A stretch of 64,000 nt of DNA. Source: a virus. Location of the stretch: IMG/VR virus record IMGVR_UViG_3300046003_007336, positions 32,001 through 96,000 of that record. The stretch is one strand, 5' to 3'. This document shows positions 1-64,000 of the stretch, piece after piece. Position numbers and translations under genes: made by a program. Under the pieces are notes generated by a model, which had not been told where the DNA came from, searched no databases, and saw nothing but the letters and a program-made list of their open reading frames with translations. The stretch's first letter is position 1; each line of letters opens with the position of its first letter.

Positions 1-2
1 GA

Positions 3-1037
3 ACCGCTATCTCGGCCGTGCGCGGCGGCACCGGCCAGACCGTCTACGCGGTTGGCGATATTCTGGTTGCGACGTCCACGACTGCTCTGGAGAAACTCCC
101 CCGTGGTTCTGCCAAGCAACAGCTTCGCATCAATAGCGCAGGTGAAACTCTCGAATACGCCGATCTCATTGCTGCGGACGTTGCGTTCTCGGATGGCTCG
201 TACACAGCCACGAACGCATCGACGGCCCTGATTGAAGTCCGCACCAAGGTCAACGCGGTACAGACCGGCGCCGGTCTGACCAGCGCGGGAGACTTCGTAG
301 CGAACACGTCCACTACCTACATTGCTGCCGCGACCTCGCTCAAACAGTCCGACAATCTTCTCGATGTAGCCATTTCCACTCTTGCGACCACGGTTGGGAA
401 CATGACGGAGGCGGAAATCTTTTCTCCGAACACGTTCTACTCTGTCAAAACGACCAACACCCAGACGGAGTTCTACGGCAATGTCAACGCGGCCAAGGTT
501 CTGGTCGGCAAGGTGGTCTCGGGGAACAACACCAACACGCGTTTCTCCATCGACATGGCGACCGCTGGCCGCGCCAAGCTGGCTGTCGAGAGCGGCACCC
601 TCTCCAACGCAGACCTCGCCCTGGTCCCGCTCGGAACCGGTTCCATTGATGCCAGCGGCGCCCGGATGACCAATCTCGCCAACGCGACCCAGAACGCGGA
701 CGCCGTGAGCTTCGGTTTCGCAAAATCGACCATGACCTCATATAAGACCGTGGCTTTCACGGAAGCCAACGCACCCGTCTCGCTCGGGACCCTGAACGGC
801 CTCGTCAAGCGCGTCATCGTGCAGATCAACGATGCGTTCGCCGCCCCCTCCGGGGTGACGGTGGGAACGTCCGGGAACACCTCCCTTCTTGTCACTGGCG
901 CCGACATCGACCACTCCGAAGAAGGTATCTACATCGTAGACGTCATCGCCTCGGTGAACGCAGTGGTCTCCGTTTACATCTCCGGGTCCGGTGCGGGCAC
1001 CGGCACGGTGATCGTCGAATATCTCGCGAGTCAATAA
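3..1037 (+). CDS. Virion structural/tail-associated protein, 3' part (frame open to the window edge, true start probably upstream)
   Basis: Ala/Thr/Ser/Gly-rich beta-type sequence; segment GARMTNLANATQNADAV resembles trimeric fibre/adhesin neck motifs; no stop in frame from position 3. Confidence 0.55.
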   Translation, partial: TAISAVRGGTGQTVYAVGDILVATSTTALEKLPRGSAKQQLRINSAGETLEYADLIAADVAFSDGSYTATNASTALIEVRTKVNAVQTGAGLTSAGDFVANTSTTYIAAATSLKQSDNLLDVAISTLATTVGNMTEAEIFSPNTFYSVKTTNTQTEFYGNVNAAKVLVGKVVSGNNTNTRFSIDMATAGRAKLAVESGTLSNADLALVPLGTGSIDASGARMTNLANATQNADAVSFGFAKSTMTSYKTVAFTEANAPVSLGTLNGLVKRVIVQINDAFAAPSGVTVGTSGNTSLLVTGADIDHSEEGIYIVDVIASVNAVVSVYISGSGAGTGTVIVEYLASQ

Positions 1038-1082
1038 CGGGGCTCCCTGACATAAATACGTCTGACGTATTCAGGGAGAACC

Positions 1083-1631
1083 ATGAAAGTATTTGATACT
1101 CGAAACTCGGGCGGGTCTTTGGTCGTTCTTGGCCAGTCGCTCGTGCTCCCGAAGGAAACCCTTGACGGGACCGCGACTATTCACGGTGCCCTGCGCTATA
1201 ATTCATCTCTTAACCGGGTCGAGTTCCGATCATCCGGCAACGCGTGGAACCCTCTCGCCAGCGATGCTTCCACCTGGGAAAACTGGACACCGACGATCAC
1301 CACGACTGTCGCTGCTGGCTCGGGTTTCGCCTACACGGTCGTGTCGGCCCGCTACACCGTCCTGAACAAGCTCGTTGTCGCCACGTTCACGGCCACCATC
1401 ACCAACCTGGGCACGGGACCATCTGCTTCTGGGTTGGTGAATGCGACGATGCCCTTCGTGGCAGCGTACCCCGCATGCGGGCAAGGCTCCGAACCCGGCA
1501 TCACCGGCCACTTCCTTCAGGCCAACATGTCGTCTGCATCTAACCTCTTGACGATCAAGAAATACGACGGCTCGTCGCCAGTCGTCCTCAACGCCCAGAT
1601 TCGGGCCACCATTACCTACGAGGCCCAGTAA
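1083..1631 (+). CDS. Probable tail-fibre/virion structural protein
   Basis: Preceded by CATAAATA (late-like) and GGAG SD; motifs GALRYNSSLNRVEF and WENWTPTIT...ARYTVLNKLV typical of phage fibre domains. Confidence 0.5.
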   Translation: MKVFDTRNSGGSLVVLGQSLVLPKETLDGTATIHGALRYNSSLNRVEFRSSGNAWNPLASDASTWENWTPTITTTVAAGSGFAYTVVSARYTVLNKLVVATFTATITNLGTGPSASGLVNATMPFVAAYPACGQGSEPGITGHFLQANMSSASNLLTIKKYDGSSPVVLNAQIRATITYEAQ

Positions 1632-1633
1632 GC

Positions 1634-2176
1634 ATGTCCAGAGCAGCCCCAGCCCGAAAGCCCGCGACCCGCAAGGCGCCGCCGAAGGTTGTTCCGGCTC
1701 TTCCCAAGACCCCTTTCTGGTATTCCTGGCGCCACCTTGCCGCCTACATCTACCTCTTCATCTGCTTCTTCGATTTTGTCGCCATGCCGGTCTATTACGA
1801 GTTCGCCCACAAGCCTCTCTCGAAGACCGAACTCGTGCGACTGGTCACCGGTCTCGACCCCACCAATCAGGTTCAGGCCATGCAGATTATCTCGACCGAG
1901 CAGCGTTGGGAGCCCCTGACCCTCGGCGAGAGCGGCCTATTCCACCTCGCCTTCGGCGCCATCCTGGGTGTCGCCGCGTGGACCCGTGGTAGCCAGCGTG
2001 GCTCCAGCAGCCGCCCCGGCTATTTCGACAGCTACGCTGGCGGCGAGCGGGGCGATGACGATTTCGAGTTCGAAGAAGAAGAAGAACCCGCCCCGACCCG
2101 CAGTCGCGTAGATCGTTCCGCCGAAACAGCCGATGGTCTCGACCCGTTTGCTGACAATAGCGGAGGAAACACATGA
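1634..2176 (+). CDS. Membrane protein, holin-like (2 predicted TM segments, acidic C-terminal tail)
   Basis: Hydrophobic stretches HLAAYIYLFICFFDFVAMPVYY and GLFHLAFGAILGVAAW; resembles a conserved large-phage membrane family. Confidence 0.45.
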   Translation: MSRAAPARKPATRKAPPKVVPALPKTPFWYSWRHLAAYIYLFICFFDFVAMPVYYEFAHKPLSKTELVRLVTGLDPTNQVQAMQIISTEQRWEPLTLGESGLFHLAFGAILGVAAWTRGSQRGSSSRPGYFDSYAGGERGDDDFEFEEEEEPAPTRSRVDRSAETADGLDPFADNSGGNT

Positions 2177-2817
2177 CCCAACTACCCCTCGACGTGGCCC
2201 AATATATCAGCCTCATCAGCGCAGAGCCGCTCGCCGAAGACGTGTCTCGTCTGTGGTTCCACTGCGTGTGCGAGAACGCCCCGTCCGGCGTCGTGACCAC
2301 TCTCCAGTGTGATTCCGGGACCGAACTCAAATCGGTCTGCATGGTGGCCCGCAAAACCGAAGACGGGACCTCCTACGTGGTTCCGGTCACCCGCGCCCTG
2401 GCCGAGCGCGAAGTCGAACGCGTGGTCAACGCTTTCACCGAAGCCTACGACGGCGACTTCGACATTGAAGCCACCACCGTGCCGCAAGGCCAGTTGACTT
2501 CCAAGGACGCGGGCCCCTCGCTCGACATCGACGAAGAACACTATAAGGAACTTTGCGCCGCGTGGGCAAAGCGGAAACACAACGAGTGGGTGAAGTCCCG
2601 CACGGAATCCGGCTGGCGTTTCGGGCAACGGGTCAGCCTGAAAGACAAGACCCATCCGCTGCTGCGCCCGTGGGATGATCTCCCAGCGACCGCCCGCCAG
2701 ACCGACATGGACGAACCTCAGGAACTTCTCGATCTCATCGACGCCCACGGATACGTCGTGGTGACCAAGTCCGACCTCGAAACCCTGATGGGGCTTGTCC
2801 GTCGCGCCAAGATGTAG
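2173..2817 (+). CDS. RyR (ryanodine-receptor repeat) domain protein
   Basis: C-terminal AKRKHNEWVKSRTESGWRFG...KTHPLLRPWDDLP matches the RyR-domain pattern (HNxW...GWxYG...HPxLxPYxxL). Confidence 0.75.
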   Translation: MTQLPLDVAQYISLISAEPLAEDVSRLWFHCVCENAPSGVVTTLQCDSGTELKSVCMVARKTEDGTSYVVPVTRALAEREVERVVNAFTEAYDGDFDIEATTVPQGQLTSKDAGPSLDIDEEHYKELCAAWAKRKHNEWVKSRTESGWRFGQRVSLKDKTHPLLRPWDDLPATARQTDMDEPQELLDLIDAHGYVVVTKSDLETLMGLVRRAKM

Positions 2818-2933
2818 GGTGCGACATTCCGCCACACATGTTGTGACGTCAGCGGAACTTGCGGAAGAAACGGAGATCGACTAGATAGGCATCACGGTCA
2901 CCTTGATCGTGTGTCTTTCGACGGAGTTCTTTA

Positions 2934-3311
2934 ATGACACGCACTCGCCCATCTTCACCCTTCGACACCAGCGACGCCCGCTGCAAGTTCCCGGTCTTCG
3001 GCGCCACCTGCGACGCGGCCCTGACGAAATCTGGCCGCACCGCGTCCGACATCGCCCGCGAATGCAAGATTTCGCCCGAGATGATGCGCGCCTATCGCCG
3101 GGGCTTCGCCTACCCCATGGATTCGACCCTGGCCAAGCTGGAAGCCGCCCTCGGCGTCACGCTGTCCGACAAGCCCAGGACCGGCATCATGGTTCGCGAC
3201 GTCGATCTGGCCACGCTGGACGCCATCGCCGCGCTGGCCACGGGTGCCGCGCAGGTTTCCCGCGACGGTGACCAGTACGTCTTCACCGTCCGGGTTCCTG
3301 CGGCGGCATAA
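2934..3311 (+). CDS. XRE-family helix-turn-helix regulator
   Basis: GRTASDIARECKISPEMMRAYRRG...TLAKLEAALGV HTH pattern. Confidence 0.7.
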   Translation: MTRTRPSSPFDTSDARCKFPVFGATCDAALTKSGRTASDIARECKISPEMMRAYRRGFAYPMDSTLAKLEAALGVTLSDKPRTGIMVRDVDLATLDAIAALATGAAQVSRDGDQYVFTVRVPAAA

Positions 3312-3347
3312 TCCCCTCGGGGAGTTCGGTGTGGTGCTGAACGGAAG

Positions 3348-3372
3348 AGGCGGGGCGAAAGCTCCGCCTTTT
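3348..3372 (+). terminator. Intrinsic terminator
   Basis: AGGCGGGGC-GAAA-GCTCCGCCT followed by TTT. Confidence 0.7.
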
Positions 3373-3411
3373 CATTTTGGTTTCCCAAAAGAGTGTGCAT
3401 ATACTGCGTAC

Positions 3412-4776
3412 ATGGACGCATCAGACATCATCGAACGCCTTGCGGCAGAACCAAGCCGCACCGGCAAAGAACAAATTCTCTATGACGCGTTCCAGAACGG
3501 TCACCGAGACTTCTTCATCGGCGCACAACTCGCCTACGACGCTCTCGTGAGCTTCGGGGTCAAGAAAGTCGCCAGCATCGAAGAGCCCGACGATGGCGAC
3601 CCCGGCACCTATACGTTCAAGGACTTCCTCGAACTCGCCGATGATCTGGCCAACCGCCGTCTGACCGGCCACGCCGCGCGCGACGCCATCAACGACGCCG
3701 CCAGCCGCTGCAACATCCGCACATGGCAGACTTTCTACCGCCGCGTTCTCCTGACGGATTTCAAATGCGGGTGCGAGACTTCCACGATCAACAAGATTCT
3801 GAAGAAGCTCAGCCAATCGAACCCCGAGGCTGAGAAATACATGGTCCCGGTCTTCGGCTGCCAGTTGGCCAAGGACGGCGCCGACCCCGCGCACGAGAAG
3901 AAGATCAAGGGCGTGCGGATGCTGGACGTCAAGCTCGACGGCGTCCGCCTCATCACCGTTCTGGACAAAGAAGCCGGAATGGTCACCCAGTTCAGCCGCA
4001 ACGGCCACGTCGTCGAGACTTTCGCTGAGGTCCGCGAGGCCCTGATGGGCCTGCTCGACGAACTGCCGGGCAGCGTCGTCCTCGACGGCGAGATCACCGC
4101 AGCATCCTTCCAGACGCTGATGACCCGCCTCCAGCGCAAGGTCGGCAAGAACACCGTCGAAGCCAAGCTGGCCCTGTTCGACATCATCCCGCTCGAAGAT
4201 TTCCGCAACGGTTTCTGCGCGACCTCGCAGCGGGAACGCCACGCTCACCTGATCTCGCTGGTGACCTCCGGCCTCCTGAAGGCCAAGACCGGCACTCTCT
4301 GCTACGTCGTGCCCAAGATCGAACTCGATCTCGACACGCCCGAGGGCCAGGAGGCTTTCGCCGAGTTCAATCGGCAAGCCATCGAAGCCGACTACGAAGG
4401 CATCATGATCAAGGACCCCGAGGCCGCCTACGAGATCAAACGCTCTATTGCGTGGCTGAAGATGAAGCCCTTCATCGAAGTCAGCCTGACCGTGACGGAA
4501 CTCCAACAGGGTGAAGCGGGCTCGAAATACGCCGACGTTCTCGGTGCCCTGATCTGTGAAGGCCGCGAAGACGGTAAGGACATTCGGGTCAGCGTCGGCT
4601 CCGGCATCACGGATGCGGAACGGAAGCTGTGGTGGAACAACCCCGGCCTCGTGAAGGGTTTCATCGCTGAGGTTCGCGCCGATTGCTTCAGCAAGGCACA
4701 GGACGGAGAAATCTGGTCGTTGCGTTTCCCCCGCCTGAAGGGCTGGCGCGGCCGGGTCGCTGGTGAGAAGCTCTGA
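3412..4776 (+). CDS. lig: ATP-dependent DNA ligase
   Basis: Motif I KLDGVR, motif III LDGEI, IIIa FDII, IV EGIMIK, V WLKMK, VI SLRFPR; start set at the ATG 6 nt after a TATACT -10 box. Confidence 0.95.
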   Translation: MDASDIIERLAAEPSRTGKEQILYDAFQNGHRDFFIGAQLAYDALVSFGVKKVASIEEPDDGDPGTYTFKDFLELADDLANRRLTGHAARDAINDAASRCNIRTWQTFYRRVLLTDFKCGCETSTINKILKKLSQSNPEAEKYMVPVFGCQLAKDGADPAHEKKIKGVRMLDVKLDGVRLITVLDKEAGMVTQFSRNGHVVETFAEVREALMGLLDELPGSVVLDGEITAASFQTLMTRLQRKVGKNTVEAKLALFDIIPLEDFRNGFCATSQRERHAHLISLVTSGLLKAKTGTLCYVVPKIELDLDTPEGQEAFAEFNRQAIEADYEGIMIKDPEAAYEIKRSIAWLKMKPFIEVSLTVTELQQGEAGSKYADVLGALICEGREDGKDIRVSVGSGITDAERKLWWNNPGLVKGFIAEVRADCFSKAQDGEIWSLRFPRLKGWRGRVAGEKL

Positions 4777-5997
4777 GGTCAGGTGGGCCCCTCGGGCTAC
4801 CTTCAAGGAAACCGGCAGCGTGGACCTGAGCGGCTACTTCAACGATTTCTGGCCTTGTGACCACTGCGCCGCCGCGACCGGTTATGTCGGCCTAGGCGAT
4901 GCTGACCACTATGCGCGCACGCCAACGCGCATGATGCATGAGGAAGAGTTCCTCCCGATGATGGCGGCAAGGGGGTGGACTCGATTCGATTTCACCCGAA
5001 GGGAATGGCGCCCTACGCCGACGACCATGACTTTGCGCCTGAAGCCGTGGACGGTTATCCAACCTGTGCACTATTTCGATATGGCCAAGTTCCCTGATCT
5101 CAACGGAGACCATGACCCCATCCTGGTCTTCATGTCTGACCCCGAGGAATATTCTCGGCTGTTCTTCACACTAGGAATGCCCAATGGATAATCTCACCGA
5201 TAGCGCAGTCGCGTGGATAGTAGACCCGTTGGGGGACTATACGCCGGGGCGCGGCAAGGAGATCGTCGATTGGTTGGATGCTTGGGGGAAACCATTTTTC
5301 CCCTCTGGTCGCTACTATATGCTCAAGCAGCACGGTGACATGATCTGGGCTGGCTACAAGTTCCATATCGGTCTCGCGACCGAAGAAGACGCCGACGAGT
5401 TCATCACGCGCTGGGGCGGATTCAAGTCTCCTGGTTCGGTGGCCAACGGCTCCTTCGTCACTGAGCCCGCGAACGCATGGGACCAATTCGGCCGTGGGTA
5501 AAATCTACACCACGGCGGAGGCTCAATCCCGTGCCCTGTTCCTGTTCCAGAAACCGACCCGACATATGTCGAACTGGACAGGCGACATTGAGCGCGAATT
5601 CCCGCACGTGGCCTCGATTCACCAGAGCTATTTTGTCGTTTTCCAGGACTACCGGGACGACGATCAGTTCACGCCGATCACGCACCGAGACACCTACCTC
5701 TTCGTTGAAGAGAACTGCGCCCACGACGCCATCATGCGCCACACCGAGGTGGAGTTCTATTTCACGCCGGATTACAAGGTCAGAGAGGCACAGAAGAAAT
5801 TCGTGTCCAGCTACGAGATGCGCCAGTCGGTGAAATCAGGCTGGGTGGAGTTTTTCTTCCGCTCCCACTCCGACCTCCTATTGTTCGTCCTTCATTTCGG
5901 AGAGGTGTGCTCGATCAGAGATGATCTCGTGCATCCGAACCGCAATTTCTCCGACACTGAACGGGCCTCTATTTCGAAGCACTCGGTGCTGTTTTAA
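4763..5997 (+). CDS. Three hypothetical ORFs (4763-5191, 5184-5501, 5494-5997)
   Basis: Overlapping stop/start junctions; the latter two end in the shared F-x-x-x-x-D-(A)-x-x-F motif. Confidence 0.6.
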
Positions 5998-6080
5998 TTT
6001 TGAATCTCGCCTACCAAAAAACGTAGGGTGTCTTTGCCGGTCCAGTCGGGCCGGATATTTCAAAGGACACTTTACTCCCT

Positions 6081-6338
6081 ATGGCACTGAACAATCTCTC
6101 CCAGGACGACCAGCGCAAGCTCAACGAGTTCATGGACGCTGGCCTGCGCATCCTGCAAGACCAAGCTGACCTCCGTGAAGGTCTGTCGGAAAAGGCGAAA
6201 GACCTCGCCACCCACCTGGACATCAAGCCCGGCCTTCTGATGAAGTCGCTGCGCTCCGCCTTCAAGCAAACCCTGGCTGCCGACAAGGAAGTCATGGAAG
6301 GCGTCGAGGACATCCTCGAAATCACTGGCCACGCCTAA
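6081..6338 (+). CDS. Small dsDNA-binding protein, T4 DsbA/GapR-like
   Basis: 85-aa helical protein KLNEFMDAGLRILQDQADLREGLSEKAKDLATHLDIKPGLLMK resembling this family; followed by a hairpin. Confidence 0.55.
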   Translation: MALNNLSQDDQRKLNEFMDAGLRILQDQADLREGLSEKAKDLATHLDIKPGLLMKSLRSAFKQTLAADKEVMEGVEDILEITGHA

Positions 6339-6371
6339 GGAGCGGGGGCGGGGAAACCCGCCCTTCATCCC

Positions 6372-7171
6372 ATGCAGAGGCCGACGCGCGCGGACGCTAT
6401 CCGCATCATCCGTGAAATGCTCTCAACGAGGCGAAACCTTATGGGCGATATGACTGGTGAGCAGGAGACCGCCTTCCTGTTCGCCGACGACTGGACCGTC
6501 GTCGCCGACTGCTCGAACCTGACGGATTGCCACTGGGCGCATGAAGTCGTGATGACGGTCGCCGAACTTCACCAGACGCTGGGTCATCACAAGTGGTGCG
6601 TGGCCAACTGCGAGGAAAACTGGTCGTCTTATCGACAAAATCTCCGCAGCATGCAGAACAGAAACGTGATTTTTACTTTCCGTTCCCCAAAGGATGCCAC
6701 GAAGTTCATTCTCCGTTTCTGTGATCAAGTGGTTCACAATTGATTTTGATTCCAGAGTAATGAAACAACTACTATGGAGTCATGAAACCTCACTTCCCTT
6801 GGATGCTCGAATGGACCGCCGACGACGTCGAGTGGGGGTTCTTGTCTGAGTGCAAGACCTTCGATTCCGCCTACGTCTTCGTGGACGCCATGACGTTCAA
6901 GATTCCAGTGGGGCTCTCACCTGTTCACGCCGAGGCTATCGGAATGGATGAACCCCTGCTGGCTTGTTACGCCAAGCCCGAGGACGACGACTACGATGTT
7001 CTGGTTTGGTGCGCGGACAACTGCCGTGGACGGTGGGGCGCGGTCGGCGAAGAGCAATGGGTTTCAATCACCCGTGGCGAGTTCGCCCTCATTGTGAAGT
7101 TCGAAGATCAAAAGGACGCCGCGCTCTTCCGGCTCTCCTTCAAAAACGCCGAAGAGTTCGAGACCGCCTGA
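6372..7171 (+). CDS. Two hypothetical ORFs (6372-6743, 6782-7171) of the shared C-terminal-motif family
   Basis: End in FTFRSPKDATKFILRF and VKFEDQKDAALFRLSF. Confidence 0.65.
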
Positions 7172-8865
7172 TGTCTTATGTCGATGCAATGTATGACCGC
7201 GCCAAGGACATCATCCACGTTGTGGAGCGCGTCAATGGTGAGCGAATCTATCGCGAGGACCGGGTAGAACACGTCTTCTACTACGGCCACCCGATGGGGA
7301 CCCACAAGTCGATTTTCGGCGACCCCTGCAAGCGATTCGCCATTCAGGATGGTCGCAAGTTCCGCAGCGAGGTCTTCAAGAAAAAGAAAGCCGGGGTCGA
7401 AATCTTCGAATCCGACATCCGCCCAGAGTTCCGCTATCTGGCCGATCACTACATGGGGGCCGAGACCCCTATCCTCAATGTCGGCTTCTTCGACATCGAG
7501 GCCGACTTCGATCTCGAACGCGGCTTCGCTCCGACCGATGACCCGTTCAACGCCGTGACGGCGATCACGCTGCACATTTCCAGCATGGACCGTCTCTTCA
7601 CCCTGGCCCTCATCCCCCCGACCATGACGCTCGAAGAGGGCATCGCCATCGGGGAGAAGTTCGAAGACACGATGATCTTCGACGATGAAGCGGAGATGCT
7701 GAGCAGTTTCCTCTACCTGATCGAAGACGTCGATGTCCTCTCGGGCTGGAACTCCGAAGGCTACGATATCCCCTACTTGGTCAACCGGGTGAAGCGTCTG
7801 CTCGGCAACGAGGCGTCAAAGCGTTTCTGCCTCTGGGATCAGTTCCCCCGCACGCGCGAGTACCTGAAGTTCGGCAAGGCCTTCAACACCTACGATCTCG
7901 TGGGCCGAGTTCACCTCGACTATCTGCTCCTCTATCAGAAGCACAACCCGCAACAGCTTCACAGCTACCGGCTCGACTACGTGGCTGAGATTGAAGTCGG
8001 GGACAACAAGGTCCCCTACGAGGGAACCCTCGACGATCTCTACAAGAAAGATTTCGAGAAGTTCATCGACTATAACCGCCAGGACGTCGCCCTGCTGGTC
8101 AAGATTGACGCGAAGCGGAAGTTCATCGAGCTAGCCAACCAGATCGCGCACTCAAACTGCGTGTTGCTGAAGACCACGATGGGCTCGGTGGCTCTGGTCG
8201 AGCAGGCGATCATCAACGAGATGCACAATCTGGGCTTCGTCGTGCCAGACCGGGTTCGCGAAGAAAAGCAGGAAAGCCTGCGACCAAAGCTGGCTCCGGC
8301 CGAAGACGATGATGAAGACGAGGATGAAGACGATGAGCGCACGCCCGTCGTCGGTGCCTACGTGGCCAAACCCAAGACGGGCATCCACCGAGAAGTCGCC
8401 TGCGTGGACATCAACTCCCTGTATCCGTCGTGCATCCGCGCGCTCAACATGTCGCCCGAAACCATCTTCGGACAGGTGCGCCCAGATGAGACCATGGCAC
8501 TCGTTCATGAGCGTATTGCGGCCGGGGTTCCGAGAGCAGAAGCATGGGAGGGGTTGTTCTGCACCCTGGAAGTTTCCCATATGATGGACCGGGATGACGC
8601 CCAACTCACGGTGGATTTCGAGGACGGGTCAACGGTTGTGATGACTGGGTCGCAACTTTACGATCTGGTATACGACCCCGCCTCTAGCCTGTGCATAACT
8701 GCAAACGGAACGCTTTTCCGAACCGACAAAGAAGGCATCATTCCCCAGCTTTTGGCGCAATGGTATTCGGAGCGTCAGAGCATGCAGGCGAAGGAAGCTG
8801 CTTTCAAAATTGCAGCCGGTGGCGTCGAGATTGATGACGAACTTGCTGTTTTGCTGGCCAACTAA
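7171..8865 (+). CDS. B-family DNA polymerase, N-terminal part (3'-5' exonuclease, motif A, first fingers helix)
   Basis: ExoI FFDIEAD, ExoII SGWNSEGYDIPYL, ExoIII YNRQDV, motif A DINSLYPSCI, GIIPQLLAQWYSERQ; ORF stops before motifs B and C. Confidence 0.93.
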   Translation: MSYVDAMYDRAKDIIHVVERVNGERIYREDRVEHVFYYGHPMGTHKSIFGDPCKRFAIQDGRKFRSEVFKKKKAGVEIFESDIRPEFRYLADHYMGAETPILNVGFFDIEADFDLERGFAPTDDPFNAVTAITLHISSMDRLFTLALIPPTMTLEEGIAIGEKFEDTMIFDDEAEMLSSFLYLIEDVDVLSGWNSEGYDIPYLVNRVKRLLGNEASKRFCLWDQFPRTREYLKFGKAFNTYDLVGRVHLDYLLLYQKHNPQQLHSYRLDYVAEIEVGDNKVPYEGTLDDLYKKDFEKFIDYNRQDVALLVKIDAKRKFIELANQIAHSNCVLLKTTMGSVALVEQAIINEMHNLGFVVPDRVREEKQESLRPKLAPAEDDDEDEDEDDERTPVVGAYVAKPKTGIHREVACVDINSLYPSCIRALNMSPETIFGQVRPDETMALVHERIAAGVPRAEAWEGLFCTLEVSHMMDRDDAQLTVDFEDGSTVVMTGSQLYDLVYDPASSLCITANGTLFRTDKEGIIPQLLAQWYSERQSMQAKEAAFKIAAGGVEIDDELAVLLAN

Positions 8866-9209
8866 GCTGAAAAAACACCGCGAGATGAAAAAAAATGTGA
8901 ATGATTTTCTCGGGATACCAGTTTTTCCACTACTGCGAAGATCGCCGCAGATGGTCAACGGGATAAATCAGTATGATGTCTCCTACAACCATTGAAATCA
9001 TTAAGCTATTTGTCCAAGTTTGGTTGGGTGGTGCGGCCTTGATGTGGGCCTTCCAGTTCTTCTCTAACAAGGAACCAGACACATTCGACGTGGCATTGTG
9101 GCCTATAAAATGGCTCTATGATCTGCTCTTCAAGTAAAAAGTAGTTGACGACGTCTTCAGTCTGACTATCTTCTCCCAACATGCTCATTAGGGAGCACGG
9201 AGAAGACTG

Positions 9210-9845
9210 ATGACTGACACCACTGCCCCCTCGGGCGAAACCACGAACACCCACATCGGCCTCGTCGCCGACATCGTCGCCGCCTATGTTTCGAACAACA
9301 TCGTGCAGGCGTCGGACCTGGGCACCCTGATCTCGAACGTCGATCAGGCCATGCGCGCCATCGTCGGCGGCACGACCGAGGTCGAGCCCGCCGCCCCCGC
9401 CGAACCGGCCGTGCCGATTCGCAAGTCGATCACCCCCGACTTCCTGATCTGCCTCAACGACGGGCGCAAGTTCAAGTCGCTGAAGCGGCACCTGCGCACC
9501 AAATACAACATGAGCCCGGAAGACTATCGGGCCCAGTGGGGTCTGCCGCGCGACTACCCGATGGTCGCCCCGAACTACGCGCAGGCTCGTTCGGAACTCG
9601 CCAAGTCGATGGGCCTCGGCCGCAAGGCTGGTGAAACCGGCGCCGCCCACTCGGAACGCACCAAGACCGCTCCGAAGGCTTCGGCTCCGAAGGCCGCCGC
9701 CGTGAAGGCTCCGAAGGCCGCCAAGGCTCCGAAAGCCGCCGCGCCGAAGAAGACCGCCTCGAAGGCCGCTCGCCCGGCCAAGACGGTGGAACGCGAGTCC
9801 ACCCAGGCCGCCGCTGATCTGGCCGCCCCGGTTTCCGCCGAATAA
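9210..9845 (+). CDS. mucR: MucR/Ros-family nucleoid-associated regulator with Lys/Ala/Pro-rich C-terminal extension
   Basis: VADIVAAYVSNN...PAVPIRKSITPDFLICLNDGRKFKSLKRHLRT...WGLPRDYPMVAPNYA is the Ros/MucR signature. Confidence 0.93.
   Translation: MTDTTAPSGETTNTHIGLVADIVAAYVSNNIVQASDLGTLISNVDQAMRAIVGGTTEVEPAAPAEPAVPIRKSITPDFLICLNDGRKFKSLKRHLRTKYNMSPEDYRAQWGLPRDYPMVAPNYAQARSELAKSMGLGRKAGETGAAHSERTKTAPKASAPKAAAVKAPKAAKAPKAAAPKKTASKAARPAKTVERESTQAAADLAAPVSAE
9660..9780 (+). repeat. Imperfect coding repeats (gctccgaaggcc/gcc) encoding the KAPKA tail
   Basis: Repeated CCGAAGGC units. Confidence 0.7.
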
Positions 9846-9868
9846 TCCATCGGCGGATTTGAGATGAA

Positions 9869-9902
9869 TGACCCCGCTCGGGAAACCGGGCGGGGTTTTT
9901 CT
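9869..9902 (+). terminator. Intrinsic terminator after mucR
   Basis: ACCCCGCTCGG-GAAA-CCGGGCGGGGT followed by TTTT. Confidence 0.8.
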
Positions 9903-9954
9903 TAGGTGAACCAAAATATTGCGAGGTCATTCCCGGACAGGGTATTGTCTGTGA

Positions 9955-10569
9955 ATGAGTTCAACCCGTAAAAAGAAGATCGTTGAAGAAGTAGAACAGG
10001 GCGTAGTCCGGTTCGCCCTGCGTGACCCCAACACGGGTCTCTATTGGGATTGCCAGTTCCCCAAGGTTTCACGGAACCGCCGTTTCTACTGGGAGAGCCG
10101 CTCTCCACCCCCGGTGCTGGAACCGGTATTTCAGGCCCAGCCCACCTATCATGCTCGCCGCAACTTTCTGTCCACGATCTACACCAAGTATGAGATCGAG
10201 AGACGCTGTCGGGCCGAGGGGCTGTCCGAGTTGCCCAAGCTCGAAATGGTCGAACTCCGCGCCGTCTTCACAGTGGCCACGACATCCGAAATCGAGATCG
10301 ACGACAACATCATTCAGGCCGAGCGCATCAAACGCATCCACGGCACCGTGGTGGGAGATGCGGCCAACATCCTGGTCCAGAGAGGCGAGCGGTTGGCCGA
10401 TTTCGAATATGCGATCAAGCGCAAGGGCTCGACCTTCCTCCTCCTTCAGGAAAGCATGCCAGAGGCTCGAAACGCCAACATGGTGACCTTCCTCAAGAGC
10501 GAGAAGGATTTGTTCCAGGCCAAGTTGCTCATCTCGGAAAGCATCACCAAGGTCTACAAGCTCAGATAG
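9955..10569 (+). CDS. Hypothetical protein
   Basis: 204-aa ORF with phage-like codon usage. Confidence 0.6.
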   Translation: MSSTRKKKIVEEVEQGVVRFALRDPNTGLYWDCQFPKVSRNRRFYWESRSPPPVLEPVFQAQPTYHARRNFLSTIYTKYEIERRCRAEGLSELPKLEMVELRAVFTVATTSEIEIDDNIIQAERIKRIHGTVVGDAANILVQRGERLADFEYAIKRKGSTFLLLQESMPEARNANMVTFLKSEKDLFQAKLLISESITKVYKLR

Positions 10570-10626
10570 CGGTTGCCTTGTAGGCATGATGTGATAAAAG
10601 CGGTCCACCAAAAAAAGGAAACTGAC

Positions 10627-11082
10627 ATGACTGCCCTGATCGAGAAGATCAAGTCCGACCAACTCCAGGCCCGCAAAGATCGCAACCCGGTCGCGACCGC
10701 AGTGCTGACCACCCTCATCGGTGAAGTCAGCAAGGTGGGCCCGGATGGCAATCGCGAGGTCACGGACGCCAAGGTGGTCAAGACCCTGAAGTCGTTCATC
10801 GGCAACATCGACCTCAGCCTCGTCGGAGACCCCGGAGAAGGCATCAAGCCCCTGCCTGAGACTGAAGTCGATACCCGTACCCGCCTGCAAACCGAGCGGG
10901 ACCTCCTGGTCGCCTACGTTCCGCCGCAACTCACCGAGGCCGAACTCCGCGCCGCCATTGCGGGCGTGGCTCCGGGCGAGACCCTGACCATGCGGGACAC
11001 CGGCCGCATCAAGGGCCTGCTGGAAGACCTTCACCCCGGCGCCGTGGACGGCAAGATGCTCTCCATGGTCCTCAAGGGCTGA
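10627..11082 (+). CDS. yqeY: GatB/YqeY domain protein
   Basis: LIEKIKSDQLQARKDR...VLTTLIGE...LLVAYVPPQLTEAEL...DGKML matches the YqeY pattern. Confidence 0.8.
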   Translation: MTALIEKIKSDQLQARKDRNPVATAVLTTLIGEVSKVGPDGNREVTDAKVVKTLKSFIGNIDLSLVGDPGEGIKPLPETEVDTRTRLQTERDLLVAYVPPQLTEAELRAAIAGVAPGETLTMRDTGRIKGLLEDLHPGAVDGKMLSMVLKG

Positions 11083-11467
11083 TGGCCAAGAAAACGGCCA
11101 AGATCGACGTCGCGATGTGCGAGCGCGTTGCTGGGTCAACCGGCATGCTCGCCATCGTGGCTGGTCTTCGACAGATGAAAGAGTGGGCGGCCCTTCACGA
11201 CCGGACTTTCAAATACGGAGCCCGCTCGATGAGGTTCACATTTGCGAGTTCGGAAACCGCCGATTCATTTCGCGCCACGTTCGGAGAGGCCGAATGAGTC
11301 TGTGGCCCTTCAATCTGTCGCCGAGTTTCTGGACCAACCGGAAGCCCGGCAACGGCAATCGCCGCTACCGGTGCAGTGATAAGACCTGTCCCCACAAGAC
11401 GACCAAGGGCCAACTCAAGGTCAACGGCGGCGTCTGTTTCTCCTGCAAGAGCCCGATAACGCGATGA
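11082..11467 (+). CDS. Two small ORFs (11082-11297 hypothetical; 11294-11467 Cys4 zinc-ribbon-like)
   Basis: Second ORF has CSDKTC...CFSC. Confidence 0.5.
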
Positions 11468-12075
11468 TCATACTGGGCATGACTGGCGGCATCGGGGTCG
11501 GGAAATCGACCATCACTGCCGTGTTCCGCGCGACGAACATTCCGGTCCTCGACATGGATGCGGTCGTCCACGCCAGCTACGCTTCTGGCGCACACGGCGC
11601 GAAAGTGATCAAGCGACTCTTTCCATCGGCCATGAACGATGACGGGTCGGTCAACCGGACCAAGCTGTCCGAGATCGTCATGAATGACCCCAAGAACCTC
11701 GACGCTATCGAGGAAGGTATGTCCCCGATGATGGCCCTGAAGATGGGTGAGTTCGTCGGCACGCAGTCCCGTCTTCGCGCCCCCTTGGTCGTTATCGACG
11801 CCCCGACCCTGCTCGAAATGGGCTACAACCATTTCATGAGCCGCGTCCTGGTCGTGACGTGTGACCCCGAGGAACAGCGCAGGCGCGTCATGGCCCGCCC
11901 CGGCATGACGGAGGAAAAGTTTGCCTTCATAAACTCAAGGCAAATGCCCGAGGTCGAAAAGCTCAAACACGCCAACCACGTTATCGACACCACGGGTTCC
12001 ATCCAGGAAACTGTTGAAAAAGCCGAACGTCTTCTTGTAGAACTGGCCCTTCTCGACGGAGTAGTAGAGGGGTGA
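11464..12075 (+). CDS. coaE: Dephospho-CoA kinase
   Basis: ILGMTGGIGVGKST P-loop, LDMDAVVH, NRTKLSEIV, VIDAPTLLE, SRQMP...K...ANHVID. Confidence 0.9.
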   Translation: MIILGMTGGIGVGKSTITAVFRATNIPVLDMDAVVHASYASGAHGAKVIKRLFPSAMNDDGSVNRTKLSEIVMNDPKNLDAIEEGMSPMMALKMGEFVGTQSRLRAPLVVIDAPTLLEMGYNHFMSRVLVVTCDPEEQRRRVMARPGMTEEKFAFINSRQMPEVEKLKHANHVIDTTGSIQETVEKAERLLVELALLDGVVEG

Positions 12076-12129
12076 TTTTTTACTTGACGAGTAATACTTT
12101 CCTGTTACCCTAAGAGCAGGAGGAAGATC

Positions 12130-13979
12130 ATGTCTCGCCAAGAAAACGCCGAAATCGCCATCGCAGACGTTATGCTGATGCGCGTGGGTGTTGCTCTCGA
12201 CGAGATCGATTACAGCTTGATGGCCGGGTATGTGGCCAGCCTGCCCTGTGATCGATATTCGGCCGAGGCGCCGACGTTCTTCCGTTCCTATCTGGAAACC
12301 GCGACGTGCGCCCGCCCCGACATCGAGCATTACGATGCCCTTGTCTCCCGCGTGGCCACCGCCTTGGGGAACGTTTACTGATGACCGATGCTGCTCCCGC
12401 CGACACCCGTGTCGTTCTGTCCTTCCCGCTCGGCGAACCCGAAGCGATGACCCTGACCGGCGAAAGCGTCCGTCTGATCAAGACGCTGGAAGACCTCGAT
12501 ATGGCCTCCATTCTGAAAAAGGCCGATCTCCGCCCCTGCACGCGATACGAGGTCGTGATCAGCGTCAAGATGGAGCGCACCACCAGCGGCAGCCTGTGCG
12601 TGTCCGACACCCCGGTGATCGAGGCGGTGCTGCGCGGCTCCGGCGCAGGCCGCAAGCTCGCGAGCCTGCTCCAGAGTGAGGAGCATCCCGACAGCAAAAT
12701 CCACAGGGCATACCGCATCTATTCGTTCTTCGAAGACGGCTTCCAGTCCGTCGTGGAGATTCCGGCCAATGTCTGACGCCATTTTGCTGTCCGCCGCCAT
12801 GGCCCCGCCCATTGTCCTGATTGTGGCCACTTTCTGGGAAATGCGTCCTCGGCTGTCCCCCGCGACGATCACGGCCATGCGCCACGCCGTCGATGAATGG
12901 GAGAGAAACCACTGATGAAAAACTCTGACCGCCCCATCCGCATCGCCGCGCACATCGAATGCGTCCTCATGGACGAGAGCCGCGAGGTCGAGTCCCGTAG
13001 CGAAGACTACGTCAACAAGAGCGAAGCCAAGGCCTTCGCCCGTGGCGTCTCCAAGGGGTTGTCCGACGCCGCCTCCATCGTTCGGGTCGAGACCGACAAG
13101 GTCACCCGTAGCCCGGCCGCCCTGTTGGCCGACCGCTGCTTCGAAGCTTCCCTGGCTTGTCCGGGAAGCCCGATCTCGGCTCTGCTGGTTGAGGTCGGCA
13201 ACTATCTCGATGTCTCGCAGGCCCGTGGCTAAGCGAATTCGGCGCATCAAGAACAAGGACGGCCTCTATACGCCGTCAGGTTTGAAAGGTCGCCTGATTG
13301 CCGAGGAAGGTATCGGCGTCCTCTTGGAGGAACTCCGCGAACGCGGATATAGCCATTGGGACGCCCATCAACTAATGTTGGATGTCCTACAAGGACCGTG
13401 GGAAACATTCCTCCAAGTTGGCGACATCATTGCAAAACGAGAACCCCTCTCCGACGACGACGATTGAAGACCGCGACTATCTTGTGGCCCGCGACCGCGC
13501 CGACCGCGAACTCCGTCTCGAAGCCTTGACCCTGGCGGTCAAGGTCTGCAACAACGACCCCTACGTGTGCATTCAGATCGCCGCCGACTTCGAGAACTAT
13601 CTGAGGAACGGACTACAAGATGGCGTATGAAGGCGACCACAGAGAGCCCGTCTACCTGACTTTCGGGGCTCTCGACCGCTTCCCAAGCGATTGCCCGTTC
13701 AGGAGAGATCGCCAGCCCCGCCGTGAGACCATGTCTGCTGAGGCCACCGCGATGGGCTGGGAAACATGCTGCCTGATTCCTCTTCCCGATACGCTGAACA
13801 TGACGAGCATGAAAAGCAGTCTTCGTCGTCTCTACGGCCTTCGGGACGAGATTGACTCCTATAAGGAGGGCAACACGACGTGGCTGCTGAACAACAAATA
13901 TCGAATAGAACTCGGTGGCCATTGGGCCGTGCTGGGCCTCACAGATAGTGACGCCGTGAAATTGAAAATGTTATGGTAG
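12130..13979 (+). CDS. Run of about 7 small hypothetical ORFs (e.g. 12130-12381, 12381-12776, ~12915-13232, ~13204-13467, ~13430-13630, 13620-13979)
   Basis: Tightly packed with overlapping stop/start after a TTGACG promoter; last ORF ends HWAVLGLTDSDAVKLKMLW. Confidence 0.55.
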
Positions 13980-13982
13980 AGC

Positions 13983-14897
13983 ATGCATATCCTTTCCGTA
14001 GATCAGTTTGATCGTGCCTTCATAGATCGTCTCTTCTATCGCGCTGGTCGCTACGACCGCCTTTCCGCCAGGGAGCGGCATCGCGAAAGCCCGGCCGCGA
14101 ACAAGCTCCTGACCAATCTCTTCTATGAGCCGAGCACGCGAACGTCCTCGTCCTTTCATGCCGCGATGACGAAGCTCGGCGGCTCCGTCATCCCGATCAA
14201 CGACGTCACGTATTCAAGCGTGTCCAAAGGCGAGACCCTCGAAGACACCATACGGACGATGGCCTCCTACAGCGACGTCATCGTTCTCCGCCACACCGAG
14301 GTCGGCGCCGCTGCTCGCGCCGCTGCCGTGTCCCCGGTCCCGATCATCAACGCCGGGGACGGCGTCGGTGAGCACCCCACGCAAGCCCTTCTTGACCTCT
14401 TCACCATCCTGTCCGAGCAGGACCGTATCGACGGCATCACAGTCACGCTCGTGGGCGATCTCAAGCATGGTCGGACGGTCCACAGCCTGTCGAAGCTCCT
14501 CCGTCTATTCGACGTCCAGGTCAACTTCGTCGCCCCTTCTCATCTCGGGATGCCAGACCAATACACTCGCCCCGAGGATGGTTTCTCCTCAACGCTCGGA
14601 GATTTCATCGACACCTCAGACGTCATCTACATGACGCGGGTCCAGAAGGAGAGGTTCGTGGCGCGCGACCCATGGCCGGGTCAAATCGAGACCGACCCTG
14701 TTCTTGCCGACACCGACTATGGCATCACCGTCGATGACATGAAGGCCGCCAAGCCGACCATGTCCCTCATGCATCCGTTCCCCCGGAACGAGGAAATTCC
14801 AGTCGAAATCGACGCCGACCCGCGAGCGGCTTACTTCCGCCAGATGCGCAACGGCCTCCTGGTCCGCATGGCCCTCCTGGAAAGCGTTCTGGCGTGA
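13983..14897 (+). CDS. pyrB: Aspartate carbamoyltransferase catalytic subunit
   Basis: FYEPSTRT, SSVSKGETLEDT, NAGDGVGEHPTQALLD, VGDLKHGRTVHS, YMTRVQKER, MHPFPRNEEI. Confidence 0.96.
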   Translation: MHILSVDQFDRAFIDRLFYRAGRYDRLSARERHRESPAANKLLTNLFYEPSTRTSSSFHAAMTKLGGSVIPINDVTYSSVSKGETLEDTIRTMASYSDVIVLRHTEVGAAARAAAVSPVPIINAGDGVGEHPTQALLDLFTILSEQDRIDGITVTLVGDLKHGRTVHSLSKLLRLFDVQVNFVAPSHLGMPDQYTRPEDGFSSTLGDFIDTSDVIYMTRVQKERFVARDPWPGQIETDPVLADTDYGITVDDMKAAKPTMSLMHPFPRNEEIPVEIDADPRAAYFRQMRNGLLVRMALLESVLA

Positions 14898-17800
14898 TTC
14901 TCTGCGACAACAGCAACCTGCGAGACATCGGCACGGCTGGCTATCTCCTCGATAAGATTGAAGACACATTCCCAGAAGAACGTGTCGGCGCCGGGTCCAT
15001 CAACCAGTGCGTTCTCGAATGGTGCGCCGCAGTTAATGGAACGCCGGATGCGAAAACGACCGACCACGATCAAGAGCACGCCCGCCTGCGAGAAATTCTC
15101 GCCGACGTAGAGCACCTTGGGTACTACTGGGTACGCGATTTTCGACGACGCCATTGCGAACCCAAGTCCCCCGGTTTCTGGGTCATCTACGGCTTGAGCG
15201 ACCGCGACGTCGTCAAGCTGAAGGTAATGTGGTGACCGCACCGCTCAGCACGTTCGAAGTCAAGGGAACCGACGCCACTGTGGTGGTCGAGTTCGATGAC
15301 CGCAATTACTTCGATGAGTTCCTTAGATTTTGCGGCATCCTCTATGAGGTGACGGGTAAATACACAACCAGGAACGTCATCGAAGGTGGGGATGAGAAGG
15401 GGGCATGGTGGAAAGTTATCGGCCTGACCGATGCACAGGTTATTCAGATCAAAATGCTGTGGTGATCAACGTGGACTGGATGCCCAGCAAGCCAGTTGAT
15501 GTCCTTACCGCAGATGGCCCGAGCCGGTGCGTGCTACAGTCGCATACCCGATACACTCACAAGTTCCTCAGGCAAATAGACGAAAAGGAACTCGTCTATG
15601 AAATCCTGGGCCGCGTGGTTGAAGTCATCCGCCATATTGGACGCAATGACCAATGGGTTGTTGCCCACGACGTTACTGACTCGGAAGCCGTGATGCTGAA
15701 AATGATGTGGCCTCTTCTTAAGAAATAATTCGGGTTCTGCTTTGAGTCCGAGTAGTATCTAGGGATGAAAGACACAAAAGTCATCCAACTGTTCGGCAAC
15801 GCTCCTCCGGTCACCACCTTCATCGTGGAAACCGAAGAAGACGCCCTTCAGAAGTTTTTCGACGCCCTCAAGGAACGTCGTGCGATCTTCGAACACATCA
15901 CCGAAGAAACGCAGATGGATTTTGTTCTCTTCATCAACGCAACGGAGACTTGCCAGTATCGGCAAATCGTCTCCGAGATCATAGCCGACGAACGCAACCA
16001 GGACCCTGTGTCGAACGAACTGTTCCTCACCCGTTTGGTTGAAGACCTCGTCTTCGATGGCGTATCCCCTCCCGGCACCTCCATGGCGGTCTTCGTGGAC
16101 CCGTGGAACACCTATATGGAAGATGTCCGCACGGTCCTGCGAGGCGAGTGATTTATTTTGCAGATTTTGGACCACCCGGCTAATGAGCAGGAATGGACAA
16201 TCTCTTCCTCGACGTCGAAACCCCTTACGCCGATGTTCGGCGCCAGATGGAAGCGAACTTCTTCGCCACCCGGCAGCCCGGCCAGTATGATTTCTGGGTC
16301 CGCAAGGGTATCCCGACCTGGGGCGCCGTGTCAGTCTTCGACATGCCTCCCCTGCTTGACGACGAGGAGCCCTGCAAGGTGGTCCGCTTCCAGTTTGATT
16401 CTGACAACGAAGCCCTGGCTTTCTACCTCCGCAACGCCAACATCTTGCTCCGCATGGAGGGCATGACGAAGTGAAAGCCAACAGCGCGGCTATGGGCTTG
16501 CTTCCAACCTTGGCCGATCTCATGGAACGCAATCCAGAGGCCGAGCCCGGCGATCTCGATGTGGCTTTCACTGCGGTGAATCAACCGGCCTTCCGGGAAT
16601 GCGCTCGCTATCTCGGCTACACCCCTGATCATGGCTTCGTCTATCGGCTTCGCTTCCCGACCCGGAACGACGCGCTTGAATATCTCCTCCGGCACAACCC
16701 CAGCTACTGGTTATATCGTGATCATCAATGAGAGCCATGAGCACCTGACGTTGGACCGATCAGATTTCGGACCACCGGGCCCTGATGAATATGACTTCGC
16801 CATCAAGCGAAATTCACCCACCATCAACAACCTGAATGGCGAATGCATCGGTAACTGGGAGATTGACCAGTCTCAGATAGAACGTCGGCGAAACCTCATG
16901 CACGGTTATCTGTACCGGCTCCGGTTTCCTTCAGAGACAGCCGTGCTGGCCTTCTACATGACCCACTCCGACTACGTGATCTGGTTCAGGAATTAATTGA
17001 CCGGTTTCGGTTTCCCCAATAGGGTGCCGAAATGCAGGAGCCACTCTACAGAACAGGCACGAGCCTCCGTGTCCCATATTTTCGGGATGATCTCCTGCTC
17101 GTGAACTGCACGTCCGAGGATGCGAGCATCGTCGTGCTCGTTATCGCTGATGGGGAACGCGAGGGCATCCTGGCTCGATACACGCCCGTCCTGCGGGGAT
17201 GGGCCTATCAGTTGCACACTCGCTCCTTTGAGCTTCTCTCCCAGCCCCTGCTGGACCCTTATGAAACCGAACCCCGCAATCCCCAACCGGGCATTCGAGA
17301 TGTCTTCGCCACCATCAATGACGTCTGTAAGGGCCGCTGGGGTTTCAACGGGCGTGACATGATCGACGGCGTCGTCACTCTCATTTTCGAGGACGAACGG
17401 GACGCGGCAGTGTTCAGGCTGGCCGACCGATGGTGAATGAGATCATTTGGCAAGGAGACCCCGTTCGGGCTCCCCGGTGCGTCCTCTCGACCAAGATCAC
17501 CCACACGGGCAATTCGTCGCCGGACTACCACAGCCACATGGCTGAGCGCGACACCCTTGTCGCCCTCATCGAAGAGCTTGCCCTGAAGTCCTATGCGTCC
17601 GGCCGCCTGCTCTTCAAGCGTCAGGGCGTCGCCCGCTATGACGGCGTGTGGGAAATCTATTGGTTGAGCGACGCCGACGCCATGGCCCTCAAGATCGCGT
17701 GGGAAGGATGATTCGCAAACCCTTCAGAGAGATGGTGGGTCTACACAGTTTTGGGGCTGTGGCCGACTGGATTGTCAGTCACCCCCAGGTCTTGATCGAC

Positions 17801-20672
17801 AATCAGAACACATCCATGCGGCTCTTTTTCGCAGCCCGGTATGCCGCTCATCTCTCCCCGGTCATCGTCTGCCCGGACTTCGAGATCAAGAAGGTGAGCT
17901 TCAACATGAGACAGCCCGAGGGGCGGTTCATCTATGGGGATATGTTGATCGTGTGGTCGGGGGCCAAAGACTTCAACCCGTTCACCGGATTTGAGAGCAG
18001 TGGTCTCGTTCTGACCGGACGTGGTTGCGCGACCCGCGACGATGACGAAAACCAACGTCACCGGTATGATGTTAGGTTCACGCGCACGGTCTGGCACCGG
18101 ATGATCACTCGCATGATGTTGGAAGCCGAATGACGATGCTGCGATTCTATGCTATCGACGAGGACGGTATCGAGATCAGGACCGCTCATCTGATGCGCGT
18201 GAACCCGTTCGGCGCCGAGCACGACAAAAAAAATCGCCCGATTCGAAAAGGGACGTTTGCGCGGTATCGGAGAGGGGTTCCCAATCCCTTCATCTGCGCG
18301 CGGTTTTCCCTCCAGGCCGCCGACTATTATTCTGGGTGCCCCGTAACTCGTGATCGAATTCAGTGGATTCACGACAACACAACCGGCTGCTGGTCGATCT
18401 ATTCGTACACCACGAAGGCCGCCCGCCGCATGGGTTCCTCCAATGATCTTTGGTGGTTCACCTTCGGGTTTCAGGACCGCGCCGATGCCGCCAAATACAA
18501 GATGGTGTGGGAATGACCTCAATCTGCCTACCGAGTAATCTCTGTGATATCGAGTTCCGACGCGCTGGCACGACCGACGCCGTGTTGAAATGGTGTGAGG
18601 AACACATAGGAAACCGCGTCGAGGTCAAGGCCGAGTGGATTACTCGACGATATGCGCAGGTGTGGATGCATTTCGAGCGCGACACGGACTTCGTCGCCTT
18701 CAAACTAGCGTGGCTCTGATGGACGAAGATGCAGAAACTGAGATCGAAGCTCTTAAGGCCAAGATCGTCACCATGTTTCACAAGTCTCAAAATTTCTTGC
18801 AAGAGAAAAAAGAGGCCGATGAAGCGGCGAACTTTATGTGGACGGTGCTGAAGAATCTCAACGATGGCTGGCATGCTTTCCATACGGCACCCCTAGACGA
18901 AGACGACAAGAATGCAATTCTCCGCTGGGTTCGCCGCTATGTGGACATGCCAGACCGGACGTGGTGCTATCGAGAGTACGGTTCCAGGATGTCCTTTATT
19001 TTCGCCTTCCGCCACGCCAGTGATTGCGCGAAGGCCAAGCTGATGTTCGATCATGATTGACGAGAACTCCCACCCGGACCTCCACACAGCCAACCTGCTC
19101 TTGAAGCTCCACAACGTCCCGGCGATCATCAAGGACCGGAGCTATCGGGCCGACCGTGACCCCCGCCCGTATCGGCTCTCCTATGGGCTGGCGCGGTTTA
19201 ACCGTGAGGCAGACAACGCTCGGTCCTATGAGTGGACCCGCGTATACAAGACGCCCGCGAGCCTCCTGGCTGGCGTGAGGAGACTGGTAGAATGAACGAC
19301 GATTTCATCTACGACGCCGAACTGAAGAGGAACGTCTTTGTCGGCGATCTCGAAAAGTTGAAGGCGTCGTTCATCTGGGACAAGCCACCCGACGATCTTG
19401 ATATCGCCACCTATACGGTTGCTGGTCGAGGCTTTGTCTGGCACGAGCTAAAGCGTGCCGAACTCCATTTGCTTCGGGCCGCGTTCGCGGCTGACACCTT
19501 CGAGGACTTCGAACGCCACATGGCCTCCGCGCAGAAAACGCGGTGGGCGGCCCGCTATGCCCTACCGGTCGATGACTATTTCCACCCAGACGCTGAGGCG
19601 GCACGCCAAAAGACTATCTTGGAGAAGATGCGTCGGTAATTACTTGACGTGTGTGTCCAGTAGTGTAAAGGTTTTGGGATGAAACTCGCGACCTATCAGT
19701 GCCAGTCCTGCAACAAGGATTTCGCCGCCCGCCCGGTTGACCGTGCGCGAGGCTGGGCGCGCTTCTGCTCCAAATCCTGCAAGGGTATTCGGCAGAAACA
19801 GAACGGCGGCACCCTCCCGAGGAAAGCCAAGCACGTGGCCGCGAACAAGACCCGTGCGGCGAACCGCAACGCGGGGATGACCGAGGTTCAAAAGCTTCGG
19901 GCACGCGCCGCAGGAGCCGCTCGCGCACAGGGCGTGGATATCAGGACGTGGTTGGAATACCGGCACACCTACGGGGGCAACCCGCAGTTTGATCGCCGGG
20001 GCAACTACGAGGGTTTCTCGGCTCGGTTCTCTGAGGAGGTCGAATACGACGAGTTCGAAGACCTCTACCGGGACATGAACATCGACAAGGTGGACGACGG
20101 CGGGCATCTGTGAGCGACGTCGAGATCGACCTTATAGTTCGGTCATCCGACCTCAGCTACGGAGTCCTCTCGCGCGAGCGAGAGGAACTCATCCAACTGG
20201 TCCAGCACGTTTCTCCAGGATGGGCGTCCCATTTTGCGCTGCGATGGCCAACTGACCCCACCGAGCCCCGATGGACCGTACTCGGCCTCACCGCCCACGA
20301 GGGAAGCAAGGTCATGCTGCTATGGTAGAGGGAACGTGGTTCTGGTCCCACGGCTTCAAAGCCCTTGAGCCCGATCAGGCACCGCGCCCGTTTCGCTATA
20401 CGCTGAGTCAGCTTGAGGCGATGTCATGGGAAGACCAGATCAAGTCATTCCTGTCGAGATGGAACGTCACCGCAGAGGGCGAGGAAAAACCCATCGAGCG
20501 AATGGCGTTCATCCTCGAACACGGTATCAAGTTCCATAGCCATGTGGAACACCTGTCACGCGAAATGGCGACTTTCTACTATGTGAGCGTCCTCCTGCCC
20601 CCACGCCGCGCCGTTGAGTTCACACTCCGGTGGGATTTCTGGATGGAAGACGAATCGCCGGTCCCCAGCTAG
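14894..20672 (+). CDS. Dense array of about 20 small hypothetical ORFs (e.g. 14894-15235, 15232-15465, 15462-15728, 15765-16151, 16193-16474, 16471-16731, 16718-16996, 17032-17436, 17430-17711, 17708-18133, 18130-18516, 18513-18719, 18719-19060, 19053-19295, ~19292-19639, 20110-20328, ~20322-20672)
   Basis: Head-to-tail ORFs with ATGA/GTGA overlaps; many share C-terminal motifs. Confidence 0.6.
19679..20113 (+). CDS. Zinc-finger (CxxC...CSxxC) protein
   Basis: CQCQSCNKDF...WARFCSKSC; own TTGACG promoter. Confidence 0.55.
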   Translation: MKLATYQCQSCNKDFAARPVDRARGWARFCSKSCKGIRQKQNGGTLPRKAKHVAANKTRAANRNAGMTEVQKLRARAAGAARAQGVDIRTWLEYRHTYGGNPQFDRRGNYEGFSARFSEEVEYDEFEDLYRDMNIDKVDDGGHL

Positions 20673-20729
20673 GCATAAATCGACGTTGTTGAATAAATAT
20701 GGGTCAACCCCTCTTGCAGGAGACCCCAC

Positions 20730-21137
20730 ATGGTCGATATTACTGATTTCAACGCTGATTGCGCCCGCTCGTCACTTGACGACGTGCTCAAGCACCTTCC
20801 CGGCATCGTCGCCGACGTCTACAACGATTCCGTCGTCACTGTCGCCGGAACCGCCTATACCCTCGACCCCCTGACTTCGGGCAAGGTCATTGAGTTCACC
20901 GCTGGCACCGCCGTAACGGTCACCCTGCCGAACTCGCTGCCGGTCGGCTTCCAAGTCACCGTTCGCCAAGCTGGCGCCGGTCAGGTCGGTTTCGCGGTCG
21001 CTTCTGGCGCAGTTCTCCGCAACCGCGCTTCGCAGACCAAGCTCAACGCCATCTGGGCTGTCGGCGCCCTGGCCGTTCGTGCCAACTCCAACGGAGCCAC
21101 CGCAGAATACGTTCTGAGCGGCGACACCGGAGCCTAA
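20730..21137 (+). CDS. Late, probably virion-associated beta-rich protein
   Basis: AATAAATA upstream, GGAG SD; VTVTLPNSLPVGFQVTVRQAGAGQV resembles tail-fibre beta modules. Confidence 0.5.
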   Translation: MVDITDFNADCARSSLDDVLKHLPGIVADVYNDSVVTVAGTAYTLDPLTSGKVIEFTAGTAVTVTLPNSLPVGFQVTVRQAGAGQVGFAVASGAVLRNRASQTKLNAIWAVGALAVRANSNGATAEYVLSGDTGA

Positions 21138-21204
21138 TACCAAGAGGGGCACTTCGGTGCCCCTCGCCCCTTGCACCAATATGGTGTTTCGCCGTAGATC
21201 GACT

Positions 21205-21399
21205 ATGGCCAGAATCGATCTTCCGATCAAAACACAAGACCTAAAACAACTCCCCATCGAGTTGGATTTTCTGTGCGATCTCATGCGCTCCTACGAAATC
21301 AGCTATCAGATAGTGTGGCCGCCAAACAAAAACTGGTGGTTCTGGTCTATCAGTGGCCTCGACGATAGCGACGCGACCAAACTGACGCTGCTGTGGTGA
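21205..21399 (+). CDS. Small hypothetical protein (W-x-x-x-GL-x-D family)
   Basis: Ends FWSISGLDDSDATKLTLLW. Confidence 0.55.
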   Translation: MARIDLPIKTQDLKQLPIELDFLCDLMRSYEISYQIVWPPNKNWWFWSISGLDDSDATKLTLLW

Positions 21400-21437
21400 C
21401 CGGCCGGAAATAAATCTCACCACCCGCATTTTTCTTA

Positions 21438-21466
21438 TTGACGCCAAATCGTCCTCGAAGTATAAA
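21438..21466 (+). promoter_or_regulatory. sigma70-like promoter of the Ala/Pro tRNA operon
   Basis: TTGACG-N17-TATAAA; also contains TATAAATA. Confidence 0.75.
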
Positions 21467-21475
21467 TAGGACGTT

Positions 21476-21583
21476 ATGTTGATCCTGTTCACCCTCGCTG
21501 CTCTGACCGCAGCCGCTGCCATCGCAGCGGGACAGGCCCCCGTGCGCTTCGCACCAGCCCCGGCTAGCCGACCGCGACCCTAA
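21476..21583 (+). CDS. Putative Ala/Pro-rich leader peptide MLILFTLAALTAAAAIAAGQAPVRFAPAPASRPRP
   Basis: 35 codons with 12 Ala and 5 Pro, between the promoter and tRNA-Ala/Pro genes. Confidence 0.6.
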   Translation: MLILFTLAALTAAAAIAAGQAPVRFAPAPASRPRP

Positions 21584-21666
21584 AGGGTAGCGGTATATAA
21601 GCAGCCAGGATGGTGATCGGCGCGATGCCGATACGTCCAGCAAAACAATCTAGGAAACGTGGCCTT

Positions 21667-21742
<76 letters not shown>

Positions 21743-21767
21743 CGTCCTAGTATTCACGATGTGTCAT

Positions 21768-21844
21768 CGGGGTATAGCTCAGTCTGGTAGAGCACTCGCT
21801 TTGGGAGCGAGGGGTCAAGAGTTCGAATCCCTTTACCCCGACCA
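21768..21844 (+). tRNA. tRNA-Pro(TGG)
   Basis: Cloverleaf, C1-G72, CCA. Confidence 0.95.
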
Positions 21845-21874
21845 CACGTGAATCCTTCAAGGTATCTGCTCAGT

Positions 21875-21948
21875 CGGGGTGTAGCGCAGTCTGGTAGCGC
21901 ACTGGTCTCGGAGTCCAGGGGTCGTAGGTTCGAGTCCTACCGTCCCGA
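21875..21948 (+). tRNA. tRNA-Pro(CGG), CCA not encoded
   Basis: Cloverleaf with CT-CGG-AG loop. Confidence 0.9.
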
Positions 21949-22035
21949 CTGAACAGATAGTTTGATCATCGGGGGAGGCCGTGAGAGGCCAGTGCACTGA
22001 GGTGAAAATCCTCCACCCCCCGTCCAAACCATCTT

Positions 22036-22111
22036 GGGGTCTTAGCTCATCTGGTAGAGCGCAACACTGGCAGTGTTGAGGTGGCGGGTTCGAGTCCCGC
22101 AGATTCCACCA
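22036..22111 (+). tRNA. tRNA-Ala(GGC)
   Basis: Cloverleaf, G3:U70, CCA. Confidence 0.95.
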
Positions 22112-22116
22112 TTCAT

Positions 22117-22215
22117 GGGCGTGTCGGCGACAACGGGGGCTACCCCGCTAGGCCACCTGCGGTCGGCCCGAAAGGGGGCTTCAGGGAGAGGTGCAAGGCC
22201 TCTCGCGTTCCACCA
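22117..22215 (+). ncRNA. Non-canonical tRNA-like RNA with Ala acceptor identity
   Basis: Acceptor GGGCGTG/CGCG(T)TCC with G3:U70 and one bulge, A73, CCA; T-arm AGAGG-TGCAAGG-CCTCT; interior has extra hairpins and no standard D/anticodon arms. Confidence 0.6.
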
Positions 22216-22248
22216 ACCCCGGCGCAATCCCGCGCCACGAGAACCGAT

Positions 22249-22419
22249 ATGGACAAGAAGACGGAGAAGAAAAAGAAGAAACTGCTAGATCGCATCGCCG
22301 AACTGGAAACCGAACTCCGGCAGTCGCTGGGGAAGAAGGATAGTCGCACCGTCGAGATCGACGTGCCGTCCCAGATGCGGAAGATCGCCGATTTGCAGGC
22401 ACAAGTATCGCGGATGTAA
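22249..22419 (+). CDS. Small basic coiled-coil protein within the tRNA cluster
   Basis: MDKKTEKKKKKLLDRIAELETELRQ... Confidence 0.55.
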   Translation: MDKKTEKKKKKLLDRIAELETELRQSLGKKDSRTVEIDVPSQMRKIADLQAQVSRM

Positions 22420-22425
22420 ATCCAC

Positions 22426-22500
22426 GGGGATATAGCTTAACGGGTAAAGCGCGCCCCTCGCACGGGCAAGTCTGCGGTTCGATTCCGCATATCTCCACCA
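22426..22500 (+). tRNA. tRNA-Ala(CGC)
   Basis: Cloverleaf, G3:U70, CCA. Confidence 0.9.
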
Positions 22501-22505
22501 ACAAC

Positions 22506-22577
22506 GGGCGGCACAGCCAGTGCAATGGGAATAAGCTTTCCCAGAAGAGTGGGAGTGGCTCTCCCCTCCGTCCACCA
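22506..22577 (+). ncRNA. Degenerate tRNA-like RNA with Ala acceptor identity
   Basis: GGGCGG/CCGTCC with G3:U70, A73, CCA; hairpins TGGGAA/TTCCCA (loop contains AGC) and GGGAG/CTCCC. Confidence 0.5.
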
Positions 22578-22582
22578 AACAG

Positions 22583-22661
22583 GGGCCAGAGAACCACAGG
22601 CGTGGTTCGACGGTGAAGGGGGTCGCTCCTCCATGGGGTTCGATGCCCCACTGGTCCACCA
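22583..22661 (+). ncRNA. Non-canonical tRNA-like RNA with Ala acceptor identity
   Basis: 7-bp acceptor GGGCCAG/CTGGTCC (G3:U70), A73, CCA; canonical T-arm TGGGG-TTCGATG-CCCCA; 7-bp hairpin in place of the D-arm. Confidence 0.7.
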
Positions 22662-22689
22662 TTTCAACACCAACATCCTGGGAGGATGC

Positions 22690-23544
22690 TATGACACTGC
22701 GGGACGCCTAACAGAGACCTACCGGACTTTCTGCCTCGAACGCGGCATTGAGTTTCATGAGGTCAAGAGTGTGAGACCACACGACAACACGACCTTGTTC
22801 TGCCCTGCGGGGATGCAGCAGTTCAAGGAAGACTACCGGGGACATCGTCGCGGGACCGTATCCAATATTCAGTCCTGCATCCGGCTCAATGATCTGGATG
22901 AAATCGGCGACCAAACCCACCACCTAACCTTCGACATGATCGGGCTGTTTTCGTTCCGTGACATGAGCGTTCTGGAGACCATCGATTTCTGGTTCGAATT
23001 CCTCTCCAAGATTGGCATCAAGCCCGACGTGGTCACCATCCACCCGGACAAGATGCTGGACTGGCGAGAACTCTATCGGGGCCGCGACGTAGAAATACGG
23101 CCGGACCCGGAGTGCACGTGGTCGGACGGCGGCATGGGTGGATACTGCACGGAGTTCTACGTCAGAGGCGTGGAGATCGGCAACATCGTGAATACCAACG
23201 GAGATTCAATCGACGTCGGTTTCGGGATGGAACGCCTTCTCTGGGTTCTCGGCGAAGAAACGCCACCGCGTGGGGACATCCTGGTCCGCACCATCGACCG
23301 CATCGTTGAGTCGGGATACCGGCCCAGCGGCAAGCAGCAGGGTCATGTGCTCCGGCGCCTGATCGGGTTGCTGACAGACGAGGGCAGCCATCCCAACCAC
23401 CCCGAGGTCGTCAGCGAGACGTCCAGACGGGTGAAGCTCTCGGAACGCTTCGACCGCCTTTGGCCGAAGCATCAAGACAAGTCGCCAGAGTGGTGGCTGG
23501 ACACCCACGGTATCGTGGTGTCTGAAATGGTCCTCAGGGTGTAG
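22690..23544 (+). CDS. alaS: Truncated alanyl-tRNA synthetase (aminoacylation domain only); start codon uncertain
   Basis: TTLFCPAGMQQFK, NIQSCIRLNDLDEIGDQTHHLTFDMIGLFSF, GYCTEFY...EIGNIV, IDVGFGMERL, GHVLRRLI; about 285 aa with no editing or C-Ala domains. Confidence 0.85.
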   Translation, partial: YDTAGRLTETYRTFCLERGIEFHEVKSVRPHDNTTLFCPAGMQQFKEDYRGHRRGTVSNIQSCIRLNDLDEIGDQTHHLTFDMIGLFSFRDMSVLETIDFWFEFLSKIGIKPDVVTIHPDKMLDWRELYRGRDVEIRPDPECTWSDGGMGGYCTEFYVRGVEIGNIVNTNGDSIDVGFGMERLLWVLGEETPPRGDILVRTIDRIVESGYRPSGKQQGHVLRRLIGLLTDEGSHPNHPEVVSETSRRVKLSERFDRLWPKHQDKSPEWWLDTHGIVVSEMVLRV

Positions 23545-23609
23545 CTCAGTGGCAGAGCGCACGGTCGGGAATCGTGAGGCCGGGATTTCAAAATTCCCCA
23601 CCCTGACCA
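23535..23609 (+). tRNA. tRNA-Pro(GGG), overlapping the alaS stop codon
   Basis: Cloverleaf, C1-G72, CCA. Confidence 0.88.
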
Positions 23610-23654
23610 TTTCATCTGAACCTCAGCACATGAGGTCCGAAGATAAATAGATGC

Positions 23655-24083
23655 ATGAAGTCATGCACCAAATGTAAACACATACTCACAGACGATCAGT
23701 TCTCAGCGAAAAATTTGACTAAAAACGCTGCGTGGTGTCGCCCCTGCATCAAGGCATATGATCAGGCCAGATGGTCTGCCGGTTCTCGACGAGAAACCAA
23801 AATCGAACAGACAAAAATTTGTCGCCGAAGAAACCGTCAGCATGTTTGGGACTACCTGACTAGGAATCCATGTCCTTGCGGCGAGACAGACCCCATCGTT
23901 CTAGAATTTGACCACCGCGATGGAATGGAAACAAAACGAGGCAATATATGCGAGATGGCCTCACGGGGCCTGTCGATAGAAACTATCGATGCGGAGATCG
24001 CCAAATGCGACGTGCTATGTGCGAACTGCCATAGACGAAAAACGGCAAAGCAGTTCGGCTGGCACGCCGATCTTATTACTTGA
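23655..24083 (+). CDS. HNH endonuclease-like protein with N-terminal Zn finger
   Basis: CTKC...CRPC; CPCGE...LEFDHRD...CDVLCANCHRRKT. Confidence 0.8.
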   Translation: MKSCTKCKHILTDDQFSAKNLTKNAAWCRPCIKAYDQARWSAGSRRETKIEQTKICRRRNRQHVWDYLTRNPCPCGETDPIVLEFDHRDGMETKRGNICEMASRGLSIETIDAEIAKCDVLCANCHRRKTAKQFGWHADLIT

Positions 24084-24136
24084 CAAGTATCCCACGGCTG
24101 CTATGTTGGTCCCTACACAGACCCGAGGAACGCCCC

Positions 24137-26320
24137 GTGGACGCCATCGATTTCCAAGACGCCAAGCTGCGCATGATGCCGACCGGCCAGGAGCGGGAAC
24201 TCGCCCTGATGCTGTGGCGCGCGCAAGCCGAGGTCAAGCGTGCCGAGGAGGCCATGGAAGCCTACTACGCCCCGCTCGTTCATGCCTGCTCGACCCCGGA
24301 AGAGTTGCAGAAGATCATGCCCCGGATGCCCGACGCGGTGTTCAAGGTCTTCGTCTGCGACTATCTCAAATACGGTCGCGACTGGTCGAAGACCCACGAG
24401 GCCAGCGAAGCCGCTCGCATCGCCGCCAACGAAGCCAGGAAGGCCGCCCAATGACCGAAGCCGAACTCCTCAAGATCGAGGACAACGAGGAATTCCTCAA
24501 GGCCCTCGCAGCCACCCTGTCGCCTGCTCTGCGGGAGCGCGTCGTGGATTGCGCCGATTCGCTTGGCAGCTACGCCGCTGACGACTATGACCGCCAACAA
24601 GGAGACGGAACGTGCCGTTGAGACCTGAACTCCAGCCCGCCTTCAATGCCGCACAGGACGAGCGGGACAAATGGCTCAAGGCCGCGCTGAAGCACAAGCG
24701 GCCCAGCGGCGCCCATTCCGACCACGCTGCTCGCGATCTCGAACGCGCCAAGATCGCGCAGAACATCATGAATCGCATCGAGGCCATTCAGCCCATGTCC
24801 GAAGCAGAATCCGCGTATACGGGTCCTGATGCGAAAGCATGGGAACGGTTAGAGGGAGCGACCGGGTGATGATCGACCCCAAGGACCCCTGGCTCAAGAT
24901 GGCCGAAGAGTGCCGCAAGATCGGCCCCCGGCCCGCGAACCCCGCTCTGGGCTTCGTCGCCAACCTGATCATTCAGGACCCCGAGATCGTCTCCCGCACC
25001 CACGACGAGGGCTTTGACGCCCGCGTGGCCGGGAAGACGCTGGACGAAAACCCCTACCACCTCGACGGCACCTACGGGTTCTGGCGCACTGGCTGGTTCG
25101 CCGCCGACAGCGAACTCGACCAAGGAGACGAAGCATGAGGAGCCTCATCAACAACGTGACCGGCTGGGTCGCGGCACTGCTTGCGATCTTTGGCGTCCTT
25201 GCCATCGCCGATGGTGGCCAGCCGTGGTTTTTTTTCTCCTGCATGGGTGGAGCCGTACTGGCCCTGGTGGTCGGCGTCGGCTCCCGCATCGTGTTCGACC
25301 GCTTCGGCGCCCCCGACATCATCGCGGACGACGATTGATTTTCGACTTCCATGAAGGCATTTGCCATAATGTCTCATGGACCTAGAAATCAAAGTAGACG
25401 AGCACGGACAGCGATGGTTGGTTGATGTCCAGGTTCCCTGCGAGCCTAACGATCACCTTCAGTTTTACGGCCACTACGAGTGCCTCGTCCGTCTCGAAGG
25501 CGACGAAGACCCGTTCAGTGGCGAAGGCCGCTGGGAACATTTTGCGCCCCGCCCGTTCTTCTACCTTCAGCGCGTGACCGGCGTCGCCACCGTGAACCAG
25601 AAACGCCGGGCGTTCTTGATGCGGTTCGACTACGAGCGCATCGGCGACCTCATCGACGTGGCTGCCGGTCTGGCCCGCGAATCCTGGAGCATCGTCTCCG
25701 ACTACAGCGAAATCCATTTCTGCTTCGAGAGTGAGCGGGACTGCATGGAATTTTCGCTGTCGTGCCCGGAGACCATCCGCCACGCCGAAAGCATAATAAT
25801 GTTGAATGATTGACGATCTGTGATAGTAGAACCCATGGTTCACCTGATCAGACGTCGCCCGGAAGTCGCTCCTGTTTCGCGCCTCAACGCCGCGATGGAC
25901 GCAGAGACTGTCTACTTCACGTTCAAATATGACATCTCGGTCGGTGATCGGGCTCTGATCGCCGAAACTCTCGCCGACAAACACTTCGGCTATTCGCTGG
26001 CCGCGTTCCGCATCGAGTGTGTGGATATCGACGACAGTGAGTTCAACGCCGCCATTCGAGTTGATGGCCGCCTTGCTCGCCTGAGCCTCACGCCGCAAGA
26101 ACACATCGTGGTCCTGCTCGCCTATCCGAAACAAGCATCAAACTGGGCGAACGTCCAAGACTCTCTCTTCACCGACACGACTGACGCCATCGACTGGATT
26201 GCTCAGAACACGAAGGGGCTCTGGTCGATGATGCCCGCTATCCTACCTGATCGTCTTGCTCCGGCGTTCTCGTTCACGGATGAGCGAGAGGCCCTGACCT
26301 TCCAGATGACCTTCGGCTAG
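24137..26320 (+). CDS. Run of small hypothetical ORFs (~24137-24454, 24451-24621, 24612-24869, ~24869-25138, 25135-25338 membrane, 25376-25813, 25820-26320)
   Basis: Packed ORFs downstream of a TTGACA promoter; last two end in the shared F-x-x-E-R-[DE] motif. Confidence 0.55.
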
Positions 26321-26321
26321 A

Positions 26322-27668
26322 TCACCCGATTTGGGCGGCGATTTCACTCGACGCCACCTGGAGGTACTGAACAGTCGTCGTGCTCGCTTCCGCAACTGCG
26401 ACGAGGTTCGGGGTCGTCAGAGCCAGCCACCAGCATGCCGTGGTCGCGACAAGCATCACGGCGCGGCTCAACCACCGTCCCTTCGGCTGAACGACCGGCA
26501 CCACAACCGGCACAGCAGGCCGTACAGGGGTGACCGGCGTCGCCGTCTGAACTCGCACAGGCTTGGCGGCTTTCGGTTTCTCAATCGCCTTCGGGTGAGA
26601 GATTATTTTCTCCATATCGATGCGGGTCCGTTGCACCATCTTGGGCACACCGTTCTCGTCCAGGAGGGACACCAGGGCCTCACCAACGCCGAGCGTTTGA
26701 ATCGTCTGGGCGGTGTCGAAGGCCGGGTTCGGCCGGAACGAGGACGCGGCTGCCTTCAGGGCTTTCTGCTCGGTCGGCGTATAGGCCCGCAGCGCGTGCT
26801 GGATGCGGTTGCCGAGTTGGGCGAGCACCGGGTCCGGGATGTCGGCGGGGCTCTGGGTGACGAAGTAGACGCCAACGCCCTTGGAGCGAATCAGGCGCAC
26901 AACTTGCTCGACTTTCTGGAGGAAGGTCTTGGACGCGTTCTGGAACAAGAGGTGGGCTTCGTCGAAAAAGAATACCAGCTTGGGCGCGGGCAGATCGCCG
27001 ACCTCGGGCAGTTTGCGGAACAGTTCACTCAGGAGCCAGAACAGGAACACGGCATAGACGCTCGGCTCGTGAATCAAATCCTCGGCGCGGAGGATGTTGA
27101 CGCCCGGCTTGATGTCGTTGATCGAGAAGTTGGTCTTGCCGAAAAACTTCCCGGCCCCGCCTTCGCGGAGCATCAGGAGCTTGCGCTGAATGGTGGCAAT
27201 CGTTCGGGCATCGACATGGCCGTAGTCCTGAGCCACGGCGGCTTGGTCCTCGACGATGGTATTGAGAACCTTGCGGACGTCCAGCAGGGTTTCCAGCTTG
27301 AGACCGTTCTCCCGCGCGTAGACGAACAAGATCGTGACGACACCTTCCTGAGTTTCGTTCAGATCGAGCAGACGCGAAAACAGCGTCGAGCCAATGTCAT
27401 GGACCGAGACGGTGATTCGTTTGCCCCGCTCCCCGCCCAGGTCCCAGAACACGGTCGGGGTATTGGACGAGATGGCCGACAGGTCGCCCTTCACATCGGG
27501 GGCGAATACGGGCACGCCTTGCTCGGCCAGCCGAATCGCCAGGGTCTGGAGCGTGACGGTCTTGCCGGTGCCGGTCGCACCAGCAACGACCCCGTGGCGG
27601 TTGATGCGGCGGAGCAGAAGGGTTTCATCGCCCTGATCAGATGCGCCAACACGAATGCCAATGGTCAT
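26322..27668 (-). CDS. HerA/YjgR (DUF853)-like ATPase with C-terminal membrane anchor
   Basis: NRHGVVAGATGTGKTVTLQ Walker A, PDVKGDLS, VFFFDEAHLLF Walker B, LIRSKGVGVYFVTQSPADIP, RIQHALRAYTP. Confidence 0.9.
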   Translation of the reverse strand: MTIGIRVGASDQGDETLLLRRINRHGVVAGATGTGKTVTLQTLAIRLAEQGVPVFAPDVKGDLSAISSNTPTVFWDLGGERGKRITVSVHDIGSTLFSRLLDLNETQEGVVTILFVYARENGLKLETLLDVRKVLNTIVEDQAAVAQDYGHVDARTIATIQRKLLMLREGGAGKFFGKTNFSINDIKPGVNILRAEDLIHEPSVYAVFLFWLLSELFRKLPEVGDLPAPKLVFFFDEAHLLFQNASKTFLQKVEQVVRLIRSKGVGVYFVTQSPADIPDPVLAQLGNRIQHALRAYTPTEQKALKAAASSFRPNPAFDTAQTIQTLGVGEALVSLLDENGVPKMVQRTRIDMEKIISHPKAIEKPKAAKPVRVQTATPVTPVRPAVPVVVPVVQPKGRWLSRAVMLVATTACWWLALTTPNLVAVAEASTTTVQYLQVASSEIAAQIG

Positions 27669-27769
27669 TTTCAGTCCTCGTTTTTCTGTTCCCCTTTTAG
27701 ACGAAAACCTCGTTCTGTCAACATTTGATTGACAAATGAAGCCAACCATTCGGGTTGACATTTGGTTGA

Positions 27770-28377
27770 TTATGCCGTTGATCTATTTGGATGTCGCGCG
27801 AACTCCTTGAAGACGAATACCGTATCCTGATGAAGATCATTTTCCGCCTCAGTGCTGGGCGCGATGATTTCTTCGAGGGCGAGAAGGTCATAGATTGCGG
27901 GTTCGATCTCAAGGTCACCACTATGCCGTCCATGGCGGGCACTCGCTACTGGCTCTTTCAGGCACCGACCTGGACCGCCAACATCCACCTCACCGATTTG
28001 GTCGAGTTCTCTGACGCCGACCAATTTGACCGCGACCTTGTCGCCATCCGGCTCGCAACATCATGAAGCCGAAATGGAGAGAAGCCACCGTCGCGGAGAT
28101 CGACATTGCGAGACAGGTCTTTCATCTCGGCGTTACTGCCTCGCGAGGAAGACGCGGCCCAGCTTGGAAAGATGAATGGCACGCCTCCGTGCACCTAAAC
28201 GGCGTGACAGTTCATGTCCGGGGTGGCGACTCGCCGATGTGGGTCTCGGGAGGCTCCGGCAAGACCCGTTGGCGAATATCGCTCGGTGACCGTGCCGGTA
28301 GTTTCTTCGGCGTGCGGGCATTCTGCGAGGAGACGCTGAAACGTGACCTCGCCAAAATCATGCTGGTGATCGACTAG
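27770..28377 (+). CDS. Two hypothetical ORFs (~27791-28066, 28063-28377)
   Basis: Divergent from the HerA-like gene, ATGA overlap. Confidence 0.5.
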
Positions 28378-28848
28378 CTATTCGTCGGCGCCGAAGGTCC
28401 CCCAGAGTTTGGGGTCACCATAGTAGGTGTGAATTTCTTCCTGATCGGCCGGGTCCTGTAGGTCCAACACCGCATTGGGTCTGCCGGGAAAAATCTTGGC
28501 CCAACTGTCAATCAGGTAGCGACCGTCCAGAACGGCGAAGTCGTGCCCGTCATAGCCATCGGCGTGAAGGGCAGGGGAGTTTTTCGACAGCACGTATTTG
28601 ATCTCGGCACGGTCACCGTAATGGTCTCGCACCATGCGGGCCCAGTTCGTACAGGTGGCGGCGTATTTGCCGTTGGGTAGATGTGACGCCCCCATATCGC
28701 GCTCGGGGTCGTCGCCTTCTTCGGCATCCGGGTAATGGATGCCCCAGTCCTCATCCTTGTCTCGGCCCCAGTGGGCTTCGAGGTCGGCCTTGCTCTCCGG
28801 CTGTTCTCCCAGGATGCTTTCAACGATGATGTCTGCGTAGGTCTTCAT
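28378..28848 (-). CDS. Hypothetical late protein
   Basis: TAAATA just upstream on the minus strand; acidic protein starting MKTYADIIVESIL. Confidence 0.6.
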   Translation of the reverse strand: MKTYADIIVESILGEQPESKADLEAHWGRDKDEDWGIHYPDAEEGDDPERDMGASHLPNGKYAATCTNWARMVRDHYGDRAEIKYVLSKNSPALHADGYDGHDFAVLDGRYLIDSWAKIFPGRPNAVLDLQDPADQEEIHTYYGDPKLWGTFGADE

Positions 28849-29085
28849 GGGCGTATTTAGGTGAAAAAAGTTATTGACACATGGTGGAGCTTCAGGCATA
28901 TTGATCATGCAGAAAGCGCATAGGCGTGCTTCCTTCTATTTTATTTTTGGAAAAAACCAGCTACCTGATTTGCTGTCTGCACCTGAAAGGGCCCCTCCTC
29001 GGAGCGGGCCTTTTTCAATTCCAGATTATTTGGTTGACGAAATAAAGTCACCGGCATAGGTTGTCCTCAAATCGTGAGGACTACA

Positions 29086-31236
29086 ATGCAAAACGAACTC
29101 CTGATCAGCCTGTTCAACCGCATCCGCGTCACCGAGCCGACGAGCGGCGAAACCGTTGACCCGACCTGGGTCCATGGGCTGAATCTCGAACTGGGCGTTC
29201 TGGGCTTCACCCTCGACGGTCCCACCATGGACGCCATCAAGGGCCTGTCCAGGGATGCCTTCATCGCCCTTCAGAGCGAAGTCCGCACCGCCGTCGTGAC
29301 CATCTCGGGCACGGGCGTGAACCACCGCGTGCTGTTCAACAAGTTCCCCTACGCGACGCCGGAACAGAACCTCTACATGGCCAAGCGCATTCTGGGTCAT
29401 TTCGATTCCCAGACGGCGTCCAACTATCAGGTGCTGTCGTGCGGCCACGCCATCGACCCCGATCTCTTCAACCTGTCGGATTTCGGCGCGTGCCCGATCT
29501 GCCAGCGTGAGGTTCCCGAACTGGCCTCGAACGAAAACATCCGTCACGACTTCCGCTCCATCACGCCGCTGCGCGTGCTCGGTGCCGCCGATGACGCCTT
29601 CCTTGCGGAGGCCGCCACCGCCCTGCTGGGCCGCACCTCCTCGCTGTCCGTGCAGGAGCGACAGTTCGTCCTTGAGGCCGCCACGTTGGTGGAAATCACG
29701 GGACCGACCCAGACCTTCCGCGAAACCCTGCCGCTCGTCTACGCCGTATCGGGTGTCGAGGGCGTGCGCCCGCTGGTCAACTCGGCCACGGATGTGCTCC
29801 GCATCGCCACGTTCCTGAGCGACGTCAACTCGGACCTGTCGCTGTCCACGAACGTGAAGTTCAAGATCAAGACGCGCGACAAGAAGAACCTCCTGTCGTT
29901 GCTCGACCAGACCGGCAACCTCGGCGAAGACATGATGCGTCATCGCGAGCGGTGGCTCCGCTTGGGCGAACGCCTGAACCCGGCTGCCAAGGTCAACGCC
30001 GCCCGCTATCCGTTCGCCGCCAAGGCCTTCGACGAACTCCGCAACGCGCCCAAGACGATCTCGACGTTCAACCGCGTCGTGGAGAAGAAGACGCGCGCCT
30101 ACCAGATCGACACCGTCCTGCTCGAAACGCTCAAGAAGCGTCCGGGCGAACTGATGCGCCGGTTGGACAATCTGCTCCGTCACGCGGGCGATGACGTGAC
30201 CTCGGCAAAAGTTCTGGCCGCCCTCGACGACGTCCTGCACTCCGTACCGACGAAGCTCATCTTCGACGTGCTGAAATATTTCAACCACCGTCTGTCCGTG
30301 CAGGGTGCGTCCGCCGACCGGGTGTTCTTCCTCAAGGGCGAGAAGACCAAGATGGTCGTCATCCCCGATAACAGGCTGCCGGTCGATGCTACGAGCATCA
30401 CCCTGGCCTGCAACCTGATGCGCGGCGAGCTTCAGCGTCGTTTCGCTAAGCTGCCCCGGATGGGCAAGGTCTTCCTGGCCGAAGACCTCAAGGGCGTCGT
30501 GCTGCCCTTCAACCGTCGCGGCGACTCGGCGACCGCCCAACCGGTCGTGAAGGGTTCGCGGTATCCGATCAACCCTCTGACGGAGGTCGTCCGTCTGTTC
30601 GTATGGTGGAAGGGATACATCGACGTCGATCTGTCGGCCGTCCTGCTGGGTGAGAACTTCGACTACGTCGAGCAGGTTTCCTATACGAACCTGCGCTCGC
30701 GCAAGGTCGTGCACAGCGGCGACGTACAGTCGGCCCCCAACGGAGCCACGGAGTTCATCGACTTCGACATCGCCGATCTGCGCCAGCAGGGCATCCGCTA
30801 CGTCGCCATCGCGGTCATCTCGTATCGCGGTCAGGCCTTCAATGAGTTCCCGTGCTTCGCCGGGTTCATGGAGCGCGACGGGCTCAAATCCGGCGCCCGC
30901 TACGAGCCCGAGTCGGTGCGGCTGAAGTTCGACATCGACACCAACTCGACGTCGCACCTCCCGCTTGCGTTCGACCTCGAAACCCGCGAACTCGTCTTCG
31001 TCGATCTCACCCAACAGGCCGGTCGTCACCAAGGGGTGGCCGGTCAAGGCGACCGCTATGCCGCCGCGACCCGCTCCGTGCTGGAGACCACCCAGCGGAA
31101 GCCGACCTTCCACGATGTCCTGTTCGCCCACGCGTTGGCGCGCGGAACCATCGTCTCCACTCGCGAGGAGGCCGACACCGTCTATGAACTCGACGGTCTC
31201 GATATCGAAGCCATCATGGGGGAGATGCTTGCCTGA
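29086..31236 (+). CDS. Large Ter-system-type protein: N-terminal Cys/His zinc motif, helical middle, C-terminal TerD-like domain
   Basis: LSCGHAID...GACPICQ; IDVDLSAVLL...SYTNLRSRKVVHSGDVQSAPNGATEFID TerD-like core. Confidence 0.7.
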   Translation: MQNELLISLFNRIRVTEPTSGETVDPTWVHGLNLELGVLGFTLDGPTMDAIKGLSRDAFIALQSEVRTAVVTISGTGVNHRVLFNKFPYATPEQNLYMAKRILGHFDSQTASNYQVLSCGHAIDPDLFNLSDFGACPICQREVPELASNENIRHDFRSITPLRVLGAADDAFLAEAATALLGRTSSLSVQERQFVLEAATLVEITGPTQTFRETLPLVYAVSGVEGVRPLVNSATDVLRIATFLSDVNSDLSLSTNVKFKIKTRDKKNLLSLLDQTGNLGEDMMRHRERWLRLGERLNPAAKVNAARYPFAAKAFDELRNAPKTISTFNRVVEKKTRAYQIDTVLLETLKKRPGELMRRLDNLLRHAGDDVTSAKVLAALDDVLHSVPTKLIFDVLKYFNHRLSVQGASADRVFFLKGEKTKMVVIPDNRLPVDATSITLACNLMRGELQRRFAKLPRMGKVFLAEDLKGVVLPFNRRGDSATAQPVVKGSRYPINPLTEVVRLFVWWKGYIDVDLSAVLLGENFDYVEQVSYTNLRSRKVVHSGDVQSAPNGATEFIDFDIADLRQQGIRYVAIAVISYRGQAFNEFPCFAGFMERDGLKSGARYEPESVRLKFDIDTNSTSHLPLAFDLETRELVFVDLTQQAGRHQGVAGQGDRYAAATRSVLETTQRKPTFHDVLFAHALARGTIVSTREEADTVYELDGLDIEAIMGEMLA

Positions 31237-31582
31237 AATGGAAACGGTGGAGATCACGAACGTAGAGCGCGCATTTCTCATTAACGTGCTGGAGGAGGTT
31301 GCTCCTGGCATATCGGATACGCACTCCATCGAGCCGTTTGGGAGTCCCCGGCGTTTACTCCGTGATGGTCGGCGGCATCAACATGACCGCCACGCTGATC
31401 GGAAACCACAAGAAAAATATTGCGACCGAATACATCCTTGAAGGAGACGGGTGGCTTCTATTCTACAGAATCATTGCTGGAGAAACAGACGAAACCACCA
31501 TCGCCACATCTGGTTGTACGATTTCCAACCGAGAACACTACCTCCGTCAACTGGCCATTTTGCGCCTAGCAGGGATTGAACT

Positions 31583-31930
31583 ATGGCCTACACAGTAAAT
31601 TTCTTCGGCTGGTGCACCGACCAGGGCCACGACAAGGTCTGGGGCTACGTCACTCTCGGCGGTGGCGAACTCTATAATTTCTGGGGCAAGCGCGGCGCCA
31701 AGTTCACTTTCCAGGAGCATCCGGGGTCCTATCGGGATTCCATCATGCTCCAGAAGCGTGCAGCCCAGAAGGTCCGTCGCCGCGCCAATGGCCGCTATGA
31801 CGAGATCGACGTCACCAAGATCGAGACAGTAATCCCCGGCTTCTACGACGAGTTCGAGAAGCAGTTGATGATGGCCAAACTGTTCGACAATTTCTTCGGC
31901 AAGAAACCAGACGAGAAGGACGACGGATGA
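31583..31930 (+). CDS. WGR-like domain protein
   Basis: HDKVWGYV...YNFWGKRGAK...QKVRRRANGRY resembles the WGR pattern. Confidence 0.5.
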   Translation: MAYTVNFFGWCTDQGHDKVWGYVTLGGGELYNFWGKRGAKFTFQEHPGSYRDSIMLQKRAAQKVRRRANGRYDEIDVTKIETVIPGFYDEFEKQLMMAKLFDNFFGKKPDEKDDG

Positions 31931-33396
31931 CCTATACGATGACCCTGATGCCTCGCGAAGAGGACGAGGCGACGAAGGCCCGCAACGCCCAGAGGGAAGC
32001 CGTGCGGGACATGTTCGCCGACTCCCTGAAATATCCCAAGATCGAGCCCAAGCTCGATGCGGTGATGCGCGAGGCGCCGATGTGGGACATGGCACCGGCC
32101 AGTCAGCGCGACAAGCCGCCTGTGTTGGCCATCATCGGGCCGCAGCACGAGGCCCTGGTAGAGTTCCAGCAACTCTCGTTCGAGACCACGGACGGTGTCC
32201 GGCGCATGAAGGCCCAGCCAGCCATCGCCAAACGGGGCTCCTTCGGAGGTCAAGAACATGGCCCATTCCGCAAGCCGCTTCGTCTACCGAAGGTTCCCGA
32301 GCACGTTACCTTCAACGTCAGTGATCTCTCGGCTTTCGAGCGGGAGTTCTCGGCATGGTGGGCGAAAAACCGCACCAAGGCCCGCGAGGCACTCTGGGGA
32401 CTCCCGGTCGAGGAAGTCTATTTCGCCATCGGCTTCGGTGGCAAATACGAGATGCGGGGGCCGAGTTTCACGGTCGGCCTCCACGGCACCGACAAGCTTT
32501 CGGCCTTGAAAGAAGCGAAGGCCTACATCGACCGCCACTGCACGGGCAAGCACGTCATCATCTTCGACGGCCCGCAGCGGCCGGAGACGCTGGTGCAGTT
32601 CTTCACACCCGTCGCGAAGTCCAGCGTTCGATTTACTTGACAAGTCTCTCCGTTGGTGGCACAAGAGATCATCAACGGAGAGCAGTCATGCCCAACACGG
32701 AACTCGACAACGCCCGCACCGAATGCCGCAAGCACGCGTTCGGCACGCCGGAATACGACGCCGCGTTCGCCGCTGTGCAGGCCATCACCCGCCGCCTCAC
32801 CGACGCCGAAGTCGGCAAGCACGTCTACAACTCCATTGAGGGTGACGTGTTCGCCCCGCCGCAGACCGGCCGCCGTAGCTGGTAATGCGCCAGCTTCATC
32901 CCACCTATCATACTGACAACGGCTACCCGTTCACCATCCGCGCGAAATGCGTGGATACGCTGTGGCTGGAACTCTTTCTCGATCACGAGCAACAAGTCCA
33001 CCGTTTCGGAAAATGGGTGGTCCTGCTTGAAACCGATGAGCGTCAGTTTCCAAGCGGGAACGTCATCATCTCGTTCGCCCGGCAGGAAGACGCCATCGCG
33101 GCAGCCCTGCTCCTGGACGGTCCCGTCTGATGGCTCGCAGGTTGGACTGGGAGTTCGCCACTAGGGAAGAACAGTATCCGTTCACGATCATAGTCCGCTG
33201 CGTTTCCCACAGCCGTCTCGGAGACCTGGGATTCGCGGAGTATCGGCTCGACTACGAGCAAGACGTGCACGTCTTCGGGGACTGGGTGACATGGTATGAA
33301 ATCAACGACGAGCGTCCTACCGGTAATGCGTTCATGGGCTTCAAGACCGCAGAGGATGCCACGATGGCGGCCCTGCTCCTGGATGAGACGGCCTAG
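31927..33396 (+). CDS. Hypothetical ORFs 31927-32640 and ~32688-32885, then tandem paralogs 32885-33130 and 33130-33396
   Basis: The last two align visibly (YPFTI..CV...LDhEQ.VH.FG.WV...DER..GN...F...EDA..AALLLD). Confidence 0.65.
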
Positions 33397-33560
33397 GCGG
33401 TTTCTTCTTCTACCGTCTGCGATACCACAATGGTGAATTTCTTGTTCCGAATGACCTCCGACATGGCTTGGCTTTCGGCGAGGAGATCGGCAACAGCCTG
33501 CTCCAGTGCTTCCTTTGCTGCCAATGCTTTTGCTGCCCTGTTGCTTCGGGGTGCGCTCAT
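33393..33560 (-). CDS. Small late protein (55 aa)
   Basis: TAAATA and GGAG upstream on the minus strand; MSAPRSNRAAKALAAKEALEQAVADLLAE. Confidence 0.55.
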   Translation of the reverse strand: MSAPRSNRAAKALAAKEALEQAVADLLAESQAMSEVIRNKKFTIVVSQTVEEETA

Positions 33561-33644
33561 TGCGGTCTCCGGTGGTTGGATTTATTTATCCAATTGTACG
33601 GAAGCGTTCACAAACCAAAAAATGCCGAAAATGCTAAATAAGAT

Positions 33645-33673
33645 TTGACAGCAGGAACCCTCCTCTGTATATT
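33645..33673 (+). promoter_or_regulatory. sigma70-like promoter of the Gly/Glu tRNA operon
   Basis: TTGACA-N17-TATATT. Confidence 0.8.
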
Positions 33674-33682
33674 CGAGAAACT

Positions 33683-33796
33683 ATGACAAACCTGTTCAAC
33701 ACGTCTGGCCTGAACGCCGCCCTCCTGGGCGGTCGCGGTGGCGTGCGCGGTGCTGGGGAACGAGAACGTTCCGCCGGGCTGCGAGGTTGTCTCTAA
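33683..33796 (+). CDS. Putative Gly(/Glu)-rich leader peptide MTNLFNTSGLNAALLGGRGGVRGAGERERSAGLRGCL
   Basis: 37 codons with 9 Gly and 2 Glu, between the promoter and tRNA-Gly/Glu genes. Confidence 0.6.
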   Translation: MTNLFNTSGLNAALLGGRGGVRGAGERERSAGLRGCL

Positions 33797-33867
33797 ACAC
33801 CTCTTCCTTCCTATAGGAACAGTCCGGCGAAGATCACATAGGTTGGCCCCTGTGTGACATTGCTGAT

Positions 33868-33941
33868 GCGGGTGTAGCTCAATGGTAGAGCCGCTGCCTT
33901 CCAAGCAGAAGACGAGAGTTCGATTCTCTCTATCCGCTCCA
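33868..33941 (+). tRNA. tRNA-Gly(TCC)
   Basis: Cloverleaf, U73, CCA. Confidence 0.95.
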
Positions 33942-33956
33942 GCAAATCTCCAGTCT

Positions 33957-34028
33957 GTTCCAGTAGCTTAAAGGCAGAGCAACTGATTTTCAATCAGTCA
34001 GGTGGCGGTTCGACTCCGCTCTGGAATA
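33957..34028 (+). tRNA. tRNA with TTC (Glu) anticodon on an atypical body
   Basis: Cloverleaf ACTGA-TTTTCAA-TCAGT; D-stem GCTT/GAGC; no CCA. Confidence 0.75.
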
Positions 34029-34029
34029 C

Positions 34030-34104
34030 GCGGCTATAGCTCAGTGGTAGAGCGTCTGCTTGCCAAGCAGAAGGTCGGGGGTTCGAGCCCCCCTAGCCGC
34101 TCCA
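34030..34104 (+). tRNA. tRNA-Gly(GCC)
   Basis: Cloverleaf, U73, CCA. Confidence 0.95.
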
Positions 34105-34138
34105 TTCCTCCAACGCATACCCCATTACTCATCTTCGC

Positions 34139-34213
34139 GGTCCCTTCGTCTATCGGTTAGGACGCTAGACTTTCAATCTGGAAAGACGGGTTCGATTCCC
34201 GTAGGGACTACCA
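34139..34213 (+). tRNA. tRNA-Glu(TTC), canonical type
   Basis: GGTCCCTTCGTCTATCGGTTAGGAC body typical of tRNA-Glu, CCA. Confidence 0.95.
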
Positions 34214-34227
34214 AGAATATTGGCTCT

Positions 34228-34302
34228 GTCGCCGTAGCTTAACGGTGGAGCGTCCGCTTCTCAGGCGGTTGGTTGCGAGTTCGATTCTCGTCGGCGACAC
34301 CA
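34228..34302 (+). tRNA. tRNA-Glu(CTC), atypical body
   Basis: Cloverleaf, TT-CTC-AG loop, CCA. Confidence 0.85.
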
Positions 34303-34373
34303 ATTTTCTTGTAATATAATAGTCCGAAGTCGGAACATAAATACCTCGAAGCCCCAACAGAGGAGGCCAAGAG

Positions 34374-36882
34374 ATGAAGACGTATACACGCCCAGAGTGG
34401 CAGATTGTTTCGCGGACAGGTTTCCGCCAAGACCTCTCGAAAGAGATCAAGACCGTGCTGAGCGAGTGTCATGTCCGCGCGAGCGTGATCTGGGACCGCA
34501 ACGGACCCTGCGTGGCCTTCGAGACCGAGGCCGACCGCAAAGCGTTCGACGACCACTTCCACCACTAGAGGGTCGTCAACATCCGATATTTGGTAGCGTC
34601 GGCCACGGAATAGAAACCGAACGTCATGTCAATGTGACGGGTGTAGTGGATGGTGGGCCCAGGACGAATGTATGCGACGGTCACGTCAATGATAGTCCAC
34701 GGGTCCACTGAACTTTCTTCTATAAGTTCGGCCTCGACTTCAACGGCGTTTTCGAAGTCCCTGTACGGCCTTTCCTCTGACCACTTGACGGTGATTTGAT
34801 GATCGAAGTCGGCGTCGAACGCCATCTTGGGAAAGAATAGTCCGAGACCCAGGCGGGTCCCCTTTATGATCACCATGGGGCCACCACCGGACAACCCGCT
34901 GAATTTGGGGTTAACGCACAGGCCGGGGGTGGGTTTGAAGGTGTTGGGGTCTACGAAATCGGAGAAGAACGGTCTCATCAGAACGCCAGTTGAAATTGGA
35001 CAGCTTCTCGGGGGTCGTCGAAACCCCACACGCCTCGCCCCTGATAACCCCACCGTCCAGGAAACATGTGGTCAAGCCAGTCTGCCGCCGCCTGCCAATC
35101 CGGGGGCCAGTTGGTGATGCGGTGGGCCCTGGTACATGGCGCCACCAATGACGCCGGAACCAAGATGTCTCGTTCAATCCATCCACGCACGACGGCGACC
35201 ACGTTACCTTCGCGCACCTCTGTGACGATTCCGAACTGTTCATCACCGATAAGGCCAATGACGGGGACCTTGAGTATCGAGAGCCTGGGGCCGGAGAAAA
35301 GTTTCTCAAAAGCCAGCCAAGGCATCCCCGAGTAGAAGTTATTATCGCTCATGGCCGACCTTAACTCGCCCGCGCCCAAAGATAAATATTTCCATGAAGG
35401 CTTTCCGGTAAGCTCATGGACGACCGTCTCGCCTATTGGTTCGACGGTGGACATCAACCAGATCGGCACGTGCCGGTCAGGGTGCTGGTCGAGTCTGAGG
35501 TCTTCGGGGACATCAACGCCTACGACCGCGTTCTCAATCATCTGGCCTACATGGGCTTCTCCCACATCGTCGAAGTAGCCTACGACCCAGAGATCAAGGT
35601 CGAGACCTGTCTGGCCATCCACGACACCTGCCATGAGTTCGCCTACGCGTGCAGCGGCGAGTGGACGTCTTTCTATTCCCACGGCCACAAGGCCGTCATG
35701 ATGGTCTTCGTCGAAGAGCGTGACGCCTTCACCCTCCGTCTATTTTTTGGTTGATCGAACTGAGGTCTCCTCTATAGCGGAGACATGCACCATCCGGCCT
35801 TCAAACCTACGCCGCCGCCAGAGCGATTCGAAGACGTCTTCGATGACTATTCGTTCCTCATCGACCCAAGCTCGTTCCGGTGGGTGCGTTCCTTCAGCGG
35901 GTCTGGTGAGGAAACATCTTCGAGGGTCGAGTATGACCGCTCGGCCATCAGCCGCGAGGGAATGTTCTACGCTGGCGTAGTCCTTCAGCGACGAACGCCT
36001 CTCGACCAGTTCAAACGTGCGACTTACGAAATCACGATGGGGACGCAGCGGTCTGGGCGCGGCGCCGTCGAGATCGCCCTGGCGAAAATGTTCGCTCACC
36101 TGAACGACATTCGTCCCTGCACCCTTCGCCCTCGCTATTCGAGCGATAAGGTGCTGGGCTCTGTTGTCGATCTCGACGAACAACACCTGATGATTTTGCG
36201 AATGATCTTCAAGGACTACCTGCCCAAACTTCCTTGACAAGTAAACGATCACCGCTATGCTTCCAGAATGGCATCCATCCGCGACAGACTGATAAGGAAC
36301 TCACGCCCCGCCGTGAAATCCGAATGGGTTGACGTCGCGCGCAGCATTGATCTCGATGGGCTGGGTGAAACCATCGTGGCTCTGCGGTTTTGCCGCCAGA
36401 TCGAATGGTTCCGCGATAGCGAGAGCCGCGTTGATATCGTGATCGAAGGAAACCGCCACGCTATATCTGGCACCTACAACGATTTCTACGGTCTGATGAC
36501 CTCCAAGGACGACCCGTTGGAGATGGCCCCCAAGCTGGCCTCGGGCCGGGGCATCGGTCGCACATCCGCAGAAGCCGTAGAGGTGATCATCAACATCATT
36601 GACCACGCGGGCGTTGTTCCGCCTCGTGGCGTCATGGACGGGCCCTACTACGGCAATTTCCCCTACGTGTTGGTCCCCGACGATTGGGCTCTTGACGACG
36701 CCCAGTTTGAGCGATGGCTCAAGCTCACAGAAGGCGACGGACACGCTGATCGTTTCCTCGAAATCAACCGTCGAAACTTCGTTAAAGACATGATAAAGCC
36801 GGTCGATCTCATCATCTGGTCGTCCCGGAACACCGCCGCCGAAAACGCCGCCGCCCTGACCCAACTGGATGCTTTCCGATGA
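34374..36882. CDS. Small hypothetical ORFs: 34374-34568(+), 34565-34978(-), 34978-35352(-), 35416-35754(+), 35785-36237(+), 36268-36882(+)
   Basis: Starts inferred from stop/start overlaps; four end in the shared C-terminal motif. Confidence 0.55.
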
Positions 36883-37379
36883 AAACTTTCGCCCTCTACG
36901 CCGGTTCGTTCGACCCCATCACCAAGGGGCATCTGAACATCGTTGAGCAAGCCCTGACGATGTTCGACCGCGTTCACATCGGCGTCGGCCGCAATCCGGG
37001 AAAGACGGGTCGCTTCTGGCCGAGCATCCGCTCCGATCTCATCAAGGGAGCCATCGACCAAGCCCTACCGGAATCGCTGGATAGAATTTCTGTGGGTCAG
37101 TTCGACGGCGGCCTCGCCCCCTATGCACGTGAGCTTGGCTGCACCCACATCGTGCGCGGCCTGCGCCAGATCAGCGACTTCAACGATGAGTTCACCCTGC
37201 ACGGCGTCCTCCAGCGAATCTCGCCCGACATCCCGATGGTGCACCTGATCTGCCAGCAGCAGTTCCTGCACGTGTCGTCGTCCACGGCCCGCGCGCTCGC
37301 TGATCTGAAAGAAGACCTCTCCTGGTTGGTGACCGATAATGTCGCCATGGCACTGAGGAATTACAAATGTCCCAAGTAG
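36879..37379 (+). CDS. coaD: Phosphopantetheine adenylyltransferase (CoaD-type nucleotidyltransferase)
   Basis: ALYAGSFDPITKGHLNIV, NPGK, IVRGLRQISDFNDE, VSSSTAR. Confidence 0.85.
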   Translation: MKTFALYAGSFDPITKGHLNIVEQALTMFDRVHIGVGRNPGKTGRFWPSIRSDLIKGAIDQALPESLDRISVGQFDGGLAPYARELGCTHIVRGLRQISDFNDEFTLHGVLQRISPDIPMVHLICQQQFLHVSSSTARALADLKEDLSWLVTDNVAMALRNYKCPK

Positions 37380-38809
37380 TCAATGGTCTCCTGGAAGTCA
37401 TCGACGGTGATGAAAAGCTCCGCAAGCAGATGCTGCGTAACCTCGGCTTCATGAACGCCGAACTCCTCGCCGAAATGCCCGACGAGGAACGGGTCGCCAC
37501 CATCCAGAAGTGCATCATCGAAATGATCGATCAGATCGGCTCTCAGGCAGAGCGTGCCGCTATAATTCTCGACCGTCTCCGAGAGTAACCTTCTCCTGGT
37601 CGGGCTCGAAGGTGAGAACCCGGCGCCCTTCGCCTTCCAGTTCCGTGATGACGGCGTAGCGGAGCGCATCCCTGGCCTGCTTGGCGTTTCTCTCTGCCAT
37701 CCAGATAGCATCTTTCTTGGCTTTGAAATCCGCGAATCGCCAGCCTTCGGCGCGTTGGAATTTCTGCACCGCCAAAATGGCCGCATCAAGCGTTGTGAAC
37801 ACCGAGACGAACAGGTTCTTGAGGAGCTTCTCCTCATGTGGCCCCATGTCTCGCAACGTCGCCTCCACGAAGGTCGGGTCATTCGCCCTAGTGGTGTCGT
37901 AGACGGGTAGGCAGATAGCCCAGAGGACGTCCTTGTGGTTGAGGAACTTGTAGACCTTCAATCCCTCGTCTGATGGGACGATGGCGAACTTGTGGGTCTC
38001 AAACAGGCCGTCGAGAACGTCGAAGGGTCTGGTCATGACAGGGGGTCCTTACCCAGCATCTGGGCCTGTGTGAGCGGTGACATCTTGAGAGCGAACTCGG
38101 CCGTCAAGCTGGTATGGCGCGTCTCATAGTACGGCGTGTCGAGCCACTTCATCAACTCGGTCGAGGTATGGAGACCTTGCGGCAGTCTGCGGAAGTGCTC
38201 CGCGATGGCGGCTTCGCGGGCGATGCGGCTGGCGCGTTTTCCGATGTCGGGCTGATTGGCTTCGATCATCTGTGATGTTGGTCCGAGGCGGGCATCGTTG
38301 TTGATGATCTTGGCGATCAGGCCCAGGTCGGCCGGTACATACGAACTCGAAAAGATTTGATTCCAGACATCGCGCCGGGCGGCCCATTCGGTCTTGGTGA
38401 TCGATTCGGGTCGGTCTGTGCTGTCCTGATAATGCCAATCATGAACACCCGGTTGTGCGAGCATGTCTTTCCGCCAGTCACCGTAGAGGATGCCGTAGAC
38501 GCGTCCCGCCAACGGGATGAAGCAAATCTGGCATGAGATGTCGATCTCGGGGTCGGCGTGCCCGCCCTCCGTCTTGTTGATGCGGCCCTGCAAATCCTGG
38601 TAGGATTTCGACATGTAGTTGATGTGGCCGGTCGGGGATGGGATGGTGACGAAACGGTCGAGGTCCATCCGATAGGCGATGTCCGTGGCCAGAAATACCG
38701 CGAGGCGGTCCATTGCCAGCGGGATGAAGGCCTTGCGGATTTGCTGCGACAGAGCAACCATGTCGTTCATGTCGCCGTCGAACGCGAAACCGTTTATATT
38801 CTTGCTCAT
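37367..38809. CDS. Hypothetical ORFs 37367-37588(+), 37560-38036(-), 38033-38809(-)
   Basis: ORF track; ATGA overlap between the two minus-strand genes. Confidence 0.55.
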
Positions 38810-38836
38810 CTGTTTCTTGTATATTATTGATCAGAT

Positions 38837-39331
38837 ATGGCAACCCAAAATATCCCTCCCCTCGTCCTTCTCCCGGACAGCCACCCGATGCTCCATCAGG
38901 CCTTGCCTGAGTTTGAGTTCGGCATTCCGGGCATCGACCCAGTCGCCCTAACGGATGCGATGTGGGAGTTCCAGCACAGTCAGAACGCCATCGGACTGGC
39001 GGCCAATCAGGTCGGCCTCAACTATCGGGTCTTCGTCATGGGCGACGAGGAGAAAATCGTCTGCTTCAATCCCAGCGTGGTCGAAGAGACGGTGTCGGTC
39101 GTCGGGCCCGAGGGATGTCTGTCCTTCCCCGGTCTAGCCCTCAACGTCGTGCGGCCAGACCGCGTTCTGGCTCACTTCCAAACCGCAGACGGGACCCGCA
39201 TCGAGCGCGAGTTCACCGGCATGCTGGCGAGGTGTTTCTGCCACGAGACCGACCACCTCAACGGGGTGACCTTCACTGAGCGGGTCTCGAAGCTCAAGCT
39301 CGAAATGGCCCGCAAGCGGATGCGAAAATAA
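38837..39331 (+). CDS. def: Peptide deformylase
   Basis: Motifs GLAANQVG, EGCLSFP, HETDHLNG. Confidence 0.96.
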   Translation: MATQNIPPLVLLPDSHPMLHQALPEFEFGIPGIDPVALTDAMWEFQHSQNAIGLAANQVGLNYRVFVMGDEEKIVCFNPSVVEETVSVVGPEGCLSFPGLALNVVRPDRVLAHFQTADGTRIEREFTGMLARCFCHETDHLNGVTFTERVSKLKLEMARKRMRK

Positions 39332-39372
39332 ACTCGTTGACGAAAAGTGCCCACCGGAGGTAAAAGGTCCGG

Positions 39373-39782
39373 TCATCCAATAGATGGTCACGGTGGTGGT
39401 GGGCTTAAGGGCAGCCATCCATAAAGAGTTGCGAGAGGAAGAAAGTAGGCGCGAGCCAAAATCAAGAGTCCCGTCTGCTATGATGGGGGTGTAATGACCT
39501 CCTAGCTTGGATACCTGAACGGACGGGCTTAGAACCTCAGGGAGTGTGACAGACTACAAAACGCCCGGAAGGCGTGGGAAGCCCAAGGCCAGCGATGGTT
39601 CTGAGTTCCGCCCTGCTTCACTGGAGTCGAAAACGTCGGGTAGCACAGTTGCAGTTTTGCCCGCGTATTACAAGCGGAACTGCGGGTTTGACTTGGGAGC
39701 CGATGGTGTAGGTAGCCGGAGCTTCTGGGGACGACTGCAACGGCCCTTAGAGCATTTAGCGTAGCAGCAAGCCACTGTGGCC
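39373..39782 (+). ncRNA. Candidate ~400-nt structured ncRNA of unknown class
   Basis: TTGACG-N17-TAAAAG promoter; closing helices GGTCACGGTGG/CCACTGTGGCC and TAAGGGC/GCCCTTA; no credible ORF. Confidence 0.6.
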
Positions 39783-39811
39783 TTCTATTGGATGATGAGT
39801 TGGAGGAATAA

Positions 39812-40738
39812 ATGAGCGGCCATATCGAACGCCTGCACGACCTCGCCGACGCCCTGGCAGCGCACGCCCTGCTCGATACCGATCTTCAGGTGATGGCCCA
39901 CGACGCCGCTCTGCACGCGGTCGATCTCCGTGCCCTGCTGGCCGGGCAGTCCAAGTCGGTCACCTGGGTCCTTGAGAGCAACGTCTTCGCCGAAACCTGC
40001 TTCGACCGCATGATGGAACATTTCCGTCAGCGCGGCGTCGAGCACCACGTCGTGCGCATCATCCCCTTCGTCCATGAGATCGAGGGACGGGTTCCCGACG
40101 TCAATGGACCGTGCGTGGTCTATGGAAGCATCGGCATCCAGAAACTGGCCGACCGCCACGGCTGGTCGCCCGGCGTTTTCCCGGTCCCGACCGAGGACGA
40201 GGCCGCCATCGCGCTCGGCGACCTGTATTTGAATTCCGACGCCATGATGATGAAGATGTCCGAGGTCGAAGCCTATCTGGCTAAGACGATCACGGGCGAA
40301 GAAGTTTTCATCAAGCCCGATACCGACACCAAGGAGTTCGCCGGTCAGGTGATCGACGCCGCCCAGTTCTCGTCCTGGTATGCCGGGATGATCGATTCGG
40401 GCTACCTCGACGGTAACGATTTTTACGTCGTCGTGTCCTCGCCGAAGAAACTCGGCTGCGAGTGGCGTGTGGTGGTCGTGGACGGCAAGATCGTCACGTC
40501 GTCCCTCTACCGGCAGTGGGGCATGGTGAAGGCCGAGGAGCATATCCTTCCCGAGGTGGTCGAGGTCGTCATGGCTGCGCACGCCAAACTGGTCCCTGGC
40601 CCCGTCTATGTGATCGACATCGCCCAGCACGGTGATGAGTTCAAAGTCATCGAATACAACACCTTCAACTCGGCGGGCCTCTATGAGTGCAACGTCGAGG
40701 CCATCATCGACGCCGTCTCGGAGTATGTCGGGCGTTGA
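39812..40738 (+). CDS. ATP-grasp domain protein (R2K-clade-like)
   Basis: VFIKPDTDTKEFAG, EWRVVVVDGKIV, YVIDIA...KVIEYNTFNSAGLY. Confidence 0.75.
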   Translation: MSGHIERLHDLADALAAHALLDTDLQVMAHDAALHAVDLRALLAGQSKSVTWVLESNVFAETCFDRMMEHFRQRGVEHHVVRIIPFVHEIEGRVPDVNGPCVVYGSIGIQKLADRHGWSPGVFPVPTEDEAAIALGDLYLNSDAMMMKMSEVEAYLAKTITGEEVFIKPDTDTKEFAGQVIDAAQFSSWYAGMIDSGYLDGNDFYVVVSSPKKLGCEWRVVVVDGKIVTSSLYRQWGMVKAEEHILPEVVEVVMAAHAKLVPGPVYVIDIAQHGDEFKVIEYNTFNSAGLYECNVEAIIDAVSEYVGR

Positions 40739-40752
40739 AGGGTCACCTCACC

Positions 40753-42064
40753 ATGTCGGTGGACGAGGTTCGTGATGCCATTCGCGACGACAGGGCCAGA
40801 CTAGAAATCGAACTCGTCCTCCGCGTCGGATATGATGCGAAGATCGATTACATCCCGCACACCAAGGGGTACAAGATCGGCGGCGGATGGTCGCGTATGC
40901 GTGCCAACGTTCGCCGGTCCAAGAGACCCTTCGTGATTATCATGCCGGGCGGTACGTCTCGCTGGCGCCGGTTCGAAACCTGGGAAGCCCTGTCCGAAGC
41001 CGTGCAGGCAATGTGATGGAAGTCCTCTTCAATACATTGCGGGCAGTGGGCGCCGTCTTGCTCTTCGTCGGCATCCTCTATGGAGGCGGCAAGCTTATCC
41101 AGAAAGCCACCATGGCCCCGATGGGCTGGTTGTTGCGCGGGTGCATGAAAGATTTCTGGTTCCATCTTCAGTCCGCCATGCCGGGAAACTACGAGGTCAA
41201 CAAGATCATCTATAGCAGGGCCCCGACTTTTCTCAGTCGGTTCTCTCCGTATCGGCATTTCCTTATCCTAACCCCCATCGTCGGATGTTTGGCACTAGAT
41301 GCCATCACGCGAGATATGCGACGTGAGAGCAAATGGATTGCGCGCGGCCTCGGCGTATGGGGGCTGGACAGCTTTCGAAAGCATTTCTATCAGAACGATA
41401 TCGAAATCATCGAATGGTTGAGCGACAACTGCGAAGGCAAGTTCGAGTTCATCTTTACTGAGATGGGCCGCCGCATACCGAGTCGTTTCTCTGTGTCCCA
41501 GCGGGACGTGATGATTTCGTTCTCGTCCCCGGCCGATTTCCTCAAGGTCAGATTGGTGTTCGACGCCAAGCTGCCATCGGAACATAATTGATGATCTGGC
41601 TCTGTCAGCGGTTTAGGCACCAGACTGGCTGGGAGGGTGCCGACGAATGGGAGTCGCCGAGAAGACGCGCCACAAGACTTAACTGCAAGACCTTTGTGTT
41701 CGAGTTTTCTACCGGAGTCGCGCACCTGTTCCGCCGCTATCGCCAGCCTCTGCGTTTCCCCCTGTCAGGCTTTCCGTTCAGCCCGGCAGACTGGCAGGCC
41801 ACGATCTCTCTGCGGACCCATCTGAAACGCTCGGTCGATACGACCGACGACCATTTGCCCATCTTCCCCATTGGTGAAAACGACGCCCTCGACTGGCTGA
41901 TCAAGAACCTCAAAGGGAAGGTGAAGTTCACCGCTGTCCTCGACCGAAATGACGTAGCTGGTCTCGTCAACGATGCCGCGTATGCCGTCCTGGCATTCAC
42001 CGACACCCGCGATGAAGCCGCCTTCCAACTTTTTTTCGATGGCGGCGAAGTTTTTATTGACTAA
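40753..42064 (+). CDS. Hypothetical ORFs ~40753-41016, 41016-41591 (membrane), 41588-42064
   Basis: Overlapping junctions; last two end in the shared motif. Confidence 0.55.
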
Positions 42065-42092
42065 AGGTCACCCGTGATACTAAATAGGGGCT

Positions 42093-42169
42093 CGCGGGGT
42101 AGAGCAGTCCAGTAGCTCGTTTGGCTCATAACCAAAAGGTCGGCGGTGCGAATCCGTCTCCCGCACCCA
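42093..42169 (+). tRNA. tRNA-Met(CAT), initiator-like
   Basis: C1:A72 mismatch, CGCGGGGTAGAGCAG start, CT-CAT-AA loop; only two G-C pairs at the base of the anticodon stem; followed by terminator AAAAGCCCTCGGTCTCACCGGGGGCTTTTT. Confidence 0.88.
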
Positions 42170-42254
42170 TTTCGAAAAGCCCTCGGTCTCACCGGGGGCT
42201 TTTTCAATTCTATTTTTTGGTTGACATAAAATCCGACTTCGGCGATAACGGCGT

Positions 42255-42955
42255 CGAGGTTAACTCGCAACGATAGAGCAACGGCCCGGAGGGACCGGGA
42301 CAGGCAGCGGTGTCTGTTCTAGGCTGACGGCGGCACTCTAGAGGGGCTTGCAGACGGGGATAGGGCCCACCAGCCCGATTCCCCGTCGCCTCAATGTGGT
42401 CAGATGGGTCTCCGTCTGGCATCACCATCCTAACCTTCATGGACGTTGGTGCGTTCGCCGGAGGGACAAGTATGTGAACGCGGCCCTCAAAAGCCGAAAT
42501 GTTGCTGGGTCAGGCGCAGTGCGCGCTGAGACCAAATACTGGAGTTGGGCGGTGGTCCTTCTGACCACATTAGGTCTTTGACATTCGTCGCCTGTCTTTG
42601 ATAGGGCGTAGGTCGATGGTCGGGCCCGTGGTCGCCCGCACTCAAGCGAGTGGTGGGGTTCGATTCCCCGAGGCCCGGTGTAGTTCTCGAATGGATAAGC
42701 GGTTCGTCCCTCATCCGAGATCGTTTGCGCCTACAGGCGACGTCTACTAAAACTAAGGGGCTAGTCCTGGCCCGCTGAGAAGTGTCGCCCGACCAGCCAA
42801 GAGTGCTCCGGGATAGTCGCTCAGCATAAGCCTACAGGACACACCGTGGGGCGCGACACCCCGCGATGAACACGCGTTGCTATTGCGCGTCCGGGAAACA
42901 ACTGTTGGTCCGGTTAACTGGCAAACACTTAGATTAGTCGGGATTTTTTTCCGAC
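42255..42955 (+). ncRNA. Candidate ~700-nt large structured ncRNA with an embedded tRNA-like T-arm module
   Basis: TTGACA promoter at ~42221; long-range pairs AATGTGGTCAGA/TCTGACCACATT and GTCGCCTGT/ACAGGCGAC; GGGG-TTCGATT-CCCC arm. Confidence 0.6.
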
Positions 42956-42959
42956 TTAT

Positions 42960-43391
42960 ACCCTCCCTCTATACCTGTCGGCCCCGATGTGCTGTTTAGA
43001 GCAAAGCATATCCCCGACTGACTGCACCAGATGCGGCTGAAATGCCAAATCGTCTACCCAGTATACAGGCGTATGCTGGGGGTCTTGAGCGCAAGGTCTG
43101 AACGCTTCGGCGTTCCGGTGGGGGAAGGGGGCTCTGTTGGTGGCGCAGATGCGCCTAGGCTGTGGGTCCACGTCAACTGAACGGCCCCATTAGATTTCGG
43201 TGCCAGGGGTGGAAGGCCTTCCTGAACCTGTGGCTGGAGTCTCGAAATGCAGTCGAGGCGGGTAGAAAGCGAAACCGGACTGGGACTGACCCTAGCACCG
43301 GGCCGCGTTGACAAGCACCGCCCCGCAAGCGCGGGTAAGTCGTGTGCGCTTCCTACAGACGAAGGGGCGGGGGAAACCCTGCCCCTTTTTT
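42960..43391 (+). ncRNA. Candidate ~400-nt structured ncRNA ending in a terminator
   Basis: No credible ORF; hairpins such as GAACGC-TTCG-GCGTTC; terminator AAGGGGCGGGG-GAAA-CCCTGCCCCTT followed by a T-run. Confidence 0.45.
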
Positions 43392-43441
43392 TCTTGACAA
43401 GATTTCCGTCCGTGGTAGCAGTACGGAAACAGGAGAGTCTT

Positions 43442-44107
43442 ATGAACCGTCGTACTTTCTTCGCCAGCATTCTCGGCGCCTCAGTTGCGGGCACGCTCGG
43501 CAGTCTCGCAGTTCCCGCATGGGCGCGCGCCGACGAGAGCCTGAACATCTATGTTCGCCTGATCGACCTCCAGAAGGCGATGCTGGCCAACCACGAAACC
43601 TGGAAGAGCGGCCCGGCGTTCGCCCACGTGCCCGAACTCGACGACCCCTTGGATACGCGCCCCGATGTCGAAAAGCGTCGCCGCCACCTCGTCGAACAGC
43701 GAATCGCTGACCGCCACGCGGCCCGCAAGAACTACGATCTGACCCCGGCTGACGCCGTCCTCGCGCACCTGAACGCCCATTTCGCCCCCGACGCCAGCGA
43801 CGTCAGCGAGGCCCTCGTGCGCCAAGCCCGCGCCGAGGCCAACGCGGTTGGCGGCGTGAAAATGTCCAGAACGGATTTCCGTCGCGAGGTCGCCATTGAG
43901 CAGGCTCGGCGAGAAGTCCGGGCCGTGTTCAACCGAGAAATCGAGATCGACACCATGTCGGAGGCCAGCATGCGCCGCGTGCTGAAATCGACGGTCGCCG
44001 TCGCGGTCGTCAAGGGCATGCTGTCGGTGCACAAGATGCCCCTCGACCCCAAGAAGATGGGCGCCTTCAACGAGTTCGCGACGAAGTTCAGGCACATCAT
44101 CCTTTAA
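43442..44107 (+). CDS. Exported protein with twin-arginine (Tat) signal peptide
   Basis: MNRRTFFASILGASVAGTLGSLAVPAWARA; GGAG SD, TTGACA promoter. Confidence 0.7.
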   Translation: MNRRTFFASILGASVAGTLGSLAVPAWARADESLNIYVRLIDLQKAMLANHETWKSGPAFAHVPELDDPLDTRPDVEKRRRHLVEQRIADRHAARKNYDLTPADAVLAHLNAHFAPDASDVSEALVRQARAEANAVGGVKMSRTDFRREVAIEQARREVRAVFNREIEIDTMSEASMRRVLKSTVAVAVVKGMLSVHKMPLDPKKMGAFNEFATKFRHIIL

Positions 44108-44142
44108 CTTGACAGTTTCCGGCCAAGGTGATTAAATAACTG

Positions 44143-44545
44143 CGTGTTGGTGACCAAATCAACCGCTTAGGCAGGACCGGGGTGCGAATCCCCGCGCCTC
44201 CACCAAAAACACATAGCCCGCTGAGATACGCGGGGAGCCGACTGTCATGTAAGCCGGGTTGGGGTTTCTAGAGCCCTGGCTATCAACGGTAGATCGGGGA
44301 CAGTCACAAGGCGGCTAGAGTTCCTTAGCGGGGGCAACAGTCTAGGCTCGCTACGACCGATATGGTCTGTGTGTTTTTGATGGGGGCGAATAGCTATCGA
44401 CTGATAGGCGTAGAGGCGAGAGACACCGGTAAGAAACGACCGAAAATCAGTTCAAATTTCTACCTGCCAACGACAACGTTGACATGGGTTCCTACGCCCT
44501 CGCGGCGTAAGGAACTCGGGGCCCACTGGGGGCCTAGCAACAGAA
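44143..44545 (+). ncRNA. ssrA: Two-piece (circularly permuted) tmRNA
   Basis: Acceptor piece ...GACCGGGGTGCGAATCCCCGCGCCTCCACCA ends at 44205; coding piece starts GGGGGCGAA at 44382 (G3:U70); tag ANDNVDMGSYALAA-stop at 44466-44510. Confidence 0.93.
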
Positions 44546-44635
44546 GGGGAGACTTCGGTCTCCCCACCTTTGTTTCGGTTGACCGTTTCGAAATCTCCGA
44601 CTAAACCGGTCTACGAAATAATCCGAGAAAAGCCC

Positions 44636-45073
44636 ATGACCATCGAAGCCCGTATCGCCCTCGTAGAAGACGTCCGTCCGCACGGTGATCACATGTCCAT
44701 CGTGACCATCTCCGGTCATGAGGTCGTGGCCAATCGTGACGAGAACGGCGAGTTCCGTTTCCGGGTCGGCGAAGCCGCCATCTACGTGCCCGAGAATGCC
44801 ATCATCCCCGAGGAGTTCCTCAAAGACCGTGGCTACTGGGACGAGACCAAAGGCAAGGGTCTGCTCGGCGGCTCCAAGGGGAACCGGGTCAAGATGCAAC
44901 GCTTCATGGGCTTCGAGAGCCGTGGGTTGGTCTGGAAGGTCCGCGAGTCCACCGAGCCGGGCACCTACATCGTGGACCGTCACTGCGGCAACCCTGGTTT
45001 CGAGTCCGGTGAAGCCAGCGTCGGCGACGACTGTGCTGCATTCTTCAATCTGTCCGAATACGTCGCGGCCTGA
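44636..45073 (+). CDS. Stand-alone OB-fold/tRNA-binding-like domain (similar to the N-terminus of DRB0094-type RNA ligases)
   Basis: ARIALVEDVRPH.DHMSIVTISGHEVV...FRVGEAAIYVPENAIIP. Confidence 0.6.
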   Translation: MTIEARIALVEDVRPHGDHMSIVTISGHEVVANRDENGEFRFRVGEAAIYVPENAIIPEEFLKDRGYWDETKGKGLLGGSKGNRVKMQRFMGFESRGLVWKVRESTEPGTYIVDRHCGNPGFESGEASVGDDCAAFFNLSEYVAA

Positions 45074-45141
45074 TTTTGATCTGAAGTCGAAGGCGCGAAA
45101 CGTAAATAGCGTATCGCCGACGTCGGGAGTAGAATGTCATC

Positions 45142-45363
45142 ATGAGTTTTCTGAGCAAACTTAAAGAGGCCAAAGAAAAGCTGGGAGGCGTCGTCCTCGA
45201 TAGCAGCAAAGAGGAAGAGCGAGCCCGCATAGACGCCAGAATGGCGGTCTGTAATGCTTGCCCGGAACTCCGCAAACCGCTCGACCAGTGTGCCAAATGC
45301 GGCTGCTTCATGAGAGTCAAAACGAAGCTCCGAGATACATCTTGCCCCCTTGGCAAATGGTGA
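45142..45363 (+). CDS. Small Cys-rich protein
   Basis: RMAVCNACPEL...QCAKCGCFMRVKT...CPLGKW; TAAATA upstream. Confidence 0.75.
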   Translation: MSFLSKLKEAKEKLGGVVLDSSKEEERARIDARMAVCNACPELRKPLDQCAKCGCFMRVKTKLRDTSCPLGKW

Positions 45364-46205
45364 AATTCATTTCGGACTGGGCTCCTTACGGTGCTGACGT
45401 TCGTCCCGGCACGTTCTGCATAGATTGGCGAAATGCGGCGCCGCATCCTAAGCTCTCTAGACCCATAGATATTGCGATCTCTGTGTATCGGAAACTGCCG
45501 GGTCCAGTCGTCGTGATGGTCAGCGGTGGAGTTGATAGTCAGGCATCGGCCTACGCGGCAAAGCTGTCGGGTATTGACTGTCGGTTCGTATGCTTTCGAT
45601 ACAATGGCGGCCTCAACGACTATGACCTCGCCTCCGAGTTTTATGATCGGCACGGCATCGTTGTGGAAGAAATCGACATAGACATTCTTGCCTTCCACGA
45701 GACCGATCTTCTCTCCTGGGGAGAGAAGTATAATACGGCGTCTCCTCATCTTCTATGTCATATGAAGATCGCATCCATGATCGAGGACGCGACGGTGGTG
45801 TTCTCTGGAAATCCTGAGTTCCCGAACTCGACCGGAGGGCTAACTCACGAGACCATCTCTCTAGAACGATATGCCTCGATATCCGGGCAACCAGTTGTCG
45901 GGTATTTTTTCAACTGCGACCCTCATCTCTTTTACTCATTTCGAACATGCCCGTCTTACGACGAGGTCGGTGGATACGATCAGAAAGTTCGGGTGTACCA
46001 GGAAGGAGGATTTCCGGTTGAGCCACAAGAGAAAAAGCTGCATGGCTTTGAGGCCATAAAAGAACTCTACGACGACCATGCTGTGCCCTTCGTGTCGCGT
46101 CTCAAGTTTGCCCGTCGAGCATCAAAGAGACCATATGATCTACTCTTCAGATACCCCCTGTCTGAACATAAAATCTACCACACGAACAGGAAGATAATTT
46201 ACTGA
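45357..46205 (+). CDS. PP-loop (adenine nucleotide alpha-hydrolase)-like protein
   Basis: VVVMVSGGVDSQ motif. Confidence 0.55.
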   Translation: MVKFISDWAPYGADVRPGTFCIDWRNAAPHPKLSRPIDIAISVYRKLPGPVVVMVSGGVDSQASAYAAKLSGIDCRFVCFRYNGGLNDYDLASEFYDRHGIVVEEIDIDILAFHETDLLSWGEKYNTASPHLLCHMKIASMIEDATVVFSGNPEFPNSTGGLTHETISLERYASISGQPVVGYFFNCDPHLFYSFRTCPSYDEVGGYDQKVRVYQEGGFPVEPQEKKLHGFEAIKELYDDHAVPFVSRLKFARRASKRPYDLLFRYPLSEHKIYHTNRKIIY

Positions 46206-46236
46206 ATAAATAGACGATATAATCGGAGATTACTCT

Positions 46237-47814
46237 ATGCGCTACATCATTGACTTCATCAACTCCATCTCGGACGAGGACATTGCCGCCTACATGGTGC
46301 GCAACGACTGCACCGTCGTGATCAACTATGACAATTTTTCCAAAACCTATTTGGTGGAAGCTGCCACGGCTCCCGAGGTCGATGCATTTGTCGAGACTGT
46401 GTTGGAGGATTCCTCGGCGCCGCTGAAACTTCTCAGTATCCCGTCCAAAACATTCCCAGTCGATGAAGACGACAACTGGTGGAAACTCGTGGCCATCGAC
46501 GGTATCGACACCACCCAACCCACGGCAACAATTGCTCGTTCGGGTGGTGGGGTACGTGTTTACGTCATGGACAGTGGCATTGCCGCAGACCATCCTGAGT
46601 TTGTCGGCAAAAACATCACCCTGCTGCATTCGATAACTCCGGGTGATTTCTCGGACACCACCGGCCACGGAACCTCTCTGGCGTCCGTTATCGTTGGCGA
46701 AACCTGCGGAATTACCGAGTCGGCGTTGCGGGTCGTGAAAATTTTCCACTCTGGTCAGGACACGTTCTTGTCCGACATCATCTCGGCCTTCGATGCGGTC
46801 GCTACCGATTATCTTCTGGCTGACGACTTCCTCGCTGTCCTGAACCTGTCATGGTCCATTGAGAAAAACGCCTACATTGAACAGAAAATTCTCGACCTGA
46901 TTACCATGGGGGTCGTAGTTGTCGCTTCTGCCGGTAACGAAGGCCGCCCGCTGTCCGAAGTTACCCCAGCCAGCCTCGCTGAGGTCATCACGGTCGGCTC
47001 GTTCGGCAAAGACCTCATGCCAAGCGATTTCTCCAACTATACTTCTAGCGATTCCGACACGTCGTTCACCTCGGGGCAAAATAACTACGGCGCGCTGGAT
47101 TGCTTCGCTCCTGGTGAATTCATCCGAGTAGCACTTCCTGCTGGCGGCTACGGCGTTTCGATGGGAACATCGCTTTCGGCTGCGATTATTTCCGCCATCA
47201 TGGCTCTCCGCATCACGTCCAGTGGAACCAACTGGACCCGGACTGGTATCAACGAAATCTCCATTCAGGCATTCCTTCAGACTATCGCCACGAAGGACCT
47301 TCTGACTCTCTCTGGAAATTACGCCAACTCCATAAATCTTGTCCCCTATGTTGAACTGGCGGACATGACCACTATTCGCGTTCGCGCCATGCGCACGTTC
47401 CCGGTTCGGCCTGGAATTGTTATAGAACTCTGGTTGTTCAATCCCGAGTTCTTCACGAATGCGGCACTCATAGACGCGCCGTCATGGGTTCAACTGAAAG
47501 GAAACTATTTGGAGATTTCGGCTCCAGATATTGAAACCACCGTTTTTGAGTTTCAGCTTACCGGAGAGCAAGATGGAGAGACGCAATCCCTCCCCGTGTT
47601 TGTCATTACGAGAAGCTCTTCTGAAACCGACGAAGAGTCGTATGAGAAGGTGAAAATCTTGTTTGCAAGTAATGGCGCATCCGCCAAGTGTATTGCAGAT
47701 TGCTCTCCCCAAACATGGTGCTGCCAGTGTTGCACTGGTGACGTCAAGACGGAGACCGATGACGCGTGCGGGATTTGCAACAACACTGAATGCGCATTGC
47801 TGGCTTGCTCGTAA
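46237..47814 (+). CDS. Subtilisin-like (S8) serine peptidase with propeptide and Cys-rich C-terminus
   Basis: Catalytic triad VYVMDSGI, GHGTSLAS, GTSLSAA; oxyanion SAGN; TAAATA upstream. Confidence 0.9.
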   Translation: MRYIIDFINSISDEDIAAYMVRNDCTVVINYDNFSKTYLVEAATAPEVDAFVETVLEDSSAPLKLLSIPSKTFPVDEDDNWWKLVAIDGIDTTQPTATIARSGGGVRVYVMDSGIAADHPEFVGKNITLLHSITPGDFSDTTGHGTSLASVIVGETCGITESALRVVKIFHSGQDTFLSDIISAFDAVATDYLLADDFLAVLNLSWSIEKNAYIEQKILDLITMGVVVVASAGNEGRPLSEVTPASLAEVITVGSFGKDLMPSDFSNYTSSDSDTSFTSGQNNYGALDCFAPGEFIRVALPAGGYGVSMGTSLSAAIISAIMALRITSSGTNWTRTGINEISIQAFLQTIATKDLLTLSGNYANSINLVPYVELADMTTIRVRAMRTFPVRPGIVIELWLFNPEFFTNAALIDAPSWVQLKGNYLEISAPDIETTVFEFQLTGEQDGETQSLPVFVITRSSSETDEESYEKVKILFASNGASAKCIADCSPQTWCCQCCTGDVKTETDDACGICNNTECALLACS

Positions 47815-47826
47815 GGACGCAGACGT

Positions 47827-48421
47827 ATGCGGATAGGCACCAAGGTTGAGCCCGAAGAGCTATCTTCCAAAATTCGTCCGATCATCATCCGTCGAAATAC
47901 ATGTGCCGACGAATGGGATGTTCGCCACAGATTCGTGGTAGAACATCTCTGTCGTGGGGACTGGGCGGGCACACTGGAGTTCTGCTACTTCAAGCATGAA
48001 GAAAACTTCGCCGTTGATTTTCTCAGCGGGGCCTACGATGCCTACCTGTACTATTTCTCCGACGAGGCCGACCGTGTCGAGTTCCAACTCCGTTTTTGCT
48101 GACTGTCCTCCTGGGCTGGGCCGACCTGGGCTAGAACGGTACATCCTCCGTGGTGAATTCACCACCATCTATATCCGAATCAGAGACGTATGGCTGCCGC
48201 ACGGATGGGTACGAAATAAACTCTGTCGAGCCGACTGGATGATGCGGATGTGGGGTGACCGTCATCGCGACGAGAAACAATGCACCTGTCCAGTGGGAAC
48301 CACGGCCTTTATGTTCGAAAGCCCTTCGGATGCCATGGAGTTCTTCATCCGCTTCGGCGCATATACGGTTTCTCCAAATTCGACGAAAAAACATATTGAC
48401 CAAACGTCGGAAGATAAATAA
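47827..48421 (+). CDS. Two small hypothetical ORFs (47827-48102; ~48095-48421)
   Basis: Contain YYFSDEADRVEFQLRF and FMFESPSDAMEFFIRF motifs. Confidence 0.5.
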
Positions 48422-48462
48422 GATCAGGAAATCGGTCGCACTGACGCGGCCCAAGGATTCGA

Positions 48463-48513
48463 ATGATGCGTTCGCTGCTGTTGCTTAGTTTGGGTGTTCG
48501 ACTGTCGGCCTAA
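48463..48513 (+). CDS. Putative Leu-rich leader peptide MMRSLLLLSLGVRLSA
   Basis: AAGGA SD; 6 Leu in 16 codons including four in tandem (CTG CTG TTG CTT); upstream of six tRNA-Leu genes. Confidence 0.7.
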   Translation: MMRSLLLLSLGVRLSA

Positions 48514-48618
48514 GGGCTTCCGGTTTCGAGCACCCGTGAAACTAGGCACGGACTGCGATCTTCCATTCGGGACAAGCTCCCAAATCTGAAATCCAGTGAC
48601 TGTGCACCAGCAGTGTAT

Positions 48619-48703
48619 GTCGGTGTGGCGGAATTGGCAGACGCACCAGATTTAGGTTCTGGCGCCGCAAGGCGTGAAGGTTCGACCCCTTTCACCGATA
48701 CCA
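48619..48703 (+). tRNA. tRNA-Leu(TAG)
   Basis: Type II cloverleaf, A73, CCA. Confidence 0.95.
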
Positions 48704-48724
48704 CTGCTCCTACTCATCGTTATT

Positions 48725-48812
48725 GGCCGTCTGCATGGAATTGGTAGACAGCACCGGCTCAGAACCGGTGGTCCGAAAGGGCGTCAGAGTTCGAGTCTCT
48801 GGGCGGCCACCA
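48725..48812 (+). tRNA. tRNA-Leu(CAG)
   Basis: Type II cloverleaf, CCA. Confidence 0.92.
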
Positions 48813-48826
48813 ACGGCGATATCTCA

Positions 48827-48912
48827 GCCTCCTTGGTGAAATGTAGACACGCAGTCCTCAGAAGGCTGTGCTCGTAAAGGGCGTGCCAGTTCGTTCCTGG
48901 CAGGAGGCACCA
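48827..48912 (+). tRNA. tRNA-Leu(CAG), second divergent copy
   Basis: Type II cloverleaf, CCA. Confidence 0.9.
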
Positions 48913-48924
48913 AGATTCCTTCAT

Positions 48925-49010
48925 CCCCTCGTGGTGAAATGTAGACACGCAGTCTTGAGAGGGCTGTGCCTGTAATGGGTGTGCGGACTCGTTATCCGCC
49001 GAGGGGACCA
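48925..49010 (+). tRNA. tRNA-Leu(GAG)
   Basis: Type II cloverleaf, unusual T-loop CTCGTTA, CCA. Confidence 0.85.
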
Positions 49011-49012
49011 AT

Positions 49013-49090
49013 GCCGGGGTGATGGGAAATGGTATACCTCCAGTCCTCAAAATTCTGGGTTTGCGGGTTCGAGTCCCGCCTCCGGCACCA
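49013..49090 (+). tRNA. tRNA-Leu(CAA), short variable arm
   Basis: Cloverleaf with weak anticodon stem, CT-CAA-AA loop, CCA. Confidence 0.8.
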
Positions 49091-49092
49091 AT

Positions 49093-49169
49093 CCCCGCGT
49101 AGCGCAAATGGTAGAGGCATCCGGTTTAAGCCCGGTTCAGTGTGGGTTCGAATCCCTCCGTGGGGACCA
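49093..49169 (+). tRNA. tRNA-Leu(TAA), short variable arm
   Basis: Cloverleaf, TT-TAA-GC loop, CCA. Confidence 0.85.
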
Positions 49170-49212
49170 TTTCATGGTTGACCCAAAAAAACCTCCCCGC
49201 TAGGGTCGAAGG

Positions 49213-51734
49213 ATGAACGCTGAACGCACCATCTACATGGCCTGTGACGCTACTGACGAGGTAAGCGATTGCCGCTATTGCCAGTGGCGCGGTCGTGTCG
49301 CAGAGTATCTCGAAGAAAGAAAGAGCCCCGACAGGAATCCAAATTTCAGAATGGGCCGCGACCTCGCGATCATCGAGTTCAAAACATCTGCCGCGATGGG
49401 GGAGTTCATCCTCCAGTTTGGCGAGGCCTGTCTTACCCGCGAGACCTGTTCTGGGCTCCTGGACCACTTGCGAGTCCGAAGAAAGGCCTTCAACGACGCC
49501 GAAGAGGCGGAGCAGGAGAAGGAACTACTCGAACAGGAACAACGAATCCGAGACGAGGAAAACCAACGCGCGGCCTGACCCCTTTACATCCGATCACGTT
49601 TTTGTTAGAAACCGGGTGAGGGGTTCCTCAAGCCGGAGCAAAAGCTTTTGTTGAATTGGATTGGTCGGCTGGTCGGCCGCGAGAAACGCGATGCCGTCCC
49701 GATCACTGCGTCTTTCCCGGAACTGAGATCGTTCCTGCCTTCGACTGATGAAAGCGGACGCGTAGAAGCCCCCGCTGTTCCAGCGGAGATCATCGTCCTC
49801 GCCGACCGTTCGGTCGCGCCAGTGAAGCCAGCAGCGGAGAAAGCCGCGTTGCGGGTGAGACCTCTCAAGAAACCCGACTACGCTGCCGCCCTTGAGCTTC
49901 TGGGGGGCATGGAGCATTCCCAGCGGTGTCTTCTGCTCAACATCAGGTCCCTCGGCCAAACCATCTACCATATTCGCCCCGATGGTTGGCTTGAGACGTC
50001 GCCGATCAACATCACGCGGGTGATAATCAAGGACTGGAAAGAGCCCCTGGAGGCCCTACAGAGCCTTGGAGCCATCGAGGCGACCGTGGGCCCGGAAATG
50101 GTCTGTGTGCGCTCCACGGAGCACTCAGAGGCCATCAAGGCGGCATGGGTCGCCCTACCTCCGCAGATCGAGCCCAAGCCGTATGTGAAACCCGGCCGGA
50201 CGGGGCGGCGCGGCCCACCCTGAGGCTAAATACGACCAGTCCCATTTGGAGTTCTGGTTCGTGTTCAATAAATCTTCGCCGATGTTCCGAGGTGCCTTCA
50301 CGACCGTCCTGGTCGCGTTGATCATCTTCTCGGCAGCCTACTTCGCCTCGGTGGAGTTCGCCCAGACCAAGCTGTCTCTGTTCAAATGGTATGAACGCCC
50401 CTATGTGACCAACGCCGAGGGTGTGCAGACGACGCAGTTCCGCGCCGGAGACGCGTTCGTGGTCAACTATTTCGTCGAGCGCGAACCGCTGAAGTGCTGG
50501 GCTGTCTTCACCAACGTTCTCACCGGCCCGGTCTCCTACCAGCTTCCTGCGACTCGCAGCCAAGTCATCACCAAGACGCGCATCCGTGTGCCGCTGAAGA
50601 TGTATGAGGAACTTCCGGCCCAGCTTCCTGCTGGACAATATCGTCTTTCACAAATCGTTTATCCGACGTGCGGGAACGTCCACATGCTACCGTTCAAGCT
50701 CGAAACAGGCATCGTCCTCGACGTGCTGAAGAAGGATGCTCCGAAACCCGTCGTGGTCACCATCCAGCGCGAGCGCGATCTCTACGAGCCCGACTTCGTG
50801 GTCGCGCCTGATCAGTCTGGCGACATCACGGTCCCGCCGTCGCTCTGATCTCGGGTCCAGTGCTGAAGTGCAAGGTCTTCCAGGAAGACCAGCGCAGCGT
50901 CACGAGACGTAAAAGATTTCACGATTTTGACGGGGTGACGAAGGCACATGTGGACGGTCTCGCCCCATAGGCGGATTACGCCAAAGCCCTCATAGCGACC
51001 GTTCCCCAAGGAACGAGTCCATCGACGCATCGTGCGTCGGTTCGGATTATAGGTGTGTTGGTCCTCGCAACCGAGCAACTCAGCACACCGCAGGTAGAAC
51101 CCTTCTACCCCAGCTTCATTCATTTTCATCGCGAGTATTTATGGCACCCTACTCGCGGATTGTCAAGTTAAGACCTGGATGGGCGTTTTCTTCTCCGCAA
51201 CGAAGAAAGCCGCTCGGACTTCTCCGAACGGCCTTTGCGGGTGTAGAGCTTCTTGCTCGGGATGACCTGTTGTTTCAGGTGTGGTGATCGCAACGCTTGT
51301 GCAATCGGGTCTCGTTTCTTCTTCACTGTTCTGTTCCTTTACGGGGTGGAATGAATATTTACTTACCCTGATCAGTATGTCAGGATTCCGGTATGGATAT
51401 CCTTGAAAAAGCCGAACATCATGGATATCAAGCAGTCAGTGATATCGTTCCGCGTGGCTATTCAGAGGCAGATACGTTCATCAACGACATGATAGTCCTG
51501 CATCAGGCCGGATACGTTTACCGCATTTCGTATGCGTTCGACAATATGGACGATTGGGAATCGGCTAATCGACCGTACATCGAGGCCATTCAGCAACTTA
51601 TCGAAGAACAAGTCGTTCTCAAACCATGGACGGTTTGCCACTATCCTACCGGAATTTACGGAAGGACGACCGTGACGGTTCTGCTCTTCACCTCATACAA
51701 GGATTTCGTTTACTTCAAAATGATGATCGTCTGA
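49213..51734. CDS. Hypothetical ORFs 49213-49578(+), 49648-50223(+), ~50246-50848(+, N-terminal TM, late promoter), 50812-51129(-), 51393-51734(+)
   Basis: ORF track plus promoter and SD context. Confidence 0.55.
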
Positions 51735-51780
51735 CTTTCTTTTTTGAGTAATGGACCCGGACTCGCTATGTTGGGTTCAT

Positions 51781-53034
51781 ATGAGCAACCTCGCAGAACT
51801 GGTCAAAGCCCGAGACGTAGACGCCATTCGGTCCTACATGGCGGAGCACAATCTGAAGCTCGACGGGCTCCAGATCGTCCCCGCCGATGCTGCAACCAAG
51901 AAGAGCCTGAAGGCTCAGGAGGACTTCTGGAACCAGCGTCAGCAGGCCAGGAAGATTCTACTCAACTCCCTCTACGGCGCGCTCCTCAATGAAGGCCTGC
52001 GCTTCTATGACGAACGCCTCGGCCAGTCCGTAACCCTGACCGGTCGATCTATCGTTCGGCACATGAACGCCAAGTCCAACGAAGTCATCACCGGAGAGTA
52101 TGACTACATGGGCCGCGCTATCGTCTACGCGGATACCGACTCCTGCTATTTCTCCGCCTACGAAATCCTGAAAGAAGACCCCGCCTACGCGGACTTCGAA
52201 TGGACGCGGGAGAACATCATCTCCCTCTACGACAACATCTCCGACGTCGTGAACGAATCCTTCCCCGAGTTCATGCAACGGTCGTTCAACACCACGCTTG
52301 AGCGCGGCGCCATCATTGCGGCCGGTCGCGAACTCGTGGCTTCAAGCGGTCTCTTCATCAAGAAGAAGAAATACGCCGTGCTCATGTATGACAAGGACGG
52401 CACCCGGCTGGACAAGGGCAATAGCCCCGGCAAGCTGAAGGCCATGGGTCTGGACCTCAAGCGGGCCGACACCCCGAAGTACATGCAGAAATTCCTCGAA
52501 GGCCTCCTGATGGATGTCCTCCAGGATGGCTCGAAGGCGGTCGCGTTCGATCAGATCAGAGAGTTCCGCGTCGGCTTCAAAGCACGCCCCTCGTGGGAGA
52601 AGGGCGCCCCGAAGGCCGTGAAGGGCCTGTCCGTCTATGGGGACAAGCTCAGCAAGTCGCACAAGGTCGGGGTGATGTCCAAGGAGGGCAAGTCCAAGGT
52701 CAACATGCCCGGCCACGTTCGGGCCTCGCTGAACTGGAACACCCTCTGCGAACTCAACGACGACCGCTACACGCCTCGCATCACGGACGGGACCCGTATC
52801 GTCGTCTGCCCCTTGAAGTCCAACGCGCTCCGCATGGATTCCATCTCCTACCCGATTGACGTTGACGCCAACCATCTCCCCCGCTGGTTCAAAGAACTCC
52901 CGTTCGATGAAGCCGCGATGGAAGACAAGATTATTGATTTCAAGCTCAAGAACCTTCTAGGTGTATTGGATTGGAACCTGCAAGACACCAAAGACATACC
53001 GGGTGAAGAGTTCTTCACCTTTGAGGAATACTAA
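51781..53034 (+). CDS. B-family DNA polymerase, C-terminal part (second fingers helix, palm, thumb)
   Basis: Motif B QQARKILLNSLYGALLN, TLTGR, motif C IVYADTDS, KKKYA, KAMGLDLKRADTP. Confidence 0.93.
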   Translation: MSNLAELVKARDVDAIRSYMAEHNLKLDGLQIVPADAATKKSLKAQEDFWNQRQQARKILLNSLYGALLNEGLRFYDERLGQSVTLTGRSIVRHMNAKSNEVITGEYDYMGRAIVYADTDSCYFSAYEILKEDPAYADFEWTRENIISLYDNISDVVNESFPEFMQRSFNTTLERGAIIAAGRELVASSGLFIKKKKYAVLMYDKDGTRLDKGNSPGKLKAMGLDLKRADTPKYMQKFLEGLLMDVLQDGSKAVAFDQIREFRVGFKARPSWEKGAPKAVKGLSVYGDKLSKSHKVGVMSKEGKSKVNMPGHVRASLNWNTLCELNDDRYTPRITDGTRIVVCPLKSNALRMDSISYPIDVDANHLPRWFKELPFDEAAMEDKIIDFKLKNLLGVLDWNLQDTKDIPGEEFFTFEEY

Positions 53035-53765
53035 TGCGCAATACTCTAACTGATGTTATTCGTCAGGCCGGGTCACTCTTTGAGGTGGTCAAGGTCACTG
53101 GCACCGAGAACTCGACTGTGTTTGAAGCCGCAGACGAGAACAAGACCCTGTTCTTCAAATCCACGGTGGCTGTCGCCATTCCTGAGTTCGAAGGTGAATT
53201 CGGTCTGACCAACCTGGGTCTCCTCTTGGGTCTCCTCAACTTCCCGTCCTACAACACCGACAAGGCCACCTTCGAGGTCCAGCGGCGCAAGCTCAAGGAT
53301 GTCGAGTTCGTCGAGGCGTTCATCTTCCGTGATGCCAAGAACAAGGGGACGGAGTTCCGCACCATGAACTCCGAACTCGTCAAGGGTCAGGCCAAGATCG
53401 CCAACATCCCATGGGACGTCACCTTCGAGCCCAACTCGGGCAACCTCGAAGAGTTCGCCAAGCTGTCCAGTCTCCTGTCCGGCGTGGACAAGAACTTCGG
53501 CGTCCGCACCGTCGAGGGCAATCTCGAATTCTCGGTCGGCGGCTCCAATTCCGCGACCCACCGGGGCAACATGATCTTCCAAGAGAATGTCTCGGGCGAG
53601 ATCAAGGGCGAGGTTCAATTCAACACACAGCAGTTCATCGCTATCATGAAGCTGGCGGGCAAGAACCCAACCCGGCTTTCCATCACCGGAAAGGGCGTCC
53701 TCGGCGTCCAGGTAAACACCCAACATGGCATCTATGACTACTACCTCCGCGCCAACCGGGCCTGA
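53034..53765 (+). CDS. Probable DNA polymerase sliding clamp (gp45/PCNA-like)
   Basis: 243 aa, translationally coupled to the polymerase C-part; two-domain beta-rich pattern ending YDYYLRA. Confidence 0.6.
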   Translation: MRNTLTDVIRQAGSLFEVVKVTGTENSTVFEAADENKTLFFKSTVAVAIPEFEGEFGLTNLGLLLGLLNFPSYNTDKATFEVQRRKLKDVEFVEAFIFRDAKNKGTEFRTMNSELVKGQAKIANIPWDVTFEPNSGNLEEFAKLSSLLSGVDKNFGVRTVEGNLEFSVGGSNSATHRGNMIFQENVSGEIKGEVQFNTQQFIAIMKLAGKNPTRLSITGKGVLGVQVNTQHGIYDYYLRANRA

Positions 53766-54365
53766 GCCGGAACTCCTTCGACTGGAAGAAGCCCGCAAAC
53801 GTCGTGATCGTCTCCGCTTGGACGAGATCGACCGCTGGACGCCGAAGCAGGCGTTGGAAGCTGCCCTGCTCGACATCGAGCTTGGTGAACTCAACGCCGA
53901 GGCCGTGGTGATTTTCTACGGTGAGCCCGACCAAACCATCGAAGACGAGAGCGTCGTCGGTCGCTACGTGGGTTCCAACGGCTGCAAGGGCCGCAAAGAT
54001 GGCCTGTGGGTCCGTGGCATGGCATCTCGGGCCCTGGCCCTGATGATGCGCTAAATTTTGCGGAGGTCGATGACCGCCTTCCCCTGATGGCGCCACAGGC
54101 GCCCATACTTGTTTACGAGGACGACGTGATTATCCATCGCGTCGTCCTCTGTCTCGTATCTGAACTGCTCTTCCTCGAAGTCGTCGCCGCCGTCGCAAAA
54201 CACCATCGTCTCGAACAGGCCCCCGCAATGGTCGAGCCCGAGGAAGATCGTGGAGATCACAAAGGGGCCAACCTGGGCCTTTGCGAGCATGGTCGTGCCC
54301 CGATAGTCCTGAAGAGGAATCGGTGTGATCGCTCCGGTCTTGGGGTCACGGCTATAGGCGGACAT
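53725..54365. CDS. Two small hypothetical ORFs (~53760-54054 +, 54051-54365 -)
   Basis: ORF track; convergent pair. Confidence 0.45.
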
Positions 54366-54493
54366 CCCGCCTTATACCGCCCATGCGGGTATCCGTCCAT
54401 CTCGACCCTGTGGATAACTCAGTGGACGAAAAAAGTTCACTGCACTGTACGATTTTTGTTGACCCAAATCGGGCCCCTCCCTATAGTTCATTT

Positions 54494-55332
54494 GTCGCTT
54501 GGGACTGACAGCCGCCCGCAAGGGTGGTCAAAGGTCGGGGTTGTCGCCCCGGTCGCCATCGCAAGGTGGTCAAGCCAAGCAAGCGTCACATCTCACTGAG
54601 AAATCGGTGTCTGGCATTTCGGTGCTGGGTATCGTTATTCCGGTGTCCTGTTGAGCCTGTCCAACCAGAGATGGCGGATAGGCGAACACAGGCGGGGGAC
54701 CGTCTGTGGAGGGCAATCCGACCGGGAGAAGCGAGAAGGTGAAGGCGTGGGACGGTCAGTCCGAGGAGCAGGATAGGCTTCTAGGGCGACGTCCAGTTGA
54801 CGGGTGAAGTCTTGCCGCCAGTACCCTTTCGAGGGTCTGGAGCCACGGAAGGCGGAGTCCGGTAGACGGTTCCCTGAGTCCGGGGAGCATGAGGGCGTGT
54901 GGTATTTTGTGGGCCAAAAGCTCACGGAGCCACGGTAAGCACGACCTCTGACAAAAACCCGCTGGGTTCCGACCCAGCACCATCATGCAAGGTGTTAAAA
55001 CCAAGAGAAAGCCTTACCGGTTTCGTGTGAAAGATGGTTCCTATCCTGGGACGCAAGTCGCCAGGATGCCCGGAGGTCTCAAGCCGAAGGGTCCAGTCTC
55101 GGGAAAGTATTCTGCAAGGGTTCGCAAGCCTTTGTAGACGACGGACGGGACAGTAGCACGAGATGACAGTCTACCGCCTGACTTAAAACGGCACCATCGA
55201 TTGGCGAGGGCGTGGTGACATGTCTGGAGCCGGGAGGGAACCAATACTCCTCCTACGGCCGATCACGGAACCCGTGGCTCTCAGGGTTTCAAAACCTCAA
55301 AGGGGTGTTTGGTGAAAACCAGACGCCCCTTT
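54494..55332 (+). ncRNA. Large ornate structured RNA, GOLLD-like (~830 nt)
   Basis: TTGACC-N17-TATAGT promoter; many GCAA/TTCG-capped hairpins; segments GTATTTTGT..CCAAAAG..AGCAC, CAGTAGCACGAG, TTAAAACGGCA and CTCTCAG resemble GOLLD 3'-domain conservation as recalled; ends in hairpin AAAGGGGTGTTTGG/CCAGACGCCCCTTT. Confidence 0.7.
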
Positions 55333-55388
55333 GTTGCGTCTGGAATATACTTGACAAAATCCTATCCGGGGTTGTATTCAGATCAGAT

Positions 55389-56410
55389 GTTCCGAGAGTT
55401 CAACAGGACCGAATACGAAGCCGTCGATGCGTGGACGGAGGCGGCGATTGTTGACATGCTGATCGGACGGATGCGGGTCCCGGACAAGTTCCTCTACGAC
55501 ATCAACGATGGCTTCAACACCGTGATGGTGGAACGGCTCGGCCGCGACAAGGCTGGCTCCGAGTCCTATTTCAAACTGAATGGCGAGGGCTGGGCCCTGT
55601 CCTTCACTGAGCGGGGCGGCGGCACCCAAGAAGACCCGCTCACCTTTCACGACATCGTCCTGCATGGCGACGACGCTTTCGGCCGCGCCGTTCTCATGAG
55701 GCAGTTGGCCACCGACGTTGCCGCCTAACGGCGCGGATATTTTTCCAAGAAGCGTTTCTTCACGTTGGCACTGAGATGCTGACTGAAGACGTCGCCCTCG
55801 TTGACCCATTGGAGAATCATATCGCCCTGCTTGTACTCGTCGGAGGCGCGAGCGATCTCTTTCTGTTCGGGCGTTGCTGCTCCCGCTGAGCACATCACAA
55901 CGGCGGGCCGGGTGTGGTCAATCACCGCCCTGGCCTCCGTGAGTTCCTCAGCCATCGCCTTCAGGAGAGCCAACTGGGTCTCGTTGGAGGGCAGAACGAT
56001 AGTCCCGCGCAGGATGTTGAGGTAGACGGCGTGAGGGTCCTGGAGGACTTCCTGCACGCGGGTTAACTCCTCGTCCATCTCCTTGAAGGTCTTGACGAGA
56101 TGTTGGACGTCATCGGGGTGATGAATTTTCTCGGGTTCGTTCGCCGTGATGGTCCGCGCCAGAGCACGGTTGTTCGAGACGAAGGCGGTCACGAATTTCG
56201 CTCTTTCGGTCACCCGAGGCCTCCGATGGCCGCGAATATTTTTTGACGAATCTCGGTCAGGGACTCGGCGACATGGATGTCTTCCGGCATGTAGTGACCC
56301 ATGCAAAGGGGGCGCAGAATGGTGTTCTGCCCATGCTCAACCCGATACAATATTTGGTCCATGTTGACGTCGATCTTGCGACCGTCCATCCGGGTAAGAA
56401 GAACATTCAT
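55389..56410. CDS. Hypothetical ORFs ~55389-55728(+), 55725-~56280(-), 56210-56410(-)
   Basis: ORF track; starts uncertain. Confidence 0.5.
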
Positions 56411-59151
56411 GCCATGATCTCGTGCTGGGTTTTCCATTCCCGAACCGCGTCTGCATCGCGGAGGCTCAGGTCGGGGTACTCGGGGTCTTCGCCGACCTCG
56501 GTGAGGATTCGCCAGGACCGAGCGCATTTCTTGCCCGGCGCCTTGGATACGCAGATGCCCAACCGGGCCCCGTTCGAGAGGTGGCCGACATAGGCGGATG
56601 GCGGAGGGGCTTCGGCCAGCACCACGACCTTGCTGACGCGGAACACGTCGGCGGCCTGCACGCCGTTGAAGAGCGCAGCAGTCGTGGGGTCCAGATAGAG
56701 GACCAACTCGGCCTCCAGGTTGGACTTGATCTCGTCGCGCTCATCTTCCAGCGCGGCGTGCGAGATCGTCAGGACTTCCTTGATGAAGCCCCAGCGAACG
56801 ATTTCTTCGGGATGGTCGCCCCACGCCTTCGGGTCATTCAGGAGATGGAGATCGACCGGATGCCCGACGCTGTTGATGGCCTCGTGCGTGGTGAACGGCA
56901 CGATGGGGGTCAGCCACGTCAGAAGATGACGGAAGACCTCGTTGAGGACGTAGCGGTAGCCACGACGACGAACCGCCTTGGGGGAATCGCAGTAGAGGCA
57001 GTCCTTGCGGATGTCGAAATAGAACGCCGAGAGTTCGACCGAGCAGAACTCGATCACGGTTCTGGCAACCTCCGAGAAGTTGTAGGTCCGATAGGCCTCG
57101 GTGACGTCGTGGTTGATCGCGTTGAGGCGGCCGAGAACGAATTTCTCCAGCGGCTCCAGTTCCATGAAGGTCGGAGCTTCATCGTCCGTGTAGCCTTCGA
57201 GGGCGCCGATCAGATACCGCAGGGTGTTGCGGAGCTTCCGATAGGTCTCCTCGGTGGACTTGAAGATCGTCTTGCTGGCCTTGACGTCTTGGGTGAAGTC
57301 ACAGGTAGCGGCCCACAGGCGCAGAACGTCGGTGCCGTGCTCGTTGACGACATCACTGGGCGGGATGACGTTGCCTTCGGACTTCGCCATCTTGCGTCCA
57401 TTGGCGTCGAGGATGAAGCCATGGGTCAAGAACGCCGTGGAGGGGAGGTCTGGGCCCGTGTCAGTCATCGCCGCCACCAGCAGACTGGTCTGGAACCAGC
57501 CCCGGTGTTGATCACTGCCTTCGAGGACGAGATCAGCGGCGCGGTCGAGGATGCGGTGCGTGCAACCGCTGTCGAACCAGACGTCGAGGACGTCCATGAC
57601 CTTCTCGTATTCATTCGGGTCGAGATCAGTGCCGGTGAAGAACGTCTCGCTGGATTCCGACCACCATGCGTCACCGCCTCCAGCGAGGAAGGCCTGATAG
57701 GTGTTGTCGAGCACGGTCGGGTGCAGGCAGGGCAGGCCGGTTGCCGTGTGGACGAACAGCCCCATGGGGGTGCCCCAGACACGCTGGCGACTGATCAGCC
57801 AGTCAGGCCGGGTGGTCAGCATGGATTGCAGACGGGTGCGCCCGGCTTCCGGGTAGAAGGCCACGTCCTTGAGACTGTCGGCGACATCCTTCTTGGCCGC
57901 ATCCACGGCGATGAACCACTGGTCGGTCGCGCGTTCGATGACGAGCGCGCCGGAACGCCACGAGTGATTGAAGGGCCAGGGCTGAACGAGCTTGTCATTC
58001 AGGCATCCGGCCTCGCCGAGTTTCTCGATGATGGCGTCATTGGCCGGGCCGAAGTTCTTGCCGCGCGTGACCGCCAGTCCGCCAAAGACCGGCACCTCGT
58101 CGTAGTAGACGCCCTTGTCGTTGATGGTCTCGGGCAGTTCGGTGAGACCGTTCGCCTGACAGACCTTGTAGTCGTCCCCGCCATGGCCGGGCGCAAGGTG
58201 GACGAAGCCGGTGCCGACTTCGTTCTTCACGTAGGCGGCGTTGAACAGCGGAACGTCGAAGTCATAACCGTGGCCACGCAGCGGGTGCGCGCAGACGAGT
58301 TCGCTCGGGTCCACAGACCTGATCTTGCGGAAGCGGTCCTGCCGCGACCACTCGTTGTCGGCCATGATGACTTTCTGCCCGACCCAGTTGCGGTCAGTGT
58401 AGAGCCCGTACTGGAATTGGGAGTTGAACGCGATGGCGCGGTTGCCCGGAAGGCTCCACGGCGTCGTGGTCCAGATCAGAACCTGGGCGCCGACGAGATC
58501 GGTCTCGCCGCTGATAACCGGGAAGCCCACCCAGATAGTCGGGCACTGGACATCGACGGAGACGACCTCGGCCTCGGCGAGCGCGGTGTGTTCGACCGGC
58601 GACCACATGACGGGCTTCTTGCCCCGATAGACGAACCCATCTTCGGCGAGTTCGGAGAAGGCCTTGAAGATGTTGGCCTCCATCTCGTGACTCATCGTCA
58701 CGTAGGGGTTCGACCAATCGGCCAGGACGCCGAGCTTCTCGAACTGCTCGGCCTGTTCCTCAACCCAATGCTGGGCGAATGCGCGGCAGCGGGCGCGGAA
58801 CTCGACGACCGGGATGTCATCCTTGCTCAGCTTTTCTTTCTCACGCATCTCGCGCTCGACCGCCCATTCGATGGGGAGGCCGTGGCAATCCCAGCCGGGT
58901 CGGAACTGAACCGTCTTGCCCAACGCGGTTTGCGAGCGGCAAACGACGTCCTTGAGGATTTTGTTCAGGGCGTGCCCGAGGTGGAGATCGCCGTTCGCAT
59001 ACGGGGGGCCATCGTGGAGGATGAAATCCGCGTCGCGGTCGTCGCGGCGTTCGTCGTCAATCACCGCTAGGAGATCAGACTCGTTGGGACGGCCCCGCAT
59101 CTGGAACGCAGCTTTGGGGAGGAAAACGGTTTGGCGATAATCTGTCGTCAT
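56407..59151 (-). CDS. ileS: Isoleucyl-tRNA synthetase (bacterial type 1)
   Basis: HDGPPYANGDLHLGHALNK (HIGH), PGWDCHGLPIE, WTTTPWSLPGN, GTGFVHLAPGHG, DWLISRQRVWG, EGSDQHRGWF, GRKMAKS (KMSKS), C-terminal KCARSW. Confidence 0.97.
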   Translation of the reverse strand: MTTDYRQTVFLPKAAFQMRGRPNESDLLAVIDDERRDDRDADFILHDGPPYANGDLHLGHALNKILKDVVCRSQTALGKTVQFRPGWDCHGLPIEWAVEREMREKEKLSKDDIPVVEFRARCRAFAQHWVEEQAEQFEKLGVLADWSNPYVTMSHEMEANIFKAFSELAEDGFVYRGKKPVMWSPVEHTALAEAEVVSVDVQCPTIWVGFPVISGETDLVGAQVLIWTTTPWSLPGNRAIAFNSQFQYGLYTDRNWVGQKVIMADNEWSRQDRFRKIRSVDPSELVCAHPLRGHGYDFDVPLFNAAYVKNEVGTGFVHLAPGHGGDDYKVCQANGLTELPETINDKGVYYDEVPVFGGLAVTRGKNFGPANDAIIEKLGEAGCLNDKLVQPWPFNHSWRSGALVIERATDQWFIAVDAAKKDVADSLKDVAFYPEAGRTRLQSMLTTRPDWLISRQRVWGTPMGLFVHTATGLPCLHPTVLDNTYQAFLAGGGDAWWSESSETFFTGTDLDPNEYEKVMDVLDVWFDSGCTHRILDRAADLVLEGSDQHRGWFQTSLLVAAMTDTGPDLPSTAFLTHGFILDANGRKMAKSEGNVIPPSDVVNEHGTDVLRLWAATCDFTQDVKASKTIFKSTEETYRKLRNTLRYLIGALEGYTDDEAPTFMELEPLEKFVLGRLNAINHDVTEAYRTYNFSEVARTVIEFCSVELSAFYFDIRKDCLYCDSPKAVRRRGYRYVLNEVFRHLLTWLTPIVPFTTHEAINSVGHPVDLHLLNDPKAWGDHPEEIVRWGFIKEVLTISHAALEDERDEIKSNLEAELVLYLDPTTAALFNGVQAADVFRVSKVVVLAEAPPPSAYVGHLSNGARLGICVSKAPGKKCARSWRILTEVGEDPEYPDLSLRDADAVREWKTQHEIMA

Positions 59152-59391
59152 GGTCCCGAATTATCGCCAAACGAGTTTTCTCGCAAGCGAAATATTTTGA
59201 CCCCCACCTACGTAAAGCCGTATTCTGTTTAAGTATTCAGCAACTCGGATTGGCCGAACCGCTCTATACGGCATGACCCTGCCGGACATCGCGAATCAGG
59301 AGGTGAGTTTCATTGCCACGGTAGTGGCTGCGGGTCAAGCATCGGGGCGGGGGCAATCAGGTCTCCGCCCCTCCCATATTTGGAGAATACT

Positions 59392-59556
59392 ATGAAGCTA
59401 GTCCTGGATGCCGAAGAAGTTTCGGCCATCGTCGTTGCCGCCCTCGCCGAAAAGCTTGGCGTCAAACCCACTGAAGTCAAAATCGTCCCCATGGGTGACG
59501 ATGATGCCTTCGCCCTGCGAGACATCGCCAAGCACTTCGTCGTCGAACTCGGCTAA
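59392..59556 (+). CDS. Small hypothetical protein (54 aa)
   Basis: GGAG SD; MKLVLDAEEVSAIVVAALAEKLGV. Confidence 0.55.
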   Translation: MKLVLDAEEVSAIVVAALAEKLGVKPTEVKIVPMGDDDAFALRDIAKHFVVELG

Positions 59557-59584
59557 ATAACCACACACTTAAGTAAGGCGACAC

Positions 59585-61068
59585 ATGAATAATCCCGATT
59601 TCCCCCGGAAGAGCCGCGCGATTCCTTTTGACATCCAGCCAGGAAGCTGGGGACTCAAAGGCAAGAGCCGGGCAAAAGCCGAAGCCGAATATTACTATGA
59701 GGGTGAAGCTCTTGAACTCCGCATGGCGGATATCGATTATCCCGACGAGACTGATCGCAAGATCGCCAAGTTGGAAGTCGCAAAGAAATACGAGCGTATC
59801 TCCGACGAGAACTATGATCGTCAGATGGCCGAACTCACCCTCACGGGTGACGACCTCAAGCTTGCCCTGATCGACGTTGATGTTCGTTACGGCCGCCTGA
59901 CGGAATACGAGGCTTCGAAGATGGCCATCGTGATCGACAACCCCGAGGATACCCCGGAACGTCAGATCAAGCTGCTCACACTCGACCTGGAGCACAAACG
60001 CATCAGTGAGCATTCGTATGGCAAGACCGTGGCGAACATCAAGGAAGAACCCTGGATTGGCATCGTCGATCAAGGGCTTGATCTCGATCAGGGCATCAAC
60101 GGCGTCTATTTCGAGTTCGATTGGAACGAGCACTGGATTACGTTCCTGCACCTGAACGGCTACACGGGCGAAGATGACGCCGAGATGGTAGATCGGTGGT
60201 TCGCCGACGTCTGCCGCGCGCAGGGTATGGCCGCCCAGATCGACACCGGCCCGGTGCCTTTCGGAGCAGGCTTGAAAAGCTAGTCGGGGCAATATACTGG
60301 GGTGACCAAATGAGACACCTTTCGGCATTCGCCAGCCCAGCGCAGGAACCCTCTCGGCTCGAAGTCTGGGCGAAGCGTCACGGTATCCGTGCACAGCACC
60401 GCACGCTGGCCTTCGGGAGGTGGATGTCGGTGACGAATGATTTCGGCTTCTCTCTGCGGACGAACGCCTACGAGGAATACGTCAGCGTGACCGTCGCGCT
60501 GGGCTGGCCTCGAATCAATTTCTCCGTCAATCCCCGATGGTTCCCCAAGTCGTTTTTGGTTAAACGCCACCGGGGCATCTCGATCAATGTCATGAGGGAT
60601 GGGTTCTCGATTGAGGTTGGCGACGAATATTACGGACGTCGGTATTTCTGGTCACGCTTCTATGATCAGGGCAGCTATCTCGCGCTCGACGAGACCTGGA
60701 AACCCAACCCGAGAATTTACGACAAATCCGATCATGCGTGGTTCGAGCACCCTTACGTCTATGTCCTCCCCGGTGGCGACATCCAACAGGTGACGGCGAC
60801 CGTGCGGCGGTCGTCCTGTCGTTCTCGTTGGCATTGGTTCGGAGGGGCACCGGGCTCCAAGAAGGAAAAGCTCTCCGAATGGTTTCGGAACCGCATGCCG
60901 TTCGGAACCAAAGAGGTCCACTACATCGAAGTCACCTTCAGCGACGAGATCGGCCCCCAAGCGGGCTCCTACAAGGGCGGCGTCATCCAGACCACGTTCC
61001 TGATGAAGGACGACGAATACGCCGAGAAGGCCCTCTATCGGATGATGCGCGAGAAAGTTTTCAGATAA
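59585..61068 (+). CDS. Two hypothetical proteins (59585-60283; ~60310-61068)
   Basis: First preceded by TAAATA; phage-like codon usage. Confidence 0.6.
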
Positions 61069-61126
61069 GAAATTCGCGTTCGGGATACGAAAAAATGTAG
61101 GATGACTCCATATTGGAGTTCTACAT

Positions 61127-62257
61127 TTGACCAAATACGCAATCGTCGATAGCGCGAACCTCTTCTACCGCGCCCGCCACGTCGTTCAAGGCGACGCCTA
61201 CACCAAAGGGGGCATGGCCCTCCACATCGTGTTCCGTTCGCTGCGGAAGATGATGCGCGATCACAACTGCGATCATGTTGTCCTCTGTCTTGAGGGCAAG
61301 TCCTGGCGGTTCGACGTCTACCCTGACTACAAGGGAAAGCGGAGAGCGGAGCGGGCAGTAGCGGCCCTGAATCCGTCCGAGCGCGAAGAAGAAGAAGTCT
61401 TCCTCCACATCATGGACGAGTTCGCTGCGTTCATGTCTGAGAAGACCCGCGTCACTGTCCTGCAATCTCCGGGCGTCGAGGGCGACGACTTCGTTGCCCG
61501 GTGGGTTCAGCTTCACCCCAACGACGAGCACGTCATTCTGTCCGGCGACAGCGACTTCGTCCAACTCCTGGCCCCCAACGTCTCTATCTACAACGGCGTC
61601 GATGAAGTCCTTCTGACCTCCAAAGGTCTCTTCAACTCTTTCGGTGACCCGCTGGTCTTCAATGTCGATGTCGGCAAAGGCAAGATCAAGGTGCTGGGCA
61701 CTCCGGCCGAGGCCAAGAAGAAACACGACGAGGCCGAGAAGAAGAAAGCCAAGCTGAAGCCCAGCTATGAGATTCAGCCGTGGTCGTGGACCATGGAAGA
61801 GGAATGGTGGCGCAAGGCCCTGTTCATCAAGATCATCCGGGGCGACACCTCCGACACCATCCCGTCCGCGTTCCCCGGCGTCCGCTACGAGGGCAGCGCA
61901 AAGAAGGGCGGCATCCGCGAGGCGTGGGAGAACCGCAACACCCAGGATTATCACTGGAACAACTTCATGCTCCAGAAATGGGACCGCACAATCTCGATTG
62001 ACGAGGATGGGAACAAGAAAATCGAACAGGTCCGCGTTCTCGACGCGTTCAACTTCAACGAAATGCTGATCGATCTCACGCAGCAACCCCAGAACGTCAA
62101 AGACCTCATGGACTCCGTGATCGTTCAGGCCGTGCAGAAAGAGCCTGTCGGCAACGTCGGCATCGCGTTCATGAAGTTCTGCGGCGCCAACGGTCTTCCC
62201 AACCTCGCCAAAGAGGCCAGCGACCACGCGCAGTATCTGAACAAGGGTTATGCGTGA
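61127..62257 (+). CDS. rnh: 5'-3' exonuclease / T4-type RNase H (FEN/PIN fold)
   Basis: AIVDSANLFYR, VEGDDFVA, ILSGDSDFVQL, IIRGDTSDTIP. Confidence 0.88.
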   Translation: MTKYAIVDSANLFYRARHVVQGDAYTKGGMALHIVFRSLRKMMRDHNCDHVVLCLEGKSWRFDVYPDYKGKRRAERAVAALNPSEREEEEVFLHIMDEFAAFMSEKTRVTVLQSPGVEGDDFVARWVQLHPNDEHVILSGDSDFVQLLAPNVSIYNGVDEVLLTSKGLFNSFGDPLVFNVDVGKGKIKVLGTPAEAKKKHDEAEKKKAKLKPSYEIQPWSWTMEEEWWRKALFIKIIRGDTSDTIPSAFPGVRYEGSAKKGGIREAWENRNTQDYHWNNFMLQKWDRTISIDEDGNKKIEQVRVLDAFNFNEMLIDLTQQPQNVKDLMDSVIVQAVQKEPVGNVGIAFMKFCGANGLPNLAKEASDHAQYLNKGYA

Positions 62258-62783
62258 TGGCGAAAGAACGTCCACGTCAGATCATTCGAGAACACGTCGC
62301 GTATCTTTGCATGCCGGACAATACGCTTGACGGATACATCGCAGAACTGGTTGCTCTCAAAGATAAGTATCCAGATTACCTAAATATGCTTGTAGTCACC
62401 GAAAGAGATTACTCAGATACTGAGGTCATCTTGTATGGGGAACGCGAAGAAAACGATCACGAGTATGATCGTCGCATCTCTATCGAAGATCGAGTCAAGG
62501 CTGATGCCCGCAAAGCCAAGAAAGACAGAGACGAGAGAGAACGAAAAGAGTTCGAAAGACTGAAAAAGAAGTTCGAGGGAAAATGAAAACTGAAACCATC
62601 ACCAAACTGCTCACCCGAGTTCACTCCGCCACCATCGGTAGGTCCAAAGACGTTCGCCTCTCCATCGAAGAGGCCAACGCCCTCGTGGCCGAGATCGCCG
62701 TCTTGCTGGCCGAGCGCGAAGCTGTTCGCGAACTCCCCAAAGCCGCACCCGCCCCTACGGTCATGGACGGTGGAACGCTGTGA
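62254..62783 (+). CDS. Two small hypothetical ORFs (62254-62586, 62583-62783)
   Basis: Coupled junctions. Confidence 0.6.
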
Positions 62784-63355
62784 AGGTCTGGTTCATACAC
62801 GGGGCCCAGTGCTCGTCACGCTCGTTCGTGTGGCTCAAAGAGCAGCTTCCTCAGTATGAAGCCGTCGATATCGACTACTCTACTGAAGTATCGGTATCGA
62901 CGACAGTTCGAGAACTTGTCGAGCAGGCCAATGCGGAGACCGAACCTTTCGACATCATTGGTCACAGCCTCGGCGGATTGATCGCGGTCGCCATCGCTCA
63001 GAAGTCCCCCATGGTCCGACGCGTCGTCACCATGGGGTCTCCCTTCGGTGGTTCCCAGGTTGCGGTCTTCCTGCGGTTCTTCAAGCCCAACAGCCTGATG
63101 GATGACATCCAGCCTTTCAGCCCGTTCCTCCTCCGTCTCCGCAACAGGGCCATCAAGGTGCCGGTCCTGAGTCTGGTCACCACTGGTGGTCAATCTTCCC
63201 TGATCGGTGGACGCAATGACGGCATCGTCAGCGTCGCATCCCAGACGGCTATCTCTGGTCCCGAGTTTATAGAAACATCGGCAAATCATTCTGAAGTATT
63301 GTTGTCTTATGAGACAGTTGATGCTATAACGGAGTTCTTCTCTCGTCCCGAATAG
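62780..63355 (+). CDS. Alpha/beta hydrolase (lipase/esterase-like)
   Basis: FIHG, nucleophile elbow GHSLGG, NDGIV, NHSEV. Confidence 0.85.
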   Translation: MKVWFIHGAQCSSRSFVWLKEQLPQYEAVDIDYSTEVSVSTTVRELVEQANAETEPFDIIGHSLGGLIAVAIAQKSPMVRRVVTMGSPFGGSQVAVFLRFFKPNSLMDDIQPFSPFLLRLRNRAIKVPVLSLVTTGGQSSLIGGRNDGIVSVASQTAISGPEFIETSANHSEVLLSYETVDAITEFFSRPE

Positions 63356-63359
63356 GCCA

Positions 63360-63863
63360 ATGGCTTACCACCAGCCCGTCTGCTATGTTTTGATCGGCCC
63401 TCCGGGCAGCGGAAAGTCCACGTGGCTTGCCGCGCATCTCGCTGCCGCGACGGTGCCGACCGAGATCATCGGGACTGACTACATCATCGACACCATCGCG
63501 AAGAAGCTCAAGGCCACCTACACGGACGTATTCCGGGCCTGGGACGGCCCCGCGATCAAGCTCGAAATGCAGAACCGTTTCGAAGCCGCAGTGAAGAACA
63601 AGCACGACATCGTCATCGACCGCACCAACACGACCGCCAAGGTGCGCCGGGGTTTCTTGAGCCGCCTGCCCAAGAAGTCCCACTACCGGAAAGTCGCCGT
63701 CGTGTTCGACACGCCGGTTGACGTCTTGTATGCTCGACTGGAAGCTCGTGAGATCGAGACCGGCAAACATATTCCGCGCAGTGTGGTAGACCAGTTTATT
63801 GCTGGACTCGAACTCCCGCAGCCGCAGGAGTTCGACCAAGTCATCACCGTGACGGCTCGCTAA
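63360..63863 (+). CDS. P-loop kinase (AAA_33/polynucleotide-kinase-like)
   Basis: LIGPPGSGKST, IGTD, IVIDRTNTTAKVR, IPRSVV. Confidence 0.85.
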   Translation: MAYHQPVCYVLIGPPGSGKSTWLAAHLAAATVPTEIIGTDYIIDTIAKKLKATYTDVFRAWDGPAIKLEMQNRFEAAVKNKHDIVIDRTNTTAKVRRGFLSRLPKKSHYRKVAVVFDTPVDVLYARLEAREIETGKHIPRSVVDQFIAGLELPQPQEFDQVITVTAR

Positions 63864-64000
63864 ATATCTCCATGTATCCGATCACCATCATGGAACCGCC
63901 CGAGGATGACACAATGGTCAACTCCGGCAGTCTAGTCGCTATCCCTTTCTCGGTAGAAGAGGGAACGCAACTCCGCTGTATTATCGTCCACACCGCACCC

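Follow-up and report, generated by a model that had tools for sequence, protein, structure and literature searches.

Three candidate alanine-accepting tRNA mimics without an anticodon arm in the tRNA cluster of a giant phage

AlaRS reads the acceptor stem of its substrates through the G3:U70 pair and A73, and it alanylates minihelices and tmRNA. To our knowledge alanine is the sole amino acid whose synthetase ignores the anticodon, and tmRNA is the natural case we know of in which the acceptor end only is required for charging with alanine. Since the synthetase is blind to the anticodon, an RNA that keeps just the acceptor end can be charged. Small RNAs that are not tRNAs do occur in phage tRNA clusters. 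The cluster of phage T4 contains the small stable species 1 and 2 RNAs (rnaC/rnaD), which are co-encoded and co-processed with the tRNAs; we know of no alanine identity for them, and the RNAs described below are likened to them by description and not by sequence. tRNAs, synthetases and tmRNAs are known cargo of giant phages (PMC7162821), and a viral mini-AlaRS (TuAlaRS) charges a microhelix (PMC10036535). A 'TLD only' tmRNA of mycobacteriophage DS6A is the subject of a single sentence and a single table entry (Hudson et al. 2014, PMC4131195); beyond this remark no paper was found that deals with alanine-type tRNA mimics lacking an anticodon in the tRNA clusters of phages. New in the present case are the number and diversity of the mimics, three of different structure in a single operon, and the syntenic counterpart of one of them.

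The window is a stretch of 64,000 nucleotides, part of a single virus sequence of 198.5 kb (IMG/VR record IMGVR_UViG_3300046003_007336) with 58% G+C and a CheckV completeness of 44%. The source virus is a giant phage in which the T4-type DNA polymerase is split; among named phages, Sinorhizobium phage Phosso and Agrobacterium phage Atu_ph07 come closest (47-52% identity). It encodes an alphaproteobacterial-type permuted tmRNA at 44105-44601, which is called by ARAGORN and Rfam. Six tRNA genes, Ala-UGC, Pro-UGG, Pro-CGG, Ala-GGC, Ala-CGC and Pro-GGG, are found by both ARAGORN and Rfam between 21667 and 23609, and no promoter or + strand terminator was predicted within this stretch. The features of the cluster that concern us are as follows.

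21667-21742, + strand: tRNA-Ala(UGC), the first gene of the cluster (ARAGORN, Rfam)
21970-22026, + strand: P1, a possible fourth mimic, proline-type, 57 nt, between tRNA-Pro(CGG) and tRNA-Ala(GGC)
22036-22111, + strand: tRNA-Ala(GGC), followed after a 5-nt spacer by E1 (ARAGORN, Rfam)
22117-22215, + strand: E1, 99 nt, with an irregular GGGC...G(U)UCC-ACCA acceptor; counterpart at L197:1404-1502
22249-22419, + strand: ORF of 56 aa, basic and coiled-coil-like, without a family match, between E1 and tRNA-Ala(CGC)
22426-22500, + strand: tRNA-Ala(CGC), followed after 5 nt by E2 and, after 5 nt more, by E3 (ARAGORN, Rfam)
22506-22577, + strand: E2, alanine-type element, 72 nt
22583-22661, + strand: E3, alanine-type tRNA-like RNA, 79 nt
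22691-23544, + strand: mini-AlaRS, catalytic core only, a neighbour of E1-E3 whose partnership with them is not supported

The coordinates that the initial annotation gave for E1, E2 and E3 were found to be correct; all three elements lie on the + strand and end in UCC-A-CCA. It had ascribed to each an acceptor helix with G1-C72, G2-C71 and G3:U70 together with a T-arm-like hairpin. The helix is perfect in E3 and extends over 5-6 bp in E2, but E1 is irregular beyond the three pairs; the T arm is canonical in E3, while E1 and E2 have only T-like arms with 5-nt loops. E3 is the best formed of the three and a convincing tRNA-like gene. Its acceptor is a perfect helix of 7 bp including G3:U70, followed by A73 and an encoded CCA, its T arm has 5 bp and the loop UUCGAUG, and it contains the UUCGACGG motif. 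The D-position hairpin of 7 bp reported earlier was confirmed, with the loop AGGC, the GG of which could make the elbow contact. A short capped hairpin stands in place of the anticodon arm, and a hairpin of 5 bp is possible in the segment between D and T. The acceptor stem and the D hairpin pair with a probability of about 1; in the T stem the value is 0.5 for the outermost of the five pairs and 0.93 for the other four. ARAGORN labels E3 as 'tRNA-???' at 80% stringency. The decoding arm that it proposes ('gaag' in an 8-nt loop) was rejected, as it is 8-10 kcal/mol worse and has a pair probability of zero. The best Rfam match of E3 is tRNA-Sec (RF01852), below threshold (25.8 bits, E = 0.028, against a gathering score of 47). 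The resemblance lies in a D arm of the tRNA-Sec and allo-tRNA type (long stem, 4-nt loop), the stem being 7 bp and the loop 4 nt in E3. E3 differs from tRNA-Sec in its lower score, in the absence of an anticodon arm (17 anticodon-arm positions of the model are replaced by 4 nt) and in an acceptor/T combination of 7/5 rather than 8/5 or 9/4.

E2 is the least certain of the three elements. Its acceptor runs from G1-C72 through G6-C67 and is then broken by a C7.U66 mismatch, or alternatively forms 5 bp stacked on an 8-bp bulged hairpin; it too carries G3:U70, A73 and CCA. The fold consists of three hairpins around a cloverleaf-like four-way junction (z = -2.7), with an 'anticodon' loop of 6 nt and a T-like loop, UGGCU, of the 5 nt that had been claimed. 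E1 fits the proposed register for three pairs only; beyond these a bulged U is needed, and in the minimum-energy fold the register is shifted by one, leaving a 5-nt CACCA tail. Its fold energy is not significant against shuffles (z = -0.7). It folds as a four-way junction that includes a pair of long hairpins in the interior, of which one has a GAAA cap, and a T-like arm of 7 bp with the 5-nt loop GCAAG. E1 and E2 are without T loop and elbow, and E3 has a UUCRANY-type T loop and the D-loop GG. All three lack an anticodon loop of 7 nt and any anticodon arm that is credible on thermodynamic grounds (the probability of anticodon-like pairing in E3 is 0.0), which argues that E1-E3 are not decoders. 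As had been anticipated, none of them was picked up by ARAGORN with its default settings or by Rfam with the gathering thresholds, and no match of E1-E3 to the RF00005 tRNA model was obtained even at E<=10 with permissive filters (threshold 29 bits). A permuted-tmRNA reading of the region was rejected, the weak Rfam matches being merely a T arm plus CCA.

Helices by themselves are little proof of such elements, because a loose detector of 'acceptor + hairpin + CCA' scores a shuffled genome about as highly as the real one; taken alone it is not significant (about 8.6 chance matches per strand). Other observations do carry weight. When the interior of an element is shuffled, three hairpins closed by the acceptor result in only 7-10% of cases, for each of E1-E3. 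The + strand of the 198.5-kb record has 22 copies of TCCACCA, and six of these lie inside 920 nt of the cluster, three as the ends of real tRNA-Ala genes and three as the ends of E1-E3; a seventh copy in the record is the end of the tmRNA. Three extra copies in 645 non-tRNA bases have a Poisson P of about 4e-5, and none of the 16 remaining + strand words has a GGG partner. The spacers from tRNA to E1, from tRNA to E2 and from E2 to E3 are 5 nt every time. It was also observed that E1-E3 share GGGC...GUCC, that is C4:G69, with the L197 mimic described below. This signature is absent from the tRNA-Ala genes of both phages; in the three real tRNA-Ala genes of the cluster G4 pairs with C or U. Acceptor positions 5-7 differ among all six alanine acceptors (E1-E3 and the three tRNA-Ala) with pairing preserved, and G3:U70, A73 and CCA are invariant in all six.

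Relatives were sought in several collections. Neither E1 nor E2+E3 had a match among GenBank phages when exact and distant DNA matches were sought, an exact 27-mer of E3 had no match in IMG/VR (near-identical records may lie outside what these searches covered), and no homologue of E2 or E3 was found in any collection searched (GenBank phages, IMG/VR, viral, metagenome and genome). The phage contig L197 (Logan ERR1346823_20814) has the tRNA order Ala-GGC ... Ala-CGC ... Pro as here. An element of 99 nt (L197:1404-1502), likewise missed by ARAGORN and Rfam, separates the first two of these genes. Its acceptor is a perfect 8-bp helix (GGGCCAAG/CUUGGUCC) including G3:U70 and C4:G69 and followed by A73, its T arm is canonical, and it encodes CCA, which none of the nine ordinary tRNAs on L197 does. 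E1 and this element are equal in length and in place, after tRNA-Ala(GGC), with an identity of only about 45%. Their interiors align above shuffles (z = 2.8, p ~0.01); common to both are the unpaired motifs CAAC and GCU-R-GGC-M-ACC and a long hairpin with a CCC-GAA(A)-GGG cap, and compensatory changes are seen in two helices. Motif scans of viral, metagenome and genome collections returned a single true match, an identical copy of the L197 element (L337), so that only two distinct sequences underlie the homology of E1 with the L197 element. E1 is taken as a probable worn copy of a conserved 99-nt RNA as in L197. The other approximately 250 matches to the shared-motif pattern were discarded as chance, as were nearly all of 76 viral matches, in coding DNA, to the pattern GGGC..CCCGAARGGG..TCCACCA; 'TCCACCA' sites in the phage locus L012 belong to a repeated AT-rich intergenic motif and to coding sequence and are not tRNA-like. 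As a side observation, the L197 element contains four mutually complementary CCAAGG/CCUUGG segments and has two possible folds, one cloverleaf-like and the other, of minimum energy, made up of two separate hairpin domains; it may be a two-state RNA.

By DNA polymerase the closest phages are G001 and G002 (59-60% identity), in which the order of the tRNA cluster differs. G001, a genome of 424 kb and 100% completeness with a polymerase identity of 59% to the present phage, has an alanine-type mimic of 107 nt (L071:8240-8346) with a perfect acceptor, a T arm and CCA, located 6 nt past a tRNA-Ile gene. The interior of this RNA contains a second T-arm-like hairpin. The tRNA-Arg and tRNA-Ala genes of G001 (L071:8541-8613 and 8622-8693) have compact D arms with 4-bp stems and CGGA tetraloops, a likeness to the tRNA-Sec type of D arm. 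Conservation of G3:U70 in related phages, the lack of which the initial annotation would have taken as a refutation, was observed, as G3:U70, A73 and CCA are kept in the counterparts of L197 and G001; the tally of counterparts in these two is one for E1 and none for E2 or E3.

How far the elements correspond to the DS6A type of molecule could be assessed from a larger family. The pattern UUCGAC ... GGUUCGA ... UCCACCA retrieved at least 119 viral stretches, and a covariance model was built from an alignment of 45 distinct IMG/VR sequences of 62-85 nt (from L075-L154). The family is laid out as a G3:U70 acceptor, UGGuUUCGAC, a capped P2a helix, GGAC, a T arm and CCA, and covariation is present in the acceptor, P2a and T helices. 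Members score 52-75 bits with the model, E3 32.5, E2 10.3 and E1 9.0; ordinary tRNA-Ala genes score 28-29 and the acceptor piece of the tmRNA 29.4. E1-E3 share with DS6A and this family the alanine acceptor (G3:U70, A73, CCA), the lack of an anticodon arm and a phage origin often beside tRNA genes, and further resemblances are a T arm and, in E3, a UUCGAC-type motif. In contrast, E3 has the tRNA-Sec-like D hairpin with UGGUUCGACGG paired inside it, CUCCA where the family has GGAC, no GGAC/P2a closure and a low score, and E1 and E2 are without both sequence features, lack a T loop and score about 10 bits. In outline E3 resembles the tRNA-like domain of tmRNA, yet its membership of the family cannot be demonstrated; E1 and E2 do not belong to it. 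As compared to tRNA-Ala and the minihelices charged by AlaRS (PMC10036535), the elements have the same acceptor identity set and CCA end, 12-13 bp of stacked acceptor and T-like helix, and the position and spacing of tRNA genes. They differ from tRNA-Ala in lacking an anticodon loop, in having C4:G69 for G4:C69 and, in E1 and E2, in lacking a T loop, and they differ from minihelix and microhelix substrates in being natural genes and not laboratory constructs.

The suggestion that these are chargeable RNAs not used for decoding holds as regards decoding, and the AlaRS identity set is kept; charging is deduced from that set. The set (G3:U70 in a regular helix, A73 and CCA) is perfect in E3 and present on a 5-6 bp helix in E2, and in E1 it is satisfied only via the bulged U or the shifted register. 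E1-E3 can probably carry alanine without decoding. Selection on the acceptor end, presumably for processing and alanylation, is the simplest account of the constancy, in E1-E3 and their counterparts, of CCA and of the features read by AlaRS where everything else varies. Our preferred reading, to which as a whole we give a probability of about one half, is that E1-E3 are real co-transcribed tRNA-like genes of the alanine/proline tRNA operon whose products would be alanylated and act in trans as mimics or decoys of the acceptor/T half of tRNA-Ala or tmRNA, and that they form part of a loosely defined group of phage RNAs in which an alanine-accepting end is retained and other hairpins replace the anticodon arm. 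The elements would be excised from the operon transcript as tRNAs are, by RNase P at the 5' G and by trimming to the encoded CCA, and AlaRS would then alanylate them through G3:U70/A73. Lacking an anticodon loop they could not decode, and they may work in trans as alanyl-acceptor mimics, that is as ligands or decoys for proteins that read the acceptor/T half, such as AlaRS, EF-Tu, SmpB or nucleases targeting acceptor ends. The record, at 44% completeness, yielded neither SmpB (PF01668) nor a CCA-adding enzyme. A role as alanine donors for tRNA-dependent transferases, as had been proposed, finds no partner in it, enzymes of the FemAB and LPG-synthase types being absent from the same 44%.

Three other explanations have to be weighed against such a trans-acting role, and we rank them in the order in which they are taken up here. 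The elements could be decaying duplicates of tRNA-Ala genes without a function of their own, the acceptor ends of which persist as they are recent copies. E1 is degenerate as compared to its L197 counterpart (its T loop is lost and its acceptor bulged), the T loop is missing from E2, E2 and E3 are not conserved elsewhere, and odd tRNA genes are many in this phage lineage. Against this, the interiors have no residual likeness to the D or anticodon arms of tRNA-Ala; the helices that they hold instead, among them the 7-bp D hairpin of E3, are new, stable and perfect. Positions 4-7 vary with complementarity kept while G3:U70, A73 and CCA stay fixed, which speaks against recent copying. E1 and the L197 element are about 45% identical and yet preserve length, place and ends, and the latter encodes CCA amid tRNAs that do not. 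We therefore regard simple decay as unlikely. Somewhat less probable still is a function in cis, in which the elements would either serve as tRNA-like punctuation, so that the mRNAs of the mini-AlaRS and of the 56-aa ORF are set free, or form an operator for autorepression by AlaRS in the way that ThrRS represses its own message via an operator. Their positions are suggestive: E1 ends 33 nt ahead of the start codon of the 56-aa ORF, E3 ends 29 nt ahead of the ATG of the short ORF leading into the mini-AlaRS, a T-arm hairpin ending in CACCA occupies the equivalent spot before the SD/MSLRDA leader of L197, and the cluster has no predicted internal promoter or terminator. However, RNase P sites are already supplied by genuine tRNAs just upstream, the L197 hairpin is without a G3:U70 helix, and T-box or other cis-regulatory Rfam matches are absent. 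The genes past the L197 mimic sit on the opposite strand, so that this mimic is not a leader, and in other phages and in bacteria the mini-AlaRS leader is preceded by a promoter-like TATAAATA box and a small hairpin and not by a tRNA mimic.

The lowest rank goes to the possibility that E3 alone is a diverged 'TLD-only' mini-tmRNA which binds SmpB and disturbs or redirects host trans-translation. In E3 UGGUUCGACGG matches the conserved D-loop analogue of tmRNA (AUCGAC in the phage's own tmRNA, UGGuUUCGACgg as the family consensus), E3 is the top match of the window to the 45-sequence model at 32.5 bits, and there is precedent in the DS6A molecule and in tmRNA inhibition by such a molecule (PMC4131195). 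The score barely discriminates, because tRNA-Ala genes reach 28-29 bits where members have 52-75. Moreover, GGAC is missing before the T arm, the motif is sequestered in the 7-bp hairpin with a pair probability of about 1, and the phage already has a full tmRNA, with SmpB not found in the 44% complete record. On these grounds we consider this reading of E3 quite improbable.

The elements are not tied to the neighbouring enzyme. A six-codon ORF in another frame (MTLRDA-stop) leads into the mini-AlaRS, and the mini-AlaRS of L197 has the identical layout of SD and out-of-frame six-codon leader (MSLRDA-stop). The enzyme belongs to a large family whose nearest members are only about 60% identical (50-63% for the 17 IMG/VR loci and the best protein matches); most of the related loci are in bacterial chromosomes (Rhizobium, Inquilinus and others) or in phages without nearby tRNAs, and as to synteny only L197 is informative. 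The initial annotation had suggested that the elements, standing directly upstream, might be dedicated substrates of this truncated enzyme, and the comparative data lend this no support. G001 has a mimic and no mini-AlaRS (none was found in G001 or G002), the L197 mimic is 3.5 kb from the enzyme gene, and an alanine-type element was present at none of 25 other mini-AlaRS loci (178 kb of phage and bacterial sequence). A mimic without the enzyme and 25 enzyme loci without a mimic mean that an enzyme-substrate pairing is not supported. Among the eight loci that share the frameshift leader, no leader contains an alanine-type mimic; homologous genes have the promoter-like box and small hairpin ahead of the conserved leader, and L197 has, at the place of E2/E3, the T-arm-containing hairpin ending in CACCA without a G3:U70 helix. 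In three AT-rich phage loci the enzyme gene adjoins tRNA genes, and in two of these (L010 and L012) a permuted tmRNA as well, which fits an enzyme that serves alanine acceptors generally. It is an improbable extension of our data, although one worth stating, that a private, non-decoding alanylation circuit exists in which the mini-AlaRS loads the C4:G69-marked anticodon-less acceptors of the E1-E3/L197 type and not real tRNA-Ala, the alanyl-RNAs being used off the decoding path. If it were true, alanine could be added to stalled nascent chains or donated to some transferase.

Some further observations were made on the enzyme family. The SD with the six-codon ORF (M-T/S-L/Q-R-D-A-stop) lies at 22681-22716 of the window and recurs in L018, L019, L020 and L194-L198; this leader, about 110 nt ahead of the AGMQQF motif, is kept in phage and bacterial chromosomal homologues. 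L195 and L196 have an in-frame TTG (ATTG) instead of the leader ATG, and the versions of AT-rich marine phages start at a normal in-frame ATG. In L010 and L012 (about 3001-4400) the mini-AlaRS gene is followed by tRNA-Glu and the permuted tmRNA within 300 nt. The bacterial homologue P0077 (JGI 3300075153) lies between ybaB and recR, after dnaX, and the family is therefore also chromosomal, apparently as a housekeeping-linked bacterial paralogue.

An additional element of the cluster, P1, has a proline-type acceptor of six bp beginning with C1-G72, followed by U73 and CCA, with D-like and T-like hairpins and no anticodon arm (fold z = -1.8). Bacterial ProRS requires the anticodon, so P1 could hardly be charged. 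It hints at a role that is independent of charging, or at decay, and it is a caution against an account of the mimics by charging only.

Several distinct anticodon-less RNAs of the alanine type in one phage operon, with counterparts in related giant phages, suggest that the charging loophole has been used repeatedly. If they are charged, such RNAs would be small effectors of a new class, with the translation or tRNA-surveillance machinery of the host as their target, and they could provide natural scaffolds for orthogonal alanylation. ARAGORN and Rfam miss RNAs of this kind, and phage 'tRNA counts' thus understate the content of tRNA clusters.

Departures from the standard tRNA form are seen elsewhere in the window. 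The Rfam tRNA model also leaves out three of the five tRNA-Leu genes that ARAGORN calls. A tRNA-Leu(GAG)-like gene of 86 nt at 48925-49010 (+ strand), missed by ARAGORN and Rfam, has a perfect acceptor, CCA and the loop CUUGAGA, together with an odd T loop (CUCGUUA).

Follow-up and report, generated by a model that had tools for sequence, protein, structure and literature searches.

Results

A leader ORF in front of a Gly/Glu tRNA block

A block of five tRNA genes for Gly and Glu codons in a jumbo phage genome is preceded by a short leader ORF and a set of alternative RNA helices and, as judged from folding models, this element works like a multivalent leader-peptide attenuator. It is probably a ribosome-mediated attenuator that gates the output of the tRNA block, for which there are no expression data.

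The stretch of DNA analysed (the window, 64,000 nucleotides) covers positions 32001-96000 of a 198,512-base virus record, which is 44% complete and belongs to a jumbo phage related to Agrobacterium phage Atu_ph07. Among cultured phages, the split family-B DNA polymerase is closest to those of Atu_ph07 (55%) and Sinorhizobium phage Phosso (52%); identity to the polymerases of two related IMG/VR contigs, G001 (561 kb) and G002 (415 kb), is 65-66%. In the following, the phage itself is called G000, and L205 is a metagenome contig near G002. The GC content of the phage is ~58%. A permuted two-piece tmRNA is phage-encoded at window 44105-44601 (+ strand; Rfam) and, since it is of the alphaproteobacterial type, we infer that an alphaproteobacterial host is likely. 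The window contains 18 of the 19 tRNA genes of the record, arranged by amino acid in three blocks (Ala/Pro, Gly/Glu and Leu) plus a single tRNA-Met; a further multi-tRNA cluster was not found in this 44% complete contig. The Gly/Glu block comprises the following tRNA calls:

33868-33941, + strand: tRNA-Gly(TCC)
33957-34029, + strand: tRNA with TTC anticodon, atypical body, CCA not encoded
34030-34104, + strand: tRNA-Gly(GCC)
34139-34213, + strand: tRNA-Glu(TTC), canonical body
34228-34302, + strand: tRNA with CTC anticodon, atypical body

The initial annotation of this DNA had read the block (33868-34302) as Gly, Glu, Gly, Glu and Glu. The anticodons agree with this order, but two of the three "Glu" tRNAs (33957 and 34228) have atypical, non-Glu-like bodies and are, therefore, Glu tRNAs by anticodon only. 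The first of these abuts tRNA-Gly(GCC) with zero spacer.

Other features were noted alongside. A tRNA-like sequence with a CCA end and a GAG anticodon loop lies within the Leu block (window ~48925-49010, + strand); it is probably a sixth tRNA-Leu, but was not called by ARAGORN even at relaxed score. An ATP-grasp protein of the R2K clade (PF14243) is encoded at window 39812-40738 (+ strand). ARAGORN calls with stop-codon anticodons (TTA or CTA) occur in G002, Phosso and G007 (L018(+) 439-873; L031, L034, L143). The tRNA blocks of G001 and G002 (L009, L012, L014, L018) fall into recurring sets: Arg/Leu/Lys/Trp; Ser/Cys/His/Tyr; Gly/Glu(/Asp); and Ile/Val/Ala/Pro/Gln/Asn/Met/Phe.

Promoter and coding content of the leader

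Upstream of the block, the following features were assigned:

33636-33641, + strand: TAAATA motif resembling a phage late promoter; promoter function inferred from sequence
33645-33673, + strand: sigma-70-type promoter TTGACA-N17-TATATT, 11/12 consensus
33683-33796, + strand: leader ORF of 37 codons with 9 Gly and 2 Glu (translation; homologs)
33728-33766, + strand: control codons 16-28 (segment 1), with 6 Gly (GGC, GGT, GGG) and 2 Glu (GAA) in 13 codons

Both the promoter and the ORF, with nine Gly and then Glu-Arg-Glu-Arg (codons 26-29), had been proposed in the initial annotation and were confirmed by the consensus match and by translation, respectively. The promoter is the top promoter match across 20-36 kb, and the TAAATA motif recurs 5' of most leaders in this phage group. 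The leader ATG is found 9 nt past the -10 box and the stop codon 71 nt 5' of the first tRNA. If this start is used, the promoter is so close to the ATG that the transcript is nearly leaderless, without an upstream Shine-Dalgarno sequence. The distance from the -35 box to the first tRNA amounts to 223, 223 and 229 nt across the three blocks of the window.

The leader was compared with all ATG-started ORFs of 25-50 amino acids in six frames of the whole genome and ranked first of 679 for Gly plus Glu (11 of 36 residues). Codons 16-28, with 8 Gly or Glu in 13, are the best 13-codon window of the 679 ORFs; of the leader's cognate codons, only these 6 Gly and 2 Glu lie in the putative stall-sensing region. 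Glu alone is not enriched (2/36, a level reached by 112 of the 679 ORFs); its importance rests on its conserved position. GG dinucleotides before the switch, pooled over three lineages, are in frame in 17 of 27 cases (p = 0.0015), indicating that Gly is selected as a codon. Gly codons as a mere by-product of G-rich structure were ruled out by the ORF ranking and this in-frame bias. The leader peptide has no Pfam match, and that the ORF is translated is inferred.

Alternative RNA helices and the modelled switch

The RNA between the control codons and the first tRNA can adopt mutually exclusive folds, built from these elements:

33746-33783, + strand: 1:2 hairpin over the Gly-Ala-Gly-Glu-Arg-Glu codons; putative pause and anti-antiterminator hairpin, from prefix folding
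33772-33781, + strand: segment 2; in 4/4 homologs it begins 5 nt past the last Glu codon
33783-33819, + strand: pair of hairpins inside the 2:3 arm, one of which has the stop codon as part of its loop (folding)
33820-33830, + strand: segment 3, which either forms an antiterminator-like 10-bp helix with segment 2 or pairs with segment 4
33834-33865, + strand: constant hairpin (33834-33857) and segment 4 (33860-33865), together with segment 3 forming the 3:4 hairpin

Three elements described in the initial annotation, a hairpin over the stop codon (33783-33787/33799-33803), a pyrimidine-rich tract (33797-33814) and a further hairpin (33834-33857), were all recovered. The main helix had gone unnoticed: 33772-33781, inside the ORF, pairs with 33820-33829. 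In the four homologs described below, this 2:3 helix comprises 10, 13, 13 and 13 uninterrupted base pairs, and its pair 7 is compensatory (C-G, U-A or A-U). When the middle of the 2:3 arm was shuffled 500 times, the native arm was the more stable one in at least 499 cases for each homolog. The inner hairpins pair up the C/U-rich, G-poor tract 33797-33814. Both G000 and G001 form two 5-bp stems here, one of them capped by an 11-nt loop that contains the stop codon; the two sequences are identical at 23/45 positions. All lineages retain the stem over Glu-x-Glu, in G002 with altered pairs. The competing 3:4 hairpin has predicted energies of -17 to -20.5 kcal/mol across the homologs and of -20.5 kcal/mol in the phage itself.

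The choice between the 2:3 and the 3:4 fold was modelled by masking a ribosome footprint of 12 nt and moving the ribosome codon by codon. In 4/4 homologs the modelled probability of the 2:3 helix was 0.8-1.0 when the last Glu codon occupied the A site, at most 0.2 one codon further on and ~0 afterwards. The switch codon shifted by one when the footprint was set to 9 or 15 nt; the 5-nt spacing between the last Glu codon and segment 2, in contrast, is a direct sequence feature, independent of the assumed footprint. Without a ribosome, the full-length minimum free energy fold was 1:2 plus 3:4 in G000 and 2:3 in G001 and G002.

A U-tract is absent after the 3:4 hairpin in the Gly/Glu leaders of G000, G001, G002 and L205, and with no U-tract behind any other hairpin either, the Gly/Glu leader has no intrinsic terminator. 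T-box riboswitches sense the charging of cognate tRNA and control antitermination, binding the tRNA directly without translation; their features, a Stem I with specifier loop and a T-box bulge, are lacking in the window, where an Rfam search at gathering thresholds gave neither a T-box nor another cis-element, only the tRNAs and the tmRNA. Between the stop codon and segment 3 there are only 3-4 G in 30-35 nt in 4/4 homologs, and this stretch is paired in the 2:3 fold and predicted to be free once the ribosome has moved past. The rut-like tract has a length of only ~30 nt and is mildly unusual at best (7% of 30-mers with the same GC content); the Ala/Pro leader has none.

Two other pairings were considered. 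Invasion of the acceptor strand of the first tRNA by segment 3 was rejected as a candidate: it was significant in only 1/4 homologs, and the own tRNA ranked 84, 46, 2 and 63 of 244. In the folds, the sequences on both sides of the first tRNA base-pair (window 33860-33865/33940-33945) and thereby hide part of the CCA; the same was predicted for the tRNAs that open the Ala/Pro and Leu blocks and for L016/L205, but not for the tRNA-Glu of G001.

Homologs of the Gly/Glu leader

In G001, a homologous leader (L008:6014-6130) precedes a Glu-Gly-Glu block, and in G002 (L016:554-685), as in L205, an Asp-Gly-Glu-Glu-Gly block. The Gly/Glu homologs of the three lineages have in common the start position, the frame, Glu-x-Glu and the next Ala-Gly codons, which lie in segment 2; overall leader-peptide identity is 41-46%. 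The length of the 17-nt spacer and the -35 box are kept in G002 and L205; the spacer sequence has diverged. Between these two, 128 of 132 ORF positions are identical, and 40 of the 60 nt upstream. This comparison demonstrates conservation without a codon-level signature, because all three changed codons are non-synonymous. Asp codons follow tRNA-Asp: the Gly/Glu leaders of G002 and L205, where tRNA-Asp heads the block, have two Asp in the control region, whereas in G001 tRNA-Asp is found in the Ile block and the Ile leader there has two Asp; the Ile leader of G002 has none. Only three lineages are independent, and the invariant cores of segments 2 and 3 served in the search that found L205.

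Further homologs are scarce. Searches of cultured phages with the element (blastn) and with the peptide (tblastn) gave tRNA matches only and no leader homolog, and a profile search of IMG/VR with the three-leader alignment led to nothing confirmed. Pattern scans gave one true homolog (L205) among 84 matches, and later scans only re-found G002 and L205; they are not exhaustive, since one scan gave only chance matches and missed the known G001 copy. None of 185,579 prokaryote genomes matched the strict leader pattern, so by that pattern there is no host homolog.

Leaders of other tRNA blocks

The two remaining tRNA blocks of the window have sister elements of the same design:

21438-21666, + strand: 35-codon Ala/Pro leader (21476-21583) with its promoter and a U-less switch, ahead of the Ala/Pro tRNA block
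48396-48618, + strand: 16-codon Leu leader (48463-48513) with its promoter and a U-less switch, ahead of the Leu tRNA block

For their cognate residues, both leaders come first among the short ORFs, of 679 in the case of Ala/Pro and of 672 in that of Leu. Thus, all three multi-tRNA clusters of the window have a promoter-proximal leader that matches their tRNAs, as the initial annotation had claimed, and each leader ranks first for its amino acids. Both sister leaders also lack a U-tract, and the Leu run is followed by the same 5-nt spacing as the last Glu codon of the Gly/Glu leader. A truncated alanyl-tRNA synthetase gene (PF01411, E 3e-18; window 22525-23544, + strand) lies within the Ala/Pro block and possibly is under control of the Ala/Pro leader, by analogy to pheST under pheM. 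The single tRNA-Met(CAT) at 42093-42169, which lies ~5 nt behind a promoter-like TTGAC...TAAATA (upstream region 42055-42092), has no leader and serves as internal negative control; a single tRNA-Gln has no leader either.

A rule blind to amino acids (nearest TAAATA, then first ATG) picks exactly the three leaders of the window. Applied elsewhere, it chose a wrong ORF for the Gly/Glu block of G002, missed both Ser leaders (one is cut by the end of the locus) and gave two non-matching ORFs. Since the own contig, 44% complete, has no further multi-tRNA cluster, the prediction that other clusters have cognate-rich leaders was checked in the relatives, and it held in two of them: leaders were found at four blocks of G001 and six of G002, and the true pairing of leaders and blocks was the best permutation in G000 (1/6), G001 (1/24) and G002 (1/720). 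Besides the Gly/Glu block, leaders of G001 precede Ser/Cys/His, Ile/Asp/Gln/Pro/Asn and Arg/Trp/Leu/Lys blocks. Leader composition tracks block content over 13 leaders, including the Asp swap. Multiplying the permutation values would overstate the case, given the relatedness of the genomes and the fact that, where the blind rule had failed, three of the 13 leaders were chosen by eye. Thr, Arg and Gln/Ser leaders were found in G003, G009 and G011.

Most leaders of G001 and G002 have U-tracts, versus none of the three in the window. In eight other leaders of relatives, which are long and not of the Gly/Glu type, a GC-rich hairpin and a U run follow. In the models, the terminator comes on right after the last cognate codon in the Arg/Leu/Lys/Trp leader of G002 and in gp469 of Atu_ph07; no clean switch was obtained for some U-tract leaders (G001 Ser, G001 Ile and G011). 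gp469, annotated as hypothetical, is a 42-codon leader (L233:7619-7747, - strand; NC_042013.1 339118-339246) whose middle is filled with the amino acids of its tRNA block; it is followed by antiterminator, terminator, U7 and nine tRNAs (Ala, Arg, Phe, Pro, Ile, Tyr, Trp, Met and Glu). Among cultured phages, a leader of this type was found only in Atu_ph07, and the genome paper of that phage does not discuss gp469 as a leader.

The blind rule gave this one clear leader in Atu_ph07, none in Phosso or G010, nothing convincing in G004 and one unexplained weak match in G007. Hence, the leader system is patchy in this phage group, in which several relatives have tRNA arrays but no leader by this rule, and the "genome-wide" supply system of the initial annotation has to be narrowed: matched leaders do extend to other blocks of G001 and G002, but neither to the whole clade nor to the single Met and Gln tRNAs.

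A further, very short type of leader was observed, with 13-15 Arg- or Thr-rich codons 24-34 nt before a tRNA, no U-tract and little structure:

L013:713-760: very short leader
L144:689-733: very short leader
L015:596-637: very short leader
L004(-) 2477-2521 (oriented): very short leader

In Atu_ph07, a short ORF with Gly-Gly-Gly-Arg-Glu-Arg (L020(-) 1105-1197, oriented) lies 94 nt before a lone tRNA-Gly(GCC); this may be chance.

Discussion

Proposed model of the Gly/Glu switch

Probably, the phage makes its Gly/Glu tRNAs mainly when ribosomes decode Gly and Glu codons slowly; the output itself is unmeasured. From the spacing of promoter and ORF we infer that RNA polymerase would start 2-3 nt before the ATG with a ribosome trailing it. 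A shortage of charged tRNA-Gly or tRNA-Glu would make the ribosome linger at codons 16-28 and block segment 1, leaving segment 2 free to form the 2:3 arm, in which the C/U-rich tract is paired; the pairing is supported by covariation, the switch point by folding models. That 2:3 is the on state, in which polymerase would read into the five tRNA genes, is inferred by analogy to U-tract leaders with the same branched arm. With fast decoding the ribosome would cover segment 2, the predicted 3:4 hairpin would form, the G-poor tract past the stop codon would be freed and, as we infer, tRNA output would drop. Since there is no U-tract, this off step needs a factor. As a guess, host Rho would load on this freed stretch, in the way described for the mgtA leader of Salmonella; this route takes up a little over half of our confidence in the attenuator and, with Rho action only inferred, falls somewhat short of an even chance. 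The remainder would be a hairpin pause together with a phage factor, or a processing or decay step. A phage-encoded Rho RNA-binding domain was not found in the 198 kb of the record. The product of the gated genes would relieve the stall, which makes the proposed circuit a negative-feedback loop on usable tRNA; the shortage could stem from starvation, phage demand or tRNA-cleaving defences of the host.

Within the attenuator reading there is a rather unlikely variant, in which the same ribosome-driven switch acts not on elongation but on maturation or stability of the pre-tRNA: segment 4 would pair with either segment 3 or the trailer of tRNA-Gly and thereby change access of RNase P or RNase E. 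The missing intrinsic terminator would fit, as would the complementarity of segment 4 (33860-33865) to 33940-33945, including the CA of CCA, a pair which the full-length fold of G000 forms and which has counterparts in G002 and L205. However, flank-trailer pairing is missing in G001, the flank in G002 lies apart from segment 4, segment 3 shows no specificity for invading the first tRNA, and a processing switch at the first tRNA would hardly control the four behind it. It is improbable that the element is a degenerate attenuator, a descendant of the U-tract type that is still translated and folded in front of a now constitutive block. The three U-less leaders of the window next to mostly U-tract leaders in G001 and G002, and the absence of leaders from several relatives, could be read in this way, but three lineages with DNA polymerases of ~66% identity have all retained the Gly/Glu layout without a U-tract, along with compensatory changes and the fixed 5-nt spacing after the last Glu codon, which argues for continued selection.

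A ribosome-mediated switch on cognate codons also has to be weighed against readings in which the match to the tRNA block is secondary or accidental. The leader could be a general sensor of slow translation, or the peptide itself could act, be it as a small protein or as an arrest peptide: in the protein sequence Glu-Arg-Glu and Ala-Gly do not vary, Arg codons are interleaved and Glu is not enriched overall. But the N-terminal half is poorly conserved (41-46% identity), the invariant codons are the helix-forming ones, composition tracks the blocks over 13 leaders and no Pfam family matches, which leaves this reading quite improbable. A chance origin, with a GC-rich, structured 5' spacer of the tRNA precursor that happens to read as Gly, can hardly be upheld and is largely refuted: the GC content of the phage and the strong folding of the leader would favour it, but not the first rank against the six-frame null, the in-frame GG bias, the conserved start and frame and the permutation results.

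Relation to known systems

Leader-peptide attenuators include leuL, pheM before pheST and the multivalent thrL and ilv leaders. The mechanism has been described for trpL, hisL and pheL (PMC1183508). The Gly/Glu element shares with the attenuators of amino-acid operons the promoter-proximal short ORF, the cognate control codons, the exclusive 1:2, 2:3 and 3:4 pairings and the switch just past the control codons, and in G001, G002, G011 and Atu_ph07 the leaders with a U-tract reproduce every part of this layout. Unlike them, the Gly/Glu class is phage-borne, has a near-leaderless start and no U-tract terminator, and gates five tRNA genes with no amino-acid biosynthesis or synthetase gene downstream; because both the intrinsic terminator and the type of downstream gene fail, we do not file it as a classical attenuator. 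We know of no classical leader peptide that senses Gly or Glu.

Leaders of the mgtL/mgtA type have no intrinsic terminator; stalling in the uORF favours a Rho-resistant fold and efficient translation unmasks a rut site (PMC12360218). The Rho-dependent attenuators of Salmonella mgtL/mgtA, corA and mgtC, and those of tnaC and speFL, resemble the Gly/Glu element in lacking an intrinsic terminator, and the polarity of mgtA is the one predicted here; different are the short C-rich tract, Gly/Glu decoding as signal, the tRNA target and the merely inferred action of Rho. In mycobacteria, leaderless poly-Cys sORF attenuators of one design occur at several loci (bioRxiv 10.1101/834739). As proposed for our phage, the sORF is a leaderless first cistron, a stall at cognate codons redirects RNA folding and one design serves several loci, but their output, occlusion of a downstream ribosome-binding site, cannot apply here since the next gene encodes a tRNA and tRNA genes have no ribosome-binding site. 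A stress-induced trn operon of Anabaena is under control of the repressor TrcR (PMC8421152, PMC10272220). There, too, a tRNA array is turned on under translational stress, but by a DNA-binding repressor that acts at initiation on the whole array and not on codon-specific blocks; attenuation or a leader is not mentioned in PMC8421152. Phage tRNAs also counter tRNA-cleaving defences, as shown for T5 with retron-Eco7, PrrC and PARIS (PMC11555353, PMC11464382, PMC10264068), which gives a phage a motive to supply specific tRNAs on demand; in T5, however, tRNA-Tyr was overexpressed from a strong promoter and no sensor was described (PMC11555353).

An attenuator on tRNA genes was not found in the literature, including the papers on Atu_ph07, AP-J-162 and jumbo-phage surveys; subscription papers were not covered. 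The published cases of such control that we found concern amino-acid and synthetase genes only. What is added here is a conserved U-less Gly/Glu class and, with Atu_ph07, a cultured phage for testing. Why phages carry tRNAs, for codon compensation or for counter-defence, is a long-standing question (PMC10264068). A switch of cognate codons before each block would mean that the phage has been selected to match each tRNA set to its own shortage, and it makes the question testable: the trigger that opens the switch during infection would tell what the tRNAs are for. A bolder proposal is that jumbo phages carry codon-specific sensors of tRNA shortage that deliver replacement tRNAs once host defences destroy or block the originals, and that the output of the Gly/Glu class is neither an intrinsic terminator nor plain Rho, for example ribosome-controlled tRNA maturation or a phage-encoded termination factor; we put it forward tentatively, as unlikely in its full form. 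With this, attenuation would no longer be confined to enzymes but would include tRNA genes, with Gly and Glu as additional amino acids; a different output step may be revealed by the U-less class, and leaders of this kind could report charged-tRNA levels.

Follow-up and report, generated by a model that had tools for sequence, protein, structure and literature searches.

Positions 42221-43393 of the window are non-coding, are bounded on the plus strand by a promoter-like site and an intrinsic terminator, and belong to no known RNA family. We propose that they form a single plus-strand gene, read from promoter to terminator, whose product is a non-coding RNA about 1.15 kb long. It would be one of the ornate phage RNAs, equipped with a tRNA-like handle and in a family of its own. 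Because the sequence is a singleton, we rate this single-RNA reading at only somewhat less than an even chance.

The window is the whole 64-kb stretch of DNA that was analysed, corresponding to bases 32001-96000 of a 198,512-base IMG/VR viral contig. CheckV gives the contig a completeness of 44%; if this figure is correct, the full phage genome would be about 450 kb. The split DNA polymerase, of family B, shares 59-60% identity with the enzymes of G050 and G051, which are uncultured phages with sizes of 424 and 457 kb; the identity falls to 52% for Sinorhizobium phage Phosso and to 47% for Agrobacterium phage Atu_ph07. The nearest cultured relatives of the phage infect alphaproteobacteria. The polymerase kinship points to a giant T4-like phage as the source, a lake phage whose host is probably an alphaproteobacterium. 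The permuted, alpha-type tmRNA in the window is consistent with such a host. ARAGORN finds 17 tRNA genes and the tmRNA in the window, and 15 of the 17 tRNAs have an encoded 3' CCA. Besides GOLLD and tmRNA, the phage is rich in translation-related genes.

The non-coding stretch belongs to an RNA-gene island that comprises the tRNA-Met gene, an RNA at 39337-39811, the tmRNA and, 12 kb off, a GOLLD-like RNA. The features of the stretch and its surroundings are as follows.

39337-39811: further unassigned RNA, which carries an rRNA-like motif.
42093-42169: initiator-type tRNA-Met(CAT), with a C1.A72 mismatch, an encoded CCA and its own promoter-like site at 42057.
42174-42204: terminator hairpin of tRNA-Met, directly after the tRNA-Met gene.
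42221-42249, plus strand: sigma-70-type promoter-like site, with -35 TTGACA (42221-42226), a 17-nt spacer, a -10-like GATAAC (42244-42249) and a T-run upstream.
42276-42822, plus strand: predicted Domain A, with a segmented closing stem 42276-42347/42770-42822 (27 bp), a hairpin at 42297-42320 and a three-branch core.
42353-42387, plus strand: hairpin H1, with an 8-bp stem GACGGGGA/TCCCCGTC and the cap GGGC-CCACCA-GCCC.
42393-42571, plus strand: branch H2 (179 nt), with stems of 12, 5 and 9 bp that include 6 G.U pairs and close a multiloop of three small hairpins.
42586-42742, plus strand: branch H3 (157 nt), with a 10-bp and a 12-bp stem that include 4 G.U pairs; it bears the tRNA-like module and a 3' hairpin.
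42621-42677, plus strand: tRNA-like module, with a 6-bp acceptor (plus a C.A mismatch), a 5-bp hairpin and a canonical T arm, and with neither anticodon loop nor CCA.
42828-43351, plus strand: predicted Domain B, with arms 42828-42969/43255-43351, including a 9-bp helix GGTCCGGTT/AACCGGACT, and about ten local hairpins.
42936-42956, plus strand: hairpin with a U-rich loop and no U-tail after it, absent from the list of terminator-like hairpins.
43361-43393, plus strand: intrinsic terminator, a 12-bp G+C-rich hairpin followed by a T-run, probably the 3' end of the unit.
43442-44107, same strand as the RNA stretch: downstream gene, whose product has a Tat-like signal peptide.
44109-44601 (ARAGORN) or 44105-44554 (Rfam): tmRNA, a gene separate from the stretch 42221-43393.

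The stretch is the longest one free of ORFs in the otherwise tightly packed 198.5-kb contig. The G+C spread between codon positions is 0.02-0.13 across 42040-43420, with a bump of 0.20-0.22 at 42880-43060, compared with 0.25-0.5, or strong codon periodicity, in the flanking genes. The ten small ORFs of the stretch have no significant match in Pfam or PHROG, the best being to one PHROG at E 0.059. Of hidden ORFs, which the original prediction had named as a point that would count against it, no sign was found: the longest ORF on either strand of 42205-43441 is 77 aa, codon periodicity is lacking and there is no Pfam or PHROG match. The prediction had also described about 700 nt without a credible ORF, from 42221 to 42955. 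It was right about the ORFs and wrong about the 3' limit, as the non-coding stretch extends past 42955 to 43441 and the unit that we propose is about 1.15 kb long.

The promoter that had been predicted after tRNA-fMet has its TTGACA at 42221-42226, behind tRNA-Met(CAT) and its terminator hairpin; tRNA-Met ends 52 nt before the promoter-like site. A strict consensus promoter scan did not include the site among its matches, and its -10 element is weak. The layout TTGAC(N)-N17-(T/A)A-rich is common to the sites at tRNA-Met (42057), the tmRNA (44109), the 39337 RNA and 42221. TTGACA also occurs inside the stretch, at 42578 and 43308, with poor -10 elements in both places. The terminator at 43361-43388 is the sole intrinsic terminator found within the stretch. 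The hairpin at 42936-42956 does not qualify, since its T-run sits in the loop. Immediately past the 43361 terminator, at 43394, is the next promoter-like TTGACA. The sole terminator and the TTGACA behind it make a transcription unit from about 42256 to about 43390, of about 1.15 kb, the simplest arrangement. The neighbouring 'third RNA', which had been listed as a separate candidate, is probably part of this unit; we have merged it as Domain B.

A partition-function fold was calculated for 42245-43395, in which pairs with a probability of at least 0.7 were considered confident. There are 247 such pairs, 33 of them G.U. In the predicted fold these make up two large closed domains, A and B. H2 contains a perfect 12-bp helix between AATGTGGTCAGA (42393-42404) and TCTGACCACATT (42560-42571), which continues in an imperfect extension of 22 nt at 82%. 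In H3, a perfect 10-bp helix is formed by CGTCGCCTGT (42586-42595) and ACAGGCGACG (42733-42742). Both perfect long-range helices of the original prediction are thus present, within a base or two of the positions it gave. Several shorter long-range helices close Domain B, and the rest of it is a succession of hairpins; no internal duplication was found between the two domains.

The stability of the fold was assessed by minimum free energy (MFE) z-scores against dinucleotide shuffles, and the pairing of helix arms by comparison with 200 shuffled partners. On the plus strand, the MFE z-scores are -4.4 for Domain A, -2.6 for the Domain A core, -6.1 for H1, -3.1 for H2, -3.2 for H3 and -2.4 for Domain B. 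On the minus strand, they are -3.4 for Domain A, -2.7 for the core, -4.6 for H3 and -0.4 for Domain B. The whole-region z-scores are modest and alike on both strands. Long-range pairing is above chance: the z-scores for arm pairing, which are somewhat flattering because the arms were picked post hoc from the MFE fold, are -9.9 for H2 (42393/42560; equalled by 0/200 shuffles), -5.7 for H3 (42586/42733; 0/200), -4.0 for the closing arms of Domain A (2/200) and -2.0 for the arms of Domain B (5/200). Cross-controls, in which arms were swapped between the domains, were not significant. As to the strand, the plus-strand MFE is 24-31 kcal/mol below that of the minus strand for each large domain, and the G.U pairs (33/247) would be A.C on the opposite strand. 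Because H3 and the core have minus-strand z-scores that match or surpass their plus-strand values, the assignment to the plus strand rests on the G.U pairs, the absolute energies, the promoter-like site and the terminator.

The tRNA-like module is carried by the 22-bp stem of H3, about 370 nt into the RNA. Its acceptor consists of CGGGCC(C) (42621-42627) and (A)GGCCCG (42671-42677), which form 6 bp and a C.A mismatch. The T arm, TGGGG-TTCGATT-CCCCG (42654-42670), includes the equivalent of the G53-C61 pair. Only 26 nt separate acceptor and T arm; where the D and anticodon arms would be, there is one hairpin (42639-42652) of 5 bp with a 4-nt AAGC loop. The acceptor is followed on its 3' side by GTGTA rather than CCA. 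The CCA-less mimic of acceptor and T arm that had been predicted is therefore real as a geometry, and is found to have no anticodon loop either. The H3 fold in which the T arm is formed lies 6.5 kcal/mol above the H3 MFE.

We rejected the idea that the module is a true tRNA: it lacks a 7-nt anticodon loop, a D arm and a 3' CCA, ARAGORN calls no tRNA at 42621-42677, and there is no match to the tRNA family RF00005 at these positions in Rfam at E<=10. The best Rfam models for the module, both below threshold, are mascRNA (26.2 bits, E 0.02, cut-off 42.5) and tRNA-Sec (20.7 bits). The module duplicates none of the tRNAs of the phage, and a CCA-adding enzyme is absent from the 198.5-kb fragment.

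RNase P accepts minihelices in which acceptor and T stem stack coaxially over about 12 bp beneath a canonical T loop, and the module offers a 6-bp acceptor (plus C.A), a 5-bp T stem and such a loop. Its ends continue into the surrounding RNA like those of a pre-tRNA, giving it the geometry of a substrate for RNase P and RNase Z. On this model, the host machinery that deals with tRNA would use the module as a handle. RNase P might cut 5' of C42621, and RNase Z or RNase E 3' of G42678, as happens in a pre-tRNA or in MALAT1/mascRNA. The two stems of H3 would hold the flanking parts together after cleavage, and the stable folded body could act as a scaffold or decoy while the phage takes over translation.

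In a search with all Rfam families, at gathering thresholds and at E<=10, the stretch gave only sub-threshold tRNA-like matches. There was no match to RNase P, SRP or tmRNA, to none of which the original prediction had been able to assign the RNA, and likewise none to 6S RNA, to group I or group II introns, to RF01998 (a piece of a group II intron), or to riboswitch or leader families. The suggestion that the RNA may be ROOL-like was not borne out, as Rfam gives no ROOL match in the stretch at E<=10; a family search with ROOL (RF03087; gathering 99.1) also gave no match, its control being silent in every genome. A new class, the other option raised at the time, is possible. Short-word BLAST against the Escherichia coli rrnH operon produced only chance-level 9-10-mers; the positive control, the 39337 RNA, was likewise recovered only as 9-mers, and the test for rRNA mimicry is thus low in power. 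A relationship to Y RNA was considered and dropped, there being no TROVE/Ro60 protein in the 198.5-kb fragment.

Large folded RNAs such as GOLLD, ROOL and T5 RNAX are abundant in the tRNA islands of phages, and some of them build RNA-only cages. GOLLD was reportedly described by Weinberg and colleagues in 2009. It has been seen as a nanocage by cryo-EM (bioRxiv 10.1101/2024.12.08.627333). GOLLD genes are often near tRNA islands, the env-38 copy being downstream of a Met-tRNA (bioRxiv 10.1101/2024.12.08.627333; PMC6582537), and some copies contain a tRNA or pseudo-tRNA (PMC6582537). The RNA described here has the same context, being phage-borne, adjacent to a tRNA and equipped with an embedded tRNA-like element. 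It further resembles GOLLD in its large size (about 0.8 kb or more), in coming from lake and phage sequence, in its tRNA-island position and in its two domains. However, the tRNA-like piece of GOLLD is located in the linker between the domains, whereas here it sits on a stem inside Domain A. Nor does the covariance model recognise the RNA: the GOLLD model (RF02032) finds nothing in 42221-43395 at E<=10. A GOLLD-specific search of the whole contig (E<=10) returned a single match, at 54890-55287 of the window, with 116.6 bits and E 3.8e-33 (gathering 150), so that the phage's GOLLD-like copy is a distinct locus. In the relatives, GOLLD scores 200 bits in G050, 178 bits in G051 and 187 bits in Phosso; copies within the clade score unevenly (200, 178, 117 and 40 bits).

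T5 RNAX is annotated in GenBank AY543070 as a misc_RNA of 719 nt (40848-41566), a 'stable RNA with unknown functions', and adjoins tRNA-Arg. Relatives of RNAX are present in 527 phage records; it is also found in DT571/2 and BF23. Its 5' domain has a tRNA-like piece without CCA and anticodon on a long stem, and a 3' hairpin; 14/38 predicted pairs of the consensus fold are maintained through two-sided changes in T5-like phages. The RNA described here shares this layout: a non-coding RNA, 0.7-1.3 kb long and driven by a promoter, that lies in a tRNA region and has a tRNA mimic on a long stem. From 8 T5-like phages we built a covariance model for the 5' domain of RNAX; a search of 41500-44800 with it, filters off, gave only a local alignment of the T arm (42655-42669, 6.2 bits). 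The two RNAs have no sequence similarity, and RNAX has hundreds of relatives with covariation, compared with none found here. The module is near the 5' end of RNAX but about 370 nt into the present RNA, and the phages belong to unrelated lineages, Demerecviridae and T4-like giant phages. The RNA thus has a layout in common with GOLLD and RNAX and is a member of neither.

Two other systems deserve comparison. The species 1 and 2 RNAs of T4 (rnaC and rnaD) are stable non-coding RNAs which lie in the tRNA cluster and are matured by tRNA-processing enzymes; their 120-140 nt contrast with the 1.15 kb of the present RNA. MALAT1 and MEN-beta, with mascRNA (RF01684), provide an example of a reduced, CCA-less cloverleaf within a long non-coding RNA and a model for processing by RNase P and RNase Z. 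These are vertebrate nuclear RNAs, however, and the score of the module is below the mascRNA cut-off; the module resembles mascRNA in shape only, and we do not claim membership.

No relative of the stretch was found. A blastn search of GenBank phages detected no homologue, nor did a search of E. coli genomes, which was insensitive owing to the size of the database. BLAST and nhmmer searches of G050 and G051, the nearest IMG/VR relatives, revealed no homologue, and none was found in Phosso and Atu_ph07. The same negative result was obtained with 118 phage loci that have the rRNA-like motif of the 39337 RNA, 49 whole large phage records drawn from such loci, 43 loci with the same type of tRNA-Met and 7 metagenome contigs whose tmRNA end is the same. 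Exact-pattern scans for the stretch were empty but for one match, in an unrelated phage. In 20 giant-phage records, the only match to a covariance model of H3 was H3 itself, the best-placed candidate in G050 scoring 3.7 bits. When the flanking proteins were used as anchors in viral and metagenome contigs, no relatives came to light; the genes on either side of the stretch are orphans by this test, and the downstream protein matched only itself among 5.8 billion proteins. There is almost no synteny with G050 and G051, and the tmRNAs of this phage and its relatives are strongly diverged.

Several other explanations of the stretch have to be weighed against a single large RNA. The strongest pairing signals are local, with z-scores of -9.9 for the H2 arms, -5.7 for the H3 arms and -6.1 for H1 compared with -4.0 and -2.0 for the domain-closing arms, and most of Domain B consists of short hairpins. 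Such a pattern could arise from a string of small co-transcribed RNA modules (H1, H2, H3 and the hairpins of 42828-43351) that are split by RNase P and RNase E, in the manner of T4 rnaC and rnaD. The tRNA-like piece would be a natural processing signal in such a string, and TTGACA is present internally at 42578 and 43308. Yet these internal sites have poor -10 elements, there is no internal terminator, and no module matches Rfam or recurs elsewhere. The closing arms of Domain A beat 198/200 shuffles, which the cross-controls do not, and the z-score is better for the entire Domain A (-4.4) than for its core (-2.6). We consider a string of separate RNAs unlikely. A promoter-like site and a strong terminator exactly at the ends of the longest ORF-free stretch in a tightly packed contig argue against non-functional or decaying DNA, in which the stretch would be a remnant of tRNA and other genes, the module a pseudo-tRNA, and the folding a product of G+C-rich composition and old inverted repeats. 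Decay would account for the strict orphan status of the stretch, with nothing similar in any relative or collection searched, for orphan neighbours and nearly absent synteny, for a module without CCA in a window where 15/17 tRNAs encode it, and for modest whole-region z-scores that are alike on both strands. The perfect 12-bp and 10-bp long-range helices with their G.U-containing continuations, the energetic preference for the plus strand and the other RNA genes nearby speak against it, and we regard decay as quite improbable.

The remaining two explanations have, in our view, only a slight chance of being correct. The position in a tRNA island after tRNA-Met, the embedded tRNA-like piece and a size within 0.7-1.2 kb are as in GOLLD and RNAX, and the uneven GOLLD scores across the clade leave room for a very divergent member of GOLLD, ROOL or T5 RNAX that the models have missed. 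But the GOLLD model does match another locus of the same genome (E 3.8e-33) and finds nothing here at E<=10; ROOL gives no match, the RNAX model aligns the T arm only, and there is no sequence similarity to any of the three. The other idea, that of a long cis-acting leader, is prompted by the adjoining same-strand gene (43442-44107), whose start codon is 54 nt behind the terminator at 43361 through which such a leader would act. A separate promoter-like TTGACA (43394) lies between terminator and gene, however, 1.1 kb far exceeds the length of known leaders, the stretch matches no family of riboswitches or leaders, and a leader peptide equipped with a ribosome-binding site is not apparent.

If the stretch does encode a single RNA, it may be the first member seen of an undescribed class of large, two-domain phage RNAs with a tRNA handle, which coexists with GOLLD in one giant phage and may form higher-order particles or serve as a decoy, drawing off tRNA-recognising host factors or defences; we regard this broader proposal as possible but doubtful. 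Were it true, such phages would deploy several unrelated 'ornate' RNAs, and the occurrence of the RNA in a phage that already holds GOLLD, a tmRNA and many translation-related genes would be of interest in itself. The case is built on one sequence, and its worth is that of a lead. The tRNA-like handle offers a concrete experimental entry into a class of RNAs that is hard to approach. An unrelated RNA of the same layout, following tRNA-Met and carrying a tRNA shape without anticodon and CCA on a long stem, would hint that the combination counts for more than any single family. G050 provides a comparative hint of this kind, by analogy only: its tRNA-Met is followed by about 1 kb without ORFs, which starts with a stem-closed domain holding a CCA-less tRNA-like element (fold z-score -4.1). 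After this domain comes a tRNA-Ile(GAU)-like gene with an insertion of about 118 nt in the D-loop.

On the plus strand, TTGACA hexamers are found six times within the 2.3 kb from 42221 to 44484, compared with 16 occurrences in the whole 64-kb window. Three of the six are located at promoter-like sites, two (42578 and 43308) lie inside the candidate non-coding RNA, and the remaining one (44479) is located in the tag-coding part of the tmRNA. The protein encoded downstream of the non-coding RNA (43442-44107, plus strand) consists of 221 residues and features an N-terminal Tat-like signal peptide, MNRRTFFASILGASVAGTLGSLAVPAWA. A search of 5.8 billion proteins retrieved only its own cluster (5 contigs), and tblastn gave a single weak match, in the uncultured relative G050, where 116 aligned residues are 29% identical.

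Seven metagenome contigs (L276-L282) share with the phage tmRNA an identical 27-nt T-arm/acceptor end (window 44176-44205). In five of these, the body of the tmRNA shares 75-82% identity with its phage counterpart (best in L279, 82% over 194 nt), and the flanks of these five show no similarity to the phage beyond the tmRNA. The phage tmRNA may have been acquired from a host lineage.

The window contains a GOLLD-like RNA at 54890-55287 (plus strand), which matches the Rfam GOLLD model, RF02032, with 116.6 bits (E 3.8e-33). Because the Rfam gathering score for this model is 150 bits, a standard scan misses it. Its 5' part probably extends from about 54495, downstream of a promoter-like site at 54459. 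Among the relatives searched (G050, G051, Sinorhizobium phage Phosso and Agrobacterium phage Atu_ph07), no GOLLD copy was found in Atu_ph07; the others contain clear copies.

Clear GOLLD copies in relatives
G050 215867-216331: 200 bits, tRNA-Asn inside
G051 352780-353233, minus strand: 178 bits, immediately upstream of tRNA-Met
Phosso 33533-34001: 187 bits

G050 contains three tRNA-like genes with a CCA end that are not called by ARAGORN because of insertions.

tRNA-like genes with insertions in G050
181902-182093 (11702-11893 of L191, a locus taken from G050): tRNA-Ile(GAU)-like, 191 nt closed by a 7-bp acceptor stem
208115-208397: 283 nt, CCA end
209545-209672: 128 nt, CCA end

In the tRNA-Ile(GAU)-like gene, ~118 nt are inserted in the D loop. 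The insertions may be introns at an unusual position, or else permanent expansions.

ARAGORN is likewise silent on a 76-nt tRNA-like sequence in the window (22583-22658, plus strand) whose 7-bp acceptor stem is perfectly paired and which also has a T arm and CCA. This sequence lies within the Ala/Pro tRNA block and overlaps the start of a 339-aa ORF (22525-23544). Mini tRNA-like elements, comprising a 5-bp acceptor, a short linker and a T arm without CCA, occur in an unrelated phage (L002, IMGVR_UViG_3300020599_000001), one in each of three consecutive spacers that separate small genes.

Mini tRNA-like elements of L002, minus strand
about 6780-6730
about 6380-6335
about 5945-5900

They look like tRNA-type punctuation or mRNA processing signals, and two of the three share the linker AACGGTTTTCG.

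Follow-up and report, generated by a model that had tools for sequence, protein, structure and literature searches.

Results

The Leu Unit and Its Source Phage

The window analyzed here, a stretch of 64,000 nt, is contained in a 198.5-kb linear virus record (CheckV completeness 44%) whose phage sequence occurs in lake-water metagenomes. Within it, six tRNA-Leu genes lie behind a short, leucine-rich open reading frame, hereafter the Leu leader (Table 1). By its family-B DNA polymerase, the nearest cultured phages are Agrobacterium phage Atu_ph07 (55%) and Sinorhizobium phage Phosso (52%). Because of this kinship and a permuted two-piece tmRNA of the alphaproteobacterial type, the source appears to be a T4-like jumbo phage, probably with an alphaproteobacterial host. 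The C-terminal part of a family-B DNA polymerase is encoded on its own at 51751-53034 (+), comparable with the two-gene polymerase of Atu_ph07, and a search for viral relatives of the subtilase flanking the Leu block found none. The stretch 42220-43395 (+), about 1.15 kb without a long plus-strand ORF, lies between a promoter-like site with TTGAC and, at 43360-43392, a strong terminator with a U-tract; it has apparently many short inverted repeats and no Rfam match, and is a candidate large non-coding RNA.

All the well-supported tRNA genes of the contig lie inside the window, in the Ala/Pro, Gly/Glu and Leu blocks and as a lone tRNA-Met that stands directly behind its own promoter with no leader between. 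The TAAATA motif, the AAGGA ribosome-binding site, the 16-codon ORF with four tandem and six total Leu codons, and both arms of the 10-bp helix overlapping the 3' half of the ORF, all of which an initial sequence-only reading had pointed out, were confirmed. The putative promoter, a consensus match only, is the sole promoter-like match in 48200-49400, where 0.8 would be expected by chance, and transcription is predicted to start near 48426-48431. TTGAC with a -10-like or TAAAT-containing box also precedes the other tRNA blocks, the tRNA-Met and the tmRNA.

The Leu run, CTG CTG TTG CTT, occupies codons 5-8 of the leader and is followed by TTG at codon 10 and CTG at codon 14, giving CTG three times, TTG twice and CTT once. 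The phage's commonest Leu codon, CTC, is avoided; TTG, used twice, makes up 7% of the phage's Leu codons, and CTA and TTA are missing, though the block holds TAG and TAA tRNAs. Among 20,000 random 350-nt stretches of the phage genome, 0.24% contained an equally strong Leu-enriched short ORF (empirical p = 0.002) and 0.25% a run of four Leu. A contig from another lake-water run spans 48082-48654 with an identical leader; the leader is therefore not an assembly artefact. Pattern searches of viral contigs found no orthologue, blastn against cultured phages gave matches to the tRNAs only, and the contig itself holds no orthologue or copy elsewhere; the scan of one metagenome returned a single match (contig L176), with its upstream part cut off. 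An Rfam scan of 48000-49400, up to E = 10, gave no match to Leu_leader, T-box, riboswitch or any other leader.

The six tRNA-Leu genes that had been read behind the leader hold up, five being called by ARAGORN and tRNA-Leu(GAG), called by neither ARAGORN nor Rfam, being recognized by hand. Its manual cloverleaf has a 7-bp acceptor stem, A73, CCA and a long variable arm, and a gene of contig L176 that shares its D-loop is called tRNA-Leu(GAG). The second CAG gene and the GAG gene have the same single-G D-loop and T-loop without A58, a type also seen in L176; the CAA and TAA genes are without the long variable arm, and the CAA gene has anticodon-stem mismatches as well. The flanks of tRNA-Leu(TAG), 48610-48615 and 48702-48707, are complementary. 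Such complementary 5' and 3' flanks lengthen the acceptor stem in several tRNA genes (window 21650-23620, 33858-33945 and 48610-48710), and flank-extended stems reach 13 bp in the phage genome G002 (L056 1074-1247).

Table 1. Features of the Leu unit, its sister units and the phiCbK leaders; positions are those of the window except in the last row, and promoters and helices are predicted.
Feature	Position	Strand	Remarks
sigma70-type promoter, TTGACC-17-TAAGAT	48396..48424	+	consensus match; TAAATA 48415-48420 overlaps
Small 5' hairpin	48434-48451	+	just upstream of the Shine-Dalgarno sequence
Shine-Dalgarno sequence, AAGGA	48453..48457	+	5 nt to first ATG, 8 nt to second
Leu leader ORF	48463..48513	+	16 codons, 6 Leu
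Helix A	48492-48501 : 48526-48535	+	encloses stop codon
Helix B	core 48534-48538 : 48547-48551, extended 48530-48556	+	competes with A; -9.7 kcal/mol
Long spacer hairpin C	48546..48605	+	favoured in stalled state
tRNA-Leu(TAG)	48619..48703	+	ARAGORN
tRNA-Leu(CAG) 1	48725..48812	+	ARAGORN
tRNA-Leu(CAG) 2	48827..48912	+	ARAGORN; single-G D-loop, T-loop without A58
tRNA-Leu(GAG)	48925..49010	+	read by hand; non-canonical D and T loops
tRNA-Leu(CAA)	49013..49090	+	ARAGORN; short variable loop
tRNA-Leu(TAA)	49093..49169	+	ARAGORN; short variable loop
Permuted two-piece tmRNA	44105-44601	+	alphaproteobacterial type
Ala/Pro unit	21438..23609	+	promoter, leader, tRNA-Ala x3, tRNA-Pro x3, short AlaRS-domain gene
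Ala/Pro leader	21476-21583	+	35 codons, 12 Ala, 5 Pro; near-leaderless
Gly/Glu unit	33645..34302	+	promoter, leader, tRNA-Gly x2, tRNA-Glu x3
Gly/Glu leader	33683-33796	+	37 codons, 9 Gly, 2 Glu; near-leaderless
phiCbK codon-matched ORFs ahead of tRNA groups (JX100813, L177)	8082-8144, 9541-9678, 11342-11440		three ORFs; by inspection

Matched Leaders of Other tRNA Blocks

Each of the three multi-tRNA blocks of the contig has a matched leader, and each leader scores for its own block only, with empirical p values, against random stretches of the phage genome, of 0.0004 for the Ala/Pro leader and 0.003 for the Gly/Glu leader. These two leader ORFs begin about 9 nt past the -10 box. The Gly/Glu leader is conserved in the phage genomes G001 and G002 (about 66% polymerase identity), both arms of its helix being invariant in the three phages and its loop diverged. 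The Ala/Pro block also encloses a short AlaRS catalytic-domain gene (PF01411, about 284 aa; 22690-23544, +), to which short forms from Rhizobium, Caulobacteraceae and viral contigs are 50-61% identical, the viral relatives standing mostly without tRNA blocks, and CCA-ending tRNA-like elements (22117-22661, +) that ARAGORN does not call at its default score.

The matched-leader design was found in five further phage genomes, two related and three unrelated. The related ones, G001 (561 kb) and G002 (415 kb), were picked on DNA-polymerase similarity alone (66%). Permutation of amino-acid labels among blocks gave p ≤ 0.001 in the present contig (G000) and in G001, G002, G008, G009 and G010, of which the unrelated G008, G009 and G010 were reached by the tandem tRNA-Leu pattern and noticed since one block scored high. 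In G001 and G002 the sorted blocks with matched leaders comprise Gly/Glu(/Asp), Ser/Cys/His(/Tyr), Ile/Gln/Pro/Asn, Arg/Leu/Lys/Trp, Arg(TCT,CCT), Thr(CGT) and others. G008 has a Leu-only block behind a Leu-rich leader, G009 and G010 contain four and five matched-leader units, respectively, and Leu-matched leaders precede Leu-containing blocks in G009, G010, G001 and G002. In three genomes, leaders ahead of Arg(TCT/CCT) pairs draw on AGA/AGG; hence the matching extends to the codon level. Cognate-codon enrichment in relatives, named beforehand as a test on which the idea could fail, was thus seen in most blocks of five genomes.

As side observations, the leaders of G008 (L174, reverse strand, blocks at 2862 and 4844) stop 20 and 8 nt before the first tRNA, so near that there is no room for a terminator. 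In G009 (L171, L172), two tRNA blocks with a matched leader apiece are transcribed back to back, and a duplicated leader precedes a lone tRNA-Leu(CAG) elsewhere. In G001 a tRNA-Leu(TAG) gene directly follows a promoter-like sequence and has no leader.

Label permutation was not significant for the mixed arrays of Atu_ph07, Phosso, G006 and G007 and was marginal for that of G005 (p = 0.03); no matched leaders were found in Atu_ph07 and Phosso, which are nearest by polymerase among cultured phages. Of 68 tandem tRNA-Leu clusters in bacteria, none is headed by a comparable leader (best score 2.8, against 3.3-3.5 for the Leu leader). In the cultured phage phiCbK, gp083 alone of the three codon-matched ORFs is annotated, as a hypothetical protein; its residues are nearly all Pro, Thr, Lys, Leu, His, Ala or Ser, and it is followed by a terminator and exactly those tRNAs. 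The two unannotated ORFs precede Phe/Val/Ile/Gln/Arg and Glu/Asp tRNA groups, and two of the matched ORFs stand before annotated terminators.

Predicted Two-State Fold of the Leu Leader

Alternative-structure folding of the leader region, which the sequence-only reading had suggested, gave a two-state geometry of helix A against helix B. Helix A is predicted, at a probability of about 0.7-0.9 or higher, as long as the ribosomal A-site is at codons 2-7; from codon 8 onward it is lost and hairpin B is predicted instead. The switch point lies at about the third Leu of the run, and the fourth Leu, Leu10 and Leu14 all lie past it; it moves by one codon for ribosome footprints of +11 to +15. The mutually exclusive helices set by ribosome position are a computed feature. 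The stalled-state fold is more stable than those of synonymous recodings of the ORF (p = 0.011) and weakly more stable than those of spacer shuffles (p = 0.09), helix A being borderline. Helix B is weak, and its 3' tail is not a U-tract. A two-state switch at the same relative place is predicted for the Leu leader, the Ala/Pro leader and the three Gly/Glu leaders; in the Ala/Pro and Gly/Glu leaders, a long helix between ORF and spacer is maintained over the cognate codons and is then replaced by a hairpin in the spacer, ahead of the first tRNA. The arrangement of the two competing folds matches that of an antiterminator and a terminator.

The terminator search found no U-tract terminator between the Leu leader and the tRNAs, bearing out the earlier observation. 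The phage carries such terminators elsewhere, but none of its three leaders (Leu, Ala/Pro, Gly/Glu) has one. No clear rut-like skew was found in the 105-nt spacer (30 C, 27 G); unpaired C residues rise from 3 to 5 between the two states of the Leu leader, and the rise is larger for the G001 and G002 Gly/Glu leaders, from 3 to 7 and 4 to 9. Invasion of the first tRNA acceptor stem by the Leu leader was considered and rejected (rank p = 0.58); across 15 leaders, pairing between leader and tRNA 5' end gave a Fisher p of 0.03, uncorrected for G+C.

Predicted Polarity of Terminator-Bearing Leaders

A G+C hairpin with a U-tract closes ten leaders of G001, G002 and G010, 25-36 nt past the stop codon. 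Their nascent RNA was folded co-transcriptionally with the ribosome at every codon, since the switch of several leaders is masked when equilibrium folding includes the whole terminator. In every one of the ten, the terminator's 5' arm was computed to be sequestered over the cognate stretch and freed shortly after, the antiterminator probability being high across the cognate codons and dropping right after them. The polarity predicted for leaders with a terminator is thus the classical one, a stall leading to read-through, as in the trpL/leuL geometry, in which read-through follows from slow decoding (PMC1183508). The same simple metric gives no switch for gp083 of phiCbK, with its stop codon 68 nt from the terminator. 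G001, G002, G008 and G009 likewise have leaders without a terminator, which therefore form a class rather than the decay of one genome.

Discussion

The Leu leader resembles a leader-peptide attenuator without two of its classical features, the intrinsic terminator and the enzyme targets, and without an Rfam model. A short ORF with a ribosome-binding site is present at the 5' end of the unit behind a promoter-like site, and its tandem cognate codons exceed chance, singly and in the block-label permutation. The intrinsic terminator, absent here, is present in the ten leaders of G001, G002 and G010 and annotated in phiCbK. The target is six tRNA-Leu genes instead of an enzyme or synthetase; only the Ala/Pro block holds a synthetase-domain gene. 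We consider it probable, at about 80%, that the Leu leader is a functional sensor, in which the ribosome gauges the supply of leucyl-tRNA and thereby switches the tRNA-Leu genes behind it. The proposal of the sequence-only reading, that the phage senses Leu-tRNA supply to switch its own tRNA operon, gains support from the matched leaders and the predicted stall-to-read-through polarity.

A plausible model for the Leu unit is as follows. Host RNA polymerase would start near 48430 and a ribosome would load at the Shine-Dalgarno sequence, the sequences being observed and their activity presumed. Under slow Leu decoding, the ribosome would dwell on codons 5-7, leaving 48492-48501 free for helix A to form; under fast decoding, it would melt helix A and allow hairpin B (48530-48556) to form. 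By extension from the ten terminator-bearing leaders in three other phages, a stall would mean ON and run-through OFF. In the last and least certain step, since there is no U-tract at the Leu leader, hairpin B would most likely cause a pause at which Rho, a Nus factor or a phage factor terminates transcription prematurely. If the block is regulated, factor-dependent termination seems a slightly better than even bet as the output, with processing or decay a weaker candidate and any other output improbable.

A stalled ribosome cannot distinguish an uncharged from a missing tRNA. Loss or shortage of tRNA is the likelier signal than leucine starvation, because extra tRNA does not cure leucine starvation, and codon-level matching fits the sensing of tRNA shortage. 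Such a shortage could come from cleavage or decay of host tRNA or from phage codon demand. As the product is the sensed tRNA, the loop would be one of negative feedback. Cleavage of host tRNA by defence systems is, by analogy, one plausible cause: the tRNA-Lys of T5 rescues infection after host tRNA cleavage by PARIS (PMC11464382), which gives a phage reason to sense tRNA loss. Phage tRNAs have also been described as counter-defence, including retron evasion (PMC10264068, PMC11555353); in their available parts, these papers treat the function of phage tRNAs, and the leaders described here concern codon-sensing control of their expression.

Among the alternatives, the one that survives best, though unlikely, is that the leader is a translated sensor acting after transcription, with ribosome position deciding between RNase E/P maturation and degradation of the precursor. 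The three leaders of the phage without a U-tract would suit it, as would the small room left for termination by the G008 leaders, with 9-21 nt to the first tRNA in two blocks, and by the Arg and Thr leaders, which stop 21-34 nt before the first tRNA, and the reach of the spacer folds to the 5' flank of the first tRNA, itself able to pair with the 3' trailer. It is opposed by the ten leaders of the same design that end in plain intrinsic terminators and by the failure of leader pairing with the tRNA 5' end at the Leu unit; moreover, a misfolded first tRNA would not easily silence five others. By analogy with mgtL and corL, factor-dependent termination at a pause hairpin is favoured over such processing control.

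That the Leu leader is a decayed, non-switching relic, of a design real in the group whose terminator was lost here and whose block is constitutive, is improbable. The missing terminator and orthologue and the weak helix B would agree with decay, as would the leaderless tRNA-Leu(TAG) of G001; however, the leader keeps its promoter, Shine-Dalgarno sequence, open frame, Leu run and switch position intact, and terminator-less leaders form a conserved class, as the Gly/Glu leaders of three phages with their invariant helix arms illustrate. That the ORF arose by chance, or encodes a small hydrophobic peptide with a separate function and a Leu run unrelated to the tRNAs, is very improbable and already largely refuted at the system level: Leu is common, the hydrophobic 16-mer resembles a signal-peptide core and the single-locus p is just 0.002, but the three blocks of the contig independently match their own amino acids (product of the three leader p values about 3e-9) and the pattern recurs across phages and is absent before host tRNA-Leu clusters.

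Reading the Leu leader as a sensor of tRNA supply places it beside the leuL, trpL, hisL, thrL, ilvL and pheM attenuators, with which it shares a short 5' ORF with tandem cognate codons, competing helices chosen by the ribosome, and the predicted turning on of the operon by slow decoding (PMC1183508). Multivalent leaders such as thrL and ilvL parallel those matched to multi-amino-acid blocks. In contrast to classical attenuators, which target enzymes or synthetases, the phage leaders precede tRNA genes sorted by amino acid, whose product is the molecule sensed. Restructuring of a leader by translation of an upstream ORF, without an intrinsic terminator, is likewise known from mgtL/mgtA and corL/corA of Salmonella and tnaC of E. 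coli; in mgtA and corA, a Rut site is exposed and pausing promoted when translation is complete (PMC12360218). The signals there are Mg2+ or free Trp and the targets are protein genes, whereas no convincing rut site was found at the Leu leader.

Runs of cognate codons also stand without an intrinsic terminator in the cys leaders and the LEU element of Actinobacteria (PMC1262725), and the polycysteine sORFs treated in the available part of 10.1101/834739 are leaderless, like the Ala/Pro and Gly/Glu leaders. These Actinobacterial Cys and Leu leaders precede protein genes, where translation initiation is a possible output, which is impossible for tRNA genes. A caution comes from Streptomyces, in which mutation of the Leu codons of similar leaders left regulation unchanged (PMC1262725). 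Accessory tRNAs are likewise induced by translational stress in the trn operon of Anabaena (PMC8421152, PMC10272220), which is one mixed array under a protein repressor, TrcR, unlike the codon-specific RNA sensor per amino-acid block proposed here; neither "leader" nor "attenuation" occurs in PMC8421152. Our search of the literature, with incomplete coverage of subscription papers, found no description of leader-peptide control of tRNA genes, in agreement with the sequence-only reading, which knew of none.

Beyond the Leu unit, we tentatively propose, as a generalization with somewhat less than even odds, a modular closed-loop tRNA supply in large phages of several unrelated groups, in which each block would be gated by a mini-ORF of its own codons and only cleaved or short tRNAs would be replaced, the terminator-less class working through an undescribed U-tract-free termination or processing gating. 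Why phages carry tRNAs is a long-open question, with codon compensation and counter-defence as the contending answers. A codon-reading switch per block implies on-demand tRNAs, with slow decoding of specific codons as the trigger, and would explain the sorting of tRNA genes by amino acid in some phages. With it, ribosome-mediated attenuation would reach beyond enzymes and synthetases to include tRNA genes, in a feedback loop in which the product is what is sensed, and the terminator-less class may show a further route coupling the ribosome to the fate of non-coding RNA. The leaders offer compact reporters of tRNA depletion by anticodon nucleases, and the same layout in phiCbK, which grows on Caulobacter, makes the idea testable in a cultured system.
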